DNA of 54,984 nt from Patescibacteria group bacterium (lineage in GTDB: Bacteria > Patescibacteriota > Minisyncoccia > Ryanbacterales > GWA2-47-10b), in contig JBBTQY010000009.1 in assembly GCA_038065475.1 (NCBI GenBank), positions 1 to 54,984 of the forward strand. Reading direction: 5' to 3'. This document shows positions 1 to 54,984 of the stretch, piece by piece; position 1 is the first letter of the stretch, and the number at the start of each line of letters is the position of its first letter. The position numbers and the translations under genes were made by a program. Under the pieces are notes generated by a model. The model had not been told where the DNA came from. It did no database searches and saw nothing but the letters and a program-made list of their open reading frames with translations.

Positions 1-117
1 AATGGGCGAACAGTCTTTGGGTCCTTCGGGATCGGCAGCAAGAAGCGCGAATTTGCGCCCTACAAACATCGCGATAAGCGAGAACGCCAAAGCCAAAAAC
101 GCCAATCTTTTTTTCAT
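1..117 (-). CDS. N-terminal fragment (39 aa) of a secreted or lipoprotein-like protein; the gene continues upstream of the window
   Basis: Minus-strand ATG at 115-117 reads MKKRLAFLALAFSLIAMFVGRKFALLAADPEG..., a typical signal peptide. It is truncated at the window edge. Confidence 0.35.
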   Translation of the reverse strand, partial: MKKRLAFLALAFSLIAMFVGRKFALLAADPEGPKDCSPI

Positions 118-147
118 CGTAGTACGTATTGCTCTCATATCTTTATA

Positions 148-1194
148 TTAGCGCCCTTCTGTCGATACATGAAAGTTATATTTCTGTAGAAAAGCAAGCA
201 ACGCGGTCTCAAAAAGTTTTGGGTCCTCAATTTGCGGTATGTGACCAATACCCTTGAGCACGACCAGCTCTGCATTGGGAATATTTTTTTGTATATATTC
301 ACCTTGCTCGAGTGGCGTCACGGTGTCATCACTACCCCACATGATGGCAGTGGGTACTGTAATTGAACGATACGAATCAATTGAAGAGCTTAGCGCTTGG
401 GTGTCATGCACAAAAAATTGCCTGAGCCATGCGCTTACTGCGGCTGTAGTACCATTGAGTGAAAGCGGCTTTTGATAAACGATGACACGCTCGGGTGTTG
501 CGTCGGCAGGATCTTTAATGAAAGAACGGAGAATATATTTTGTTGTCATCGGGTTAGTCAAAGTGGCAGCAGTTATTGTGTATCCCAACGGCGAGACACC
601 AAGCACCATGCCGAGCACGTCCGACGAACTCGATGGAGACGACCCGAGACCGAGTGCTACATCTACCAAAACCAATCCGGCTACACGATCGGGCGCTTGC
701 AATACCGCCTCGACAGTAGCTCCTCCACCAAATGAATGACCTACAAAAACAGCCTTTTTGATACCAAGCGAATCGAGAGCACCTATAATACGCGATGCCT
801 GATCTTTGCGTGCATAGCGCGCCTCCCGCGGGCGCTCTGAATATCCAAACGGTGGTATATCAAGCGCAACCGCACGAAAACCAGCATCACCCAAGGCCTG
901 TAGAGAATCGCGCCAACTCTCACTCCATGCACCTGTACCATGGATGAACACCACGGGTATTGCATCTTTAGAACCTACTTCCTGTACGTACATCTCGATA
1001 TCGCCAGCACGCACAAACTGCCCTGACGCAGGTGCACTCGTGTGACGATCATTTATTTCACGCCTTCCTGCGTGCCAAGAGAAAAAGATGAGGGCAAGCA
1101 CCGCAAAAACAAAAAGCCAAAAAACTATCTTTAAAAGAATTTTTATTATTTTTAGTAGTACGCGGGTGATACTAATAATCATAAATATGCTCAA
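148..1194 (-). CDS. Membrane-anchored alpha/beta-hydrolase fold protein
   Basis: N-terminal TM helix. HGTGAWSESW oxyanion-hole region and GHSFGG nucleophile-elbow motif are present. 348-aa ORF. Confidence 0.8.
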   Translation of the reverse strand: MSIFMIISITRVLLKIIKILLKIVFWLFVFAVLALIFFSWHAGRREINDRHTSAPASGQFVRAGDIEMYVQEVGSKDAIPVVFIHGTGAWSESWRDSLQALGDAGFRAVALDIPPFGYSERPREARYARKDQASRIIGALDSLGIKKAVFVGHSFGGGATVEAVLQAPDRVAGLVLVDVALGLGSSPSSSSDVLGMVLGVSPLGYTITAATLTNPMTTKYILRSFIKDPADATPERVIVYQKPLSLNGTTAAVSAWLRQFFVHDTQALSSSIDSYRSITVPTAIMWGSDDTVTPLEQGEYIQKNIPNAELVVLKGIGHIPQIEDPKLFETALLAFLQKYNFHVSTEGR

Positions 1195-2278
1195 GCGTCA
1201 TGCCGCGCGCCTCAATATCGGCGAGTGCCTCGTGCAAGCGCGTGACTGACATCTTGATACCAAAGCGCTTTATAGCATTAGTACCGATGACCGGCATCGT
1301 AAAGACAATATCGGCGTATGACTCTGCTGGCGCCAAACCATCACGAGCGTGCAGAGTTAAAAATATTTCATCGTTGCCGGCGATCCTGACAAACTGCACG
1401 CCACGGCGCGCGAGCTCCGGCACGATATGAGTAAACTCTTCGTACCGCGGGATTATGACTGTATACGCACCCGCGCCACTCTCCGAGATTTTCCTTACCC
1501 TCGAATCCGCAAATATTGAGTCAGGCGCCCACTCAATCATGAGGGCAATATCAAGATCTTCAGGCGCATACGCCGCACCCGTACCCCAACCGATAAGCTT
1601 TCCATATACAGCCTTTACACCGTATTCAATACTCAAAATAATTTTACGCTCCCATTTGCGAATCATGTGCGGGCCCCACAAATCCGTCTCTCGCCAAAGA
1701 CCCTTGAGCTTCTGCGTAAAAGGAAAACGATACCACGGTACCGTATGCAAAAAAGTACCGTACTCGCGTGCGACCCCCGCAGCAAAGCGATCTTCTTGCG
1801 TCGATTCATTCCAACTTGTCAGTTCTGCCACCCTACCAATCGTTTGCTCATATATTCCTTTCACCGTATTTTCTACCGAGAAACTCTCACCAATAACAAA
1901 CAGCGCAAAATGAAAACCATCATCAGAAGGATAAGTATCCTTGGTAGCACAATAAATCGTACGATACGAACTCCAAAATTGTCCGGTAGCACGAAAATAG
2001 GAAAAGCCAGAAGGCATGCCCAGCTCAAGTGCCGAGGCATATTCCTCTGCGCTATAGACGATATACCACTCAGGAAATGTAAGGAATGTACGAATCTCGG
2101 GTCTCGTAACCTCCATCAGCTTTTGCTCGCCTGGAAGTGGAGTTACCGGCACGACCCCAAAACAACCAAAACGCACGTATGCGACCGGCAAACCCACTAA
2201 GAAAAAAAGTATGCTGAGGATGATACCGGCTATCTTGAGCTTACGCGATGCTCGTAAAAAAGAGATAAATTTATGCAA
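1172..2278 (-). CDS. Hypothetical membrane-anchored protein
   Basis: 368-aa ORF with an N-terminal TM segment. It overlaps its neighbours by 8-23 nt, indicating an operon. No recognisable domain. Confidence 0.55.
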   Translation of the reverse strand: MHKFISFLRASRKLKIAGIILSILFFLVGLPVAYVRFGCFGVVPVTPLPGEQKLMEVTRPEIRTFLTFPEWYIVYSAEEYASALELGMPSGFSYFRATGQFWSSYRTIYCATKDTYPSDDGFHFALFVIGESFSVENTVKGIYEQTIGRVAELTSWNESTQEDRFAAGVAREYGTFLHTVPWYRFPFTQKLKGLWRETDLWGPHMIRKWERKIILSIEYGVKAVYGKLIGWGTGAAYAPEDLDIALMIEWAPDSIFADSRVRKISESGAGAYTVIIPRYEEFTHIVPELARRGVQFVRIAGNDEIFLTLHARDGLAPAESYADIVFTMPVIGTNAIKRFGIKMSVTRLHEALADIEARGMTLEHIYDY

Positions 2279-2672
2279 ACTTACGGCTTAAGAAAAATCC
2301 GATGACAAGTGCGCCACCGCCAATCACTACATGCGGAAAGTTGATAGCGATACGCGTACCAAGATCGAGCGCCACACTGCCATGTAAAAAGATACCAAGA
2401 TCTAAATACCCACTACCTGTGAGAAGGCCTACGACTGCATCAAGACTATACAAAGTGCCGAACCCCTTGAAATAGAGAACGGCGGCACGACGTGATGTCC
2501 ACGCAGCGCAAGCCGCCCACAACGCAGATCCCAAGTGTAGGCCGTCATCAATTAAATCAATTTTAAATAAACCAAGGAGCAGCCCTTGATCGTCAGTGAA
2601 CCCAGGAATGTACCCGATGGCGACAACCGAGAAAAAGAGAAAAGCGTAAAACCAAGCAAGCTTTTGCATCAT
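2271..2672 (-). CDS. Small integral membrane protein (possibly DUF4383-like)
   Basis: 133 aa with 3-4 predicted TM helices. The family assignment is a guess from memory. Confidence 0.45.
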   Translation of the reverse strand: MMQKLAWFYAFLFFSVVAIGYIPGFTDDQGLLLGLFKIDLIDDGLHLGSALWAACAAWTSRRAAVLYFKGFGTLYSLDAVVGLLTGSGYLDLGIFLHGSVALDLGTRIAINFPHVVIGGGALVIGFFLSRKFA

Positions 2673-2707
2673 ATATCTATAATACTACCAAAAACAACAC
2701 TGGCAAA

Positions 2708-2742
2708 CAAAAAGACCCTCGCAGTTGCGGGGGTCTTTTTTG
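2708..2742. terminator. Bidirectional rho-independent terminator downstream of the DEAD-box helicase gene
   Basis: gaccctcgcagttgcgggggtc hairpin flanked by A-run and T-run on both strands. Confidence 0.6.
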
Positions 2743-2747
2743 ATTTT

Positions 2748-4061
2748 TTAGCGGCCGCCGAAACCTCGATTGCCTCCGCTATCTCGTCTTCGAAAACGAT
2801 TCTGAGAACTTGGACGAGATGAATTTCCGAAAGGGCTTGGCGAACGCGGTGTGCGTCTTCGTGGCGCACCGGCACCACGTGGAGAAAATGGTCGGCGTTC
2901 ATCAAAGTTTGGCTTATTGTCTGCGCGCGGACGGTCGGGCGGCAATTCGGGTACTGGCAAACGCTCGAGATTTTTGCGGATCAGACGTTCAATGTCGCGA
3001 ATGTCGCGCTGCTCTTCGGGCAATGCAAACGAAATCGCGCGACCGGAAGCCCCCGCGCGACCCGTGCGACCAATGCGATGTACATAGTCTGCGGCAGTCG
3101 ATGGCAAATCATAGTTGATAACAAGCTCGATACCGGTGACATCAATGCCACGCGCAGCGATATCGGTCGCGACAAGTACTTGGTATTTACCAGACTTAAA
3201 GCCGGCCAAAGCTTCCTTGCGCTGACCGAGCGATCGATTTGAATGAATCTCGGCTGCGGTATAACCCATCGTGCGCACAGAACGCATCACGCGTGATGCA
3301 CCGTGCTTGGTGCGCGTAAAGACTAGCGTCGATACTTTTTGTTCACCGAGAATTTTTTCGAGCAAACGATTTTTGGCGTCTTTTTTGATGATAAACATTT
3401 CCTGCATCACGCGCTCGGCGGTCGTACCTTGGGGCGCTATCTCAATGCGTACTGGCAACTTCATGGTTGATGATGCGATCTTCATGATTTCGGGTGAAAG
3501 CGTTGCTGAGAAAAGCATTGTTTGTTTTTCTTGTGGCAGCATTTTGAGGATGCGCTGAATCTGTGGCAAGAAACCCATATCAAGCATACGATCTGCCTCA
3601 TCGAGTACCAGCATGTGTACGTTTGCGAGTGAAAGCGTTTTTTGTTCCAAATGATCGTTGAGGCGACCAGGTGTCGCCACAATCACGTGCGGGTTGCCGC
3701 GCAAAGCCTGTATCTGAGGACGAATTGACGCGCCACCGATAAGCACCGCAGTGCGAAGCCCGAGTGATTTACCAACCGTATGGAGCACCTCGTCTACCTG
3801 CAATGCAAGTTCGCGTGTTGGCAGTAAGACAAGCCCGCGGCCTTTGGTCTGAGCTAAACGCTGCACCATAGGAATACCAAATGCGAGCGTTTTGCCGGTA
3901 CCCGTCTGTGCAATGCCGACCACGTCTTTACCTTCGACGCCTACCGGAATCGCTTGGCGCTGAATAGGTGTAGGACTCGTAAATTTCAATTTTTCTAAAA
4001 TCTGCAAAAGCCCTGGTGCTACGCCAAGGCCATAAAATCCGTTTTGTTGTTGATTGTTCAT
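2748..4061 (-). CDS. DEAD-box ATP-dependent RNA helicase with Arg/Gly-rich C-terminal tail
   Basis: Q-motif (TPIQRQAIP), AQTGTGKT Walker A, VLDEADRMLDMGF DEAD box, SAT and HRIGRTGRAG motifs. RGG/RGFGGR tail. Confidence 0.92.
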   Translation of the reverse strand: MNNQQQNGFYGLGVAPGLLQILEKLKFTSPTPIQRQAIPVGVEGKDVVGIAQTGTGKTLAFGIPMVQRLAQTKGRGLVLLPTRELALQVDEVLHTVGKSLGLRTAVLIGGASIRPQIQALRGNPHVIVATPGRLNDHLEQKTLSLANVHMLVLDEADRMLDMGFLPQIQRILKMLPQEKQTMLFSATLSPEIMKIASSTMKLPVRIEIAPQGTTAERVMQEMFIIKKDAKNRLLEKILGEQKVSTLVFTRTKHGASRVMRSVRTMGYTAAEIHSNRSLGQRKEALAGFKSGKYQVLVATDIAARGIDVTGIELVINYDLPSTAADYVHRIGRTGRAGASGRAISFALPEEQRDIRDIERLIRKNLERLPVPELPPDRPRADNKPNFDERRPFSPRGAGAPRRRTPRSPSPFGNSSRPSSQNRFRRRDSGGNRGFGGR

Positions 4062-4366
4062 AGTTTTGTTTTCTTTGGAACAAAGTCGCCGGCAGGCTCT
4101 CTGCTCTTCTCAATAAATTCTGGAAATTCTGAAAGCTCTGCTTCAGCATTGGCGATATCAGCACGCTTTTGCGCAATAATTCCTTGATCTCCCTTACCGG
4201 CCTCTAGAGCAGCAAGCTCCTCTTGCATCTCAGTGATATTTGCGGCAAGCGCCTCCGCATATTGTCGAATAGCTTCAAGCTCAGCCTCAGCGGCTTCGGG
4301 AGATAACAATATCTCTTCTCCACTCTCAGCGTTCTCGGGTATATCTATTGGAGGTTTTTCTGACAT
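4058..4366 (-). CDS. Small acidic coiled-coil protein, translationally coupled to the DEAD-box helicase (ATGA overlap)
   Basis: 102 aa, Glu/Ala-rich heptad-like sequence. A 4-nt overlap joins it to the downstream helicase start. Confidence 0.45.
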   Translation of the reverse strand: MSEKPPIDIPENAESGEEILLSPEAAEAELEAIRQYAEALAANITEMQEELAALEAGKGDQGIIAQKRADIANAEAELSEFPEFIEKSREPAGDFVPKKTKL

Positions 4367-4380
4367 GCCTCCAGTATAAC

Positions 4381-6168
4381 TTATTTCTTGCGTGCGCGAA
4401 CACGATCGGCTTCGGTCAAGTACATCTTACGGATGCGCGTACTCGTAGGCGTCACCTCGAGATATTCGTCTTCAGCCATGACTTCTAAACCGCGCTCAAT
4501 AGTAATCTCTTGTGGAGGCACCAAGTCAATCGCATCATCAGATGATTTTGATCGCATGTTGGTGAGCTGCTTACCCTTGGTCGGATTCACCATCATCTCC
4601 TCACCCTTGGCAGTGTTGCCGATAACCATACCTTCGTATACTTCGGTACTGGGACCGATATAGAGCGTACCACGCTCCTGCAAACCCCACAGAGCGAACC
4701 CGAGAGCTTTACCCGTAGTCATTGAGATCATAGAACCAACCACGCGTTTTTTGATCTCACCTGCGTGCTCACGAAACTCGATAAAGCGCGAAGCGAGGAT
4801 CCCTTCGCCCTTGGTATCGACAACGAAAGAACTGCGATATCCTAAAAGACCGCGGGTGGGACCTTCAAAAATCATACGCACCGTCTCGCCTTCCATGCGC
4901 AAGTCTTTCATGACAAATTTGCGAAGCCCAAGTTTTTCGATGACCGCACCCTGAAATTCATTTGGTACATCAGCGACGACTTCTTCATACGGCTCAAATT
5001 TTTTGCCATCAATCTCGCGGATGATTACCTGTGGCTGTGATACTTGGAGCTCGTAGCCGGCACGACGCATATTCTCAATCAAAATTGCCACATGCAATTC
5101 GCCGCGGCCATATACGCGATAACTATCAGACGCAGTAAAGTCAATACGCAAACCTACGTTGACCTCAAGCTCGCGCTCAAGATATTCACGAATCTGGCGG
5201 CTTGTTACAAACTTGCCCTCGCGACCTGCAAGTGGTGAGCTGTTTACCAAAAAGTTCAGAGCGATCGTCGGCTCATCAACCGCAATTGCTGGTAGAGCCT
5301 GGGCATCAGCGCTCTCGGCTACCGTCTCGCCGATATCGATATCTGCAAAACCGGCAACAAGCGCAATGTCTCCTGCAGAGACACTCTCAGCGTCAACACG
5401 ATCAAGCCCCTTAAATGTAAAGAGCTTAGTTACCTTACCTGGGCGGGTCTCGCCGGTAGGTTTTTTGATGAAAATCTGTTTGCCTACTGATACGGTACCT
5501 TCATAAATACGCGTGACGGCAAGGCGACCCAAAAAGTTATCATACCCAAGGTTAAATGGCTGCAGACGCAGTGGCATCTTTGCGCGCTCGGCAGATGACG
5601 CAACCGGTACATGTTCTAAAATAGTCTCGAGTAGAGGCGTGAGATCTTTTGAATCATCAGTCAATTTTTTCTTGGCGATGCCCTCGCGACCAATTGCATA
5701 GACAATAGGAAAATCTGCCTGCGCGTCAGATGCACCAAGCTCCAAAAAGAGTTCGAGTACCTGTTCCTCACAACGGGCAGGGTCGGCTGCGGGCTTGTCG
5801 ATTTTGTTGATTACCACGATTGGCTTCAAACCAAGCTCGAGTGATTTTTTGAGTACAAAACGCGTTTGTGGCATGGGACCTTCCTGTGCGTCTACCACAA
5901 GCAACACCGAGTCAATCGAGCGGAGTACGCGCTCAACCTCGGAGCCGAAATCGGCATGGCCTGGGGTATCTACTATATTAATCTTTGTATCATTCCAAAT
6001 AACCGCGGCATTTTTTGCATAAATAGTAATGCCACGCTCTTGCTCAAGTGTATTTGAGTCCATCGTGACACCTTCGGCAACCGCGCCCGTTTGGCGCATC
6101 AAAGCATCGGTCAAGGTGGTCTTGCCGTGGTCTACGTGAGCAATAATTGCAATATTTCGAATATCCAT
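4381..6168 (-). CDS. typA: Translational GTPase TypA/BipA
   Basis: [14 protein letters not shown]1 motif, DTPGHADF G3 and NKIDK G4 motifs. Full-length collinear match to BipA architecture (595 aa). Confidence 0.92.
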
Positions 6169-6261
6169 AAGGTCAAAATAAAAAGTCCCGCGCGGGGCTT
6201 ATCTAAGGCTTTTACTATACCAAAAGACCGAAAAATAAGCAAGGATTAGCTTTTCAGACTA

Positions 6262-6290
6262 TTGACAAATATATATAAATATATTATAAA
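6262..6290 (+). promoter_or_regulatory. Sigma70-type promoter (TTGACA-17 nt-TATAAA) for the small ORF at 6352
   Basis: TTGACA at 6262-6267, exact 17-nt AT-rich spacer, TATAAA at 6285-6290. A GGAAGGAG RBS follows upstream of the ATG. Confidence 0.55.
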
Positions 6291-6351
6291 AGAATCTAGG
6301 AATCTTCAACAACGACGCAACTAGGATAAAAAGGGGAAGGAGAAACTACGC

Positions 6352-6501
6352 ATGCTGAAGATCATACTGATCGGGGTCTTCGCCGGAAGCGCTGTAGACG
6401 CTGCCGACTCAAACTTCATCGCGGGCATTTATACAATGGCTGCCGTCATCATCTTCTGCTTCTACCTCGAAGACCTCGCGAAGATCATCGCGAAGCGCTG
6501 A
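6352..6501 (+). CDS. 49-aa hydrophobic peptide (MLKIILIGVFAGSAVDAADSNFIAGIYTMAAVIIFCFYLEDLAKIIAKR). It is absent from the ORF track, which contains no ORF shorter than 60 aa
   Basis: Strong SD (aaggggaaggag) 7 nt upstream of the ATG. Consensus promoter upstream and terminator hairpin downstream. Two hydrophobic segments. Confidence 0.5.
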   Translation: MLKIILIGVFAGSAVDAADSNFIAGIYTMAAVIIFCFYLEDLAKIIAKR

Positions 6502-6547
6502 AGCACCAAAGACTCAAGAGCAAGAGTCACAAAACCAGTCGCTCAAC

Positions 6548-6583
6548 GCCCACACGGCACACCGTGTGGGCGAACTTGTTTTT
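6548..6583 (+). terminator. Rho-independent terminator after the 49-aa ORF
   Basis: Perfect 10-bp stem gcccacacgg/ccgtgtgggc with 4-nt loop, followed by a T-run. Confidence 0.6.
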
Positions 6584-6585
6584 AT

Positions 6586-7167
6586 ATGCAAATACCACCT
6601 CAACCTGCTACACTTGTGGTGATGCAAAAGACAGATGCACAACTTGTAAGTGAATATATTGCGGGCGACGACAGCGCACTTGAAACACTTGTCGCGCGCC
6701 ACCTTACACTCACATACCGTTTTGTCTATAAAATGACGGGCAATGCGCAAGACGCCGAAGATATCACTCAAGAAACCTTTATCAAAGCATGGCGTGCGCT
6801 CAAAACATTTGATCAAACAAAAAACTTCACCACGTGGCTACTTACCATCGCCAAGCACACTGCGATTGATATGCTTCGCAAAAAACGCGGTCTCTCATTT
6901 GCTGATTTTGAAAATGATGATGGCACTAATCGGCTCATCGAAATACTTGCGAGCGACAGCCAATCGCCAGATAGATACGCTGAGGGCATAGAGGCGCGCA
7001 ACACCACCAACAATCTTCCAGACGCATATCACGAGATTCTTTCCCTTCACTATGATGACGGCCTCACACTCGAAGAAATCGGCATTGAGCTTAAAAAACC
7101 AACCAATACTATCAAGAGCCAACATCGCCGAGCACTCGCCGCTCTCCGAAAAATACTCCATATATAG
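6586..7167 (+). CDS. ECF-type RNA polymerase sigma-70 family factor. The true start is probably the internal Met near 6622 (MQKTDAQLVSEY...)
   Basis: Sigma70 region 2 (DAEDITQETFIKAWRAL, TWLLTIAKHTAIDMLRKK) and region 4 HTH (LEEIGIELKKPTNTIKSQHRRALAALRK). Confidence 0.85.
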   Translation: MQIPPQPATLVVMQKTDAQLVSEYIAGDDSALETLVARHLTLTYRFVYKMTGNAQDAEDITQETFIKAWRALKTFDQTKNFTTWLLTIAKHTAIDMLRKKRGLSFADFENDDGTNRLIEILASDSQSPDRYAEGIEARNTTNNLPDAYHEILSLHYDDGLTLEEIGIELKKPTNTIKSQHRRALAALRKILHI

Positions 7168-7182
7168 AAGATATGAAAAATC

Positions 7183-7212
7183 AAAAGGCGCGCACCCAAA
7201 TGCGCGCCTTTT
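7183..7212 (+). terminator. Rho-independent terminator after the sigma factor gene
   Basis: ggcgcgca-cccaaa-tgcgcgcc hairpin followed by tttt. Confidence 0.6.
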
Positions 7213-7226
7213 ACGTATAAGAAGAT

Positions 7227-7613
7227 ATGGACCAAAATCCTTGGCACGTATCCCCTCCCCCTCGCCTTGGGCAAACAATAATCAAACATATTAAAAGAGA
7301 CGCACAAAGGCGAGCGGCTCTGAGTATGAGTATCTACGCGATACTAGCAGTCGCTGCCGTGAGCGCATTAATTCCTGCATATTCATATATGCACTCAGAG
7401 ATAGCGCGCACGGGTTTTTCTGAGTTTCTCTATCTTATGTATTCAGATAGCGCATTCGTTATAACCAACTGGCAAGAAATGATTTTTACCATTCTTGAAT
7501 CGCTCCCCATCGTCGGTATGGTGGCGATCCTCACTCTTGCACTAACGCTTTTAGCCTCACTCCGCATGATTGCACGCTCGTCGCGCGGCAAAATGCGCGT
7601 AAAAACTATTTAA
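7227..7613 (+). CDS. Membrane protein downstream of the ECF sigma factor (candidate anti-sigma factor or membrane partner)
   Basis: 128 aa with two TM segments. The anti-sigma role is suggested by position only; no recognisable anti-sigma domain. Confidence 0.4.
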   Translation: MDQNPWHVSPPPRLGQTIIKHIKRDAQRRAALSMSIYAILAVAAVSALIPAYSYMHSEIARTGFSEFLYLMYSDSAFVITNWQEMIFTILESLPIVGMVAILTLALTLLASLRMIARSSRGKMRVKTI

Positions 7614-7616
7614 TCT

Positions 7617-8096
7617 ATGAACATCAAAGAAATCATTCAATCAAAAATATTTACCGGCGTCCTCTACGGCATCGCCATCACCATTGTGGCACTTCTTATT
7701 TTTCAAGCAGGTATCATGGTCGGACATCGTAAGGCGGCTTACTCATACCGTTTTGGTGAGACCTACTATCGTACTTTCGGCAAACCAGGCGACATGGTAC
7801 GCGACACATTCCCGGGCGAACTTGCTAGCGGCCACGGAGCTGTAGGCCGTATTATCAAACTCGAACCGCCTACCATTATCTTGGAAGGGCCCGACAACAT
7901 TGAGAAGCTCATCGCAATCGGCGACCAAACAATCATCAAACGCTTTCGTGACATCATCACAACTAACGATCTCAAGCTTGAAGACCATATCATCGTAATC
8001 GGCGAACCCGATGAGACAGGTAGCATCAATGCCCGACTCATACGCGTTATGCCAAACGATACGCCGCCACCTTTTCTTATTAAGATAAAAGAATAA
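7617..8096 (+). CDS. Hypothetical membrane-anchored protein
   Basis: 159 aa with one N-terminal TM helix. Sits 4 nt after the previous gene. Confidence 0.45.
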   Translation: MNIKEIIQSKIFTGVLYGIAITIVALLIFQAGIMVGHRKAAYSYRFGETYYRTFGKPGDMVRDTFPGELASGHGAVGRIIKLEPPTIILEGPDNIEKLIAIGDQTIIKRFRDIITTNDLKLEDHIIVIGEPDETGSINARLIRVMPNDTPPPFLIKIKE

Positions 8097-8103
8097 TAGT
8101 CAT

Positions 8104-9903
8104 ATGCTCAATCGCATCAAACACATCAGACATACAATACTTGTCCTTGCCAAAGCGCATAGAAAAATAAGTATAGCGCTTTTAGTTTTTCTTGCGCTCG
8201 GTGGGTATTGGACATACTCGTCACTCACTTCTGCTAATGAATCAACGCGCTATATATTAGCATCAGCAGAACGGCAAACCGTTATCTCAACCGTCACCGG
8301 CAGCGGACAGGTATCCGCATCAAATCAGATTGATCTCAAGCCGAAGGCATCTGGTGATGTAGTCTACGTAGGAGTCGCGGCTGGCGCACAGGTAAAGGCG
8401 GGTGCGCTTATCGCCCAACTCGATGCACGTGATGCGCAAAAGGCAGTGCGCGATGCTGAAGCAAACCTCGAGAGCGCAAAACTCTCGCTTGAAAAACTAC
8501 AAAAACCGGCTGACGTACTTTCTGTGCTACAAGCAGAAAATACACTCGCGCGCGCCAATGAGTCAAAACAGCAAGCTGAGGATGATCTGGCAAAGGCCTA
8601 CGAAGATGGATTCAATGATGTTGCCAACGCGTTTCTTGATCTACCTACTGTCATGACGGGCCTTCAAGATATTTTTTACAATCAAACATCAAGTCTGGGC
8701 GGCAGCGGCCAGCAAAATATTGGCTACTACGCTGACTCCGTAAAACAATACGACGCAAAAGCGACCGATTTTAAAAGCGATCTTGAAACAAAATTTCAGG
8801 TTGCCCGCAAAGCGTATGATGCAAACTTCCAAAACTACAAATCAGTCACGCGTTCATCGGACAAAGAAACAATAGAAAAAATAATTACAGAAACTTACGA
8901 AACGTCAAAAGCACTTGCAGAAGCAACGAAGAGCGGAAACAATCTCATCCAGTTTTATAAAGACAAACTTGCAGCGCAAGGTCTCACACCTGCGGCCGTA
9001 TCGACCTCTCATCTTTCGAGCCTCAATACCTATACCGGGCAAATAAATACGCATCTTTCAACTCTTCTGACCGCAAAAAATGATATCGCCAACAGCCGCG
9101 ATACTATTCTCAACGCTGACCGCTCAATCCAGGAAAATACCGAGTCACTCGCAAAACTCCGAGCCGGTGCCGATACCCTTGATCTCAAATCGGCCGAGCT
9201 TACCGTACGTCAAAGACAGAATGCACTCACTGACGCCAAAGAAAAGCTTGCCGATTATTTTGTTCGCGCGCCGTTTGATGGCACAGTGGCAAAGCTGAGC
9301 GTTAAAAAAGCAGACTCGGTTACTAGTGGCACCGCAATCGCAATTTTTATTACCAAACAACAGCTTGCCGAACTCTCACTCAATGAAGTCGACGTGGCAA
9401 AAATTAAAATAGGACAAAAGGCAACTCTCACGTTTGACGCCATTGAAGGATTGGGAATCTCTGGCTCGGTAGTCGAGATTGATACCGTTGGAACCGTCAC
9501 ACAGGGTGTAGTCACCTACAACATCAAAATTGGCTTTGATACTCAAGATGATCGTATCAAACCCGGCATGAGTACAAGTGCCGCCATCATCACCGACGTA
9601 CGCCAAGATGTAATCACGGTACCGTCAGCTGCCGTTAAATCACAGGGCGATGTTTCTTACGTAGAGATTCTCGAGAGCACAGCATCGGCAGAAGAAATAA
9701 CAACAGGCGTAACTTCTGATACCGCACCGCGTCAACAACAGGTAGAGATTGGTATCTCAAGTGATACGGTGACAGAAATTATCTCTGGCATTGATGTTAG
9801 TACCAAGGTGGTCACACGCACCATATCGGGCACGGCGAATGCTACACAGCAAGCACCGAGCCTTATTGGTGGAGGCGGTGGCGGAGTACGCGTACCACGT
9901 TAA
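8104..9903 (+). CDS. HlyD/MacA-family periplasmic adaptor (membrane fusion protein) of a tripartite efflux pump
   Basis: N-terminal TM anchor, biotinyl-lipoyl-like segments, a long coiled-coil hairpin and a beta-barrel region. C-terminal poly-Gly tail. Lies directly upstream of the MacB-like ATPase and permease. Confidence 0.8.
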   Translation: MLNRIKHIRHTILVLAKAHRKISIALLVFLALGGYWTYSSLTSANESTRYILASAERQTVISTVTGSGQVSASNQIDLKPKASGDVVYVGVAAGAQVKAGALIAQLDARDAQKAVRDAEANLESAKLSLEKLQKPADVLSVLQAENTLARANESKQQAEDDLAKAYEDGFNDVANAFLDLPTVMTGLQDIFYNQTSSLGGSGQQNIGYYADSVKQYDAKATDFKSDLETKFQVARKAYDANFQNYKSVTRSSDKETIEKIITETYETSKALAEATKSGNNLIQFYKDKLAAQGLTPAAVSTSHLSSLNTYTGQINTHLSTLLTAKNDIANSRDTILNADRSIQENTESLAKLRAGADTLDLKSAELTVRQRQNALTDAKEKLADYFVRAPFDGTVAKLSVKKADSVTSGTAIAIFITKQQLAELSLNEVDVAKIKIGQKATLTFDAIEGLGISGSVVEIDTVGTVTQGVVTYNIKIGFDTQDDRIKPGMSTSAAIITDVRQDVITVPSAAVKSQGDVSYVEILESTASAEEITTGVTSDTAPRQQQVEIGISSDTVTEIISGIDVSTKVVTRTISGTANATQQAPSLIGGGGGGVRVPR

Positions 9904-9908
9904 TATCT

Positions 9909-10616
9909 ATGATTGCAGTTCGTGATATCACAAAAACATATAATACCGGCACCATTGAATTTCAAGCGCTCAAAGGCGCTTCGTTCGATATCAAAGACGG
10001 TGAGTTTGTAGCCATCATGGGCCCTTCGGGTTCAGGCAAATCAACACTTATGCATATGCTCGGTGCACTCGATACGCCGACTAGTGGTACCTATCACCTC
10101 GATGGTAAAGATGTCTCAACACTCACTGATGATGAGCTTGCTGATATCCGCAAAGATAAAATTGGTTTTGTATTTCAATCATTTAATTTGTTATCGCGTG
10201 CAACGGTACTGCGCAACGTAGAGCTTCCGTTGGTGTATGCGGGTATAGCGCCTGAAGAGCGGCAGACGCGCGCACGAATGGCGCTCGCCGCCTCCGGTCT
10301 CGATGAAGATCATTTTGGCCACCTCTCAAATCAACTTTCTGGCGGTCAAATCCAACGCGTCGCAATCGCACGAGCACTCGTCAACAATCCGTCTCTTATT
10401 TTGGCAGACGAGCCAACAGGCAACCTTGATTCGAAAACGGGTGAAATTGTACTGGGCACTTTCCAAAAACTTAATCGCGAACAAAATCGTACCGTGATAC
10501 TCATCACCCACGAGGCTGACGTAGCCCAATACGCCGATCGCATCATCCACATCAAAGACGGATTAATAATGAGTGATAAGAAAAACAATGAGCGCAAAAA
10601 CGTAAAACATCTATGA
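9909..10616 (+). CDS. ABC transporter ATP-binding protein, MacB/LolD-type
   Basis: GPSGSGKST Walker A, LSGGQIQRVAIARAL signature, ILADEPTGNLD Walker B, and the FtsE/LolD-like region. Confidence 0.9.
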   Translation: MIAVRDITKTYNTGTIEFQALKGASFDIKDGEFVAIMGPSGSGKSTLMHMLGALDTPTSGTYHLDGKDVSTLTDDELADIRKDKIGFVFQSFNLLSRATVLRNVELPLVYAGIAPEERQTRARMALAASGLDEDHFGHLSNQLSGGQIQRVAIARALVNNPSLILADEPTGNLDSKTGEIVLGTFQKLNREQNRTVILITHEADVAQYADRIIHIKDGLIMSDKKNNERKNVKHL

Positions 10617-11836
10617 CCACATTTGATATCTTACAAGAAACCTATACTGCGCTTTCAGCAAATAAGGCGCGCTCCGGGCTCACGATACTTGGTATTGTCA
10701 TCGGTATCAGTTCCGTGATTGCCATGGTATCAATTGGTGCGGGAGCGCAAAGCTCCATCCAATCAAGCATCCAATCAATCGGATCCAATCTCATTATGGT
10801 CACGCCAGGTGCACAGCGCGGCCCTGGATTTCAGGTCAGCACGGGCAGAGGAGCCGCACGTACACTCACGCAAGAAGATGCAGATGCAATTCGCGATCAG
10901 GTCAGCCTCGCCCAGCGTGTAGCTCCTGAACTCTCAGGACGTTACCAAGTAACCGCAAGGGGTAAAAATACCAATACATCAATAGTTGGCACCACGGCCG
11001 CCTACCCTGACGTGCGCAATATCCAAATAGACGCTGGTTCGTTTATATCCGACCAGCACATTCGTAGTCTCTCAAAGGTTGCAGTGCTTGGGCCTACCGC
11101 ACGTGACGATCTTTTTGGCGAAGGAGTGGACCCTCTTGGACAAACCGTTCGCATTAAAAATATTGAGTTTAAAATTATTGGTGTAACAAAAACAAAAGGC
11201 AGTTCAGGATTTGGATCGCAAGATGATATGATCTTTATCCCCCTCTCGAGTGCTCAACGTTTTTTGGCGGGCGAAACCTATGTCTCAACCATCAGTATAC
11301 AGGCGGCTGATCCTGAATCGATGACGGAAATTCAGACCGAGATAACGAATCTTCTTCTTGAACGTCATCGTATCGATGATCCACAATTAGCTGACTTCAG
11401 CACGCTCAATCAAGCTGATATTGTTTCAGCTGCATCAAGCGTCACCCAAACCTTTACGATTCTTCTGGGGGCGGTCGCCGGTATATCGCTCGTGGTGGGT
11501 GGCATTGGAATTATGAATATGATGCTCACGACCGTCACCGAGCGTACACGCGAGATAGGGCTCCGCAAAGCAATTGGTGCCAAACGCCGTGACATCAACC
11601 GTCAATTTCTTGCTGAAGCTATAGCACTAACCTTCATCGGCGGACTCGTGGGCGTTGCCTTGGGGTGGAGTATATCGTACGCGGTTTCTTCGTTTGGACT
11701 CCTGCAGACAAAGGTATCACTCTCATCAGTTCTTCTCGCATTTGGAGTGTCTGCGGGTATTGGTATTGTCTTTGGCTATTATCCAGCACGTCGAGCATCC
11801 CGACTCAATCCGATCGATGCGCTGCGATATGAGTAA
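10613..11836 (+). CDS. ABC transporter permease, MacB/FtsX-type (MacB periplasmic core domain plus 4 TM FtsX domain)
   Basis: N-terminal TM, large periplasmic domain and C-terminal FtsX-like helices. A 4-nt overlap joins it to the ATPase gene. Confidence 0.85.
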   Translation: MTTFDILQETYTALSANKARSGLTILGIVIGISSVIAMVSIGAGAQSSIQSSIQSIGSNLIMVTPGAQRGPGFQVSTGRGAARTLTQEDADAIRDQVSLAQRVAPELSGRYQVTARGKNTNTSIVGTTAAYPDVRNIQIDAGSFISDQHIRSLSKVAVLGPTARDDLFGEGVDPLGQTVRIKNIEFKIIGVTKTKGSSGFGSQDDMIFIPLSSAQRFLAGETYVSTISIQAADPESMTEIQTEITNLLLERHRIDDPQLADFSTLNQADIVSAASSVTQTFTILLGAVAGISLVVGGIGIMNMMLTTVTERTREIGLRKAIGAKRRDINRQFLAEAIALTFIGGLVGVALGWSISYAVSSFGLLQTKVSLSSVLLAFGVSAGIGIVFGYYPARRASRLNPIDALRYE

Positions 11837-11873
11837 TTATTAAAAGGTCATTTATTACTAACAAAAACATTAT

Positions 11874-12308
11874 ATGAATAAAATCATTTCAGGAGCAGTT
11901 GTTGGGGGTATTATGCTGGCGACAGGAGCATACTGGGCGGGCGCACACTTTGGTATTCCGGGTAACAATCGGCAAACATTTTCTGACGGACAGGCCCGCG
12001 TTATGCGTTTTCGCGAGAATGGTGGACCTGCGGGCATGGGTAGTGGGCGCATGATGGGTGGATTCGCCACGGGAGAAATTATCTCAGTTGATGATAAAAG
12101 CATTACTGTCAAACTCTCTGATGGAGGCTCGAAGATTATATTTTTTTCTGATCAAACGCCAATCATGAAAAGCACTGCCGGTGCACGCACAGATATCGTC
12201 GTGGGCACCAACGTCATGATTAATGGCAAACCAAATCAGGATGGCAGCTTGAATGCTGAGTCAATACAGATTCGCCCCTTGCCGCCCGCACAAAAATCCG
12301 TAGAATAA
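11874..12308 (+). CDS. Secreted hypothetical protein (DUF5666-like)
   Basis: Signal peptide or TM at the N-terminus and Gly-rich segments. Family assignment is tentative. Confidence 0.45.
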   Translation: MNKIISGAVVGGIMLATGAYWAGAHFGIPGNNRQTFSDGQARVMRFRENGGPAGMGSGRMMGGFATGEIISVDDKSITVKLSDGGSKIIFFSDQTPIMKSTAGARTDIVVGTNVMINGKPNQDGSLNAESIQIRPLPPAQKSVE

Positions 12309-12331
12309 ACTATTATCCTTAAAAAAACTGC

Positions 12332-12790
12332 ATGAATAAAAATATTACATTTCTCCTAGTAGGGCTCTTAGTTATTGCGGGTGGCCTCATTGTTTGGCAA
12401 AGTGCAGCGCCTGAGGAACATGACATGGCGGCGATGCCAAATGATACTGCCAATGCACTCGAAGGAGCCAATGAAACTATGTCGCCGCCGACAGCGGTCG
12501 AAACAGCACCAGGCGTCAAAGAATTTACCGTAACTGGTACAAACTTTGCCTTTGATGCAACCGCACTCACCGTCAAAAAGGGCGACACGGTACGTATCAC
12601 TTTCAAAAATATGGAAGGCTTCCATGATTGGAAGATCGATGAGTTTAGTGCCGCAACCACGCAGTTCAAATCACCGGGTGAAGAGACAATTGAGTTTGTA
12701 GCAGACAAGGCGGGTTCATTCGAATACTATTGTTCGGTAGGCAAGCATCGAGCGATGGGCATGAAGGGCACGCTCACCGTCACTGAATAA
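12332..12790 (+). CDS. Cupredoxin (plastocyanin/azurin-like type 1 blue copper protein)
   Basis: N-terminal signal anchor. The C-terminal ligand set is GFHDW...YYCSVGKHRAMGM, matching His...Cys-x2-His-x2-4-Met. Confidence 0.75.
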   Translation: MNKNITFLLVGLLVIAGGLIVWQSAAPEEHDMAAMPNDTANALEGANETMSPPTAVETAPGVKEFTVTGTNFAFDATALTVKKGDTVRITFKNMEGFHDWKIDEFSAATTQFKSPGEETIEFVADKAGSFEYYCSVGKHRAMGMKGTLTVTE

Positions 12791-12805
12791 TTTTCCGAAT
12801 CCAAA

Positions 12806-12838
12806 ACAAAAATCCGCCCAAGGGCGGATTTTTGTTTT
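12806..12838. terminator. Bidirectional terminator between the convergent cupredoxin and peroxiredoxin genes
   Basis: aaaaatccgcc-caag-ggcggattttt palindromic hairpin with A/T runs on both sides. Confidence 0.65.
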
Positions 12839-12851
12839 CTAAAAGTTCTAT

Positions 12852-13400
12852 TTATTTACGAGCTCGCAAATACTTGAGCATAGTCTCTGCGTCACTAACT
12901 TCAAACGGATCTGTCGGACAGTTGTCTGTAAAGCCGGCCTCCGCAAAGATTTCTTTGATCTCGCCGTCTTCAACGTACATACTGTACCTCCATGAACGCT
13001 CGCCAAAGCCAAGGTCGTCTTTTTTAACCATCATACCCATCTGGCGAGTAAATTCGCCCGAACCGTCAGGGATAAGTTTTACTTTGCTGGCGTTTTGGTG
13101 CTTGCCCCACTGGTTCATGACAAACGCATCATTGACGCTCAGACAATATACCTCGTCTACGCCAAGTTTTTTGAACTCGTCATATGATTTTTCATACCCA
13201 GGCAAATGAGTTGATGAACACGTAGGTGTAAACGCACCCGGAAGCGCGAAAACTACTACTTTTTTGCCTTTGAAAAATTCATCTGACGTGACGTCTTGCC
13301 AGCGGTACGGATTCTCGCCGCCTACTGATTCATCGCGTACGCGGGTTTTAAACGTGACGGATGGCACACGTGTTGGTGTTTTTGGTGTAACTTCTGCCAT
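12852..13400 (-). CDS. Peroxiredoxin, Prx5-like subfamily
   Basis: The PGAFTPTCS peroxidatic-Cys motif is typical of Prx5/AhpC-TSA proteins. Confidence 0.8.
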
Positions 13401-13476
13401 ATAATGTTAAAAATTTTAAATTAATAATACCTTTTTGTATAACGCATTATACGCCCAAAAAGTCTATACAGCAATA

Positions 13477-13863
13477 CTATTCGGTCGTTTTGCCATCGAA
13501 ATGTTCTTCGACAGCCTCGGCCTTGGTGCGATGCACCGTACCATCCTTGTGCTCGGGCGGCGAATAAATTGAATAGAGTTTAAGCGGCCCTGCGCCCGTG
13601 TTAATAACATTGTGACGCGTACCCATGGGTATCACTACCGCGTCGTCACCCTCTACCGTCTGCTCAACGCCGTCCAAAATTACCTTGGCGCTACCTTCTT
13701 CAAAACGAATAAATTGATCAAGCTCGTGTACTTCCTCGCCAATCTCCTCGCCTGCCTGCAAACACATAAGTACCAGCTGGCTATGATGCGCCGTATAGAG
13801 CACCCGACGATAGTCAGTATTTTCAAGTGTCGCTTTCTCGATATTTGTTTTGTATCCTTTCAT
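13477..13863 (-). CDS. Cupin-domain protein
   Basis: Cupin 2 beta-barrel motifs (G-x5-H-x-H...G...P-x-G-x2-H-x3-N). Confidence 0.7.
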   Translation of the reverse strand: MKGYKTNIEKATLENTDYRRVLYTAHHSQLVLMCLQAGEEIGEEVHELDQFIRFEEGSAKVILDGVEQTVEGDDAVVIPMGTRHNVINTGAGPLKLYSIYSPPEHKDGTVHRTKAEAVEEHFDGKTTE

Positions 13864-13866
13864 AGT

Positions 13867-14400
13867 TTAGAAAAAAAGATCATAGATAAATTTAACCACG
13901 GGATCGACATTGGGCCCGTAGGTGAGCGCGCCGCCAAGACCTCCCACAATTGTGATAGTAACAAGTCCTAAAAGAGCAAAAATCATCATAAGTGCACTGT
14001 TAGCAAATAAATCATAGATGCGTGCCACAAGATTAAAAAGACTTGAGATAACTGGCAACGCTACGACGCGACCAATGATCGATGTCTGCATGAGATCACG
14101 CCTGATGAATGCTGCAAGATATAAGATTGAGAGCACGCTAAAAAAGATAACCGTGATATCAGCCCAAAGCGCGTGCATTTCCAAAAGCTTTGTCTGGGGC
14201 CCGCCCCGAAACTGGTCTTCGATCATCTCGCCCGTCTCACGCGCCACAAAAGAGCTTGCGGTACCCACAATCAGCAAAAAGGCTTTTACATAAAACCACG
14301 CCGGATGTTGCGTCAATCTTTTCAACCCCACAAACTCCATGAGCGTGTAGAGAGTCAAAAGCGCTACCGGAAAATGTACAAAAATAGGGTGAACGTTCAT
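13867..14400 (-). CDS. DUF2231-like integral membrane protein. The ORF track starts it at 14430, but the GAGGG-preceded Met at 14400 (MNVHPIFVHFP...) is more likely
   Basis: HPIFVHFPVAL motif characteristic of DUF2231, and 4-5 TM helices. Confidence 0.55.
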   Translation of the reverse strand: MNVHPIFVHFPVALLTLYTLMEFVGLKRLTQHPAWFYVKAFLLIVGTASSFVARETGEMIEDQFRGGPQTKLLEMHALWADITVIFFSVLSILYLAAFIRRDLMQTSIIGRVVALPVISSLFNLVARIYDLFANSALMMIFALLGLVTITIVGGLGGALTYGPNVDPVVKFIYDLFF

Positions 14401-14444
14401 TGCCCTCAGTATACCAAAACTTTTTTTCAATTTATACTGTGTCT

Positions 14445-14939
14445 ATGAAACCGCGTGTAGTCATTATTTTACTCGCAATCCCTCCAATATTAGTATTGGC
14501 ATATTTTTTATATCCCCAAGCTCCGACAAGCCCCGCCACTGAGAGACGAGCCCTTGGCTTTATCAGAGAAATCCGCACGCAGAATGGCAATCTTGTATTG
14601 ATGTTTGATGACGCCCTCTGGCTTACGGGGCGAGAGGCCGAAGACGCCGCGATAGAGGCAGGGCACTGCTCTACCGAAACACGCGGTGAATGCACACCAA
14701 ACGATTATTTTATCGAAAACAAAAACACGCAAACCATCGCTCTGGAACTTCCACAAGCTACACTCATCTTTATGGAAACATACGAGACTGGCGAGCCGGG
14801 AGACAAAAAAGAAAATATCACCACAAACAAGTTGGTAGATCTCATCAACGACCCATCACTACATTGGAATAAGCTCCCTTACTGGATAACTACGCGTGGC
14901 ACGCGTATCACTACCATCGAAGAGCAATACATCCCCTAA
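14445..14939 (+). CDS. Hypothetical protein with N-terminal signal anchor. The ORF track start at 14400 would overlap the divergent gene, so the Met at 14445 is preferred
   Basis: MKPRVVIILLAIPPILVLAYFLY TM segment. No recognisable domain. Confidence 0.45.
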   Translation: MKPRVVIILLAIPPILVLAYFLYPQAPTSPATERRALGFIREIRTQNGNLVLMFDDALWLTGREAEDAAIEAGHCSTETRGECTPNDYFIENKNTQTIALELPQATLIFMETYETGEPGDKKENITTNKLVDLINDPSLHWNKLPYWITTRGTRITTIEEQYIP

Positions 14940-14946
14940 CTCTGTT

Positions 14947-15390
14947 TTATTTAAAAACGCTTGCCCACCATGCCTTGCGCTCGCCATTGAGCCACGCAGG
15001 AATCAGCTGCCGGAGCGGAGCTGGCAAAAGAACATATTTTTCAAAATCGCCTGGCATTGACCAGAAAAATTCCAAATGATCTTCTTTTGATACTGGGTCT
15101 TTTGAGCTATCTAGGTTTGGCACATCAACCTCAAAAAAGAGATTGATTTCTTGCTGTCGAGCGTCATCCTGCACCCAGCTATTTTCAATAACGCCAAGAA
15201 AAGATTTTACTGTGCCAGCAATATCGGTCTCTTCTTCAAGCTCACGTATTAGAGCTTTTTCTGCCTGTTCACCGAGCTCAACGTGCCCGCCCGGCAAAAA
15301 TGCGTGCCCTACACCCTTTTGACGCACAAGTAGCACACGACCTTCTTTTATAATCACTGCGCGCGCCCGAAGATGAAAAATAATTTCCAT
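14947..15390 (-). CDS. NUDIX hydrolase
   Basis: Nudix box GGHVELGEQAEKALIRELEEETDI. Confidence 0.8.
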   Translation of the reverse strand: MEIIFHLRARAVIIKEGRVLLVRQKGVGHAFLPGGHVELGEQAEKALIRELEEETDIAGTVKSFLGVIENSWVQDDARQQEINLFFEVDVPNLDSSKDPVSKEDHLEFFWSMPGDFEKYVLLPAPLRQLIPAWLNGERKAWWASVFK

Positions 15391-15414
15391 GACTATCCTT
15401 AGATTTAAATCTTC

Positions 15415-16887
15415 CTACTTAAGAAGCCCTTTGAGCTCGCCGAGCGCGCGCTCAATGTCTTCAATTTTGCGTCTTATATTAGTATTGGCGTCTCCTCCTT
15501 CGGCCTCACCCGCGGGTGGCGTGCCGTTTTGTAAAAATGCCTTCAAGTCGCCTTCTGTTTTTGTATTGATGACTGCGTTAGTGCGTGTATTGAGTAGTAC
15601 GGTAGACGCGATACCTGCATTGTCGCGCGGCACAATCGAGAGAAGCCAATGAAGATCTCCGCCGACTTTTATCGGCCGCGGTTCGGAAAGATTGAAGACG
15701 TTCCAATCATACGTGGGAAATTCTTTTTTAATATAGTCAGCAGCTGCCACGGGCCCCGTCAATTGGGATGTTTCATCATATTCGATAATCTCGCGCTCAC
15801 CGGTGGTAGCGTCGAAAATAAAAATCTTATAGATACCGTAGGAGCGGCCATAGGGCTCCGCAACCACCAGCTGCTTAAACCCTTCGTGTGTTGGCACATG
15901 AAAGATATTTTCATTACCCGGCAGGCTTACTACCTCTGTTTGGTTTTTATGCAAAAACCATTTATTGAGCAACCCACCACGATATGCGTACGCATGCGCA
16001 TAGAAATTTACAATTTCTTTTGGATGAATCCGATTGCCCTTAAGATACGGAACCTCGGCGGCTGCTTCCGGTGAGAAATCTTCGATAGTACCGTCTTGAT
16101 GCACCACCATGACACCCGCCCAATATGGCATGCGGAAAACAAAACCCTTGTATCCCATATATGGCACGGCCGCAACCCATTGGTTGTCAGGTGTTTTAAG
16201 GTAAGTCGGCTCGTCACTATAGGTTACAAAATATCGTTTGAGTGAGAGCTGATAGTAAAGATTATCAACCAGACCGATTCCTTCAGAATATTTAAACTCA
16301 GCATTTTCTATACCAACCTTGCGATCAAGCGTATCGACATCAACCGTCACAAATCCACTGAGTTTATTTAAGAAATAAAGAAACACACCGTCAGGTAATC
16401 GCGGCATAACACGCTTAAGTACACCGTCAACCAATACAATTTGCGAATCACCCAAATGTTCTTGCGGGTTTTGAAATGTGTCTTCAGCATATCGCTGTGC
16501 GACTGCCTTGGGCGTCAAGCGTATGGGTTCAAATTGGGGCACATCAGTGCGCTTTTCATACTCAATATTTCCCGCCGTTATCTTGTAGCGGATCTCTTGC
16601 TCTACCAAAACCAAAACAGCAAGTCCTATAAGCACGGCGACGTAGAGCCCGATCATCTTCCCTCTGCCGGGGGGTGCCTTGAGTACATAATTATTTTCCC
16701 CTCGCTGCTCTACACGCAAACCGCTGCGGACAACAAGCCACCACACAGCATAGAGAAACGCGGCGATAAGCACCGCGCGTAGCGGGCTCACTACAAAAAT
16801 CATCACGAACGGATGGAACAGCGGCCGTAAAAACCAAACAACAATAAGTATTGCAATGATGCCTATCCAACGCTTTGGATGCTTCAT
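15415..16887 (-). CDS. Large polytopic membrane protein with an extracytoplasmic domain, hypothetical
   Basis: 490-aa ORF with at least 3 N-terminal TM helices followed by a ~380-aa soluble domain. Confidence 0.55.
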   Translation of the reverse strand: MKHPKRWIGIIAILIVVWFLRPLFHPFVMIFVVSPLRAVLIAAFLYAVWWLVVRSGLRVEQRGENNYVLKAPPGRGKMIGLYVAVLIGLAVLVLVEQEIRYKITAGNIEYEKRTDVPQFEPIRLTPKAVAQRYAEDTFQNPQEHLGDSQIVLVDGVLKRVMPRLPDGVFLYFLNKLSGFVTVDVDTLDRKVGIENAEFKYSEGIGLVDNLYYQLSLKRYFVTYSDEPTYLKTPDNQWVAAVPYMGYKGFVFRMPYWAGVMVVHQDGTIEDFSPEAAAEVPYLKGNRIHPKEIVNFYAHAYAYRGGLLNKWFLHKNQTEVVSLPGNENIFHVPTHEGFKQLVVAEPYGRSYGIYKIFIFDATTGEREIIEYDETSQLTGPVAAADYIKKEFPTYDWNVFNLSEPRPIKVGGDLHWLLSIVPRDNAGIASTVLLNTRTNAVINTKTEGDLKAFLQNGTPPAGEAEGGDANTNIRRKIEDIERALGELKGLLK

Positions 16888-16888
16888 A

Positions 16889-17077
16889 TTATTTTTCTCT
16901 TAAAAACCTGATGATGAAATATGCAGCGGTCACGATAAAGAGCACCCATAAAAGGCCCGTAAACCCGCCAAGATAATTTGGAAAGTACAGACCGAGCAAA
17001 ATACCAAGAGACAACAAGCAAATTTTTATCAAGCCAGTCTCCTGCCATGTAAATGTGCGTGATGTAAATATTTTCAT
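16889..17077 (-). CDS. Small two-TM membrane peptide
   Basis: 62 aa and hydrophobic. Tightly packed between neighbours (2-4 nt gaps). Confidence 0.4.
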   Translation of the reverse strand: MKIFTSRTFTWQETGLIKICLLSLGILLGLYFPNYLGGFTGLLWVLFIVTAAYFIIRFLREK

Positions 17078-17080
17078 ATA

Positions 17081-18010
17081 TTAGCGAAAGATTACCGTGC
17101 CGCTATCAAATTTGAGATCCAAGATAAGCTCACCGCGAGAAGTAAACTTGTAGTGTGATGTATTTTTGAGTAACTCGGCAAACTCACCTTCCTGTGAGCC
17201 CTCACAATATTTTTTTGTAGAAACCATATCGCTAAATATGATCGCGCCGTCAGCTCCCACCGTATAATTACCTCCTAACTGATTACAATCGGTGGTGGCA
17301 GCAAAACGCCCAAACTCGAGAAATTCGAGAGTGAAAGCTTCTTTTTGCTTTGGTTTGATCATGCGTTCATCATTATACAAAGCCTCTATCCACAACCATA
17401 CTTTCATATCAAGCTTCATGACGTCGGGATCAGCCTCTCCCTCAAACTCGGGCACGAGTTCACCAAACTGTTTTGACACCGCATTGTATTTGAGATGCAA
17501 ACTCTCAGCGACCGTGGGCTCTGCTGTCATAGGCTCGCCGCGCTCGCGATCGGCGTAGTTGACGATTACCACACCGCGGCGATATTCGGTCGTTTGCGGG
17601 GCAATGCGATCACCAATCAATACAGCCTCGGTGCCTTCGTATCCTGTATCTGTCTTGATGGCGCCCACCAGATAGAAAAAGGTACCACTGCCACCCCCCT
17701 CTTGCGTCAGCAAAAATACAATGTCTGATATACCGTCACCATTGAGATCTCCCTCAGCCTCATTGCCAAAATATTTAGTAACAATTTTCGATGCCGAGCC
17801 TGGGGCTGCCTCAATCTCCGAGACACCATCAGTTAGCGTAACCGCTCGCCCTTCTATTGTATACGTAATATCTTTATATCCTTTCTGAAAACCAGCATCG
17901 CCCTGCTTTTCGCGGTAAATATATTCATTGAGAAGAAAGAAGCCGCCTACTAATATTAGTATGACGATAAGACCTACGGCACGCCCTACAAAAAATTTTC
18001 TAGGAGTCAT
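17081..18010 (-). CDS. Secreted or membrane-anchored protein with an N-terminal Asp/Gly-rich repeat (FG-GAP/VCBS-like) domain and a C-terminal META (HslJ-like) domain
   Basis: Signal anchor, DLNGDGISDIVFLL...GGGSGTFFYLVGAIK, and C-terminal TTDCNQLGGNYTV...TKKYC META-like motifs. Paralogue of the next gene. Confidence 0.6.
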   Translation of the reverse strand: MTPRKFFVGRAVGLIVILILVGGFFLLNEYIYREKQGDAGFQKGYKDITYTIEGRAVTLTDGVSEIEAAPGSASKIVTKYFGNEAEGDLNGDGISDIVFLLTQEGGGSGTFFYLVGAIKTDTGYEGTEAVLIGDRIAPQTTEYRRGVVIVNYADRERGEPMTAEPTVAESLHLKYNAVSKQFGELVPEFEGEADPDVMKLDMKVWLWIEALYNDERMIKPKQKEAFTLEFLEFGRFAATTDCNQLGGNYTVGADGAIIFSDMVSTKKYCEGSQEGEFAELLKNTSHYKFTSRGELILDLKFDSGTVIFR

Positions 18011-18047
18011 GGGTTTATTATACTATGTTTGAGCAATACTTGCCCTA

Positions 18048-18593
18048 CTACGATGCTACCTCGTCAAATTTTTGCTCTGCGGTATTGTATTCGAGATACA
18101 TGCTCTTACCCACACTTGGCGAGGTAGTCATGGGTTCGGTCGGCCTGCGGACAGCGTAATTGACAATCACGCGCTCGTCGCGAAACTCGGTCGTTTGCGG
18201 GGCAATGCGATCACCCAAAAGTACGCCGGGTGTGCCGCGCCAACCACCCTCTTCTTTGATAGCGCCGACTGCATAATAAAATGTGCCCGAACCGCCTGGA
18301 TTATGCGTGACCAAAAATACCATATCAGTATCACCATCGCCGTCAACATCTGCCTCAACTGAATTGCCGAAATATCGAGTGGTAACCATGGTGGCCGAGC
18401 CGGGCGCTACAGGCACTTCTGATACGCCGTCTTTGAGTGTTACAAATTTGCCGTCAATCAAAAAGCGGCTATTTTTATAATCAAAGCCAAGACCTTCGTC
18501 TTTTTGCTTTCTTCCATAGATAAATGAATTGAACGCCCAAAAAAGAAGCGCCAAAAGGATAAGAACACCTATAACCCAAAGGAGTTTTTTCAT
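18048..18593 (-). CDS. Shorter paralogue of the previous protein (N-terminal domain only)
   Basis: It shares the signal anchor, DVDGDGDTDMVFLV...GGSGTFYYAVGAIK and ...LGDRIAPQTTEFRD...VIVNYA blocks with 17081-18010. Confidence 0.6.
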   Translation of the reverse strand: MKKLLWVIGVLILLALLFWAFNSFIYGRKQKDEGLGFDYKNSRFLIDGKFVTLKDGVSEVPVAPGSATMVTTRYFGNSVEADVDGDGDTDMVFLVTHNPGGSGTFYYAVGAIKEEGGWRGTPGVLLGDRIAPQTTEFRDERVIVNYAVRRPTEPMTTSPSVGKSMYLEYNTAEQKFDEVAS

Positions 18594-18632
18594 GGTTTTG
18601 TTATAGCATGCCTAAGAATAATTTGAAATCAT

Positions 18633-18674
18633 ACGAAAAAGAAAAGGGGCGGAGCGCATGTGCGCTCCGCCCCG
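18633..18674 (-). terminator. Rho-independent terminator closing the GC-rich three-gene island
   Basis: ggggcggagcgca-tg-tgcgctccgcccc perfect hairpin. On the minus strand it is followed by cttttcttttt. Confidence 0.65.
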
Positions 18675-18698
18675 CTTGGGACGATCCCGGCCGCCTTG

Positions 18699-19175
18699 CT
18701 AGGCGGACTCGGGAGTGGGATGGGCGGCACTGCTCGGAGGCAGTGCGCGCCGGAGGAAAGGATCCAGGAGAGCAGCGAGGCCGGCGGCCGACCCCATACC
18801 CTCGACGCCGAGAACGTGTACCTGCTTGGGCACGAGCCGCGCCAACAGCTGGCGCTTGATGCCGGCTGCACGGATCTTGTGATCCGTGTCGAGACCCTCG
18901 ATGCTCCCCGCGATGGCCGCAGAGAGCGCTGCCTTGGCGCGAAGCCCTGCGATCTCGCGCATGAGCTCCGTCGCCTTTTCCTCGAGCTGCCTACGGGCAC
19001 CGATGAGGACGGACTGGCGGTTGCCGTGTACCGCCTCGCCCACAGTAGTCTCGAGACTGATGCGCTCCGACTCGAGACCGATGGCCGCCGAGCGCGCCGC
19101 ACGCGTCTGTTGCCGCATGTTGCCCTCGACGGTCTTGACCGCACCTTCGAGCTGGACGGTACGAGTCTCGGTCAT
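18699..19175 (-). CDS. Coiled-coil hypothetical protein, third gene of the GC-rich island. The preferred start is the ATG preceded by AAGGAGG (MTETRTVQLE...); the ORF track uses an upstream GTG at 19205
   Basis: GC3-rich codon usage. Perfect SD aaggagg with a 6-nt spacer. Ala/Glu/Arg-rich helical sequence. Confidence 0.5.
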   Translation of the reverse strand: MTETRTVQLEGAVKTVEGNMRQQTRAARSAAIGLESERISLETTVGEAVHGNRQSVLIGARRQLEEKATELMREIAGLRAKAALSAAIAGSIEGLDTDHKIRAAGIKRQLLARLVPKQVHVLGVEGMGSAAGLAALLDPFLRRALPPSSAAHPTPESA

Positions 19176-19205
19176 GGCCGCCACCTCCTTGAGCAGCGTA
19201 CGCAC

Positions 19206-20051
19206 CTACTCGAGATCGTCGAGCGTGTTGTTGCTGCCTTCCGGAAGCGTGGCGCTCACCACCGTCACACCGTAGAACTCGAGGTGGCGGTTGAGCTCGG
19301 CGACCACATTCTTGAGACGGTCACGGCCCGTGAACTTGACGCGCGCATCGCCGATCGAAGTGATCATGCGAAGCGCGATGTAGCTCGAGTAGAGCTCGAT
19401 AAGCTTCATGATGCCGACGGGACTTGAGTTGCTCGTGAACACCGCCGGATTCGTGATACGGAACGTGATCTGAAAGCCCAGCACCACCGAGGCGAAGTCG
19501 CCGGTGAGGTTGGCGTTGGATGTCTTCACCACCTGGTCTCGGAGCGAGACCAGGTACGGAGCGAAGCTCGAGAAGTTCGGCAGCCAGGTACGCCCCGGCT
19601 GAGCCGTGCGCTGCTCGTCCGGCTTGCCGAAGTTGCAGACCACGCCGCTGTAGCCGTCGGGGACGTCCACGCGGGAGTGGCGCAGGTAGGTGATGTAGAA
19701 GAGCATGATTCCGGCGAAGAGAGACCCGACGCTGACCATGTACCCGAGGGTACCCGGCAGCACCGTGAAGAAGAAGATCGCGAGCAGGATGGGACCGGCA
19801 CCACCGAGATCGCGGCGATCTGGGATGAACGTGAGGATCTTCTCCTGATCCACCCCCTGGAAGCTTGCTCCCTGGCCTGAACCCTTGCCCGCAGCGCGCT
19901 CGGAGATGGTGGTGACCATACCCGAGATGCGCTCACGAATGGCGCCCTCCACGCTTGCAGCAGCCACCGAGAGCTCGCCCGATGCGGCTTCGGCGACGTC
20001 GTTGCTGAGCGCGTGAAGCGCTCCTTTGATTCTTTCTGAAGCCCTTCTCAT
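19206..20051 (-). CDS. SPFH (band-7/stomatin-like) membrane protein. Preferred start MNMRRASERIKG... follows AAAGGAG; the ORF track extends to 20186
   Basis: Two TM helices. SPFH-like core VPDGYSGVVCNFGKP...QPGRTWLPNFSSFAPYLVSLRDQVVKT...LTGDFASVVLGFQITFRITNP, aligned by eye to the stomatin/HflK pattern. Confidence 0.55.
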   Translation of the reverse strand: MRRASERIKGALHALSNDVAEAASGELSVAAASVEGAIRERISGMVTTISERAAGKGSGQGASFQGVDQEKILTFIPDRRDLGGAGPILLAIFFFTVLPGTLGYMVSVGSLFAGIMLFYITYLRHSRVDVPDGYSGVVCNFGKPDEQRTAQPGRTWLPNFSSFAPYLVSLRDQVVKTSNANLTGDFASVVLGFQITFRITNPAVFTSNSSPVGIMKLIELYSSYIALRMITSIGDARVKFTGRDRLKNVVAELNRHLEFYGVTVVSATLPEGSNNTLDDLE

Positions 20052-20067
20052 GTTCATGACTCCTTTG

Positions 20068-21768
20068 TCAGGCTGCAGCGGCAGTCGGGGCGTTGCCCGC
20101 CTCGACTCCCGCACGTTCTGCGATCTGAGCGACACGCTGCATGACCTCGTCGGGTGAGAAGCCCTTCGTCGAGATCCCAGTGTCACCCGAGATCTTGGCG
20201 AGCTCTCCGGCGAGCGCCGTCAGGTTGTCGTCGACCTTGATGCCATCTGCTCGCTTGCTGATCTCTTCGAGTCTGCTGGTGGAAGCCTCTGCGACCGCAG
20301 CCAGCTTGGCTGCGTCGGGACGAAGAACTTGAAGCGCAGCGATGGTACCGCTGCGCTTGAGGATTCCCTCGAGCACGTCGAAGCTCGGGAAGATGGCGTC
20401 TTCCGTGGGTGACGTGACCCAGACGTCCGGGATCTCCGGTACGTACTGATCCAGGTTCTCCTCGACCGCGTCGTAGACGGCCTCGAGCTCACGGATGTAT
20501 CGCTCGAGGCCCGCCGTGTCGACCCCTTGCGCACGCACTTCGGCGAGCAGGGCGTCGATGGTTGCGACCATGTTGGCGATGTGCCCGGCCGCGATGTTCT
20601 CCATGGCCCTGCACTTCGCCTCCACGATCGAGGTCATGTTGGCATCGTTGGAGAGGGTGGCCGTGATGGCCTCCAACTCCTTGATGATGCGAACGACCTC
20701 GAGAACCGCCAGCTTCTTACCGGCGACAGCCGCGCTGATCTCCTCCTCGATCTCGTCCCTGCGGATGCTCTGCAGGGTCTCGGTCGCCTGGATGAGACGC
20801 ACGAGCGACGAGACGAGAGGTAGGGCGAGTGTGCTGATGAGCTCCGAGCCTGCGAGGCTCCCGAGTGGGATGTGATCGACGATCTCGATCCCGTAGTCGG
20901 CAGCAAGAGGCTGGAGGCTCCCTAGAACCCGATTGCGATCCGGGTTCGGTCCTTCGGAGAGGTCGAATCCGGAGATGTCGAGCTCACCGATGTCGGAGAG
21001 CCGCTCGAGCAATTCCACCGAAAGGGCAGAGCTGTCGAGCTGAGCCAGGCGAGTGGTGATGCTCTCGGTATCGCTGGCCGCGGCGGGCAAGCCCGCCGGC
21101 GTGATGTTGAACCGCGTGAAGCCGTTCGAGCGTACGCCCTGGATCATGTCCTGGACGGCGCTCGCATAGCGCTTGCCGACCTGCGCCAGGAACGTGGCGA
21201 ACCCACCGGCCGCGAGCAATCGACGGCTGTCGACGACGCGCAGCACGAGGGTTCCCGGATAGGTGAAGCTGATGGAATCGGTGGTCATGCCCTCGACCGG
21301 ATCCATCTCCAGCACGAAGGGCTTGGTTGAGACCGCGGCGTATGGCCGGATGCGGGGATCGAGCACGATCGCCCACTCACCCGGCCGGATCGTCTTGACG
21401 ATCTTGTCGTACTTGGTGAGATGGATTTCGGTGCCCGGCTGCCCGACCGTAATGCCAGAACGCGCGATCGAGAAGGCCGTGTAGATGCCGAAGATGACGA
21501 TCGCGAGGATGCCGTTGACCCAGCCGAACATCTGCCACCCTCGGATGCCGTCGAGTGCCTCGTACTCGGGCAGCCACCAGAACGGCTGCTGCGCGAAGAG
21601 TACACAGACGACGAGCACCAAGAGCGCAGCGACGCGGAGGGCGTTGCCGATGAGGTGGAGCGCTTGCATCTCGAAGTACGCGATGCCGACGGTTTCCCCA
21701 TCCTTTTCCTTCCCGACCTGCTTCAAGGCGCCGTGGAACGGCGCCTTGGCTTCGGTGATTCCCTTCAT
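20068..21768 (-). CDS. Flotillin-like protein: N-terminal TM hairpin, SPFH domain, long Ala/Glu-rich coiled-coil C-terminus
   Basis: GQPGTEIHLTKYDKIVKTIRPGEWAIVLDPRIRPYAAVSTKPFVLEMDP...TTDSISFTYPGTLVLRVVD SPFH-like core, followed by ~300 aa of helical repeats. GC-rich codon usage. Confidence 0.55.
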   Translation of the reverse strand: MKGITEAKAPFHGALKQVGKEKDGETVGIAYFEMQALHLIGNALRVAALLVLVVCVLFAQQPFWWLPEYEALDGIRGWQMFGWVNGILAIVIFGIYTAFSIARSGITVGQPGTEIHLTKYDKIVKTIRPGEWAIVLDPRIRPYAAVSTKPFVLEMDPVEGMTTDSISFTYPGTLVLRVVDSRRLLAAGGFATFLAQVGKRYASAVQDMIQGVRSNGFTRFNITPAGLPAAASDTESITTRLAQLDSSALSVELLERLSDIGELDISGFDLSEGPNPDRNRVLGSLQPLAADYGIEIVDHIPLGSLAGSELISTLALPLVSSLVRLIQATETLQSIRRDEIEEEISAAVAGKKLAVLEVVRIIKELEAITATLSNDANMTSIVEAKCRAMENIAAGHIANMVATIDALLAEVRAQGVDTAGLERYIRELEAVYDAVEENLDQYVPEIPDVWVTSPTEDAIFPSFDVLEGILKRSGTIAALQVLRPDAAKLAAVAEASTSRLEEISKRADGIKVDDNLTALAGELAKISGDTGISTKGFSPDEVMQRVAQIAERAGVEAGNAPTAAAA

Positions 21769-21944
21769 CTTGTTTGCCTGTTTCCTTCCCCTTTTTCAAG
21801 GTGTCTTGGCGCACTACCCCTTTGGGAGTTTGCGCAATTGATCTAAAGAACTTTTAGCATATTTTTATATATTTGTCAATATAAAAATATCAAAAAGGCC
21901 TCATAAACAAGAGGTTTTTAGCAAGGACTATTTTCTAATCACAC

Positions 21945-22358
21945 CTAAACAATACCCGGGCTCTTTGCTGCCGCCTGAATAACTTTCTTGAGTACTGGCA
22001 GATTGATATCTTCGAGCTTCTTAAATCTGATGCAGCTTTTACCTACACTTACCTTTCCCAGTTCTTTTTTATATTTTTCAGCAAGATACGCTTTACCATC
22101 AAGCGCGCAAACATAGATGCTCACATAATTTTTCTGATTTGCGAGCGCTACCACCGGCCAATCAATAATTTCTTTTTTATAGTTTTTATACTTAAATGAT
22201 CCGTACCCCAGCATGTTGTACGCCATGTGTGCTTTGAGCTTGGGTGATGATTTTTGTATAAACGCATGCAAAAATGCAATGAGCTTTTTGCGATCTGCGG
22301 GGACTGCCGCCAGATACTGCGCTACGGTCTTGGCTTTGACCGGCCGGAACATGTTCAT
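21945..22358 (-). CDS. DUF1801 (YdhG-like) domain protein
   Basis: Typical length. ...VAQYLAAVPADRKK...CIRFKKLEDINLPVLKKVIQAA resembles the DUF1801 pattern. Confidence 0.6.
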   Translation of the reverse strand: MNMFRPVKAKTVAQYLAAVPADRKKLIAFLHAFIQKSSPKLKAHMAYNMLGYGSFKYKNYKKEIIDWPVVALANQKNYVSIYVCALDGKAYLAEKYKKELGKVSVGKSCIRFKKLEDINLPVLKKVIQAAAKSPGIV

Positions 22359-22615
22359 CCCGTTAGAGAAAAGAAGCGCTTTAGTCTATTTTTTAGATAT
22401 CTTTTGCCCATGCCTGATTTTAGATATTTTTCTCTAGCAAAAGCATCATCCTTATTTAAAGACGCTTCGTAATATAAAAGCTCGAAAGGACCGCGACCTT
22501 TGGTTGATCTTGTTTGACCAGAATTATGTTCATTAAAGCGCTTCCGTAAATCGCTCGTACATCCAGTATACCAATTCTTACTTTTCTTGCTGCGTAAAAG
22601 ATAAATATACCACAT
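22355..22615 (-). CDS. GIY-YIG nuclease family protein (UPF0213-like)
   Basis: WYIYLLRS...NWYTGCTSDLRKRFNEHNSG...ELLYYE matches GIY-YIG motifs. 86 aa. Confidence 0.75.
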   Translation of the reverse strand: MWYIYLLRSKKSKNWYTGCTSDLRKRFNEHNSGQTRSTKGRGPFELLYYEASLNKDDAFAREKYLKSGMGKRYLKNRLKRFFSLTG

Positions 22616-22638
22616 GGATTTCTCTAACGGGATTCATA

Positions 22639-23550
22639 CTATTTGCCGTCTGCTGCGCGCTCGAGCTCAGCGATATTGAACTTTTTCATTTTAAGAAAAG
22701 CTTGGGTCACACGTGCCATGCGTGCCGGATCACCCTGCGCCATCAGATCATCCATGATGACGGGTGCAATCTGCCAAGAGACGCCGTATTTGTCTTTGAG
22801 CCAGCCACACTGTTCGGACTCAGGAACTGCCGAAAGTTTTTCCCAATAGTAGTCAATTTCTTCTTGGGTATCACAATTGACCAAGAGCGAGACGGCCTCA
22901 TTGAATGCAAACTTATGCATGGCGGCAGGCGCGTCCATAGCTGCAAACCACTGGCCTTCGAGCATAAAGTCAGTAAACATGATTGAACCCTCTTTGTTTG
23001 GCTCTATGCCAGCAGGATATCGCGCAATCGCGCCGCGCTTTGAATCTTTGAAAACGGAAAGATAAAAATCTGTTGCCTCTTCTGCTTTGTCACAGGTTGG
23101 AGTTACAAACAACATCGATGGGATGATGAGCGGACGCTCTTCACCCTCGGGCTTCGTCAAAATCAATTGCCATGAGACACCCCACTTGTCTTCCACCCAA
23201 CCGTAACGCTCGCTAAATGGATATTCTTGGATGGGCATCAGCACCTTGCCGCCATCTACCAGGCGCGCCCAAATCTGATCGATCTTTGTCTTGGCGTTTT
23301 TATCCTGTGACGGGTCAAAATTGACCATAAACGATATCGCGGGGTTGAGCTTAAATGCTGGCCCTGCGCTAATCGACATCAGCTTGTACCCCCAAATCTG
23401 AAATGACACAATGTCACAATCGCCCGATGGCGTGTCATGTATAGTATTGATCTTTGTTATTTTTGAATCACCACCAAATACAGAGACGTAAAACTCAGCA
23501 GCCTCTTTAGCCTCTTTGTCATACCAGAGATGTGGAATAATTTTTTGCAT
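22639..23550 (-). CDS. Tandem PhnB-like (3-demethylubiquinone-9 3-methyltransferase domain) VOC-superfamily protein
   Basis: Two repeats of the ...PHLWYDKEAKEAAEFYVSVFGG... / ...PSMLFVTPTCDKAEEATDFYLSVFKDS... module. Confidence 0.65.
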   Translation of the reverse strand: MQKIIPHLWYDKEAKEAAEFYVSVFGGDSKITKINTIHDTPSGDCDIVSFQIWGYKLMSISAGPAFKLNPAISFMVNFDPSQDKNAKTKIDQIWARLVDGGKVLMPIQEYPFSERYGWVEDKWGVSWQLILTKPEGEERPLIIPSMLFVTPTCDKAEEATDFYLSVFKDSKRGAIARYPAGIEPNKEGSIMFTDFMLEGQWFAAMDAPAAMHKFAFNEAVSLLVNCDTQEEIDYYWEKLSAVPESEQCGWLKDKYGVSWQIAPVIMDDLMAQGDPARMARVTQAFLKMKKFNIAELERAADGK

Positions 23551-23565
23551 AAGAAATATTTGTGT

Positions 23566-23898
23566 CTATACCCCCATCGATAGACACTCCATAATCTCGA
23601 CGTATGCGCCTGGCATCTTGAGATGCGGGCTATCAGCCATGATAGCAGTTGCGGCCTCAGAAGATTCGGCTTCAATAAACGAATACCCGCCAATTTCATT
23701 GGAAATGTCCGTTGTGCCACCTGCGGCTACTCGCTTGTTTTTGCCGAGTGGTGCACCGATATCGACGATTTCTTTATGCGCCTTTGTCCACTCAACCCAC
23801 TCGCCCATACTTGCTTTGCGATCTTCGGGTGTTGAATTTTTCATCATCTCTGCCATCGCTGAGGCAGGCATCATATACAATGCTATAAATTTTTTCAT
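23566..23898 (-). CDS. Small hypothetical protein (possibly YciI-like, dimeric alpha+beta barrel)
   Basis: 110 aa. Family assignment is uncertain. Confidence 0.45.
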   Translation of the reverse strand: MKKFIALYMMPASAMAEMMKNSTPEDRKASMGEWVEWTKAHKEIVDIGAPLGKNKRVAAGGTTDISNEIGGYSFIEAESSEAATAIMADSPHLKMPGAYVEIMECLSMGV

Positions 23899-23935
23899 AA
23901 AAATACGTATTTTAACGAATAATGTTTTTGCGTAG

Positions 23936-24331
23936 TTAATTGCTTACCATGACCTTAAAACCGCCAACGGCCATGCGCTTCATATCAAATGGCATCTCTT
24001 GTGTGTGGTCAGGGTGTTCTTTCTGATATTTTGCCATATCAGCCATAACTTTTTTATTTACCTGATCGCGGTGTTTTTTTGATTTGTATTCAATATACGA
24101 AAACCAAACGGTCTCACCTGCCTTGAGTTTCGCCATTTTTGGAAAATAAAAAATAGGATAACCTCCCGTGTTGGGGTGCAGATCATCGCCAATACACTCC
24201 TTGTAGCTTAATGCGCCGTATTTCATCCACATCTTTGCGCCATCGCGCGCCATTTTTTGATATGCGGCGACATTTTTCTTTTTGATAACGAGAACAAATC
24301 CATCTACATAGTGTGTTTTATTTTTTGCCAT
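23936..24331 (-). CDS. DUF1428 (YbaA-like) family protein
   Basis: N-terminal YVDGFVLVIKKKNVAAYQKMA...YGALSYKECIGDDL matches the DUF1428 consensus from memory. Confidence 0.65.
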   Translation of the reverse strand: MAKNKTHYVDGFVLVIKKKNVAAYQKMARDGAKMWMKYGALSYKECIGDDLHPNTGGYPIFYFPKMAKLKAGETVWFSYIEYKSKKHRDQVNKKVMADMAKYQKEHPDHTQEMPFDMKRMAVGGFKVMVSN

Positions 24332-24373
24332 ATTTATTTTTGCTTTGAATAATTAATAAAAAATAATAAAGGA

Positions 24374-25024
24374 TTATTTAGGCAAATCGCCATTTTTTTC
24401 TATCTCAACAATAGCATGCCCCACATGAAACCCCATGATATTATTTTCATCTATGAACGCTTCGCCCGGCTTGATCTCGGCATCTTCTTCTACGCCGTTA
24501 AACCCAGTAATCGTTTGATCGCTCGTATTGATATGCTCGGTACCCAAAATCTCAATACTTCCGTCTTCTTGTTGGCGCATGGCAATAGTATTACCCCAAG
24601 CACCGAATTCCAGCGGTACTGCACCCTCACGCAAAACGGTTGTGGGTATGGGGCGCTCTTTGAGCACTTTTGCGATACCAAACTCACCCTCTTCCCTTAA
24701 GCGCGCCATGATATTATCGGCTATTTCTTCTTCAACAAAGGCGATGCGATTTGTCACCGGACTTATATAATAATGTTTACCGTCAAATTTGATACGCAAG
24801 CATCGCCCCTCATGCTCTACAAAATACCAAGAACCTTTTGCGGTCTTAAAAACATACTGCAAGCACTCTTTCTCGGCACGTAATTTTTCTACCAAACCCT
24901 CGGGATCGTCAAAAAATTTTTCTTTGAGCGCGTTGATATCCTCAAGAGTCAAGTTTTCACCATGCTGCTCTGGGCGCTCGACACTCATGTTGCTTACTTT
25001 TGTTTTGAATAATTGATCATCCAC
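24374..25024 (-). CDS. Hypothetical protein
   Basis: 216-aa ORF with no recognisable domain. It overlaps the upstream VOC gene by 31 nt, so the true start may be the internal Met (MSVERPEQ). Confidence 0.45.
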   Translation of the reverse strand: MDDQLFKTKVSNMSVERPEQHGENLTLEDINALKEKFFDDPEGLVEKLRAEKECLQYVFKTAKGSWYFVEHEGRCLRIKFDGKHYYISPVTNRIAFVEEEIADNIMARLREEGEFGIAKVLKERPIPTTVLREGAVPLEFGAWGNTIAMRQQEDGSIEILGTEHINTSDQTITGFNGVEEDAEIKPGEAFIDENNIMGFHVGHAIVEIEKNGDLPK

Positions 25025-25431
25025 TGTACGCCAAATTTGTCAGTGAGCGAGCCAAAGTAATCGCCCCAAAACATATCTTGCATGGGCATCTCGGCCTTGC
25101 CACCGGCAGATAGTGCCGCATACAGACGATCAGCATCTTCCTTTGAATCAGGCTCAAGGTTGATATAGATATTGTTGCCCATGGCGACCTTAAAGCCCAT
25201 TGATTCGGGTGCGTCAGTACCCATCAGCATAAACCCGCCCAAGATTGGCAACGCTACGTGCATGACCAGGTTTTTATCAGCTTCGGCCATGGGCGGGCGA
25301 CTTGGGTCTGCTGGCACCTGGCCCATGCGGTTGATGCCACCTACAAAGTCACCACCAAATATTGATTTATAAAAATTAAACGCTTCTTCGGTATTGCGTG
25401 GGAAGTTAAGATAGATACTAACTTTTGCCAT
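24994..25431 (-). CDS. VOC family protein (glyoxalase/bleomycin-resistance fold, PhnB/YjdN-like)
   Basis: NFYKSIFGG...MGTD...DMFWGDYFGSLTDKFGVQWMIN motifs. Confidence 0.7.
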   Translation of the reverse strand: MAKVSIYLNFPRNTEEAFNFYKSIFGGDFVGGINRMGQVPADPSRPPMAEADKNLVMHVALPILGGFMLMGTDAPESMGFKVAMGNNIYINLEPDSKEDADRLYAALSAGGKAEMPMQDMFWGDYFGSLTDKFGVQWMINYSKQK

Positions 25432-25540
25432 GGTGTTGAAATATTTTTTGATAGTAATGTGTCTTCATCATGATATATCAATCAGCTAATACATAACAAT
25501 ATGCGCCGAACCCTCTTAAAGCAAAAGATATAATGTTATC

Positions 25541-25569
25541 CACAGTACCTTGCTATACAAGGTACTGTG
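25541..25569 (+). promoter_or_regulatory. Perfect 12-bp inverted repeat (cacagtaccttg-ctata-caaggtactgtg) just upstream of padR, a candidate PadR autoregulatory operator. A TATAAT -10 lies at 25530-25535
   Basis: Seen directly. A 12/12 palindrome with a 5-nt spacer, 16 nt upstream of the padR start, overlapping the putative +1 region. Confidence 0.55.
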
Positions 25570-25584
25570 TGATATTCTCTTTTC

Positions 25585-25917
25585 ATGAGAGAAGAAACCA
25601 TTGAACAAAAACGTTCACAGATGCGCAAGGGCCTCCTTGAATTCTGTATCTTACTTTCCATCTCTGAAGACCGAGTATATTCTTCAGATATTTTAAAAAC
25701 ACTCAAAGACGCCGATCTACTTGTGGTTGAAGGTACGCTCTACCCCCTACTCTCGCGACTCAAGGCTCAAGAGCTTGTGACCTATGACTGGGAAGAGTCG
25801 AAATCAGGCCCACCGCGTAAATATTATGAACTTACCAAAAAAGGACGTGACACATTGGTACAGCTTAAAAAAACATGGCACGAATTACATGAATCTATTA
25901 CTAGGCTAACAAAATAA
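25585..25917 (+). CDS. PadR-family transcriptional regulator
   Basis: Winged-HTH PadR signature LLEFCILLSIS...GTLYPLLSRLKAQELV...RKYYELTKKG. Confidence 0.85.
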   Translation: MREETIEQKRSQMRKGLLEFCILLSISEDRVYSSDILKTLKDADLLVVEGTLYPLLSRLKAQELVTYDWEESKSGPPRKYYELTKKGRDTLVQLKKTWHELHESITRLTK

Positions 25918-25918
25918 T

Positions 25919-27535
25919 ATGGAGAAGACAGTACAAATAACCATCGGCGCAACCCTCTTCCAACTCACCCAAGCCGCCTATGACGAGCTTGCGTCTTACC
26001 TTGCATCACTCCGGTCGCATTTTGCAGAAGAAACGGGCCACGATGAAATTTTGCATGACATCGAATCTCGTATTGCTGAAAAACTACTCGAAAAGAAACA
26101 GGATGTAATAACAAAAAAAGATGTAACATCAGTTCTTTCCGAAATGGGTAGCGCATCAGAGATGGATGAAGAAGCAGCTCCTCATGATACAGAAACTCTA
26201 CCTCGAGGCACCTACAAAAAACTCTACCGCGACACGCAGGACGCGCGGATTGCGGGCGTTGCATCTGGTATTGCGAAATATTTTGATATAGAGATTTTTT
26301 GGCTCCGCATTATCTTTCTTATCTCAATCCTCTTTGGAGGGACCGGCATCTTCCTCTATATCGTACTATGGATACTCGTCCCCGAGGCAAAGACATCGAG
26401 CCAAAAACTCGAAATGCGTGGCGACCCCGTCAACCTCGAGGGTATCGCTCGCGTGGTCAAGGAAAGCGTTGGCGAGGCACGCAAACATAGCGCCATGCGA
26501 AAATTTCTTGAGAGCGTTCGCCGCGTGGTACACCGCATCTTCCGTATACTTGGCAAGGTGATAGGTACCGCATTTATTCTGGGCGCTTTTTTCGGAGCCA
26601 TTGGCCTTCTTATTGGCACGGGCATCATCATTACCAATTGGAATGCGCCGTACAATGACTTCCCTCTTTATGGGGTCGTCTCCAATACTCTTTTGATGGG
26701 CGGGCTTGCCGCAATCTTTGTAGTGGCGCTCATACCACTTGTCTTTATCTTCGCCCTTGGCATTCGCCTTTTTAGTAAAAAGATTTTACTTCAAGGTGCT
26801 ACCGCCATAAGCCTCATAGGTGTATGGGCAATTGCAATAAGTGCTGCAGGAACCATTGGCGTCAAACTTGCTGGAGAATTTTTTGAATACCAACGTACAA
26901 GCCCTGACTATCAGCCACAGACTCGCACGCTTGATCTGCCCGCATTTACAAAAGTAAGCACCCACGAAGAACGCGTAACCATCAAGCACGGTGATACCCA
27001 GCAGGTAATACTAGAAGGGCGAGCGCTGACGATGGACAATGTGCAGATAGAGGTAAAAGATGGCACGCTGCGCATAAGCGAAAAAGATGACTATGGCAAA
27101 CTCTGCATCTTTTGCGATGACTCTTCGCCCGACATCACGATTACCACGCCAGATCTCGACGCCGTATTCATCGAGAGCGGGACGGCATGGTTTGATGCAT
27201 ATACCGATCCCCAACTCTCTATCGAGATGTTTTATGGCGCGATGCGCGGTAAATTAGATGTGCCACAACTATCTATCAAGGCTGATGGCGGCACATTGCG
27301 CGCCACCATCAACACAGAAGCGCTGACTATGAATATTGAGGACGGGCACCTGGATATTGATGGCTCGGCAAAAGATGCAAAGATACATCTTACCGAAACG
27401 TCATTTTATGGAAATCTATTTTCGATAGAAAACGCGACACTCAACACAAGCCGCTCTACCGTAGAGCTCAATGCGGTGAATACAGAAAAGAACGATGACC
27501 CCACAAGCCGGGTCACCATCAGAAAAATCGAATAA
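25919..27535 (+). CDS. PspC-domain membrane protein with C-terminal DUF4097/toastrack-like beta-rich domain
   Basis: RDTQDARIAGVASGIAKYFDIEIFWLRIIFLISILFGGTGIFLYIVLWILVPE PspC domain, further TM helices, then a repetitive beta domain. The classic PadR-PspC gene pair. Confidence 0.8.
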   Translation: MEKTVQITIGATLFQLTQAAYDELASYLASLRSHFAEETGHDEILHDIESRIAEKLLEKKQDVITKKDVTSVLSEMGSASEMDEEAAPHDTETLPRGTYKKLYRDTQDARIAGVASGIAKYFDIEIFWLRIIFLISILFGGTGIFLYIVLWILVPEAKTSSQKLEMRGDPVNLEGIARVVKESVGEARKHSAMRKFLESVRRVVHRIFRILGKVIGTAFILGAFFGAIGLLIGTGIIITNWNAPYNDFPLYGVVSNTLLMGGLAAIFVVALIPLVFIFALGIRLFSKKILLQGATAISLIGVWAIAISAAGTIGVKLAGEFFEYQRTSPDYQPQTRTLDLPAFTKVSTHEERVTIKHGDTQQVILEGRALTMDNVQIEVKDGTLRISEKDDYGKLCIFCDDSSPDITITTPDLDAVFIESGTAWFDAYTDPQLSIEMFYGAMRGKLDVPQLSIKADGGTLRATINTEALTMNIEDGHLDIDGSAKDAKIHLTETSFYGNLFSIENATLNTSRSTVELNAVNTEKNDDPTSRVTIRKIE

Positions 27536-27655
27536 TTTAAACAGAGATATTAGATGCCGATCTTGCCCACTACTCCATCGATGTTTTTGGCATGCGAGCA
27601 TGTATATCAAAACTTCCCCATGCCACATATACCCGGAATCTAAGAGTCTGCAAAT

Positions 27656-28096
27656 TTATTTTTTATACAAAACAAAAAATGGTACTTTCTCCATATTATT
27701 TAAACCGATATAATTAAACATCCAAAGCTCTCTTCCGGATTTTTTAATTTTCGTGAACCTCTTTTTTAAATTTTTTCTTGGTATGAAAGGGTAAAACCTT
27801 ATCTCTTGTCTTCCTATACCTTCTTGAAACCATTTAAAATTCAAAATCAATGCCGGCGCAAGAAAACCAGACTTCAATACCTTATCAATAACCTCCCAGC
27901 TGGCACCTAAAATAATTCCCTTGGGTTTACCCTGATTTGTTTTTATTTGAGCTCGAAATAAACATCCTTCACACTGCACATCAAACAGCGGGTAACTTGG
28001 GGGTAAAAGCATTAATTTTTTACCACAATTTGGACACAACACAAGGGTAATAACTTCTATTTCGCCCTGATCCCCTGCAATTTTGTTGCCCGCCAT
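27656..28096 (-). CDS. Zinc-ribbon hypothetical protein at the end of the R-M operon
   Basis: CPNCGKK-x17-CEGC treble-clef or zinc-ribbon motif. 146 aa, AT-rich codon usage like the R-M genes. Confidence 0.45.
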   Translation of the reverse strand: MAGNKIAGDQGEIEVITLVLCPNCGKKLMLLPPSYPLFDVQCEGCLFRAQIKTNQGKPKGIILGASWEVIDKVLKSGFLAPALILNFKWFQEGIGRQEIRFYPFIPRKNLKKRFTKIKKSGRELWMFNYIGLNNMEKVPFFVLYKK

Positions 28097-28157
28097 GCCA
28101 CTATTAGATCACGCTGGACCGTCAGAATCAAACTGTACTTGAAAAAGTTTGGGATGT

Positions 28158-29705
28158 TTAGAGTGCACCTATCGAAGCCAAGCTATTTAATCTATCTACA
28201 CCTTCATCAAGTTTTGCGATAAAATCCTTTATTGAGAAATTGTAAATATCTAATCCGTCTTTATGCTTAATAAAAGCAGCCCAACGTACAGTATCTTGAT
28301 GAATATTCGGAGCAATAAAGAAAGTTACTGTATTGGGGTATTGGTTCCTAAAACTCTCCAAGTGTCTACTGATCGGCGGCATTTCGCGCGATACCTGAGC
28401 TGCTCCATTTAAAAGCGTTACCTCAAGAAGCGTCGTCTCTTCGTTCTCATAGCATTCAATATCCGCTCCATTCCCTGGAGCATGTGACGAGGGTAAGCCT
28501 TCGTCATCAGAAATATAGTTAGGCTTTACCCTTGCCGACGGGATTCTACTCAATACGGCAAGTGAGGTAAGAAACTCGAGTCGGAGAGGACTTGGGATAA
28601 GTGCGAGCACCTCGTCGGATGAGGATGGGCTACTGGTTGTGAGCTTAAGAATTTCGCCCTTGATAGTGTCCCAACTAAAGTGATTAATCCACTTCTGCAA
28701 AAGCTGGTTTTCCTGTTCTACGCTGGTCTCATACACGCGCTCAATGGAGATAAGTTGTTCGTCTACAGTGGAGATATAGTCAAAATATTCTCGCTCAGTT
28801 GAATATGTGTCGTACTGAGCATATTTCTCAATTACGTAATTTACCTTGGCCTCCTCTTTTTTGTTGATATCTATAAACTGCCCATAGCCGCGTACGGTTA
28901 TCAGTCCAGTGAGGCGCATTTTGCGAAGAAAGTCGTCAGGATACTCAAGCATTATTGTCTTGTCGGGTTTCGATGCGTGACGACCTCCAGTTAATGCGTC
29001 TGCCTCGCGAAGAATAACCTCCCAACTCGGATCGTAACTATGCTCGGCACGGATTGCTTTGATTTTTTGGTAAAGAGCTTCAGCATCATTATCACGCCAC
29101 GTAAGGAGTAGTGGGATTTCAAGCTTTGTTATACCTGCTCCATTAAAATCAGAATCAGCGTTCAATTTTTTAATGACTTGCAAGAGCAGTATCAGGGGTG
29201 CGTTTTCGTTAGATACGCGCCGCAATGGATTTTTACGTTGATACTTGGCAAAAGCATTGAGAAATGCCTGCTGCTCAAACTCCGGGTGTTCAGTATCAGC
29301 GAGCTTAAGCCCAACTTGAGAGAACTTAATTTGCTCGCCCATATTGTAGTAAACAAAACCAAGCTCTTTAGCTATTTTGAGATAAGTATCAAATCTTGAA
29401 GGCCAACCTTTATCAAAACCGGCTTCTTTATGATTCTGTGGGTTATCTCTCATTACAACAGCAAGCTCCTCATCTGAAAGGAGCTGGACTTGCTTCCATT
29501 TACTTTTGACTACCGCACTCACATTTACGGGCTTATAAAGACCGGCTCTGATAAGCTCTCCGACAATTTCCTCTGCCAATTCATTGGTTAAGACCCTACC
29601 ATCGAACTTCTTAAGCAGGGCAAGCATACCCTTCAATCGTTCAGGGTTTCTGAGCGTTGTAGTAAATAGAAGTGGCTTATACTGGTTCTGGCGACGTATA
29701 GGCAT
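28158..29705 (-). CDS. Candidate Type II (IIS-like) restriction endonuclease
   Basis: 515-aa ORF 2 nt downstream of two m6A DNA methyltransferase genes, with the same AT-rich composition. There is no recognisable catalytic motif by eye; the call rests on context and size. Confidence 0.45.
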   Translation of the reverse strand: MPIRRQNQYKPLLFTTTLRNPERLKGMLALLKKFDGRVLTNELAEEIVGELIRAGLYKPVNVSAVVKSKWKQVQLLSDEELAVVMRDNPQNHKEAGFDKGWPSRFDTYLKIAKELGFVYYNMGEQIKFSQVGLKLADTEHPEFEQQAFLNAFAKYQRKNPLRRVSNENAPLILLLQVIKKLNADSDFNGAGITKLEIPLLLTWRDNDAEALYQKIKAIRAEHSYDPSWEVILREADALTGGRHASKPDKTIMLEYPDDFLRKMRLTGLITVRGYGQFIDINKKEEAKVNYVIEKYAQYDTYSTEREYFDYISTVDEQLISIERVYETSVEQENQLLQKWINHFSWDTIKGEILKLTTSSPSSSDEVLALIPSPLRLEFLTSLAVLSRIPSARVKPNYISDDEGLPSSHAPGNGADIECYENEETTLLEVTLLNGAAQVSREMPPISRHLESFRNQYPNTVTFFIAPNIHQDTVRWAAFIKHKDGLDIYNFSIKDFIAKLDEGVDRLNSLASIGAL

Positions 29706-29706
29706 G

Positions 29707-30618
29707 TTAGTAGTTGGTGATTAGTACCTCGGTTATCTTTTTCTTAGTGTTGTCGTGATAGCTTATATAGTTGCTATCTATAGGAAAAACGTTGTAATCC
29801 TGCATCCAAGCTAGCAATTTTTCGTTCTTTCTACCATTGTAAGTAGTGATATTAGAGAGGGCGAACTTGATCCCCAATTTATTGAGCCCTGTGAGGATTT
29901 CCAATAAATCGGCCTCCTCTTTCTCGCCCCAGAACTTATTGTACTCACTTGCGGAGATAAGATAGGGCGGATCGACGTATACGAAGTCATTTTTTTTGAG
30001 CCTCAAGCTACCTATGAACTTTTTAAAATCTTGGCTGTAGAGTTTTATGTCCTTATCTCTTACCGTTGAGAAGTAAGTTTGGAGAGCTTGCAGGACATTT
30101 TGGTTAAAGTCCACGTTGCCGACAGGAATATTGAACTCACCGCTCTTGTTGAAGCGAAGCATGCGGTTAAAGCCGTATATGAGCAGAAGGTATAGGGTGA
30201 GAGGGTCTTTCTTTTTTGTCTTGTTGTAATCCGCCTTGAGCGCACCATATCCTTTGCGGTTGAACTCGGCATAATAAGTTTTGACCCACTTCTTTTTGAG
30301 CGCGCGGGGCACCACGTTCTCGAATACGGATCGGGACAAATTATAGTGCTCCAACATTGTCCGAACGCGCTTCATGAGACCCTTTTCTTTTGCCACTTGG
30401 CTTATTAAAAACTTGTGTAGGGAGATAATGTTCTTGTCTATATCGTTGAGAGCATAGTGTCGCGCCTCTATATTAAGGAAAACACTCCCGCCGCCTAAAA
30501 AGGGCTCAACGAAAGTGTTTATTTCCTTCGGGAAGTGCTTTTTAATTTTCCTAACTAGCTTATACTTGTCGCCAACATAAAAGAATGGCGAGCGGTTAAA
30601 CCGTTTCTCTGGGCTCAT
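29707..30618 (-). CDS. Dam-class (alpha-group) N6-adenine DNA methyltransferase
   Basis: FVEPFLGGGSVFL (motif I/X) near the N-terminus and VDPPY (motif IV) near the C-terminus. Confidence 0.85.
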   Translation of the reverse strand: MSPEKRFNRSPFFYVGDKYKLVRKIKKHFPKEINTFVEPFLGGGSVFLNIEARHYALNDIDKNIISLHKFLISQVAKEKGLMKRVRTMLEHYNLSRSVFENVVPRALKKKWVKTYYAEFNRKGYGALKADYNKTKKKDPLTLYLLLIYGFNRMLRFNKSGEFNIPVGNVDFNQNVLQALQTYFSTVRDKDIKLYSQDFKKFIGSLRLKKNDFVYVDPPYLISASEYNKFWGEKEEADLLEILTGLNKLGIKFALSNITTYNGRKNEKLLAWMQDYNVFPIDSNYISYHDNTKKKITEVLITNY

Positions 30619-31877
30619 ATTACTTTAGTAATAAATAGCCATTCTTGGTGATTATCAAAGTTGGTTTTGCCTGCATTAAAGTACGTGTGGTCTTTTTTAA
30701 ACACCTTTGTCTTACCCTTCGCACTCAAAATCCGACGGATATCCGCCAATTCAATCTTATTTTTAGAAGAACTGCTCTTGGAATTGTAGGTGTTGTTGTA
30801 GGACACCACGATATATTTCGCCTTGAGGTTATCAATGAGGTCGGCAAAAACTACAGGGGCTTTTATGCGACAGTAGTCGCTCATATTTTCCTCCGGGCGT
30901 TTCAGTGCAACGCCGAAAAGCTTGGGTTTATCGGCAAGGGTTAGAGTCTCAAGTACGTGATAGAAACGGCTGTACTGGCGAGAATTGTACGGCGGGTCTA
31001 TGTAAACAACATCAGTGGTCATTTTGCGAGCGAGCTCGTTAGCGTCCTCTCGGCAAATGGAAACGCTCGCCGCTTTGATGAGTGGCTCTATGAGACGGAA
31101 GCTAAACTTCTTGTCGGCGACACTCTTGCCGAAAAAGGCGTCGTAGTGTCCTACGGTATTGGCAATTTTATCCGCTGAATATAGAAGCGAGGTCAGAAGT
31201 ATGTAGTATTCCTTATTGTTTAACTCTCCCCGGTGTTCCTCCAAGTCGTTGCGTATATGACCGATCAGTTTTGCAGAGGTGGTAGTGAAGTATTTGCCGC
31301 CGAAACTCTTGGAAAAAAAAGATGAACGAGCATCATTTGGGGTAAGCGAGTTGTAGTAGCAAACAAAATCCAATACCTTTTGCCTGTTGTAAGGTTCTTG
31401 TGCAAAAAAGCCCTGGTAAGCCGCGTAGTTTGAGTGTAGTAAATCGTTGAGAATGATTTTCTTATACAACCGAGCGGCGCGAGCAGAGATAACACCCGTG
31501 CCAGCAAAAATATCGGCAAAACTCTCGCCCTTACATTCCTTTTTTATGTGTTCAAAAATCCAATCAAGAAGCTTTGATTTACTTCCGATATATCGTCTAT
31601 TTTCTATATCAATTGTTGGTAATGGAAGTAAAGCCCCAAAACCACCCTCTATGGCTTGCTCAAAAGAAGAATCTATCAAGGGCATATCCCTATAATAACA
31701 CTGACTCGTGCTATGATGGTTTGCAGCTTGGGATAACTTATTTTTTATATCTCCCTGGCCAACATACGGGGCATGTGGGCTGGGTTTTGGTTTTTTGAAA
31801 TTGATGCCCGCGGCTACAGGTCTTCCATACACCTTCATGTCTGAAACAAAAATCACTACCCTCTTTGGCGGATACAA
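30615..31877 (-). CDS. Second D12-class N6-adenine DNA methyltransferase. The real start is probably an internal Met near 31685
   Basis: FADIFAGTGVISARAA (AdoMet-binding motif I) and IDPPYNSRQY (motif IV). A 4-nt overlap joins it to the downstream Dam-like gene. Confidence 0.8.
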   Translation of the reverse strand: MYPPKRVVIFVSDMKVYGRPVAAGINFKKPKPSPHAPYVGQGDIKNKLSQAANHHSTSQCYYRDMPLIDSSFEQAIEGGFGALLPLPTIDIENRRYIGSKSKLLDWIFEHIKKECKGESFADIFAGTGVISARAARLYKKIILNDLLHSNYAAYQGFFAQEPYNRQKVLDFVCYYNSLTPNDARSSFFSKSFGGKYFTTTSAKLIGHIRNDLEEHRGELNNKEYYILLTSLLYSADKIANTVGHYDAFFGKSVADKKFSFRLIEPLIKAASVSICREDANELARKMTTDVVYIDPPYNSRQYSRFYHVLETLTLADKPKLFGVALKRPEENMSDYCRIKAPVVFADLIDNLKAKYIVVSYNNTYNSKSSSSKNKIELADIRRILSAKGKTKVFKKDHTYFNAGKTNFDNHQEWLFITKVI

Positions 31878-31926
31878 TGCATTTTTTGCCCTTAGTATTG
31901 ATCGCCTTACAAAGCTTCTTTGGCAT
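31738..31926 (-). CDS. Possible 62-aa Cys-rich zinc-ribbon peptide upstream of, or overlapping, the methyltransferase 5' end
   Basis: Regularly spaced Cys/His (C6,C16,C27,H30,C37,H41,C52,C55). It competes with the N-terminal extension of the methyltransferase ORF in another frame. Confidence 0.3.
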   Translation of the reverse strand: MPKKLCKAINTKGKKCIVSAKEGSDFCFRHEGVWKTCSRGHQFQKTKTQPTCPVCWPGRYKK

Positions 31927-32046
31927 AACCTAAAAATCGCACTTTTGGCCTGATTTTACAAGCAAAAAGTGGCCTTGTGCATCAAGGGTGACTTTTGCTG
32001 CCTGAGCCGGCGTTACACTATACACATGAATAACGATAATAATATA

Positions 32047-32075
32047 TTGACAAACGATAAGCCATAAATTATAGT
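32047..32075 (+). promoter_or_regulatory. Sigma70-type promoter (TTGACA-17 nt-TATAGT) for the DUF2975/XRE pair
   Basis: TTGACA at 32047-32052, 17-nt spacer, TATAGT at 32070-32075, about 30 nt upstream of the ATG at 32106. Confidence 0.5.
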
Positions 32076-32105
32076 GTAATTATAAATTATTCATAAAAAC
32101 CATCT

Positions 32106-32588
32106 ATGAAAAAAAGCTCAACAATATTTCTTCAAATAATCATTGTACTTTTCGGCATTGGTACCCTTGCCCTCTTGCTTTGGGAGCCTCACCTCGAAGG
32201 CGTGAATGCGAACGCCACCTCGCTCTATGAAATATACTTTGACGATCCTTTTTTGGCGCTTGTGTATGCGGGCTCTATTCCATTTTTTGTCGCACTCTAT
32301 CAGGCAATCAAAGTACTGGGATATGCCGGGCAAAATAAAGTATTTTCTTTGGCAGCCGTAAAATCTCTGCGAACTATAAAATATTGCGCAATAACTATCA
32401 TCGGTTTTGTCATGGTAGAAGAAATGTTTATCATACTCAACCACGGCAATGATGACGCTGCGGGTGCTATTATGATGGGCGTCTTTATCGCCTTTGGCTC
32501 GGGTGTGATTGCCACTGCCGCAGCTGTGTTTGAAAAAACCCTACAGAGTGCCGTCGATATAAAATCTGAAAACGATTTAACTGTATAA
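32106..32588 (+). CDS. DUF2975-family membrane protein
   Basis: Four TM helices. It lies immediately upstream of a YozG-like XRE regulator, a conserved gene pair. Confidence 0.6.
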   Translation: MKKSSTIFLQIIIVLFGIGTLALLLWEPHLEGVNANATSLYEIYFDDPFLALVYAGSIPFFVALYQAIKVLGYAGQNKVFSLAAVKSLRTIKYCAITIIGFVMVEEMFIILNHGNDDAAGAIMMGVFIAFGSGVIATAAAVFEKTLQSAVDIKSENDLTV

Positions 32589-32589
32589 C

Positions 32590-32790
32590 ATGGCGATCAT
32601 CATTAACATCGATGTCATGCTCGCAAGGCGTAAAATGAGCGTCACCGAGCTTGCCGACAAAGTTGGCATCACCATGGCCAATATCTCCATCTTGAAAAAT
32701 GGCAAGGCCAAGGCTATTCGCCTCTCAACCCTGGCAGCAATCTGCAAAGCCTTGCAGTGTCAACCGGGTGATATTTTGGAATACAAATAA
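32590..32790 (+). CDS. XRE-family (Cro/C1-type) helix-turn-helix transcriptional regulator, YozG-like
   Basis: MSVTELADKVGITMANISILKNGKAKAIRLSTLAAICKALQCQPGDIL is a classic HTH_3 sequence. Confidence 0.8.
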   Translation: MAIIINIDVMLARRKMSVTELADKVGITMANISILKNGKAKAIRLSTLAAICKALQCQPGDILEYK

Positions 32791-32815
32791 AAAATATTTG
32801 TTACCCTCTATCACC

Positions 32816-33196
32816 TTATTTCTTCTCTTCTTTGCTGTAGTCGTACCACACTACCTCTACATTGTGGCCATCAGCATCATGCACAAATGCGGCATAGTAG
32901 CCGGGCCAGTACTCGGTGCGATACCCGGGCGCACCGTTGTCAGCTGCACCTGCGGCAAGTGCTGCCTTATAAAACTCATCTACCTGCTCTTTGTTTTTTG
33001 CCTCAAAGGCAATATGCCCGGGAATAACTCCCTTGGGGTTGGTACTGATCCAAAAGCTTGTATGTCCACCCTCAATAAAGCCTGCAGCCTCGCCGTATTC
33101 CATATTGTTTGTATAGCCGAGCGGGGCTAAAGCTTTGATATAAAACTCTTTTGCTTTTTTGTAGTCGCTCACGTGGAGCCCTGTATGTGCAATCAT
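32816..33196 (-). CDS. VOC-family glyoxalase-like protein
   Basis: HTGLHVSDYKKAKEFY...HIAFEAKNKEQVDEFY...HDADGHNVEVV glyoxalase fold motifs. Confidence 0.75.
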   Translation of the reverse strand: MIAHTGLHVSDYKKAKEFYIKALAPLGYTNNMEYGEAAGFIEGGHTSFWISTNPKGVIPGHIAFEAKNKEQVDEFYKAALAAGAADNGAPGYRTEYWPGYYAAFVHDADGHNVEVVWYDYSKEEKK

Positions 33197-33214
33197 GCGC
33201 CTAGTATAACTTAT

Positions 33215-33985
33215 TTATTTACACGCAAAAATGATCTCGTGGTTTTTTTGGTCGCCGAGGGTTACCTCTGTAGTTTTTTTGAGTAGTGATTGGCCGTTGA
33301 ACGTAACATCTTTGATGCCGGTAGGAATTTGAAATGACAAGTTGAGCTTGAGCGCACTCAAATAAAGAAATCCTGACTGCGTACCATCAATGGTGACGGT
33401 GACAGCGGGCAGTACCGCTACTGCTGACTGGCCACTCTCGATTGGTTCTTTTGGCAGCTGAAGACCCGGCAGCGGTATAGGTAATGACCCGGGTATCATG
33501 GGGCCGCAGCCTTGGTTTTTGATAGTCATATTCACCGATGTCGCCTGTAATGTTACTGCGGCACCTACGGCCACAATAGTAATAATACCCATAGGCCCTT
33601 TGGCTGCAGCAAATATTTTACCCCAGAAAGATTTTTGCGAGAGCGCATGCTCCCCGCCCGGTGTATTAAGCTCCGCCTCGACGCGCTTGATCTCACTGCC
33701 AAGATCTTTCCAAAACCGAATCAAGAGCAAGAGGGCCTTCTTGCGTTTTTTTTGATCTTCCGTATTTTCGGGCAAGTGTTCGGCCGATAGCTCGATATAT
33801 TCGCTATTATCTATCTTTTCATACTGTGAGAAGGCGTCATCGGCCGCCTTGAGGCGCTCATCAAGCCGCGGGTGGATGCCGCGAATAAGCTCACGCGCTG
33901 AGCTCATCTTTTGACGCGAAGTGGTATCGCCCACAAACAACGCGTGGGCGGCCTCGAGCCGCGCTTTGGCATCTTTATACTTCAT
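33215..33985 (-). CDS. Hypothetical protein with a central TM helix
   Basis: 256-aa ORF. It starts 9 nt downstream of the small Cys-rich ORF, so the two are probably co-transcribed. Confidence 0.45.
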   Translation of the reverse strand: MKYKDAKARLEAAHALFVGDTTSRQKMSSARELIRGIHPRLDERLKAADDAFSQYEKIDNSEYIELSAEHLPENTEDQKKRKKALLLLIRFWKDLGSEIKRVEAELNTPGGEHALSQKSFWGKIFAAAKGPMGIITIVAVGAAVTLQATSVNMTIKNQGCGPMIPGSLPIPLPGLQLPKEPIESGQSAVAVLPAVTVTIDGTQSGFLYLSALKLNLSFQIPTGIKDVTFNGQSLLKKTTEVTLGDQKNHEIIFACK

Positions 33986-33993
33986 ATCGAAAA

Positions 33994-34167
33994 TTACTTT
34001 TGCTCGGGCTCGGGCTCGGTGTCGTGATCTTGGCGGCCGTTGTGCTTGCCGTCAGTACAATCGCAAGCCTCTAACGGCATGTTGTGCTTTGGGCACATCT
34101 CGGCGCCGCAAACTCCTTCTTTGTCTGATACACCCTTGCAGGTGCCCGTACATATATAGTGCGTCAT
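33994..34167 (-). CDS. 57-aa Cys/His-rich peptide (MTHYICTGTCKGVSDKEGVCGAEMCPKHNMPLEACDCTDGKHNGRQDHDTEPEPEQK). It is absent from the ORF track, which contains no ORF shorter than 60 aa
   Basis: Translated by hand from the minus strand. Seven Cys and four His in CxxxC, CxxxxC and CxC spacing suggest a metal-binding peptide. Acidic EPEPE tail encoded by a ctcggg tandem repeat. Confidence 0.45.
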   Translation of the reverse strand: MTHYICTGTCKGVSDKEGVCGAEMCPKHNMPLEACDCTDGKHNGRQDHDTEPEPEQK

Positions 34168-34202
34168 AACTTAAAAATCCCATAAAAAGATAGGATTTAC
34201 AA

Positions 34203-34248
34203 GAAATGAAAAAGGGCGTCGGCGTGTCCGTAGACACTGCCGACGCCC
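34203..34248 (-). terminator. Strong rho-independent terminator after the GC-rich gene 34260-35189
   Basis: About 15-bp GC stem gggcgtcggcgtgtc/gacactgccgacgccc. On the minus strand it is followed by tttttcatttctt. Confidence 0.7.
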
Positions 34249-34259
34249 TCGTGCTTCGC

Positions 34260-35189
34260 TCACCTGCTGGCGAGCGTTCTTTCGATGATCTCCGTCACCT
34301 CCTTGGGCGTGAGCCGACTACCGCTCACACGTGGACTACCGATGACGAAATCACCGCCGCCCCATAGGTCGCCGATCGTAGGACCCTCTGCCTCATTGAG
34401 TCGCGCGCAAAACTTTGGGATCGGAAACGGCACGAACTGTGACGATCGGCAGACCACGTAGCCATACCGGCCATTGGGCAGCTCGCGGACCACCACGAAC
34501 GCCTTGTTGCCATCGGCGAAGACTGCAAGACGTGCATTGGCACCCATCTCCCGCACCATGATCCAGCCCGAATGCCGCGCCACGATGTCATAGCGTGTAT
34601 CGAGCTTGATGGCGTCCGCCTTGCCCGCGACATACGCGAGCACCCGCTGCTCGACATCGAGAATCACTTGCGCGAACTCGTCGGCACGACGATGATCGAG
34701 CCGACCCGAAACGCGGAAGCGATGATAAGGGTTGAACATCCACATCACCTGGTGGAGCGTGCCGAGATCGCGCGGGAATGGATAAGCGCCCGCCGTCGTA
34801 TCGAGCATGTCTTCCATGAACACGAGGCGATTGATGAGTGGATTCATCGTGCCCGTTACGAGATGCGCGTGACGCAGGAGCGTAATCGAGAGACAGACAT
34901 CCTCATCACAATCATTGACGAAGACATTGGCATCGAATGCTCCCGTCTCGTCCGAGAATGCCTCGACCAAACCTTGGCGCAACGCCATGAGAACCTGCGC
35001 GCAGGTAGCGCGTGTCTCAAGTCGCGAGACGCCATCGTGATGGTTGAAGTTGGCCCATGGACCCTGAGGATTGAAACGTGGCCCCTCCGACACGTAACCA
35101 TCGAGCGCAATTGAGCGCGGGCGTGCATGCGTCTGAAAAGTGCGCCAACGTACTGGAATCTTTTTGGGATCCACATACAAATTGATCAT
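34260..35189 (-). CDS. Hypothetical protein, compositionally GC-enriched relative to its neighbours
   Basis: 309-aa ORF with clean codon periodicity and its own strong terminator. No domain recognised by eye. Confidence 0.55.
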   Translation of the reverse strand: MINLYVDPKKIPVRWRTFQTHARPRSIALDGYVSEGPRFNPQGPWANFNHHDGVSRLETRATCAQVLMALRQGLVEAFSDETGAFDANVFVNDCDEDVCLSITLLRHAHLVTGTMNPLINRLVFMEDMLDTTAGAYPFPRDLGTLHQVMWMFNPYHRFRVSGRLDHRRADEFAQVILDVEQRVLAYVAGKADAIKLDTRYDIVARHSGWIMVREMGANARLAVFADGNKAFVVVRELPNGRYGYVVCRSSQFVPFPIPKFCARLNEAEGPTIGDLWGGGDFVIGSPRVSGSRLTPKEVTEIIERTLASR

Positions 35190-35303
35190 CGTCGTCTCCT
35201 TTCCTTTCTTGGATTATGAGGAGATCTATCATGAACTACTAAAAGAGATTATGCCATGTTTTTAATAAAAAATCAAGATAATGTAAATAACCCGCGTAGA
35301 AAC

Positions 35304-35335
35304 AAAAAAAGCCCTCTGAATTAAGGGCTTTTTTG
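35304..35335 (-). terminator. Rho-independent terminator downstream of the CxxC-x17-CxxC protein gene
   Basis: aaaaaaagccct-ctgaatta-agggctttttt hairpin with flanking A/T runs. Confidence 0.6.
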
Positions 35336-35339
35336 TCTT

Positions 35340-36005
35340 TTATTTCTTCTTTGCTTTTTTGGGGGCTACTGCCTTTTTGGCTGGAGCCTTCTTGGCGGGC
35401 GCTTTTTCTTTTGGCGCCTCGGCTGCGGGTTTTGCAGTTTCTTTTGGTGCAAGAAGCGTGATCAGTTTATCAAGCTTGGCATTAAGAGCGTTGAACTGTT
35501 GTGTGTAATCTGCACCTCGAGAACCGCCCTTGTCAGTAAACTTGCGGTCATCAAAGCTGCGCTTTGGGCGTTCGTCGCGTGATGGGCCGTCGAGTGAAAG
35601 GTCACCACCAGCGCCAGCACTACCAAAGCAATCATTGCAATAAGTTGGGCGTCCGCCGGTTGGCAAAAATGGCACTTCGCACTTTTTGCCACAATTGCTG
35701 CAAGTAGCTGAATACATGCGACGCTCTTCGAAGTTTCTGCCACCACGATCTTTGCGGTCAAAATTACGTCCGCCATCGCGCTCAGATCCGCCGTCGCGTT
35801 CTTTATCAAAACAGTCACTGCAATATACGGGGCGCTCGCCCGTAGGACGAAAAGGTACCTGACACTGCTTGCCACACTTGCCGCAAATAGCATCATGCAT
35901 CTGGGGGCGCTCAGAGCGTCCGCCAAAGCCGCCTCGCTTGCCGAATCTATCCCCGCCTCCTCGGTTGTTTTTGTTGAAATAGGCCATATATATAGTAGAT
36001 GACAA
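35340..36005 (-). CDS. Tandem CxxC-x17-CxxC zinc-ribbon protein with Arg/Gly-rich linkers and a Lys/Ala-rich histone-H1-like C-terminal tail. Putative nucleic-acid-binding protein
   Basis: Two copies of C-x2-CGK-x-C-x-VPF-x-PTG-x-RP-x-YC-x-DCF with exactly 17 residues between the CxxC pairs. NRGGGDRFGKRGGFGGR glycine-arginine stretches and a KPAAEAPKEKAPAKKAPAKKAVAPKKAKKK tail. Confidence 0.65.
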   Translation of the reverse strand: MSSTIYMAYFNKNNRGGGDRFGKRGGFGGRSERPQMHDAICGKCGKQCQVPFRPTGERPVYCSDCFDKERDGGSERDGGRNFDRKDRGGRNFEERRMYSATCSNCGKKCEVPFLPTGGRPTYCNDCFGSAGAGGDLSLDGPSRDERPKRSFDDRKFTDKGGSRGADYTQQFNALNAKLDKLITLLAPKETAKPAAEAPKEKAPAKKAPAKKAVAPKKAKKK

Positions 36006-36036
36006 CTATATACTATTTATCAAAAAATAGCAAGGG

Positions 36037-37707
36037 CTATTCATTTTCTACGAAAAGTCGCGCCAAACGGAGCTCTTCGAAGTCATACGTATCGCCCAGC
36101 ATGGATCGTGCGGGTGCGAGCTGCAATGTGTCACTATAACTGCGTATTTGCTCAAATGCCTCGCGGATTTTTTCAAATCTTGCGCCTGAAGGCTTGAAAT
36201 GCGCGCAATCAGCCTCGATATCAATCAACCCTTTGCGCAACAGTTTCTCCAAATGCTCGATAACCGTACCGACGGTAACACCGCGAGTTTTGGCGATCTC
36301 GCGCGGTGTCAGTTTTTGCATCAAGAGTTCGCGAGTTGCTTCGTGCGTGGGTATCTTCTTTTTCGATACTTTTACTTTACCCTTTTCAATACTGCCGCCG
36401 CATGCGCGGATAAAATTGTGATGCATATCTTGAAGCTCTATGTCAGACATATTGGCAAATACTTCTTGTGCCTGAGCCGATGAACCGTGAAATGCGGCAT
36501 CGTGCTCTAAAATACGTGGGTGCACCTGCAGAGCTTTTTCATTGAATCCGCGTAGATACAAACCGGCGAGCGAACGTACGCGTGAGAGCGCCACATACCC
36601 TTGGCCATATTCAAACGTAGCTGACAGATCCATGTGTGCGGCGTCGAGCGACATGCCTTGGCTTTTATGAATGGTGATAGCCCACGCAAGTCGCAATGGA
36701 ATCTGAATGATTTTGGCAAGCGTCTTGCCACCCTCCTCTACCGCCCATTCCATAGGAAAAGCTTTTATTGTCTCGCCGGTACCGATATGCACCTGCGGCA
36801 AACCATCGTCTGCATCGAAGCCGGTAACCACGCCAAGCGTGCCATTGAAAAAACCATTTTCAAAATCATTTTTAGTAAACATTACGCGCGCGCCTTCCTT
36901 GAGAAACAGCGTCTCGGGCGAAAGGCATCCCCGCTTGAGTGATTCAGCAACTGCCTTGGAACCTTTCGTCTGCATATCAAAAATGCGCGCATTGCCGGGA
37001 ATCTTTGAGAGCTCGCCTTTGTTGATGTGATCGACATCAGCATTGTGCGAGAAAAGCTGTGGCATCGTATCATCTGCCTCGGGCATGATGTTGCGCGCCT
37101 TCAGATGCTTTTGTAGGTCGCGCGTTATCTCACCTTTGCGAATCGAGAGCAACATACTCAAAAAAGCCGGATCTTCTTGACGATGCTGCTCGGTCAGATA
37201 ACAAGTCAAAAGTCCTGCCGCCTGCCATGATGGCGCCTCGAAGGCAAAACGTGATGCACGCCCACCGCGCGGTACCGGCGGCAATTGGAAAAAGTCTCCA
37301 ACAAAAATAACTTGCATGCCGCCAAAAGGCGCGGGGTTTTGACGCAACGCGCGCAAGATCGTATCAATCATGCCCAAGGTATGCGCATCGAGCATCGAAA
37401 TCTCGTCGATAATCAGCACGTGGGTTTTACGCGCGCGATCTACGAGCTTTTCTTTTTGCGTCAAAAAATCAAGATCATATTCAGAAAGCGCATCACGGAT
37501 GCCAAGGCCACTCCACGAATGAATCGTCATACCGCCAATATGAGTTGCGGCAATACCGGTCGATGCCGTGATCGCAGGCTCAATGCCGTGCTCGCGCAAA
37601 TACGTAATATATTTACCTATAAGATACGACTTGCCCGAACCCGGCTCACCCGTGATGCACACGTTGGCGCCTGTTTTTAATATCGAAAGTGCCGTGTCTT
37701 GGGTCAT
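36037..37707 (-). CDS. Pif1/RecD-like superfamily 1 DNA helicase (AAA ATPase) with C-terminal HTH
   Basis: ITGEPGSGKSY Walker A, VLIIDEISM Walker B, FVGDFFQLPPV motif, and a C-terminal TRGVTVGTVIEHLEKLLRKG HTH. Confidence 0.8.
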   Translation of the reverse strand: MTQDTALSILKTGANVCITGEPGSGKSYLIGKYITYLREHGIEPAITASTGIAATHIGGMTIHSWSGLGIRDALSEYDLDFLTQKEKLVDRARKTHVLIIDEISMLDAHTLGMIDTILRALRQNPAPFGGMQVIFVGDFFQLPPVPRGGRASRFAFEAPSWQAAGLLTCYLTEQHRQEDPAFLSMLLSIRKGEITRDLQKHLKARNIMPEADDTMPQLFSHNADVDHINKGELSKIPGNARIFDMQTKGSKAVAESLKRGCLSPETLFLKEGARVMFTKNDFENGFFNGTLGVVTGFDADDGLPQVHIGTGETIKAFPMEWAVEEGGKTLAKIIQIPLRLAWAITIHKSQGMSLDAAHMDLSATFEYGQGYVALSRVRSLAGLYLRGFNEKALQVHPRILEHDAAFHGSSAQAQEVFANMSDIELQDMHHNFIRACGGSIEKGKVKVSKKKIPTHEATRELLMQKLTPREIAKTRGVTVGTVIEHLEKLLRKGLIDIEADCAHFKPSGARFEKIREAFEQIRSYSDTLQLAPARSMLGDTYDFEELRLARLFVENE

Positions 37708-37732
37708 AGAGTGTACCCATTGTAGCGGTCTC

Positions 37733-38575
37733 TTATTTTTTTACAAAGGTGCCCGCATCAAGCTCAGCAAATGCGTCACGAAGTTCTTCTTGGGTATTCA
37801 TCACCACGGGGCCATACCATGCCACCGGCTCACCAATGGGCTTGCCTGATATCACCAAAAAGCGTGTTGCACCTCCCGACGCGTGTATTTCTATTTTTTT
37901 GCCATGTGTCAGTAGCACCGCGGTACCCGCTGTCACCTGGTGTTGGGGTAACGCCACCGCAGCCGTGCCTTCAAATACATATATAAAAGCCGTATCAGTC
38001 TCGGGAAGCTCACAAGAAAATATTTTACTCGCATCGAGTGATACATCGAGATAGAGAGGCCCTACCATCAAGTCAGATACAGGCCCCGTCATACCCTGCC
38101 AGCTACCGGCAATGATTTTGACCCGTGCACCATCGTGCAGAGCGGTAGGAATTTGCGCGGGCAAAATATCTTGGTAGCGCGGCGGCATCATCTTGTGCTC
38201 GCGCGGCAGGTTTACCCAAAGTTGGAAACCGGTAATCGGCACTACTGATGGATCAGGCATTTCTTGATGGATAATGCCTGACCCCGCCGTCATCCACTGA
38301 ACCGCGCCCGGACCCACAACACCCTTGTTGCCCATGCTGTCTTGGTGATGTACTTCGCCCACAAGCATATAGGTAACCGTCTCGATACCGCGATGCGGGT
38401 GCCATGGAAACCCCGGCGCATAATCTGTGGGATTTTTTGAACTAAAATCATCAAGCAACAAAAAGGGATCGAGCTGCGGCACCTCCGCATAACCAAACGC
38501 GCGGTGCAGATGTACACCGGCACCTTCAACGGTCGGCTGTACGCGAAATGTTTTTTTGATCGTGCGTAAAGACAT
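37733..38575 (-). CDS. Pirin-family protein
   Basis: HPHRGIETVTYML-G-V-H-DS-GN motif and a bicupin-length ORF (280 aa). Confidence 0.85.
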   Translation of the reverse strand: MSLRTIKKTFRVQPTVEGAGVHLHRAFGYAEVPQLDPFLLLDDFSSKNPTDYAPGFPWHPHRGIETVTYMLVGEVHHQDSMGNKGVVGPGAVQWMTAGSGIIHQEMPDPSVVPITGFQLWVNLPREHKMMPPRYQDILPAQIPTALHDGARVKIIAGSWQGMTGPVSDLMVGPLYLDVSLDASKIFSCELPETDTAFIYVFEGTAAVALPQHQVTAGTAVLLTHGKKIEIHASGGATRFLVISGKPIGEPVAWYGPVVMNTQEELRDAFAELDAGTFVKK

Positions 38576-38621
38576 TGAACGTATGATATCAAAAGCAATC
38601 TAGGTCTGCTAGAATAATTTT

Positions 38622-38969
38622 ATGAAAACACATACAGGAGGGTGCCACTGTGGCGCCGTACGCTATGAAGTCGATACTGATCTCGCATCAATCATCGAAT
38701 GCAATTGCTCGCATTGCTATAAAAAAGGGCTTGTACTTGCCTTTGTACCCGAGGCTCAGTTTCGCCTGATGCAGGGCGAAGAAAATTTAACCGACTATCA
38801 GTTCAACAAAAAAATAATCCATCACGTCTTTTGCAAAACATGCGGCGTGCAATCATTTAGTAAAGGCATGGGCAAAGACGGCCCTACCGCTGCCATCAAT
38901 GTACGCTGTCTCGACGATATTGATATGGCAACACTCACCATCAAACCATTTGATGGTAAAAACTGGTAA
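38622..38969 (+). CDS. GFA-family protein (glutathione-dependent formaldehyde-activating enzyme / CENP-V-like Zn-binding domain)
   Basis: GGCHCGAVRYEV...CNCSHC...CKTCG Cys motifs. Confidence 0.8.
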   Translation: MKTHTGGCHCGAVRYEVDTDLASIIECNCSHCYKKGLVLAFVPEAQFRLMQGEENLTDYQFNKKIIHHVFCKTCGVQSFSKGMGKDGPTAAINVRCLDDIDMATLTIKPFDGKNW

Positions 38970-39027
38970 AATAATTTTTTCTTAATCTATAACAATACGG
39001 TTGAGTTTTGAATAAAAACCGACTATA

Positions 39028-39047
39028 CTAGGTCAACCTAGTTTTTT
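39028..39047 (+). terminator. Weak terminator-like hairpin after the GFA gene
   Basis: ctagg-tcaa-cctag followed by tttttt. The stem is short. Confidence 0.3.
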
Positions 39048-39064
39048 AGTGCAATCTATGAACA

Positions 39065-40216
39065 TTGATGAAGATTCTGACCAATATTCGCTTTTACAAT
39101 GTTGCGGGTATTGCGCAATCACTCTCGCAATTTATCGCATACATCGGACATTCCCGCAAAAACATGCGGGTTATTGGCGTTGATATTCAGCGCCCGGGGG
39201 AGGCGCGCGACGATAAACGTGCGTTTGCTCTCAAAGACTCCCACTTCTCACTCAGACATAGAACTATCGACTTTATTGGTATTGGAGATGCCATTAAACA
39301 ATCACATACACTTGAGGATATAAAAAAACTCTACGAACCGATCATCGCCGCCTACGAACAGGCAATCATTAAAGAACAACCCGACCTTGTACTCCTCAAC
39401 GGTACCTATTTTTTACCGTGGTGCCTTCTACAAGCAGCGAACCGCCAACATAAAAAAACTGTCCTGCATTATCATGGTCTCCTTACCAAGGAGACAGAAA
39501 ATTGGTTTGACCACGCACGCAATATCTTTGGGGCGATGGAACGATCCTTTGACCGAGATGACATGCACTATATCTTTCCATCACAACTTGCGCGACAAGC
39601 CGTAGAAGCTGACGTCTTTGGTCATACCATCAAACATGCCACCATCATCCCGAACCCCGTACCGATGCATTTCTTCACAAAACCGCGCGCACTAAAGAAA
39701 AAACGCAAAAAAGATATCGGACTCGTATCACGCTGGACAAAAATTAAAAATCCTCAATTTTTCGCTTCACTTGCGCACCACAATAAACGACATTGGGACG
39801 ACATGCGCTTTACCAGCGTAACTGATCTCCCAACACGCCATATTGTTAAAACAAAATTCCGAAACGTGATTACCTTTCAACCCGCCGTATCAAATAAAAA
39901 CCTTGCTGCGTTTTATCGGTCGATGGACGTTATCATCAGCCCATCACATTTTGAAACTTATGGTAATGTTGCGCAAGAAGCAGTCGCATCAGGCACGCCT
40001 GCTCTCATCAGCGCCAACATGGGTGTTGCCGAAACATTTAAATCTCTAGGCCTCGAACACCTTATCGTTTCGTTTGATTCAGTTGCGTCAGTACATAGAA
40101 AAATTCGTGAAATTTCGAACCAAGGCATTGATCCTGAAGTGCAGTACCAAATGCGCGAAATGCTCAATCCTTCTGTGCTACACGAAAAACTGTATACAAC
40201 GATTCGAAAGGTCTAG
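39065..40216 (+). CDS. Glycosyltransferase family 4 (GT-B, group 1)
   Basis: C-terminal ETYGNVAQEAVASGTPALIS, matching the E-x7-E-type GT1/GT4 motif. Confidence 0.7.
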   Translation: MMKILTNIRFYNVAGIAQSLSQFIAYIGHSRKNMRVIGVDIQRPGEARDDKRAFALKDSHFSLRHRTIDFIGIGDAIKQSHTLEDIKKLYEPIIAAYEQAIIKEQPDLVLLNGTYFLPWCLLQAANRQHKKTVLHYHGLLTKETENWFDHARNIFGAMERSFDRDDMHYIFPSQLARQAVEADVFGHTIKHATIIPNPVPMHFFTKPRALKKKRKKDIGLVSRWTKIKNPQFFASLAHHNKRHWDDMRFTSVTDLPTRHIVKTKFRNVITFQPAVSNKNLAAFYRSMDVIISPSHFETYGNVAQEAVASGTPALISANMGVAETFKSLGLEHLIVSFDSVASVHRKIREISNQGIDPEVQYQMREMLNPSVLHEKLYTTIRKV

Positions 40217-40731
40217 CCGATAACCTCAATTTTGTCACCCAGGAGCGAGAGAAATTCTTCGCGCCTACTCTCCATGTCTACTTCATTCATGTGCCACAGC
40301 GGGTAGCACTCAGGCGTGTATTCAAAATGCGCGCGCACCTCGCCATCTTCAAAGACACGAATATGGTACTGATGCATAAAACTCACTACATAACGCAAAC
40401 TAACGAGTTCACCATCATCACGCCACGCAACGAAATGGTTACCGTAACCCACCTCTACCAAATGCAAAATAAATTCTTTGATTGAAACGTGCTTGGCGAC
40501 TTTTCCCAACAAAAAATTTTGCCGGCCCTCGTGACGCAAAATGCGTACTCGGAGCAACAGATCGCGCACATGGGGATGCGCTGGCGTAATCGCGCGCCAG
40601 AAAAAATATTTGACGCGGGCCGAAAGCGTCTGTGGGTAGCGCATGCGCGAACGGGGCAACTTATGTATCCAGCGCTTGAGTTGATCGATCGATTCGGACT
40701 GCATGAGATTAGAATCTAATATATTAAGCAT
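40213..40731 (-). CDS. Hypothetical protein
   Basis: 172-aa ORF with no recognisable domain. It overlaps the GT4 gene end by 4 nt (convergent). Confidence 0.4.
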   Translation of the reverse strand: MLNILDSNLMQSESIDQLKRWIHKLPRSRMRYPQTLSARVKYFFWRAITPAHPHVRDLLLRVRILRHEGRQNFLLGKVAKHVSIKEFILHLVEVGYGNHFVAWRDDGELVSLRYVVSFMHQYHIRVFEDGEVRAHFEYTPECYPLWHMNEVDMESRREEFLSLLGDKIEVIG

Positions 40732-40743
40732 ATCATATCAAAA

Positions 40744-40777
40744 CAAAAACCGCCTCAGGCAAGCCCGAGGCGGTTTT
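40744..40777. terminator. Bidirectional rho-independent terminator downstream of the cold-shock gene
   Basis: aaaaaccgcctc...gaggcggttttt hairpin with A/T runs on both strands. Confidence 0.65.
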
Positions 40778-40788
40778 TGGTATGACGC

Positions 40789-40995
40789 TTATACGCGTGA
40801 TACGTTGGTAGCGGCGGGACCCTTTGGTCCGTCTGATACCTCAAAGGTGACGTTATCGCCAACCTTGAGCTCATCAAACATGACGCCGTTCAACTCTTTG
40901 GAGTGAAAGAAAAGGTCCTTCACCTCGCCTTCGCGAGAGATGAAACCATATCCCTTGTCCGTAAGAGTCTTGATTGTTCCGTTCATCATAATCAA
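40789..40995 (-). CDS. Cold-shock protein (CspA family). The likely start is MNGTIKT at about 40986
   Basis: KGYGFI RNP1-like motif and FFHSKE...FEV. A ~100-nt upstream untranslated region is typical of csp genes. Confidence 0.88.
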   Translation of the reverse strand: MIMMNGTIKTLTDKGYGFISREGEVKDLFFHSKELNGVMFDELKVGDNVTFEVSDGPKGPAATNVSRV

Positions 40996-41097
40996 TTTAC
41001 TATGCCTACGCTAAAAAAACCCGACTTAGTTTCTATACTCAGCACGTGTCCATTGTAACCTATGTGATGAATTTTGTCAAATATTAGCCTTGGTGGA

Positions 41098-42546
41098 CTA
41101 TTTTTCGAGGTCGAGAACCTCATCAATGCGTATTTGCTTTACAAACTCCGGCACGTGGCTGACAAGTACCATGGCTCCATCATATTTATTCAGAGCTTCC
41201 GCAATAATAGGAATATGGCGGAAATTAATATGGTTGGTAGGCTCGTCGAGTATCAAAAGGCCTGGTTTTTGCAGCACCAAACGTGCAAAAGCTACGAGGC
41301 CCTTTTGCCCCTCTGAAAGTCTACCGATCTTGGTATGAATCATAGCGGGCGTGATAAGAAACCGGGCGGCTGTACCACGCATGGTTTCATCTACTTTTTT
41401 GTCCATAACTTCCATAAGTGACTCGCCTACGGTGTCCTCAAAATTAAGTGTCGAAAAATCTTGGCGATAGTAACCCACCGTCACCTCGTCCATAATTTTA
41501 GTGCCCTTGCCGCCGCGCGCGATCGTCTCCAAGAGCGTGGTCTTACCAATGCCGTTGGGGCCCTTGATTAAAAGATGCGTGTTGCGCTTGAGTTTAATAT
41601 CGGCTTTATGCGTGACCGGCTTGTGATTTTTAATCGTACTATAGGAAGTAATATGCAATAGATCGCCTACAACTTCAGGTTGTGATGGGATGATAAACTG
41701 CCTGATGGTTTTATCTTCTTGGCGCACATCTACCTGAGACTCTTCCATCTCTTCGATTCTATCGCGCATTTTTTTGGCAACGTTACGCATCTTGCCACCT
41801 TTCTGAGCAAAGAAGTTTGCTTTATCTTTGTTTTCTTGAATCTCTTTTGCCAATTGGGCGTTTTTCTTATTTTCGCGCTCGATGCGTGCAGTAATATCTT
41901 TGACTACATTGTAGTAGTTGCCTACGTACTGCTCGATAGTACGTTTGAATACGTCAAGATACAAAACGCCGGTGCTAAACGCATTGAGAAACTCAGCATC
42001 ATGTGAAATGACGATGCATGTCTTTTTGTAATCAATCAGAAATTGCGTAAGGTGCTCGATGCCCGCCTTATCGAGATTGTTGGTCGGCTCATCGAGCAGC
42101 AGCAAATCAGGATCTTGGATGAGCGCAGATGCCAAAAGGAGGCGTGCCTGCTGGCCGCCTGAAAAAGTTTTGATTACTTTATCGAGTGGAGCTGCCAGGT
42201 GCACCACATCGAGTACTTTGGCAATGCGTGGGTCGATATCGTAGATTTTTTTGCTGAAGCAACGCTCAAAAAACTCGCGCACCGTAAAATCCATCTGATC
42301 GCGCGGGATAACTTGGCGAGCGGTAGCGATCGTCAGGCCACTTGCGATATGTATCTCGCCAGACTCGGGTTTATGCGCACCCATGATGAGACCAAAAAGC
42401 GTGCTTTTGCCCGCACCATTTTGACCCATGAGGGTGATTTTTGATCCGCGGCGAACAGGAAAACTAACCTCCTTGATAATGGGGTATTTGGGTCCGTATT
42501 CAAACGAGACCTCTTCAAATCGAACTATAACCTCGTCACGTGACAT
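41098..42546 (-). CDS. ABC-F family ATPase (tandem ABC domains, no TM domain)
   Basis: Two Walker A motifs (GQNGAGKST, GPNGIGKTT) and two LSGGQ-like signatures (FSGGQQARL, LSEGQKGLV), with an inter-domain linker. Confidence 0.85.
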   Translation of the reverse strand: MSRDEVIVRFEEVSFEYGPKYPIIKEVSFPVRRGSKITLMGQNGAGKSTLFGLIMGAHKPESGEIHIASGLTIATARQVIPRDQMDFTVREFFERCFSKKIYDIDPRIAKVLDVVHLAAPLDKVIKTFSGGQQARLLLASALIQDPDLLLLDEPTNNLDKAGIEHLTQFLIDYKKTCIVISHDAEFLNAFSTGVLYLDVFKRTIEQYVGNYYNVVKDITARIERENKKNAQLAKEIQENKDKANFFAQKGGKMRNVAKKMRDRIEEMEESQVDVRQEDKTIRQFIIPSQPEVVGDLLHITSYSTIKNHKPVTHKADIKLKRNTHLLIKGPNGIGKTTLLETIARGGKGTKIMDEVTVGYYRQDFSTLNFEDTVGESLMEVMDKKVDETMRGTAARFLITPAMIHTKIGRLSEGQKGLVAFARLVLQKPGLLILDEPTNHINFRHIPIIAEALNKYDGAMVLVSHVPEFVKQIRIDEVLDLEK

Positions 42547-42615
42547 AATGCTGACTAGGATAGCACAGATTTATGCTTTGTTCTATTCTGAGCGCTTCTG
42601 CGCTATACTCCGCTC

Positions 42616-43338
42616 ATGCCAGCAGAATACCCTATGCGTATCAATAAATATTTAGCACTCAAAAACTACGCCACACGGCGTGGGGCTGACGGGCTGATTG
42701 AAAAAGGCCTGGTATTTATCAACGGCAAAAAGGCGGTGCTGGGCGATAAAATTGATGAGGGCGACAAGATTGAGGTGCGCGCAAAAGGGCCTGCAAAAAA
42801 ATATGTATATCTTGCCTACAACAAACCTAAGGGTATTGTGACAAGCCTGCCGCAAATGGGCGACCTCGATATCAAAACGCAGCTCAAAGATACACCCGTG
42901 GCAGCAGACGTCTTTCCGCTCGGACGTCTTGATAAAGATTCACGCGGCTTAATCATCCTGACCAACGACGGTCGTATCACCGATCGATTATTAAATCCTG
43001 AATTTGAACACGAAAAAGAATATGAAGTACGCACCCAAGAGCATCTCCGCGAAAGCTTTGAAAAACACATGTCAGAAGGTGTCGATATCGGCGAAGGTGT
43101 CATGACCAAACAGTGCATCGTCAAACGCACGAGCGACAATGCCTTTCGTATTATTTTAGGTGAAGGTAAAAAGCATCAGATCCGCCGCATGGTAACCGCT
43201 CTCCACAACACCGTCACTGACTTGCGCCGCATACGCATCCTCAACATCAAACTTGGCGCTCTTGCCGAGGGTACCTATCGCCGTATCGAAGGTAAAGAGC
43301 TTGCTGATTTCCTTGCCACACTCGGCATTGATAAATAA
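42616..43338 (+). CDS. RsuA/RluB-family rRNA pseudouridine synthase with N-terminal S4 domain
   Basis: S4 RNA-binding segment (RINKYLALKNYATRRGADGLIEKGLVFING) and catalytic RLDKDSRGLIILTNDG. Confidence 0.85.
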   Translation: MPAEYPMRINKYLALKNYATRRGADGLIEKGLVFINGKKAVLGDKIDEGDKIEVRAKGPAKKYVYLAYNKPKGIVTSLPQMGDLDIKTQLKDTPVAADVFPLGRLDKDSRGLIILTNDGRITDRLLNPEFEHEKEYEVRTQEHLRESFEKHMSEGVDIGEGVMTKQCIVKRTSDNAFRIILGEGKKHQIRRMVTALHNTVTDLRRIRILNIKLGALAEGTYRRIEGKELADFLATLGIDK

Positions 43339-44063
43339 GCTTTGCGTTTTTGATCGGGGAATTTTTCTATAGCATAACGCAACATGGTACGTGGCATACG
43401 CGCCGCGTGCTTTTCCAAAAAATCTTCGAGCGCGCACTGATCTCGCTTGCCTGCCTCGCGCAGCATCCAGCCCGCTGCTTTGTGTATGAGATCATGAGTA
43501 TCATGCATCAAAATTGCTGCGATACAAAAAGTATCGATTAGATCGCCCCGGCGGATAAACGCATGAGTGGAAACAATCGCAATGCGCCGCTCCCACAAAT
43601 TTTTTGACCGCGCGAGTTTATATAAAATATTTCTTTTTTTGTCTTGCAACTCGGTGCCTAAAATATAACTGGCTGATGAATCAACAAGATCCCAATTGTT
43701 GATTTGTTTTGCATGGGCTACATAAAACTTTGTGATGCGCGCCTGATCTTTTTTGTCAGCGCGCTGATACTGCCCCACCAATATCAAGAGCGCTGTCAGT
43801 CGACATTCATGTACAGGGTTCACAAACAACCTAGCAATTTCCGTGAGCAGCAAGTCCTTATATCTCTTGGCTATACGCCGCTGCTCGGGTACTGTCACGC
43901 CATAAAAAATATCACCGTGACCATAATGCCCCGGGCCCGTTTTAAAAAACCAAGCCGACACCTTTGCCCTGTGTGGAGTGCCGAGGCGTTTGAGATCTTG
44001 CTCTATCATATAAGTGATCTCGATACCTTCTATTTTACAAGGCGTTGATACGTCTGCAGACAA
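43275..44063 (-). CDS. DNA alkylation repair enzyme (AlkD/AlkC-like HEAT-repeat glycosylase family). The probable start is MIEQDLKR at about 44009
   Basis: PHRAKVSAWFFKTGPGHYGHGDIFYGVTVPEQRRIAKRY and NNWDLVDSSA match the DNA_alkylation family pattern. Confidence 0.7.
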   Translation of the reverse strand: MSADVSTPCKIEGIEITYMIEQDLKRLGTPHRAKVSAWFFKTGPGHYGHGDIFYGVTVPEQRRIAKRYKDLLLTEIARLFVNPVHECRLTALLILVGQYQRADKKDQARITKFYVAHAKQINNWDLVDSSASYILGTELQDKKRNILYKLARSKNLWERRIAIVSTHAFIRRGDLIDTFCIAAILMHDTHDLIHKAAGWMLREAGKRDQCALEDFLEKHAARMPRTMLRYAIEKFPDQKRKAYLSMPSVARKSASSLPSIRR

Positions 44064-45298
44064 TCAAGTATATATCGCGGAAAAAGAAAGCGTCTTGCTA
44101 CGCTCGTGTGGGCACGACGACCGAGTTGGCTCCGAAGATGTGGCTGCTGTAGTAATATCTCAACCTTTTTGGCTATTGCCGATGCACTGGTAACAATGAA
44201 ACCATTTTTACCGTTTGTAATTTGTATTTTTGCGCCTGCAGAGGGTGCTGCGATAACTGGTTTTCCTTTCCACATCGCCTCCGTAATCGTTAGACCAAAA
44301 CCTTCTCGTACACTTTTTTGAACAACAACCGTCGACACCGTGTAAAGTGCGTTGATAAATACTTCGTTGGAAAGATTACCAAGCTGCTTAGTATCAGAAA
44401 AAAGAAAAATTGCATTGTCCCCTTTTGCATAACGCGCAACCTCATCAAGCATGCGTACCGCCTCAGGATCATCTTGTGCCGTCATAAATCCCGCAAGCAC
44501 TAACTGTAGTCGCGGCTCTCTTTTTTTTGCAAGATAGTAGGCTCTAATTACGCCAACGGGATCCTTCCACGCATCAAATCGAGACACCTGAGTCATGATT
44601 GGAAGATCGTCGTGTATGCCAAATTTTCTTATGATGGAACGCGCGCGCGAAAGTGTCATGGGTTTGTTTTTCGCTGTAAACGGATCAATAGCTGGGTGAA
44701 TGATAACTTTACGACCCCGAAACGCCCGCTTATACGCCGGATTACTCACCACAACGCACTTGGTGCACCTCGCATATCGCTGCAGCATACCCGTCGCCCA
44801 TAGATTCGCTCGCGAAAGATCGACATGGATACGCCACAATGAAGAAAGGTGGGGCGGAAGCGCGCAGAGCAGTGCTGCTGGCTGAGGGTCATGGATGACA
44901 ACAATGCCATCTTTTATACCCTCTGCTACACGAAGAAATTTTTTTGCGAGCTGTGAGCCAACCTTTTCATAGCTTTGCAACTCAGCCCCAGTGAGCTGTC
45001 CGGGAGCTCCCTGCAGTAAGTTGTGTAGTTTTTTTGTTATTGCAAAAAACTCTGTCGGCGCAGATATTACATACCACCTGCTATCAATACCTAAAGAGCG
45101 CTCGAGAGGTATTTGCGATCGAAGAAGTTCGGCAACGCCACCTCCATGCACAGCAGAATTTACATGAATCACCGTACGCCCACGAAGCGCGCCTGCGCTC
45201 TGTTCGAGTTTTTGCCAAGCTTTTCTATCGAGTGATCGATAGCGAATTTGAGAGACTAAATCTCGTCGCTGTGGAACGCGAATAATATTAACACTCAT
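44030..45298 (-). CDS. Glycosyltransferase family 4 (group 1)
   Basis: EGFGLTITEAMWKGKPVIA motif. 422 aa. Confidence 0.7.
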   Translation of the reverse strand: MSVNIIRVPQRRDLVSQIRYRSLDRKAWQKLEQSAGALRGRTVIHVNSAVHGGGVAELLRSQIPLERSLGIDSRWYVISAPTEFFAITKKLHNLLQGAPGQLTGAELQSYEKVGSQLAKKFLRVAEGIKDGIVVIHDPQPAALLCALPPHLSSLWRIHVDLSRANLWATGMLQRYARCTKCVVVSNPAYKRAFRGRKVIIHPAIDPFTAKNKPMTLSRARSIIRKFGIHDDLPIMTQVSRFDAWKDPVGVIRAYYLAKKREPRLQLVLAGFMTAQDDPEAVRMLDEVARYAKGDNAIFLFSDTKQLGNLSNEVFINALYTVSTVVVQKSVREGFGLTITEAMWKGKPVIAAPSAGAKIQITNGKNGFIVTSASAIAKKVEILLQQPHLRSQLGRRAHTSVARRFLFPRYILDCLQTYQRLVK

Positions 45299-45330
45299 AA
45301 AACGTTACGATCAAGTCTTATGTTTTGCAT

Positions 45331-45633
45331 TTATACGCGCGATGCAGTAAAAAGATCGGCAAATTTTAGTTTCAAGATAACAAAAAGATAAATGATTTCA
45401 ACAATGCCCAATGTATTGAGAACCAGCAGCACGATAAACCATCTACCCTGCTCACGACGGGCAGCATGCCACAACGCGAGTCCCTTCCAAAAAATACTCC
45501 AAATCATAAGCGGCAGGATCACCGGAACGAACCAGGAGGGAGACTGCATACCAAAATTTTGTATCATGTAGTTCATATCTGTAAGTATATCATGACTAGA
45601 AAAAAGGTAACGCCTGTAACACCTCGTACGCAT
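45331..45633 (-). CDS. Small three-TM membrane protein
   Basis: 100 aa and hydrophobic. It overlaps the DedA-like gene by 38 nt, so it may start at an internal Met. Confidence 0.4.
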   Translation of the reverse strand: MRTRCYRRYLFSSHDILTDMNYMIQNFGMQSPSWFVPVILPLMIWSIFWKGLALWHAARREQGRWFIVLLVLNTLGIVEIIYLFVILKLKFADLFTASRV

Positions 45634-46174
45634 GAGCGGCTATGAGGGCAAGCGCCACATTAAATATAAGATTTCCTAATCCAAGTGGGATGATCACACG
45701 CCAAAAAGGATAATGCAGAAAACCCATGGGAATCGTGATCACATCGTTTGAAAATGGCAGGCACGAGCCAAAGAGAAGAAAAAAAAATGGCAATAATTTT
45801 GGGTACTTATCTTCTAAGACAGAGAGTTTTTGCAACGCCGTCTGTAGTCGATGAGGCATGAGCAACCTGCCCTGGTAGCCAATATAATAGGAAGTCGAAT
45901 CGCCGAGCATGACACCAAGTGCCGTCACCCCACCCAATACAAATGGATTGAGCCCGCCAGTAGCCAACGCAACCAACACCAAATGATACGGGATGCCGCT
46001 GAAAGTAGTAAGCCCGCCCGCGAGAGCAAGAACAAAAATAAGGCCATACGCGTTCTCAACTCCGACAAAACCGATAACACTCTCAGGCGATGAATAGTAG
46101 AAAATAAGTGAGAACGTGACAAAAAACAGTATTGGCACAATTCGCGGCAGGTAGGTAAGAAATTTATTTTTCAA
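45596..46174 (-). CDS. DedA/TVP38 (VTT-domain) family membrane protein
   Basis: Multi-TM protein with a G-rich re-entrant region (GGVTALGVMLGDSTSYYIGYQGR). Confidence 0.65.
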   Translation of the reverse strand: MKNKFLTYLPRIVPILFFVTFSLIFYYSSPESVIGFVGVENAYGLIFVLALAGGLTTFSGIPYHLVLVALATGGLNPFVLGGVTALGVMLGDSTSYYIGYQGRLLMPHRLQTALQKLSVLEDKYPKLLPFFFLLFGSCLPFSNDVITIPMGFLHYPFWRVIIPLGLGNLIFNVALALIAAHAYEVLQALPFF

Positions 46175-46505
46175 AGCGTGCGGGCCCGTCTTCTATAATC
46201 CGAATAAGACCGGCGCGTATATGCCCGCTCGGAGTGGATTCGCCCACGATCATGACGCGGTCACCCACCTGCAGACCGTCATCTTGCTCTTGCCTACCTC
46301 GGCGTACAACGGTTTCTTGGCCAACATCTATAGTGCGCTCACCTACTTTTATATCAGAGACAACAAAACCGCCCTCGGTCATGCGGAGAACCTCACCGAA
46401 ATATTGACTACCCTGCCAACGCAGATAGTTGTGTACCCCCATCAACAGCAAAATGAGCGCACCGAGCATAATCAATATATATCGAGTGCGTAAATATTTT
46501 TTCAT
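46164..46505 (-). CDS. Hypothetical protein with N-terminal TM anchor
   Basis: 113 aa. It overlaps both neighbours by 4-11 nt. Confidence 0.4.
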   Translation of the reverse strand: MKKYLRTRYILIMLGALILLLMGVHNYLRWQGSQYFGEVLRMTEGGFVVSDIKVGERTIDVGQETVVRRGRQEQDDGLQVGDRVMIVGESTPSGHIRAGLIRIIEDGPARFEK

Positions 46506-47617
46506 ACCATCTGTTTTTTTATTATTTTTATACTGCCCCTATCTGCATCGACCTCGATAACATCACCATCTTTTAAAACTTGCGTAGCATTTCCTGCACC
46601 AACAATGCATGGCTTTTTGAGTTCGCGCGCAATGATTGATGCATGACTCAAAATACCACCTCGATTGGTCACGATGGCACCTGCTTTTTTCATTATGGGG
46701 ATAAATCGCACATCAGTATTGTCGGCTACCAAAATATTATTTTCATCAAAAATAACCGATGAAATATTTTCTGGATCTATAATGCGCGCGATGCCCTCTA
46801 CCCTACCAGGAAAAGCTGGCATACCTACAACGTCACCCGTTTTTTCTTTAAATGAGCCTGGGGTTGTAATGTATTTTGCAAGCAAACGATTGTAATCAAT
46901 GATATAAGTGATATCGCCCGGCCAAACAGTGGTTTCAAAATAACCGCAAAGATAATCATGGGAAAATTTCGCATCGAGCGATGTTATGAGCTCCGTCTGC
47001 TTATTTTTGTCAGGTACATAAATAAGCTCGAGCATTTTTATTATTTCACGTTCGGCCTCTAAATCTCGCTCATTCCATTCAAAATTGTGAAAATCAAAAC
47101 GAAATCGAAATACTTTTGACTGCGTATTGCCGTGTGTTAATTGGACAGCCAACCCTCTAACTATTTCTCCAAAAATCACATCCTCTTTGACAACAAAGAT
47201 AGCAGACCATAAAAGTTCATCAGTGTGCGGGCAGACAAATGCACGATACTCATCAGGGTTGATATCTTGCTTTAAAAACCAATTTGTATAGCATTCGCGA
47301 AGAGTAAGGCCGCGATTGCGAATTTTGGGAAGATCGTCTCGCCGGGGCACCAGGCGTATTGCGCAAGGCTCGTCCCCCCTTTCTTCAAGGAGTTTTGTAA
47401 ACCGTGGAGATTTCTCAACCAATTCCCTTGCAGGAAATTCTTCCGGCCGTTCGTATGCCAAACCAATGGCCTGATACAATGCTTCGAGCCGCTCAACCTT
47501 GTAGTTATCTTCTTTGCGAAATGCCTCGGATTCTTTCTCTTCTCCAATCTGGGCAAACCATTCAGTCATCGAAGGCTGAAATTCATTAACTACAGGTTTA
47601 TTTTTATTATCACTCAT
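46502..47617 (-). CDS. PEP-utilizer (phospho-histidine swivel) domain protein, paralogue C; unique ~270-aa N-terminal region
   Basis: C-terminal MKKAGAIVTNRGGILSHASIIARELKKPCIVGAGNATQVLKDGDVIEVDADRG matches the PEP-utilizers mobile domain, including the catalytic His. Confidence 0.75.
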   Translation of the reverse strand: MSDNKNKPVVNEFQPSMTEWFAQIGEEKESEAFRKEDNYKVERLEALYQAIGLAYERPEEFPARELVEKSPRFTKLLEERGDEPCAIRLVPRRDDLPKIRNRGLTLRECYTNWFLKQDINPDEYRAFVCPHTDELLWSAIFVVKEDVIFGEIVRGLAVQLTHGNTQSKVFRFRFDFHNFEWNERDLEAEREIIKMLELIYVPDKNKQTELITSLDAKFSHDYLCGYFETTVWPGDITYIIDYNRLLAKYITTPGSFKEKTGDVVGMPAFPGRVEGIARIIDPENISSVIFDENNILVADNTDVRFIPIMKKAGAIVTNRGGILSHASIIARELKKPCIVGAGNATQVLKDGDVIEVDADRGSIKIIKKQMV

Positions 47618-48680
47618 GTTTCTTCAAGATTTTTACAATTCCATTATCTGCATCAACTTCAACCATATCGCCATCCCCAAGAGCTTGGACCGCATTTCCC
47701 AGCCCAACAATACAAGGAATATTCAATTCACGACTTACAATGGCAGCGTGCGATAATAGTCCTCCTTGGTTGGCCAATATTGCACCGGCTTTTTTACAAG
47801 CAGGCATAAGTTCTGGAGAGGTGGTTTCTGCAACCAAAACGTCTCCGTCTTCCATTTCGGCAAATAATTTTGTTAACATAGAAAAATCAGAATAATATGA
47901 TGGGGGGAATACTTTGACTTTACCAGTTACAATACCTTTATTAGCGATAGTACCTTTTATCTCTTTTGCTTCAGTAATAGTAAGAAAATTAACAAAATTT
48001 TTTCTCAATTCCTTGCCTTCTCCATAAGTAATGGCTTCTCCATCACCCTGCATAAAGAAAAATTCTTTTCTTTTTACAATAGATTTTGGTTGAACTTTCT
48101 TATCAAGAAATAAATCTGCAATCTCGTTGAGCGAATAAAAATTCAAGTCTGTAAGTGGAGTATTAAATTTTTCAGAAATCGTATTTAGGAATCTGCTTAA
48201 ATAATTCCTATCTTCAAATATAAGAGAGTTAAGCACAAGTCTCCCATCATTTTTTATCTGTTCAAAAGTTTTGAGATTTTTATTAATAACATCGTTTGGT
48301 TTTACTGTTGCGATTCCGTCTGTATAGAAAAACTCTGTTTTTGAATAAAATTTCCATAGATCCGCCACAGTACAAAGAAATCGTTTTGCGTTCTCCTCTG
48401 TAAGATTGCTGCCGAGTATTTCTTCAAAAGTTGCCTTTGATTCCATGATATAAATTCTGAAATCGCCCTCGAAACGATTAAAATTCTCTTCACTACTAAA
48501 CATAGCGACTCCATCTTTCATTGTGTTTTGGACCACTTCCTTTGGTATGTAACTTGTCCAAAGTCCATTGTCACAAATTAAAAGACATCGAAGAGTCTTA
48601 TAGTGTTGAGCAAAAAGATCAGACGCCAGATATCTTAATTCGATCTGAAATAGTTTTTGGTAGTCTTTTGGATCACCCAT
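47610..48680 (-). CDS. PEP-utilizer swivel domain protein, paralogue B; unique ~255-aa N-terminal region, very AT-rich
   Basis: C-terminal CKKAGAILANQGGLLSHAAIVSRELNIPCIVGLGNAVQALGDGDMVEVDADNG. Confidence 0.75.
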   Translation of the reverse strand: MGDPKDYQKLFQIELRYLASDLFAQHYKTLRCLLICDNGLWTSYIPKEVVQNTMKDGVAMFSSEENFNRFEGDFRIYIMESKATFEEILGSNLTEENAKRFLCTVADLWKFYSKTEFFYTDGIATVKPNDVINKNLKTFEQIKNDGRLVLNSLIFEDRNYLSRFLNTISEKFNTPLTDLNFYSLNEIADLFLDKKVQPKSIVKRKEFFFMQGDGEAITYGEGKELRKNFVNFLTITEAKEIKGTIANKGIVTGKVKVFPPSYYSDFSMLTKLFAEMEDGDVLVAETTSPELMPACKKAGAILANQGGLLSHAAIVSRELNIPCIVGLGNAVQALGDGDMVEVDADNGIVKILKKHE

Positions 48681-48682
48681 TT

Positions 48683-50083
48683 TTATATTTTTCTAACGAT
48701 TCCATTATCAGCATCAACTTCAACAAGATCACCGTCTTTCAAAACTTGAGTTGCAATTTTTGTACCGATAATACAGGGTATATTCAATTCACGAGATACT
48801 ATGGCTGCATGACATGTAATACCGCCCTCATTGGTCACGACGGCTCCAGCTCTTTTCATTAAAGGGACAAATTCAGGCCTTGTCATACTTGTGACCAGTA
48901 CATCTCCCTGTCGGAATCCCCTATCATCGCGGGGATCAAACACCACGCGCACAATACCTTGGACATTTCCCCGGCATGCAATCTGGCCTTTTAACTCATC
49001 GTTTTTTAGAACAGTATGACCGAGCATCTCTTCAAACTGCGACACCGCTGATGCAAAGTCACAATTTTCAGTTTCATATGATAAATCGGGATTCGCCATA
49101 TAAATACAGCCGTCCGCACGTCTTTCGATATTTTCTTTGTTCACTAAAAGATAGTCAATGCCGCGCATATATTCGTAAAGTAAAACGTACGGAGCACTTT
49201 TTATATCCACTCGAGCCCGGCCGAGCATTGCTATTGAAACTTCAGCACACATAGCCTGGATTTGAGCGATTGGATCTTTTCTCTCGTCTCTCATAAGCAT
49301 TACAAGTTGAGCATACTCGGCAATCTTTCTTGCTGTGGAATCCAGCGTCGAAAGCCATTGGATATACTCCGTCTCTTTACTCTTTATAGTTAGCAGGATT
49401 TGTTCATATTCTCTTTGTCTTTCATCAAAATGTTCTTTGATAGCTTCGATTTCAGAGATAATTTCACTTTCTTTTTTTGTCCAAAAATAGTCAGTAAATA
49501 TAAATTTTGCCTGCCGGACAACATCGCCCTTACCAGAAGATATCAAATCAAGTAGTTTTTTTAATCGACGACCCTCAAACGAGATAAAGAAGGCCTCGGT
49601 TGCACGCTCCCATACGAAATCAAGCTCAACTTTATGTGCAAGGCCAATAACACTCAGTATTTTTTCATAATCAACATTTTCAATATAAATAGTCTTCCTC
49701 ACAAGTTCTACAAAAAGAGCATTGATGTTGTATGTATAGCTTTGAAGCTCTTTATCAGAAAGTTTGCTAAGATCCGTATTCATCATTCTCTCATAGAGTT
49801 CCCGAGAGTGAGCCTCGAATACATCGTACTCATTTTTGAGATCTTGAATTGATACTGCCCCATTAAAATAATCTTGGAATCTATCTGTAGCAATGGCAAT
49901 ATATTCTTTTTCATTGACCGCCATATATGTATCGCGGCCCTTCGTAATACAGAAAATATGTAGCGGGTGAGAAGTGTCATTCCACGTTACAACAAGAAAA
50001 AGTGGGGAAATAGCAGCGCGCACCGAGAAAACAGAGTCTTTCCCAACAACTTTTTTAAACTCTTCGATTAGTTTATAAGTCAT
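48683..50083 (-). CDS. PEP-utilizer swivel domain protein, paralogue A; unique ~365-aa N-terminal region
   Basis: C-terminal MKRAGAVVTNEGGITCHAAIVSRELNIPCIIGTKIATQVLKDGDLVEVDADNG. Confidence 0.75.
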   Translation of the reverse strand: MTYKLIEEFKKVVGKDSVFSVRAAISPLFLVVTWNDTSHPLHIFCITKGRDTYMAVNEKEYIAIATDRFQDYFNGAVSIQDLKNEYDVFEAHSRELYERMMNTDLSKLSDKELQSYTYNINALFVELVRKTIYIENVDYEKILSVIGLAHKVELDFVWERATEAFFISFEGRRLKKLLDLISSGKGDVVRQAKFIFTDYFWTKKESEIISEIEAIKEHFDERQREYEQILLTIKSKETEYIQWLSTLDSTARKIAEYAQLVMLMRDERKDPIAQIQAMCAEVSIAMLGRARVDIKSAPYVLLYEYMRGIDYLLVNKENIERRADGCIYMANPDLSYETENCDFASAVSQFEEMLGHTVLKNDELKGQIACRGNVQGIVRVVFDPRDDRGFRQGDVLVTSMTRPEFVPLMKRAGAVVTNEGGITCHAAIVSRELNIPCIIGTKIATQVLKDGDLVEVDADNGIVRKI

Positions 50084-50085
50084 AC

Positions 50086-51075
50086 TTAGACATTCTCACC
50101 CTTCAGTGTTGTAATTGGCCTCGATTGTACAATATAGAATTTGCCATCGGTATACGCCCATTCAATGTCAACAGGAAAGCCATAATGATTCTCGATCTTC
50201 ATAACGAGTTTTGAGAGTTCTTCTATTTCCTTTTCTGCCAGCACCTGACTCTTGGCTTTCTCTGGCAAAATATCTCGCCATTCGTTACCGCCACCTTCAA
50301 CGCGATAGAGGGCGCGATTTTGTTCGTTAACGTTGATATCAATAATTTTAAAAGGATTCTTTTCTGCCACGTAGCTATCGGGGGTTACTGAGCCCGACAC
50401 GATAGCCTCACCAAGACCGAAGCCCGCTTCAACAATAAGCTGGTTTCTATCTTGGGTAACGGGATGCACGGAAAAAGCAATGCCGGAGATTTCACTTTCA
50501 ACCATTTTTTGAACAACCACTGCCACAGAAATCTTTTGCTTGTGCAGATCTTTTTCAAAGCGATAAAAAATAGCGCGGGGTGTAAAAAGCGACGCCCAAC
50601 ACTTTTGCACGTTTTGCAAAAGAGTTTCCTGGGTCGTATTTAAATAACTTTCAAGTTGCCCTGCCCAAGCAGCAGATGAACCATCTTCAGCAGTAGCACT
50701 TGAGCGCACGGCTACATACTCTGTGCCGAGTTCTACAAAATGCTTTTGTATATCTTCGGCAATATCTTTTGGCATTTCTGCTCGCAAAATCAGTGCTTGA
50801 ATTTTTGCTGATGCTGCTTCTATCGTATGAATCTCTTTATAATTAACGGCATCGAGAGCTGCTGCAATCTCTATATTGAGATCGGTCTTTTTGAGAAAAA
50901 TATCAAATGTTTCTGATAACACGACGAAACCCGGTGGGATCGGAATACCTGCCCGCGTCATCTCACCAAGTGAGGCTCCCTTGCCTCCAGCGATATCTAC
51001 ATCGGACTTTGAAAGCTCTGAGAACGTCTTGATATACATTTTTATATTGTTAAGCGAGCAATACGCCGCCGTCAA
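50086..51075 (-). CDS. PPDK_N-type nucleotide-binding (ATP-grasp) kinase module, PEP synthase/rifampin phosphotransferase N-domain-like. The likely start is MYIKTFSEL near 51039
   Basis: DIAGGKGASLGEMTRAGIPIPPGFVV...VAVRSSATAEDGSSAAWAGQ...VVVQKMVESEISGIAFSVHPVT...GLGEAIVSGSVTPD...DIEWAYTDGKFYIVQSRPIT is the hallmark of the PPDK_N ATP-binding domain. Confidence 0.8.
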   Translation of the reverse strand: MTAAYCSLNNIKMYIKTFSELSKSDVDIAGGKGASLGEMTRAGIPIPPGFVVLSETFDIFLKKTDLNIEIAAALDAVNYKEIHTIEAASAKIQALILRAEMPKDIAEDIQKHFVELGTEYVAVRSSATAEDGSSAAWAGQLESYLNTTQETLLQNVQKCWASLFTPRAIFYRFEKDLHKQKISVAVVVQKMVESEISGIAFSVHPVTQDRNQLIVEAGFGLGEAIVSGSVTPDSYVAEKNPFKIIDINVNEQNRALYRVEGGGNEWRDILPEKAKSQVLAEKEIEELSKLVMKIENHYGFPVDIEWAYTDGKFYIVQSRPITTLKGENV

Positions 51076-51940
51076 CGATGACTTGCGAACCGGTCATGTA
51101 GCTCGAAAGGTCAGATGCCAAAAAGAGGGCCACTTTGCCAATCTCATCAGATTCGCCCATGCGATGCATGGGTATTTTTGCAAGAAAAAGTTTTTTAATA
51201 TTTTCTAATTCTTTGCTCACGGGCTTACCAACTCCCGTGCCTGGTGTGGCAATGCCACCAGGGGCGATAGCATTGACCCATATCTTGTGAGGCGCGAGCT
51301 CAAGTGCCGTGTTTTTCGTAAAACCCCAAAGGCCATGTTTTGACGCATCATAGGCCGCAAGACCAACTGCCGACGGATGCAATGCATCAATAGAAGTGAT
51401 ATTGATGATCTTACCGCCTCGGCCCTGCCTGATCATTTGATCAGCTGCCATTTTTGTGCAAAGAAAAGCACTTTTGACATTAGTGGAAAGAATACGATCA
51501 AAATCTTTTGCCTGCATTTGCATAACGGGAATAGTAGGATAGATGCCCGCGTTGTTAATCAAGATGTCGATACCACCAAAAGTACTAACGGCGGTTTGCA
51601 TCATGCGCGCCGCTTGATCTTCGATAGATACATCTGCATCAATCGCGAGTGCCTTCCATCCATTTGCCGTGAGCGTGGCAGCCGCCTTCTCGGCCGCGGC
51701 TTTATCAAGATCAGCGATCACCACCGACGCGCCTGCTTCGGCAAGCCGATAGGCAATACCAAACCCAATACCCATGGCTCCGCCCGTGACAATAGCAACC
51801 TTTGAAGAGAGGTCAATGATTTGTTTGAGAGGTGTAGGTTCCATATATCTATAGTATACCACCGCCCTAACAACTATCACCTGCCACGTACCCTGTGGTC
51901 CAGCAAAGCTGAAGACTATATCCGCCTGATGGCCGATCAA
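51050..51940 (-). CDS. SDR-family short-chain dehydrogenase/reductase. The likely start is MEPTPLKQ at about 51844
   Basis: TGGAMGIGFG Rossmann motif, NNAG, and catalytic S...YDASKHGL (YxxxK). Confidence 0.85.
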   Translation of the reverse strand: MIGHQADIVFSFAGPQGTWQVIVVRAVVYYRYMEPTPLKQIIDLSSKVAIVTGGAMGIGFGIAYRLAEAGASVVIADLDKAAAEKAAATLTANGWKALAIDADVSIEDQAARMMQTAVSTFGGIDILINNAGIYPTIPVMQMQAKDFDRILSTNVKSAFLCTKMAADQMIRQGRGGKIINITSIDALHPSAVGLAAYDASKHGLWGFTKNTALELAPHKIWVNAIAPGGIATPGTGVGKPVSKELENIKKLFLAKIPMHRMGESDEIGKVALFLASDLSSYMTGSQVIVDGGVLLA

Positions 51941-53105
51941 TATTGAGCATATCGCCTACTACAAAAAGTTGCGGTACTGCACGCGATTGCATTGTTTTAA
52001 AATTAACCTCGTCTAATTTTACGCCACCCGATGACACGATAGCCTTATCTTTACCCAAAAGTCCTGCGACATGGAGTGGGATTGCCTTGAGGAGAAGTGC
52101 GAACGTTTTGCGCTCTACCGACCGCACACTATGGCTCGGTGTCTCACCATCAACACCAGCGAGTGAAAGGATGGGCAAAACAAGTGCTGGCGAAAGAAGC
52201 GGCGAAAGAACATTTTTTATTTTTTTGTTACTCTCGGCGACAAGAATGGCTTGGAGTTTTTCTCGCAATGCGCCAGCATCAAGCGTTGGAAACAAATCAA
52301 GCGCGATCATCACCTCTTCTTCATCACGCAAGAGCTCGCCTACGTCTCTACTCATATTGAGTACTGCGGGCCCACTAATACCGACGTGCGTAAAGAGCAT
52401 TTTGCCTTTGTATGCTTTTTGTTTTTTGCCATTTTGAAAAGTGGTGAGTTTGATATCACCGAGCGCTACGCCCGCGCATTTTTTAACCCACACATCCTTG
52501 AGTGCGATGGGTACAAGCGCCATATCATTTGCAATAACCGTATGGCCAAGCTTTTTGAGCCACACAAAACCATCGCCCGTCGAACCCGTCTCGGGGCGCG
52601 AAGTACCGCCTGAGGCAACCACACATGCACGCGTATGTATCTCGGATTTGTCAGCAAGCGCAACTATAATCTCGCCCGTAGATTTATCAAGACCAATGCT
52701 CGCTACTTTTGCTTTGGTCCGCACATGAACACCACCCTCTTTCATATACTTAACCAATACATCAAATACTGACTGCGCTTTGTTTGATGCAGGAAATACG
52801 CGACCTTCAGCCTCTTCGTGGGTTGGCATGCCGCGCGTATGAAAAAAATCGATCGTTTCTGCAACACCGAATTGAGTAAATGCGGAGAATAAAAACTTGT
52901 CACTCTTTTTATATTTGGCGAGCATGGTGCGCACCTCGAGTTTGTTGTTGGTCACGTTGCAGCGGCCGCCACCGGTGATCAGCAGCTTTTTGCCAAGCGT
53001 TGGATTTTTCTCAAGCAGCAAAACGTTCCGCCCGCGTGCAGCGGCGCGCCCAGCGGCAATCATGCCGGCAGGGCCACCGCCGATGATTACAACATCCCAT
53101 ATCAT
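51867..53105 (-). CDS. HI0933/YhiN-family FAD-dependent flavoprotein (aminoacetone-oxidase-like)
   Basis: VVIIGGGPAGMIAA dinucleotide-binding motif, GGGRCNVTN, and a C-terminal region typical of the HI0933 family. Confidence 0.8.
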   Translation of the reverse strand: MIWDVVIIGGGPAGMIAAGRAAARGRNVLLLEKNPTLGKKLLITGGGRCNVTNNKLEVRTMLAKYKKSDKFLFSAFTQFGVAETIDFFHTRGMPTHEEAEGRVFPASNKAQSVFDVLVKYMKEGGVHVRTKAKVASIGLDKSTGEIIVALADKSEIHTRACVVASGGTSRPETGSTGDGFVWLKKLGHTVIANDMALVPIALKDVWVKKCAGVALGDIKLTTFQNGKKQKAYKGKMLFTHVGISGPAVLNMSRDVGELLRDEEEVMIALDLFPTLDAGALREKLQAILVAESNKKIKNVLSPLLSPALVLPILSLAGVDGETPSHSVRSVERKTFALLLKAIPLHVAGLLGKDKAIVSSGGVKLDEVNFKTMQSRAVPQLFVVGDMLNIDRPSGGYSLQLCWTTGYVAGDSC

Positions 53106-53114
53106 ATTTTATTT

Positions 53115-54428
53115 TTACGTTATTTTTTTGAGATTGAGAGAAAGACCTTTAGTTCTTTCTGAGAGGTCTCCGTATCCTCTTTCGATGTTTTCGATCTTTC
53201 CAAGCTTGGTTGTGCCCTGAGCAATAGCTGCGGCAATAACATACGCGAGTCCCGCGCGCAGATCTGGTACATCGAGGCGGTCAACACTGTGTAGCGGCGT
53301 TGGCCCATTGATAATGGCGCTTATTTCAAACCCCATGTTTGCAAATCTACTTGGTTTACCAAGATCATAGGTCGTGAGCTCCGCCTTCAGGCCAAGTACA
53401 GCGAGCTCTTTGAGATATCCAAAACGTTTTTCGTACACGGTCTCATGAATGACTGACATGCCTTCAGCTTGACTCAAGAGAATAGCAAACGGCTGCTGCC
53501 AATCAGTTGAAAACCCCGGATAGACATCAGTTTCTATCATAGTAGCGCGCAGCTTTTTCTCTCTCCTGAAAAATCGGACAGAATATTGATCGAGCACTTC
53601 AAACCCGCCTCCTACCTTTTGAAAATGCGGAAGAAAATTTGCCAAAGTGTCGGGGCGAAAACCTTTTACCACAATACTGCCATCAGAAGCACACGCCAGA
53701 CACGCCCACGATGCAGCCTCAATACGGTCGCCAAATGCGTGAATTTTGGTAGGATATAATTTTTCAACTCCTTCAATGATTATTTTGCGATCGGGTTCAA
53801 TGAAAATAATGCCGCCCATAGAGCGCAGCATGGTAATCAATTCATGGATTTCGGGCTCGATGGCGGCGCCGGTTATGACGGTCGTACCTTTTGCGAGTAC
53901 TCCCATCATCAAACAAGTTTCGGTAGCGCCAACGCTTGGATAGGGCAAATCAATTTTTGCTCCCGTGATTTTAGATTCGACGGAGGCAAAAAACCCGCGC
54001 TTTTCTTGCCGGATGCTCGCGCCAAAATGTTCTATCGCTGCTGAGTGAAAATCAACCTTGCGCGCACCGATATCACACCCACCAAGCGCCGGCACGGAGG
54101 CCTTACCAAACCGATGTAAGAGAGGGCTTAACAGTAAAATAGGTATTCTATTTCTCCCCGAGTCAGGGGTTTGTACCTCTGAGGTATTGATAGTCTCGGG
54201 ATTGATCTTGAGTACTCCTGTCTTTCGATCGAAATCAACCGATGCTCCGATTGAGGAAACCATCTCAAGGGTGATATCTACATCACCGATTGCCGGCACA
54301 TTGGTGATAGTGGTGGTTCCATCTGCCAACAAAGAAGCCACGATCGCCTTGGTGACAAAGTTTTTTGTTCCATTGCAGGTTATCTCGCCAGATACAGGCG
54401 AGCCTCCGGTAATCTCGTACATACTCAT
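53115..54428 (-). CDS. murA: UDP-N-acetylglucosamine 1-carboxyvinyltransferase MurA
   Basis: Collinear with E. coli MurA: NGTKNFVTKAI (K22 region), LGGCDIGARKVDFH (catalytic Cys loop), and a C-terminal ERGYGDLSERTKGLS region. Confidence 0.9.
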   Translation of the reverse strand: MSMYEITGGSPVSGEITCNGTKNFVTKAIVASLLADGTTTITNVPAIGDVDITLEMVSSIGASVDFDRKTGVLKINPETINTSEVQTPDSGRNRIPILLLSPLLHRFGKASVPALGGCDIGARKVDFHSAAIEHFGASIRQEKRGFFASVESKITGAKIDLPYPSVGATETCLMMGVLAKGTTVITGAAIEPEIHELITMLRSMGGIIFIEPDRKIIIEGVEKLYPTKIHAFGDRIEAASWACLACASDGSIVVKGFRPDTLANFLPHFQKVGGGFEVLDQYSVRFFRREKKLRATMIETDVYPGFSTDWQQPFAILLSQAEGMSVIHETVYEKRFGYLKELAVLGLKAELTTYDLGKPSRFANMGFEISAIINGPTPLHSVDRLDVPDLRAGLAYVIAAAIAQGTTKLGKIENIERGYGDLSERTKGLSLNLKKIT

Positions 54429-54471
54429 ATCTTGCTATGATAGTGCCGAGAAGACCGCTGAGCAAGTTTTC

Positions 54472-54606
54472 TTATTTTTTTGAAATCTTCTGTGAAAGCC
54501 AGATGCCGAGCAAGATTAAGTCGATCAAAATCACAAGCCATGTGACGAGACCAAAAAATCCCATACCGCCCATCATACCTTCGCTTCCATATCCATATCC
54601 CATCAT
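54472..54606 (-). CDS. Possible small Gly-rich TM peptide upstream of murA (MMGYGYGSEGMMGGMGFFGLVTWLVILIDLILLGIWLSQKISKK, or a 34-aa version from the internal GAAGG-preceded ATG). It is absent from the ORF track, which contains no ORF shorter than 60 aa
   Basis: Hand-translated. Looks more protein-like than the overlapping 80-aa track ORF in another frame. No strong SD for the first ATG. Confidence 0.3.
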   Translation of the reverse strand: MMGYGYGSEGMMGGMGFFGLVTWLVILIDLILLGIWLSQKISKK

Positions 54607-54653
54607 ACGTTTTACTAATTAGTATCCGATAATGGACCTTTTGATTATTTATT

Positions 54654-54984
54654 TCATTGTACAACAAAACTAAACATCATGCCGCTCTCAAGATGCTCGG
54701 AGATGTGACAGTGAGCCATCCACTCGCCGGGATTTGAGGGGTCAAGAATGATATCAACCGTTTCTCCAGATCTTACCAAGGTCGTATCCTTCCATACGAG
54801 ATTAGACTGCCCGACCCCGTTGCGAGCAACCACCAAAAATCGCTGACCATGGAAGTGGATTGGGTGCTGCATGGGATGCATAGAGCGTGGGTCGTTGAAA
54901 ATACGAATCTTGACAGGCTTGCCCTTGGCAAACGACCAATCAATATCCATATTTGCCTTGCCCGTATCTTGGTCAACGATTTTC
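54654..54984 (-). CDS. C-terminal cupredoxin domain of a multicopper oxidase (laccase/CueO-like). The gene is 5'-truncated at the window edge
   Basis: HPMHLHG-type motif (HPIHFHG) and HCHISEHLESGMM (the HCH-x3-H-x4-M type 1 and trinuclear copper ligands). Confidence 0.7.
   Translation of the reverse strand, partial: KIVDQDTGKANMDIDWSFAKGKPVKIRIFNDPRSMHPMQHPIHFHGQRFLVVARNGVGQSNLVWKDTTLVRSGETVDIILDPSNPGEWMAHCHISEHLESGMMFSFVVQ

Follow-up and report, generated by a model that had tools for sequence, protein, structure and literature searches.

Results

The window analysed here, a 54,984-nt stretch of DNA from a Patescibacteria group bacterium, contains a GC-rich island (18646 to ~21830, GC 0.64) with three ORFs, designated g1, g2 and g3. 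The initial annotation had described an abrupt rise to ~65% GC by eye, with every frame open and a pile-up of ORFs, and windowed GC, GC3 and ORF calls bear out this description. In 300-bp windows, GC was 0.59-0.70 over 18650-21800, compared to 0.37-0.53 on either side, and the top 3150-bp window (start 18651) reached 0.636, compared to 0.47 and 0.45 in the flanks, a window median of 0.465 and a peak of 0.520 elsewhere in the window on the same scan. The GC3 of g1, g2 and g3 was 0.83, 0.82 and 0.78, respectively, while 41 of 42 host ORFs fell between 0.27 and 0.57 (host GC3 ~0.46). A cumulative-GC walk placed the edges at 18645 and about 21755, with a GC-rich 5' leader extending to about 21830; the island edges correspond to the ends of a complete transcription unit, from leader to terminator, sited in an intergenic spacer. 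Overlapping shadow ORFs are stacked throughout the island, and no frameshifts were found across its 3.1 kb. A second, milder GC bump was observed at 34.3-35.2 kb, and this also resembles an insertion relative to a related contig (L018).

The three ORFs are co-directional, as originally described, and lie on the minus strand. The first, g1 (20068..21768; NCBI AAB367_02705, 'hypothetical protein'), was defined by ORF calling and encodes a 566-aa protein, referred to here as the A subunit of an SPFH pair. Its AF2 model, which is of moderate quality (mean pLDDT 62), places a small beta element at the N-terminus, ahead of two hydrophobic helices (about 39-57 and 84-106). The predicted SPFH alpha/beta domain follows at about 106-301, and then ~250 residues of long helices, including a helix at 308-437; hydrophobic 19-mers of the sequence also fall at 39-57 and 84-106. 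Upstream, a GC-rich 5' leader (21769..21830, minus strand), delimited by sequence and GC profile, forms the right island edge and contains a weak purine-rich motif, GGAAGGAAAC at 21789-21780 (minus strand), that may serve as the ribosome-binding site. In the adjoining AT-rich spacer, a possible host-derived promoter was recognized by eye (21851..21879, minus strand; TTGACA 21879-21874, 17-nt spacer, TAAAAG 21856-21851), from which the cassette could be expressed; a consensus promoter scan did not call this candidate.

The second ORF, g2 (19209..20057, minus strand; NCBI MEK7649841.1, 'SPFH domain-containing protein'), comprises the N-terminal 283 codons of a 'B' subunit. It can start at ATG 20057 (283 aa) or ATG 20051 (281 aa), and the latter, 8 nt past an AAAGGAG motif at 20066-20060, appears the likelier start. 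The AF2 model of B predicts an N-terminal helix, a hydrophobic hairpin at 87-127 with its turn at Pro101, which is invariant, and then the SPFH domain at 129-282, with hydrophobic 19-mers at 90-108 and 104-125. An in-frame TAG (19206..19208, minus strand) follows at residue 284 of a 452-codon frame, and g3 (18699..19205, minus strand; AAB367_02695, 'hypothetical protein') makes up the C-terminal 168 codons of B, predicted to form a long wall helix and a disordered tail. In the model, three residues link the final SPFH helix (277-282) to the long helix (286-407), and the TAG falls among them. The corresponding column of a 26-sequence alignment is hypervariable (T/K/E/S/V/G/N/Q/I/A) and flanked by invariant L-E and (I/V)-R, and the closest homolog (L019) has GAG at this position.

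The initial annotation counted three genes, the last of them an independent coiled-coil gene with an AAGGAGG Shine-Dalgarno (SD) sequence. Comparison with homologs does not agree with this count. The second and third ORFs share one frame with the TAG alone between them and are colinear with single 436-470-aa proteins, and 15 further loci, representing at least five phyla, have the B gene intact (~450 aa). Moreover, g3 aligns to the C-terminal third of 25 intact homologs, keeps all family-invariant residues and shows a relative conservation of 0.82, compared to 0.79 +/- 0.08 in intact pairs. While it can be read alone as a 158-aa protein from ATG 19175-19173, with AAGGAGGTG upstream at 19190-19182, its SD-like motif and ATG coincide with K-E-V..M codons of the ancestral gene. 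Judged from these alignments, g2 and g3 are one ancestral ~450-aa gene cut by a single stop, and the island consists of two ancestral genes. The originally reported sizes of 566 and 158 aa stand, whereas the second ORF is 281 or 283 aa depending on its start.

The predicted structures, together with a domain match to g2, assign both proteins to the SPFH fold, as first suggested. Band_7 (PF01145) matched g2 with 37.3 bits (cutoff 23.6, E 3.6e-9) and g1 only marginally (18.5 bits, under the same cutoff); at E<=0.01, it matched 9 of 26 B-family and 8 of 15 A-family members. Foldseek of both AF2 models returned HflK/C, stomatin, prohibitin and flotillin at E 1e-9 to 1e-11, and the top PDB matches of both were SPFH-family and vault chains only, with probability 1.00. 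For g1, the PDB matches included HflK/C 7vhq (7vhq_G 8e-11), stomatin 9oh9 and QmcA 8z5g (E 8e-11 to 1e-10), and for B, stomatin (g2+g3 vs 9z7u_B, E 1.5e-9) and HflK/C (3.2e-9). Both proteins also possess an SPFH-type N-terminal membrane anchor and a long C-terminal helix. By hhalign, A and B were in register across the SPFH domain (E 1.4e-4, probability 53%), a weak paralogy signal. The earlier label 'flotillin-like' holds for fold and architecture, but not for sequence, as no Flot-domain or flotillin family model in Pfam or NCBIfam matched at E<=1. Similarly, the HflK equivalog TIGR01933 scored 15.8 bits vs a cutoff of 159.4 and PRK10930 11.6 vs 660, with no match to g1, and a PDB sequence-profile search reached HflK at E = 0.83. 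Domain-model searches found no enzymatic effector domain in the cassette.

At the left island edge, a repeat search detected an intrinsic terminator (18636..18673, minus strand), composed of a GC-rich hairpin at 18673-18646 and a T-rich tail at 18645-18636. Its stem is 12-13 bp with 11 G-C pairs (repeat I9, with 13-nt perfectly complementary arms), which bears out the strong terminator originally proposed for the unit. A 9-bp inverted repeat had also been proposed to bracket the island, but its arms pair at 8 of 9 positions (GAAAAGGGG vs CCCCTTTTT; a perfect complement would read CCCCTTTTC). One arm consists of the end of the terminator stem plus T-tail, and the g1 leader contains the other. 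Inverted repeats of 8 bp or more arise in 16% of shuffled sequences and at 19% of real junction pairs used as controls, and the bracketing repeat is a chance occurrence. It cannot be taken as a mobile-element signature, being at chance level and accompanied by no integrase, transposase or target duplication. The best direct repeat at the junctions is 7 bp (P 0.38), no recombinase (integrase or transposase) was found among the neighbour genes, and no cassette homologs were found in plasmid, phage or IMG/VR collections. On repeats, recombinase, and plasmid or phage copies, the island does not qualify as an IS, transposon, integrative island or integron cassette.

Cassettes in which A is directly followed by an intact 436-470-aa B were found in 11 genome loci, which span Sericytochromatia, Verrucomicrobiales, Salinivenus, Bryobacterales and Trueperaceae, as well as in 2 Logan/ENA contigs and 3 full JGI loci. 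A and B are adjacent in all loci, with an overlap of 1 or 4 nt in 9 of 12 pairs, and the pairwise identities of A and B correlate (r = 0.98). The 566-aa family has 44 representatives among the 1.84 billion searched, and this search did not reach canonical Band_7 proteins. Over residues 1-556, g1 and its homologs share 37-43% identity. Across phyla, the two genes have no conserved third partner. No protease, ftsH or NfeD occurred among the called neighbours, here or in the homologous loci examined, confirming the original observation that no NfeD partner adjoins the cassette. One homologous locus adjoins HepT/MNT, AAA_21-RloB and NERD genes, and others lie next to housekeeping genes such as ProRS, PolA and TctABC. 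In every other genome, cassette GC equals local host GC.

The initial annotation had weighed recent horizontal acquisition from a high-GC donor or mobile element against an assembly chimera. Both junctions were 100% identical over 5.4-6.5 kb, including 1-3 kb of host sequence to either side, in an ENA contig (ERZ1292624) and two Logan assemblies (ERR3858121 and ERR3858120), which represent different runs and different assemblers. The island is also present on larger contigs, of 347 kb and 535 kb. Although the composition changes abruptly at either edge and the data come from a metagenome, as might be expected if a high-GC fragment of another organism had been joined into a Patescibacteria contig, these concordant assemblies, as well as edges that match a whole leader-to-terminator unit inside an intergenic spacer, make this extremely improbable. 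Vertical inheritance of a native cassette, in a genome of heterogeneous GC, is scarcely credible. The milder GC bump would favor such heterogeneity, but it too looks like an insertion, and a GC3 of 0.8 is far beyond the host range. Furthermore, the flanking proteins share 63-93% identity with their counterparts on two syntenic Patescibacteria contigs (L017 and L018), and neither contig has a cassette homolog (tblastn E > 0.3), contrary to the earlier proviso that relatives might carry the same genes in syntenic positions; no other Patescibacteria were found among all homologs recovered. With a protein identity of only 63-93% in these cassette-free relatives, the 'empty site' is approximate and the timing relative; the site is a variable intergenic spacer, with a DUF1801 gene on one side and a 181-aa gene typical of the lineage on the other. 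The unameliorated GC3, the relatives without the cassette and the host-matched GC of cassettes elsewhere uphold recent horizontal acquisition. The event is an ordinary gene transfer of an undescribed SPFH family from a high-GC bacterium.

Discussion

Based on the data presented above, we consider it likely that a Hainich groundwater Patescibacteria recently acquired a two-gene SPFH cassette by horizontal transfer, that A and B alternate in a cage, and that B has been split by a nonsense codon. The host appears to be Paceibacteria-like and the donor would be an unsampled organism of about 63-65% GC, with uptake presumably occurring by transformation or illegitimate recombination. The best homolog is only 43-46% identical.

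A (566 aa) and B (ancestrally about 450 aa) would be distantly paralogous subunits, each with a hydrophobic hairpin anchor and an SPFH domain, after which a very long helix leads into a variable tail. The two subunits most likely take alternating positions in a ring or dome attached to the membrane, by analogy with heterodimeric SPFH complexes (HflK/C, flotillin-1/2, prohibitin-1/2, erlin-1/2); those that have been solved all alternate their two paralogs, with wall helices (PMC12624060). Strict adjacency, stop/start overlap and co-evolution of the two genes also point to an alternating heteromeric cage. In such an assembly, the SPFH domains would rest on the membrane, and a wall built from the long helices would enclose a patch of it. 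The hairpin form of both anchors makes a cytoplasmic orientation of the dome probable, as for stomatin and flotillin, although the positive-inside topology signal is weak.

In the local copy, a single nonsense substitution, for which GAG or AAG to TAG would suffice, has cut B exactly where the SPFH domain meets the helix. Since a perfect Shine-Dalgarno sequence, AAGGAGGTG, and an ATG pre-existed as codons, the latter 10 codons downstream of the TAG, the helix part may plausibly be re-initiated as a separate 158-aa polypeptide. An intact ORF downstream of the TAG is weak evidence of function at 64% GC, where every frame is open.

It is very improbable that the split is only apparent and that full-length B is still made by readthrough or recoding, whether by a suppressor tRNA, programmed readthrough or an altered code. 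The frame does continue perfectly past the TAG and alternative codes exist in some CPR lineages, UGA being recoded in Gracilibacteria and Absconditabacteria, but we know of no TAG reassignment in Patescibacteria. Here, TAG is the ordinary stop of 14 of 43 host ORFs and of the B gene itself (18701-18699), no tRNA gene was found within the window, and the hypervariable TAG column implies that no special residue is required there. A more serious concern is that the local copy may be decaying and that the nonsense codon may mean non-functional cargo. In its strict form, with a recent uptake, the TAG as the first pseudogenising hit, both B fragments inactive and the island bound for deletion, we regard this as somewhat unlikely. 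Among 16 cassettes with both genes readable, the in-frame stop occurs here only; a further cassette (L016) is likewise fragmented, the host belongs to a small-genome, streamlined CPR lineage, and the RBS in the g1 leader and the candidate promoter are weak. On the other hand, the part beyond the TAG retains every invariant residue and the conservation of intact pairs, the 3.1 kb are free of frameshifts, and a perfect SD plus ATG follows the stop. These counterarguments fit a very recent mutation equally, and the question concerns present function, not origin.

The suggested link to phage defence gained no ground, and an anti-phage or abortive-infection module, with an SPFH membrane sensor or effector that spread horizontally, is improbable. 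The patchy, HGT-like spread over at least five phyla, the HepT/MNT, AAA_21-RloB and NERD genes beside one homologous locus, and an AlwI-type restriction-modification system 6 kb off in the window would be consistent with such a role. However, searches of the three ORFs against PADLOC-DB v2 returned only a chance ZorA match on g2 (E = 0.11, 9 bits), phage, plasmid and IMG/VR copies are lacking, other loci have housekeeping neighbours, the cassette carries no enzymatic effector domain, and a literature search found no paper tying SPFH to 'anti-phage defense'.

Returning to the horizontally acquired A/B cassette, a bolder extension would be that it represents a new horizontally mobile class of two-subunit, hairpin-anchored, cytoplasm-facing SPFH cages, of which the Patescibacteria copy is a natural three-piece version, with the B membrane ring and wall helix as separate chains co-assembling with A, as would be permitted by a stop codon at the domain boundary and the perfect SD-ATG already present after it. 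We hold this to be quite unlikely. If true, wall helices of ~120 residues would correspond to roughly 32 subunits, extrapolating the regression of CC1 length vs subunit number (PMC12624060), and the unameliorated DNA might mark uptake from the episymbiont's host cell, providing a handle on host identity.

Among known systems, the cassette resembles HflK/HflC in being an adjacent, distantly paralogous SPFH gene pair, presumably co-translated as is that bacterial heterodimer, and in its domain order, with a long helix and then a variable C-terminal tail after the SPFH domain; moreover, chains of HflK/C, a 12+12 cage around FtsH (7vhq, 7wi3, 9cz2), are among the top Foldseek matches to A and B. 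In contrast with the single N-terminal TM helix of HflK/C, A and B have a two-segment hairpin, their dome is predicted to be cytoplasmic instead of periplasmic, and their helices, at about 120 aa, have roughly double the length. Neither ftsH nor any other protease gene is linked to the cassette in the neighbourhoods examined, and its family is extremely rare, while HflK/C is widespread.

With flotillins, the cassette shares a hairpin-type anchor, a long coiled-coil wall and, as in eukaryotic FLOT1/2, hetero-oligomeric pairing, and structures 9bq2 and 9l3g were significant in Foldseek. It differs from the flotillins (FloT/YuaG, FloA; SPFH2 of Hinderhofer et al. 2009) in matching no family model, with a structural-alignment identity of 11-17%, and in lacking the NfeD-like partner (YuaF, YqiJ) typical of bacterial flotillin operons (PMC2636767). 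Stomatin and QmcA-YbbJ (SPFH1 plus NfeD operons; 9oh9, 9z7u, 8z5g) gave the best TM-scores on the SPFH-plus-helix unit (TMt 0.55-0.62 for g1) and have a re-entrant hairpin with a conserved proline, comparable to the invariant Pro101 in B. However, stomatins are homo-oligomers that are typically NfeD-paired, whereas the cassette pairs two paralogs, has far longer helices and lacks NfeD.

The small, undocumented SPFH6-12 subfamilies of prokaryotes, whose patchy phyletic spread has been ascribed to lateral transfer (Hinderhofer et al. 2009, PMC2636767), are similar, as far as a comparison by description goes, in their patchy spread, their weakly conserved SPFH domains that standard models miss and their lack of NfeD. 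In that survey, a residual GC or codon signal of transfer was almost absent, the transfers having 'happened quite some time ago' (PMC2636767), whereas the Patescibacteria cassette displays a transfer that is still unameliorated.

A GC-rich island encodes a gene pair, one member of which is interrupted by a stop codon

Windowed analysis supported the sharp GC island described in the initial annotation. GC was 0.59-0.70 across 18650-21800 compared to 0.37-0.53 on both sides (300-bp windows), and the top 3150-bp window of the 55 kb started at 18651 with a GC of 0.636, against a median of 0.465 and a highest value elsewhere of 0.520. GC3 of the island ORFs was 0.83, 0.82, and 0.78, compared to 0.27-0.57 for host ORFs with one exception (34260-35189). 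The ORF listing also confirmed that six of six frames are open in the island, producing the pile of overlapping shadow ORFs that had been reported, and that description was equally correct in closing the unit with its own strong terminator (18673-18636, minus strand), a 12-13-bp GC stem followed by a T-tail. An integron attC reading of this 3' hairpin was rejected, as its sequence, a perfect GC stem with a T-tail and without R''/L'' architecture, appears terminator-like.

The island had been read as three co-directional genes, but there are only two, with g2 and g3 representing a single gene cut by an in-frame TAG. The first gene, g1 (21768..20068, minus strand), encodes a 566-aa protein, hereafter A. 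On the same strand, g2 extends from ATG 20057 (283 aa) or ATG 20051 (281 aa), the latter being better spaced from the AAAGGAG motif, to a TAG at 19208-19206, and g3 (158 aa) from ATG 19175 to a TAG at 18701-18699. All homologs of g2 are 436-470 aa, and ORF3 opens one codon past the g2 TAG in the frame shared with g2. The 452-codon frame read through this TAG, whose product is hereafter B, aligned without gaps to 25 homologs with 37-44% identity on either side of the stop, and the TAG fell in a hypervariable column (T/K/E/S/V/G/N/Q/I/A) flanked by invariant Leu-Glu and (Ile/Val)-Arg. The B homolog is one intact ORF in 11 genome loci, 2 Logan/ENA contigs, and 3 full JGI loci, and the only homologous cassette (adjacent A and B genes) found fragmented was that of L016, a long-read Truepera MAG. 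The AAGGAGG and ATG previously taken as the ribosome-binding site and start of a third gene are in fact conserved Lys-Glu-Val...Met codons, most homologs carrying AAA/AAG GAG ATC ... ATG at this position.

The TAG column is occupied by GAG in L019, the closest homolog of B, so a single G-to-T change would be enough to produce the stop. TAG stops 14 of the 43 ORFs of this genome and also terminates the B gene itself (18701-18699), indicating that it is an ordinary stop here and that recoding is unlikely; pyrrolysine incorporation or other recoding of the internal TAG was rejected on these grounds and on the hypervariability of the column. Downstream of the TAG, B retains every family-invariant residue, and the ratio of post-TAG to pre-TAG identity is 0.82, compared to 0.79 +/- 0.08 for intact pairs, implying either a recent mutation or continuing selection on the fragment. 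It is plausible that the g3 helix fragment is re-initiated from AAGGAGGTG-N6-ATG, 10 codons past the stop. The local copy of the cassette may be decaying, and we consider it possible, if rather unlikely, that the cassette is decaying cargo.

A and B are predicted to share an SPFH fold

Pfam Band_7 matched g2 at 37 bits, over threshold, and g1 at 18.5 bits, under the 23.6 cutoff, and at E<=0.01 it was found in about half of A-family and about half of B-family members. NCBIfam and PADLOC models provided no usable family for the island ORFs. Neither family gave a significant sequence-profile match in the PDB (best matches, stomatin PH1511 at E 0.24 and HflK at E 0.83), and a fold comparison was therefore needed. 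The fused-B model (mean pLDDT 73) predicts an N-terminal helix, a hydrophobic hairpin (87-127) with its turn at invariant Pro101, an alpha/beta domain (129-282), a 3-residue linker holding the TAG (residue 284), a single continuous helix (286-407), and a disordered tail. The g1 model (mean pLDDT 62; about 80 in the core) comprises two hydrophobic helices, the alpha/beta domain also seen in B, and ~250 residues of helices. Foldseek searches with A and B matched SPFH cage subunits and the vault protein only, with probabilities of 1.00 and E-values down to 8e-11 and 1.5e-9; the matches included HflK/C 7vhq, stomatin 9oh9 and 9z7u, QmcA 8z5g, prohibitin 8rrh, erlin, and flotillin 9bq2. These models settle that A and B are SPFH proteins, as had been proposed. 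A BFVD search returned generic Band-7 folds of giant viruses and phages and nothing else.

The two families aligned in register over the SPFH domain with hhalign (E 1.4e-4, probability 53%), consistent with A and B being distant paralogs. Two near-invariant motifs were also observed: S-x-x-D-A-R-V-K-F-x-G-R-D at B residues 234-246 (window ~19320-19358, minus strand), in a low-confidence loop of the model, and R-P-Y-A-A-V-S-T-K-P at A residues 138-150. Both are pair-specific and absent from canonical SPFH proteins, and are candidates for contacts between subunits or for client/ligand binding.

The A-B pair is rare and conserved as a unit

Across Sericytochromatia, Verrucomicrobiales, Salinivenus, Bryobacterales, Trueperaceae, and unclassified contigs, the sole conserved unit was A followed by B. 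The two genes overlapped by 1 or 4 nt in 9 of 12 pairs, and their pairwise identities were correlated at r = 0.98. Among the cassette loci compared, no third gene was common to different phyla, and their neighborhoods, which ranged from housekeeping genes to one toxin-antitoxin/defence-rich stretch, contained no NfeD, FtsH, or other protease; the lack of an NfeD partner first noted in the window thus holds at the homologous loci as well. When 1.84 billion cluster representatives were scanned exhaustively with the A profile, no more than 44 A-family members were recovered, of which ~21 are full length, and none of the abundant canonical Band_7 proteins was reached. The hint of a role in phage defence was not substantiated, given that no PADLOC model matched the three island ORFs and no cassette copies were found in plasmid, phage, or IMG/VR collections.

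At L016 8001-10652 (Truepera sp. CBDCDB010000008.1), the A homolog matches residues 118-167 and 233-415 only and B is spread over three frames, which could reflect either a second, independent cassette decay or indel errors in the long-read MAG.

Origin of the island and its insertion site

The window is a Patescibacteria contig from Hainich groundwater (well H41, 0.1 um fraction), and its GC contrast had been attributed either to recent acquisition from a high-GC donor or to an assembly chimera. Comparison between assembled contigs argues against a chimera: the island, together with 1-3 kb of host flank per side, recurred with 100% identity on a 347-kb contig from ENA and in Logan assemblies from two separate runs (ERR3858121 and ERR3858120), and the island proteins were also present on a 535-kb contig. 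On this comparison, the island is not an assembly artefact. Support for recent acquisition came from the cassette GC, which equals flank GC at every other locus (0.48-0.69) and differs in the window alone (0.636 vs 0.47/0.45), and from two relatives, L017 and L018, which lack any cassette homolog. The genes flanking the island are typical Patescibacteria genes, and both relatives keep the order DUF1428, 3-dmu-9_3-mt ... META, Cupin_2, Redoxin, MacB/ABC/YknX. Their proteins are 63-93% identical to those of the window, and with these as the nearest syntenic relatives no strictly isogenic empty site was found; every contig on record with the exact flanking 181-aa protein also has the island. The window cassette branches deeply and alone, at 37-46% identity to all sampled cassettes, implying that the donor belongs to an unsampled lineage of ~63-65% GC.

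The 9-bp inverted repeat said to bracket the island matches at only 8/9 positions, with one arm in the terminator tail and the other in the g1 leader. Among shuffled junction pairs, 16% contained an inverted repeat of 8 bp or longer, as did 19% of real control pairs, and this repeat, like the best direct repeat at the junctions, is at chance level. A further repeat pair (21828-21842 vs 22098-22112, 13/15) is one of 64 such pairs within 3.9 kb. No target duplication, integrase, or transposase was found at the island or among its neighbors, and the window contains no tRNA gene or Rfam family, and hence no tRNA-linked integration site or riboswitch.

The interval from 3-dmu-9_3-mt to META is variable; besides the cassette, the window carries there a stand-alone GIY-YIG gene of low GC, a DUF1801 gene, and a 181-aa META paralog. 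Both the GIY-YIG and DUF1801 genes are missing from this interval in L017, indicating that the cassette landed in a variable hotspot of differing-GC pieces. These two genes occupy 21945-22615 (minus strand), with the 86-aa GIY-YIG gene (GC 0.36, GC3 0.30, well below host) overlapping the DUF1801 start. The island-flanking 181-aa protein (18048-18593, minus strand) is paralogous to the N-terminal half of its neighbor, the 309-aa META-domain protein (17081-18010, minus strand); L017 and L018 each have a single META gene, to which both proteins align at identical coordinates (63-73% identity), which points to a local partial duplication.

Elsewhere in the window, a second, milder GC bump (34260-35189, minus strand) corresponds to a 309-aa ORF (GC 0.58, GC3 0.67) with no Pfam match. 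Its neighbors, a zf_Tbcl_2 gene (35340-36005) and a 256-aa gene (33215-33985), are directly adjacent in L018, and the bump probably represents a further insertion of foreign DNA. An AlwI-type restriction-modification system (28158-31877, minus strand) lies ~6 kb from the island and consists of an AlwI-family restriction endonuclease (515 aa) and, after it, two D12-class adenine methyltransferases; a PadR-PspC/LiaF-like pair separates this system from the island.

Annotation and significance

GenBank lists the halves of B as two proteins, MEK7649841.1 ('SPFH domain-containing protein', g2) and MEK7649840.1 ('hypothetical protein', g3), and in the ENA gene call g2/g3 are covered by a 255-aa ORF on the wrong strand (window 18660-19427, plus strand; 12342-13109 of contig L001). 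Both are annotation errors, attributable to high-GC DNA with all frames open, and are corrected here; A is 'hypothetical' in all sources.

The transfer event and the nonsense mutation are both ordinary biology, and the cassette does not overturn current understanding. It does provide a clean, datable inter-phylum transfer into an ultra-small CPR/Patescibacteria genome, as a complete, unameliorated transcription unit without mobility genes, which bears on how CPR episymbionts acquire DNA; the donor, if found, might indicate their hosts. It also brings to light a very rare, unannotated SPFH protein pair, a tractable new subject for the fast-moving structural study of SPFH cages owing to its strict pairing, translational coupling, and long helices. 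The interest for specialists lies in this undescribed paired family and its capture by a CPR genome.

Proposed assembly and comparison with known SPFH systems

In all solved heterodimeric SPFH complexes two paralogs alternate, with the SPFH domains on the membrane, the CC1 helices forming the wall, and the divergent C-termini the cap (PMC12624060). Based on their strict pairing, translational coupling, co-evolution, and shared architecture, the best inference is that A and B would alternate in the same way. The hairpin anchors would place the N-terminus and SPFH domain on one face of the membrane, which is probably the cytoplasmic one, although the bias in charge is weak. Should helix 286-407 correspond to CC1 over its entire length, the published regression (subunits = 0.178 x CC1 length + 10.2; PMC12624060) would speculatively extrapolate to about 32 subunits. 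In the Patescibacteria copy, the TAG severs B at the very boundary of its membrane-proximal SPFH module and its wall helix. Comparable accessory SPFH proteins are often without clear phenotype (PMC13086221).

By analogy, the cassette may work like an HflK/HflC-, flotillin-, or prohibitin-type paired scaffold, yet it falls outside these families. Its score against the HflK/HflC equivalog HMM is far under the cutoff, and it lacks both a Flot domain and NfeD, so that the earlier description as flotillin-like stands for the SPFH fold, with flotillin among the structural matches, but not for the Flot domain. Its proteins also have hairpin anchors in place of a single-pass TM. The cassette is in keeping with the description by Hinderhofer et al. 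2009 (PMC2636767) of small prokaryotic SPFH subfamilies that are laterally transferred and poorly recognised, differing in that its transfer is still unameliorated.

Follow-up and report, generated by a model that had tools for sequence, protein, structure and literature searches.

The source organism of the window, as the whole 54,984-nt stretch of DNA analysed here is termed, is an ultra-small groundwater bacterium (Patescibacteria). The window carries an operon of one stand-alone ATP-grasp gene (K), followed by three phosphocarrier genes (A, B, and C), all of them on the minus strand. The features are as follows:

50086-51039, minus strand: K, PPDK_N-type ATP-grasp nucleotide-binding subunit; 317 aa from the ATG at 51039 (gene call of the source contig)
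50086-51075, minus strand: K as a TTG ORF, the longer start alternative
48683-50083, minus strand: A, 466 aa; long RPH-type acceptor domain and C-terminal His-swivel
49004-50083, minus strand: acceptor domain of A (residues ~1-360)
49277-49291, minus strand: invariant R265-D266-x-R268-K269 motif of A
48809-48811, minus strand: His425 codon of A, within the His-swivel (residues ~361-466)
47610-48680, minus strand: B, 356 aa; short (~240 aa) acceptor domain and His-swivel
47961-48680, minus strand: acceptor domain of B
48240-48254, minus strand: codons of K143 (invariant) and R147 (near-invariant) of B
47748-47750, minus strand: His311 codon of B
46502-47617, minus strand: C, 371 aa; divergent ATP-grasp-fold N-domain and His-swivel
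46832-47617, minus strand: N-domain of C (residues ~1-262)
46643-46645, minus strand: His325 codon of C

The earlier note on this DNA had described four tightly packed genes, and all of the ORFs were indeed found at its coordinates, with junctions of +2 nt between K and A, +2 nt between A and B, and -8 nt between B and C. The lengths of the three N-terminal regions are corrected to ~360, 240, and 260 aa from the 365, 255, and 270 aa given previously. A scan for promoters and terminators returned counts at or below shuffle expectation and does not inform the operon boundaries, and none of the four proteins matched the anti-phage defence models of PADLOC.

K displays PF01326 (PPDK_N) as its sole Pfam domain, with a score of 327.2 bits (E 1.5e-97; gathering cut-off of 27 bits) over profile positions 2-314 of 328, and is the stand-alone PPDK_N subunit that had been proposed. 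Its best NCBIfam matches are to the N-terminal thirds of the models of PEP synthase and of rifampin phosphotransferase (RPH), at scores far under the whole-protein cut-offs. The motifs GGKG (Lys20), AVRSSATAED, and DIEW...IVQSRP can be read from the sequence, and their equivalence to K22/R117 of RPH and E323/Q335/R337 of PPDK is based on these motifs and on the Pfam alignment rather than on structural superposition. Pfam detects no PPDK_N domain in A, B, or C; the ATP-grasp and the acceptor-plus-swivel portions are separate, adjacent polypeptides.

The three remaining proteins each carry PF00391 as their only Pfam domain, at the C-terminus (85.6-90.2 bits, E 1e-24 to 1e-26; gathering cut-off of 23.1 bits; residues 277-347 in B). 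That this swivel domain is the part they have in common is borne out by pairwise BLASTP, in which similarity was confined to the last ~115 residues (43-52% identity, E 3e-29 to 3e-33), with none detected among the N-terminal regions. The catalytic histidine (H425 in A, H311 in B, H325 in C), on whose presence the earlier note had made its proposal depend, is invariant in the family alignments (93 of 93, 95 of 95, and 118 of 118 sequences, respectively). As for the GG-x-SHA motif reported for all three proteins, the histidine holds, but A reads CHA in place of SHA. The T/S-x-x-G-G-x-x-x-H swivel motif of two-component dikinases (PMC12167813) is present in A (T417...H425) and in C (T317...H325); B of this locus has A303 at the Thr position, which is occupied by Thr in 91 of 95 orthologues.

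The AF2 model of A is confident (pLDDT ~94), and by structure comparison its RIF-binding-type domain and its swivel both resemble those of RPH, the closest structural relative of A, at a structure-based identity of 13-15%. The acceptor domain of A is homologous to the rifampin-binding domain of RPH, and its invariant R265-D266-x-R268-K269 motif sits 101 residues ahead of the swivel. Since this is the same offset as that of the RPH catalytic residues R666-E667-x-x-K670 (PMC4844700), taken from the NCBIfam rph alignment, the two motifs occupy corresponding positions. When the three family alignments were searched as profiles against PDB sequences, the swivel alone matched, with the addition, in the case of B, of the end of the RPH acceptor domain: the B profile matches residues 699-866 of RPH-Lm, past the swivel and into the end of the RIF-binding domain. 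Direct comparison of the A and B profiles gives a probability of only 16%; hhalign links B to two module clusters, cl5 (97.5%) and cl0 (97.4%), and cl0 to A (99.1%). Judging from these profiles, B is probably a short, remote member of the A/RPH acceptor superfamily, connected to it indirectly via the module clusters, and the two proteins probably carry RPH/HpeH-type helical acceptor domains, in a long form (A) and a short form (B). The three N-terminal regions had been regarded as unrelated; this probably does not apply to A and B, which profile and structure comparisons assign to a single remote superfamily that also includes the acceptor domain of RPH, but remains valid for C, whose fold is different.

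C is also modeled with confidence (pLDDT ~94), and its N-domain is predicted to adopt an ATP-grasp fold, which matches several unrelated ATP-grasp enzymes at the level of the fold and is not homologous to the rifampin-binding domain of RPH. The domain falls below recognition by PF01326, and hhalign against the K/PPDK_N profile yielded no signal, global mode included, so that the ATP-grasp assignment is derived from the predicted structure. Its conserved residues, namely R88, the K98/R100/R102 loop, and E228-x13-D241-x2-R244, bear a motif-level resemblance to the E-x12-Q-x-R of K. The C module as a whole (ATP-grasp-like N-domain plus swivel) has no counterpart among the Pfam, NCBIfam, and PADLOC models searched, its swivel itself being PF00391. 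C appears to represent a small, new family, whose N-domain, given that motif resemblance, may bind nucleotide and Mg2+, and the confidence of the predicted fold makes the module directly testable.

The layout of one kinase and many modules recurs in CPR bacteria and DPANN archaea, with 1-9 modules per K, and the one-plus-three arrangement described in the earlier note is a single case of a variable 1+N array. K, A, B, and C each possess their own conserved full-length orthologue family, and the module families are conserved in numerous CPR lineages and in DPANN at 40-77% identity. Family C and the swivel motif served as the seeds of the locus sample, whose array frequencies are therefore biased; within this sample, K is present in at most one copy in all 58 CPR/DPANN-type loci, 22 of which hold at least three modules, K lies upstream of every same-strand module in 18 of 20 loci, and C has no adjacent K in 7 of the 20 loci that contain it. 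Single-chain fusions of K to A (P0065, P0075), to B (P0184, P0201, P0236; 590-619 aa), and to C (~10 representatives, such as P0383 and P0398) occur in other genomes, as do polyproteins: P0378, of 1390 aa, is organized as K-cl4-SW-B-SW-C-SW (cl4 being another acceptor-domain type and SW the swivel), P0412 reaches 2648 aa, and a 3768-aa ORF at locus L022 unites one K with nine swivels. C is usually the last module of K-headed polyproteins (next-to-last in P0412), and K+C constitutes the minimal recurrent pair, which persists in genomes of Saccharibacteria size. Arrays take up as much as 11 kb of ~1 Mb genomes, about 1% of the genome. The fusions and K-(module)n polyproteins support the sharing of one kinase, and with it the suggestion, already made in the earlier note, of an RPH-like logic that is split between subunits. 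No description of multi-module CPR/DPANN arrays was found in the literature beyond a CPR resistome survey that counts rph-like hits (PMC8651080); the novelty appears to lie in the array of several acceptors and in module type C; two-component relatives (HpeHI, CreHI, PpsAB) are known.

The interpretation that we favor, with a probability of approximately 0.7, is that K, A, B, and C are the parts of a modular, ATP-dependent dikinase with multiple acceptors, of the RPH/two-component (HpeHI, CreHI, PpsAB) kind. K would bind ATP, and the swivel of each module would dock on K in turn, its catalytic histidine becoming (pyro)phosphorylated; the swivel would then return to its own N-terminal acceptor domain, where the phosphoryl group would pass to the bound substrate. 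The most likely substrates of A and B would be small molecules with a hydroxyl group, a different one for each. The acceptor domain of C keeps an Arg/Lys cluster and an E...D..R arrangement, and its acceptor would most likely be a phosphate-bearing, nucleotide-like compound.

The systems that most resemble this one are HpeHI, CreHI, and the phenylphosphate synthase PpsAB, which likewise have a separate ATP-grasp subunit (HpeI, comparable to K), a second subunit in which an RPH-type acceptor domain precedes the C-terminal His-swivel (HpeH, comparable to A and probably to B), the T/S-x-x-G-G-x-x-x-H motif, and an ATP-to-His-to-acceptor logic that we infer here from sequence. In HpeHI, replacement of the histidine by alanine abolishes activity, and HpeH alone can move phosphate between substrates (PMC12167813). 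HpeH, CreH, and PpsA, however, are ~70 kDa proteins of ~45% mutual identity (PMC12167813), whereas A, B, and C measure 356-466 aa and match PRK08296 through the swivel only. Their acceptor domains therefore have no detectable sequence similarity to the HpeH/PpsA-alpha models, and the three proteins fall outside this subfamily despite the same architecture. The acceptor domains are also shorter (~240-360 aa, versus ~530 aa in HpeH), that of module C is ATP-grasp-like, one ATP-grasp gene accompanies three acceptor/swivel genes (elsewhere 1-9, or fused), and the hosts are CPR/DPANN rather than aromatic-degrading Proteobacteria or Actinobacteria. RPH, in turn, has one chain and one acceptor (PDB 5HV1/5FBS; PMC4844700), and what is one protein there is here split and multiplied. 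A functional analogy can be drawn with Enzyme I of the PTS and its phosphorelay, in which a single energy-coupling entry point serves several substrate-specific branches and the phospho-His swivel domain is homologous; here, however, the donor would be ATP via an ATP-grasp domain and not PEP, and HPr, EIIA, EIIB, and a membrane permease are absent.

The kinship of A with RPH evokes the idea that every module phosphorylates and thereby inactivates its own toxic small molecule, in the way RPH inactivates rifampin. Such an antibiotic or xenobiotic inactivation system would be in keeping with a family of small-molecule dikinases that includes RPH and of which some members act on antibiotics (PMC4844700, PMC12167813), with the counting of rph-like hits in resistome surveys of CPR, and with a cluster GC that lies below that of the flanking sequence and would fit horizontal acquisition. 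The scores, however, are far under the cut-off of the NCBIfam RPH equivalog (NF041857; K reaches 294 bits, and A, B, and C reach 51-60 bits, of the required 999), the C domain is ATP-grasp-like and not drug-binding, and no resistance or efflux genes are conserved near the arrays. In addition, the conservation of the module families over so many lineages, the persistence of K+C in very small genomes, and the share of ~1 Mb genomes given over to arrays speak against this explanation, which is unlikely. The distribution in minimal genomes rather argues for a housekeeping or salvage role, in which several scavenged metabolites would be charged from one ATP site, than for a dedicated antibiotic-resistance locus.

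Values of GC are 0.350 in B (GC3 0.272), 0.395 in A, 0.413 in C, and 0.434 in K, against 0.46-0.52 in the flanking genes and 0.470 in the window. B is thus strikingly AT-rich, as had been pointed out, but the independent acquisition of modules deduced from it lacks support, since low GC extends over the entire cluster and arrays throughout CPR/DPANN combine the same module families. The neighboring SDR and HI0933 genes, which the earlier note offered as possible members of the locus, have no homologues beside such arrays. In BLAST searches of 79 related loci, SDR, HI0933, MurA, DUF5666, and DedA were all rejected as partners, with no co-located homologues at any CPR/DPANN array locus; SDR matches occurred only in four loci (L049, L058, L069, L081), all of which lack a multi-module array and none of which is of the K-headed CPR/DPANN kind. 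HAD (7 loci), NUDIX (4), and histidine-phosphatase-like (3) genes recur weakly in an otherwise unconserved neighborhood, and genomic context offers no clue to the substrate.

Module C raises a further issue, given that its own ATP-grasp-like domain and its occurrence without an adjacent K suggest that it might be self-charging. It could then be an autonomous ATP-grasp+His autokinase, charged from a nucleotide and acting as a regulatory or protein kinase, with K serving only A and B. VadK (Rv1127c), a truncated PPDK autokinase in which an ATP-grasp domain precedes a phospho-His domain, provides a precedent (PMC13400623), and the spacing of the conserved residues of C recalls the E/Q/R of the PPDK_N domain of K. 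The ATP-grasp domain of VadK, however, is a recognizable ATP-binding PPDK_N, whereas that of C escapes PF01326 and has no profile similarity to K; moreover, C is found together with a genuine PPDK_N domain or fused downstream of one, forms with K the minimal pair, usually ends K-headed polyproteins, and has its N-domain exactly where RPH has its acceptor domain. An autokinase role for C is consequently improbable.

A bolder proposal, which we consider doubtful, is that of a hub-and-spoke hallmark of CPR/DPANN, in which one ATP-grasp subunit charges up to nine modules and the K+C pair converts ATP + NMP/NDP to NTP. The arrays may then stand in for separate kinases, each dedicated to a scavenged metabolite, and in the conserved K+C core one swivel histidine may couple two ATP-grasp sites and hand (pyro)phosphoryl groups from ATP to a second nucleotide, in what may be the first PPDK partial reaction, reversed, on a second nucleotide site. 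If true, nucleotides would be salvaged or activated by a route not known before.

Finally, the notion of a fragmented or decaying PEP synthase/PPDK pseudogene array, which draws on the facts that the top-scoring matches of K and the swivels are to models of bona fide PEP synthases and to archaeal PEP synthase structures, that both lie nearest to PpsA in sequence, and that they share its His-swivel mechanism, is refuted by the lack of any Pfam match to the PEP-utilizers_C (PEP/pyruvate) TIM barrel in the four proteins or neighboring genes, by PRK06464 (PEP synthase) scores of at most 337 bits against a cut-off of 598, by an acceptor domain that precedes the swivel as in RPH and does not follow it as in PpsA, and by intact ORFs with conserved full-length families, confident A and C models, and an invariant histidine, all of which uphold the split RPH-like dikinase of the earlier note.

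RPH-like dikinases of the two-component type did not gain recognition as a subfamily until 2025, and then only with a single acceptor subunit for each kinase. Organisms with minimal genomes from two domains of life conserve the layout reported here, whose genes current annotation wrongly labels "PEP synthase" or "PEP-utilizing enzyme". If the modules do phosphorylate distinct scavenged metabolites, they could fill gaps in the metabolic reconstruction of CPR and DPANN organisms, and would offer, ready-made in nature, a set of substrate modules that can be exchanged on a single kinase.

The operon in the window consists of four packed open reading frames on the minus strand (46502-51075), with junctions of +2, +2 and -8 nt; the source is a 347-kb contig from a Hainich groundwater 0.1-um-fraction metagenome, and its NCBI protein labels are those of Patescibacteria. 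The four products are the following:

K, start ATG 51039, minus strand: stand-alone ATP-grasp protein, 317 aa by the source-contig gene call; PF01326 (PPDK_N) is its sole domain, at 327 bits
A, minus strand: swivel module, 466 aa; sole Pfam domain the C-terminal PF00391 (PEP-utilizers) swivel; catalytic H425
B, minus strand: swivel module, 356 aa; sole Pfam domain the C-terminal PF00391 swivel; catalytic H311
C, minus strand: swivel module, 371 aa; sole Pfam domain the C-terminal PF00391 swivel; catalytic H325

The swivels score 85-90 bits, and by BLASTP the similarity among A, B and C is confined to the last ~115 residues (43-52% identity). The reading frames, the HMM matches (PPDK_N only in K, swivel only in A, B and C), the BLASTP result and the catalytic His thus bear out the earlier note's description of an operon with one PPDK_N gene and three His-swivel paralogues; the His, whose possible absence had been raised, is invariant in all orthologues examined. 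Positions -6 and -2 from it are family-specific, being E/T in A (419/423), Q/L in B (305/309) and R/L in C (319/323). In PEP synthase and PPDK, a Thr near the catalytic His is a regulatory phosphorylation site, and this Thr is retained in family A only. Residue 303 of B (window 47772-47774) is Ala, at the position occupied in 91 of 95 orthologues by the Thr of the T-x-x-G-G-x-x-x-H motif; its equivalent in HpeH, from the two-component dikinase HpeHI, is S573, which hydrogen-bonds the His-orienting loop.

The conservation of this arrangement was surveyed by running HMMs for K, for the swivel and for each of the three N-domains over 79 related loci, all taken from GTDB species representatives. 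Because family C and swivel motifs served as seeds for the sample, array frequencies are indicative only: among 58 CPR/DPANN-type loci, at least two swivel modules occur in 32, at least three in 22 and at least five in 10, with a maximum of nine, and never more than one K per locus. Some MAG taxonomic labels (“uncultured Gammaproteobacteria”, “Planctomycetota”) may reflect binning or labelling errors. K lies upstream of every same-strand module in 18/20 loci, the acceptor domains cluster into at least eight recurrent types of two size classes, and Saccharibacteria carry a minimal K+C pair. A single K with several modules is a recurrent layout, but the number of modules varies, and the proposed “1+3” is one case of 1+N. 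Fusion of the array into one protein occurs in DPANN and in some bacteria, the longest forms being uninterrupted ORFs:

L022:8462-19765, Woesearchaeota MAG JAFGGS010000004.1: 3768 aa, one K then nine swivels
L025:8045-15118: K with 4-5 modules, 2000-2400 aa
L029:5535-11621: K with 4-5 modules, 2000-2400 aa
L042:7952-13942: K with 4-5 modules, 2000-2400 aa
L073:2-6040: K with 4-5 modules, 2000-2400 aa

These giant ORFs, with one PPDK_N followed by 4-9 units of acceptor domain plus swivel, are polyprotein versions of the operon. Shorter fusions join K to each module type of the window (K-A, 797-801 aa; K-B, 590-619 aa; K-C, ~10 representatives), and one 1390-aa protein, P0378, with the order K-cl4-SW-B-SW-C-SW (cl4 being another acceptor-domain cluster, SW the swivel), is essentially the window operon as a single chain. 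Such Rosetta-stone fusions are the strongest evidence that one ATP-grasp serves all modules; they further indicate that in C the acceptor slot is taken by the ATP-grasp-like domain.

The N-terminal regions of the modules had been described as unrelated, which holds for C, a different domain, but probably not for A and B. Directly compared, the A and B profiles match weakly (16% probability). The module clusters cl5 and cl0, in turn, match B at 97%, A at 99% and, weakly, the central domain of an actinobacterial protein like rifampin phosphotransferase (RPH) at 70%. Because the B family profile reaches RPH residues 699-866 and cl5/cl0 link B to A, the two most likely belong to a single superfamily of acceptor domains, A as its long form (~360-380 aa) and B as its short one (~245 aa). 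Residues were equated with those of RPH and PPDK by motif position rather than by superposed coordinates; on this basis, with the NCBIfam offset, the invariant K143 and near-invariant R147 of B fall at about RPH 665 and 669. Pfam, NCBIfam and profile comparisons show no similarity between the N-domain of C and PPDK_N; the domain retains R88 within an “AIRLV” strand, the loop residues K98, R100 and R102, and E228-x13-D241-x2-R244, which by motif position resemble the “AVRSS” and E-x12-Q-x-R of K. Family C is small: clustering of 1.84 billion proteins at 50% gives it 175 representatives. One locus (L014, 8826-11065) carries two adjoining C genes, a tandem duplication with no K within 10 kb, and P0366 (624 aa) has two C-type ATP-grasp-like domains followed by one single swivel.

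The closest characterised systems are the two-component dikinases HpeHI, CreHI and PpsAB; in HpeHI, the RPH-like ATP-grasp is a separate protein, HpeI, and an RPH-like acceptor domain is joined to a swivel in HpeH, replacement of the conserved swivel His of HpeH by Ala abolishes activity, and HpeH without HpeI transfers phosphate between substrates (PMC12167813). By analogy, K would (pyro)phosphorylate the three modules one after another on their swivel His, and every charged swivel would pass phosphate to an acceptor held by its own N-domain. The substrates of A and B are probably hydroxyl-bearing small molecules, and the acceptor of C is probably a phosphate-bearing, nucleotide-like compound. 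The main mechanistic rival, in which C would charge itself in the manner of the truncated PPDK autokinase VadK (Rv1127c; PMC13400623), is unlikely, being disfavoured by the K-C fusions. A fragmented PEP synthase array, also considered by the earlier note, is ruled out by the absence of the PEP/pyruvate TIM barrel from K, A, B, C and the proteins of neighbouring genes in Pfam/NCBIfam searches, by the full-length orthologue family that each module has in many CPR lineages (identities of 30-62% for A, 38-77% for B and 50-71% for C, the latter family also present in DPANN archaea and Saccharibacteria), and by confident AF2 models of C (pLDDT 93.9) and A (pLDDT 94.7). NCBIfam scores of all four proteins for PEP synthase, PPDK and RPH are far under whole-protein cut-offs.

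The suggestion that the flanking SDR and HI0933 flavoprotein genes belong to the locus did not survive comparison with related loci, where neither these nor MurA adjoin the arrays. Directly downstream on the minus strand (window 45331-46505) are three small membrane or unknown-function genes (DUF5666, VTT/DedA-family and DUF5652), likewise not conserved beside arrays in other loci. On the source contig, a few kb upstream and past the window end, lie genes for a cytochrome P450 and a multicopper oxidase with three domains (L001:1316-2503 and L001:3883-5430); the ORF at window 54654-54950 is the C-terminal part of the latter. O2-dependent enzymes are unusual in CPR genomes. Genes recurring weakly near arrays encode HAD (L011, L013, L030, L043, L050, L052, L053), NUDIX (L011, L015, L017, L051) and histidine-phosphatase-like proteins (L005, L023, L024), a recurrence that might point to products that are phosphorylated or resemble nucleotides. 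NUDIX genes adjoin three C-containing loci, namely the K+C pairs of L011 and L015 and the lone C of L017.

The AT-richness of B had been read as a sign that modules were acquired independently. B does have the lowest GC, but the entire K-A-B-C cluster (46502-51039) is low (GC 0.35-0.43, GC3 0.27-0.39, against 0.46-0.52 in flanking genes and 0.47 in the window), which does not speak for acquisition module by module; its composition may reflect horizontal acquisition as one unit or different constraints on the genes.

A split RPH-like dikinase is already known, and a CPR resistome survey counted rph-like hits (PMC8651080). Since no description of these CPR/DPANN arrays was found in the literature, three features are rated as new: the multi-acceptor 1+N layout, its polyprotein versions and the module of type C. 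No PADLOC model matches K, A, B or C. That the arrays are conserved in minimal genomes of both CPR and DPANN favours a role in housekeeping or salvage over the inactivation of antibiotics.
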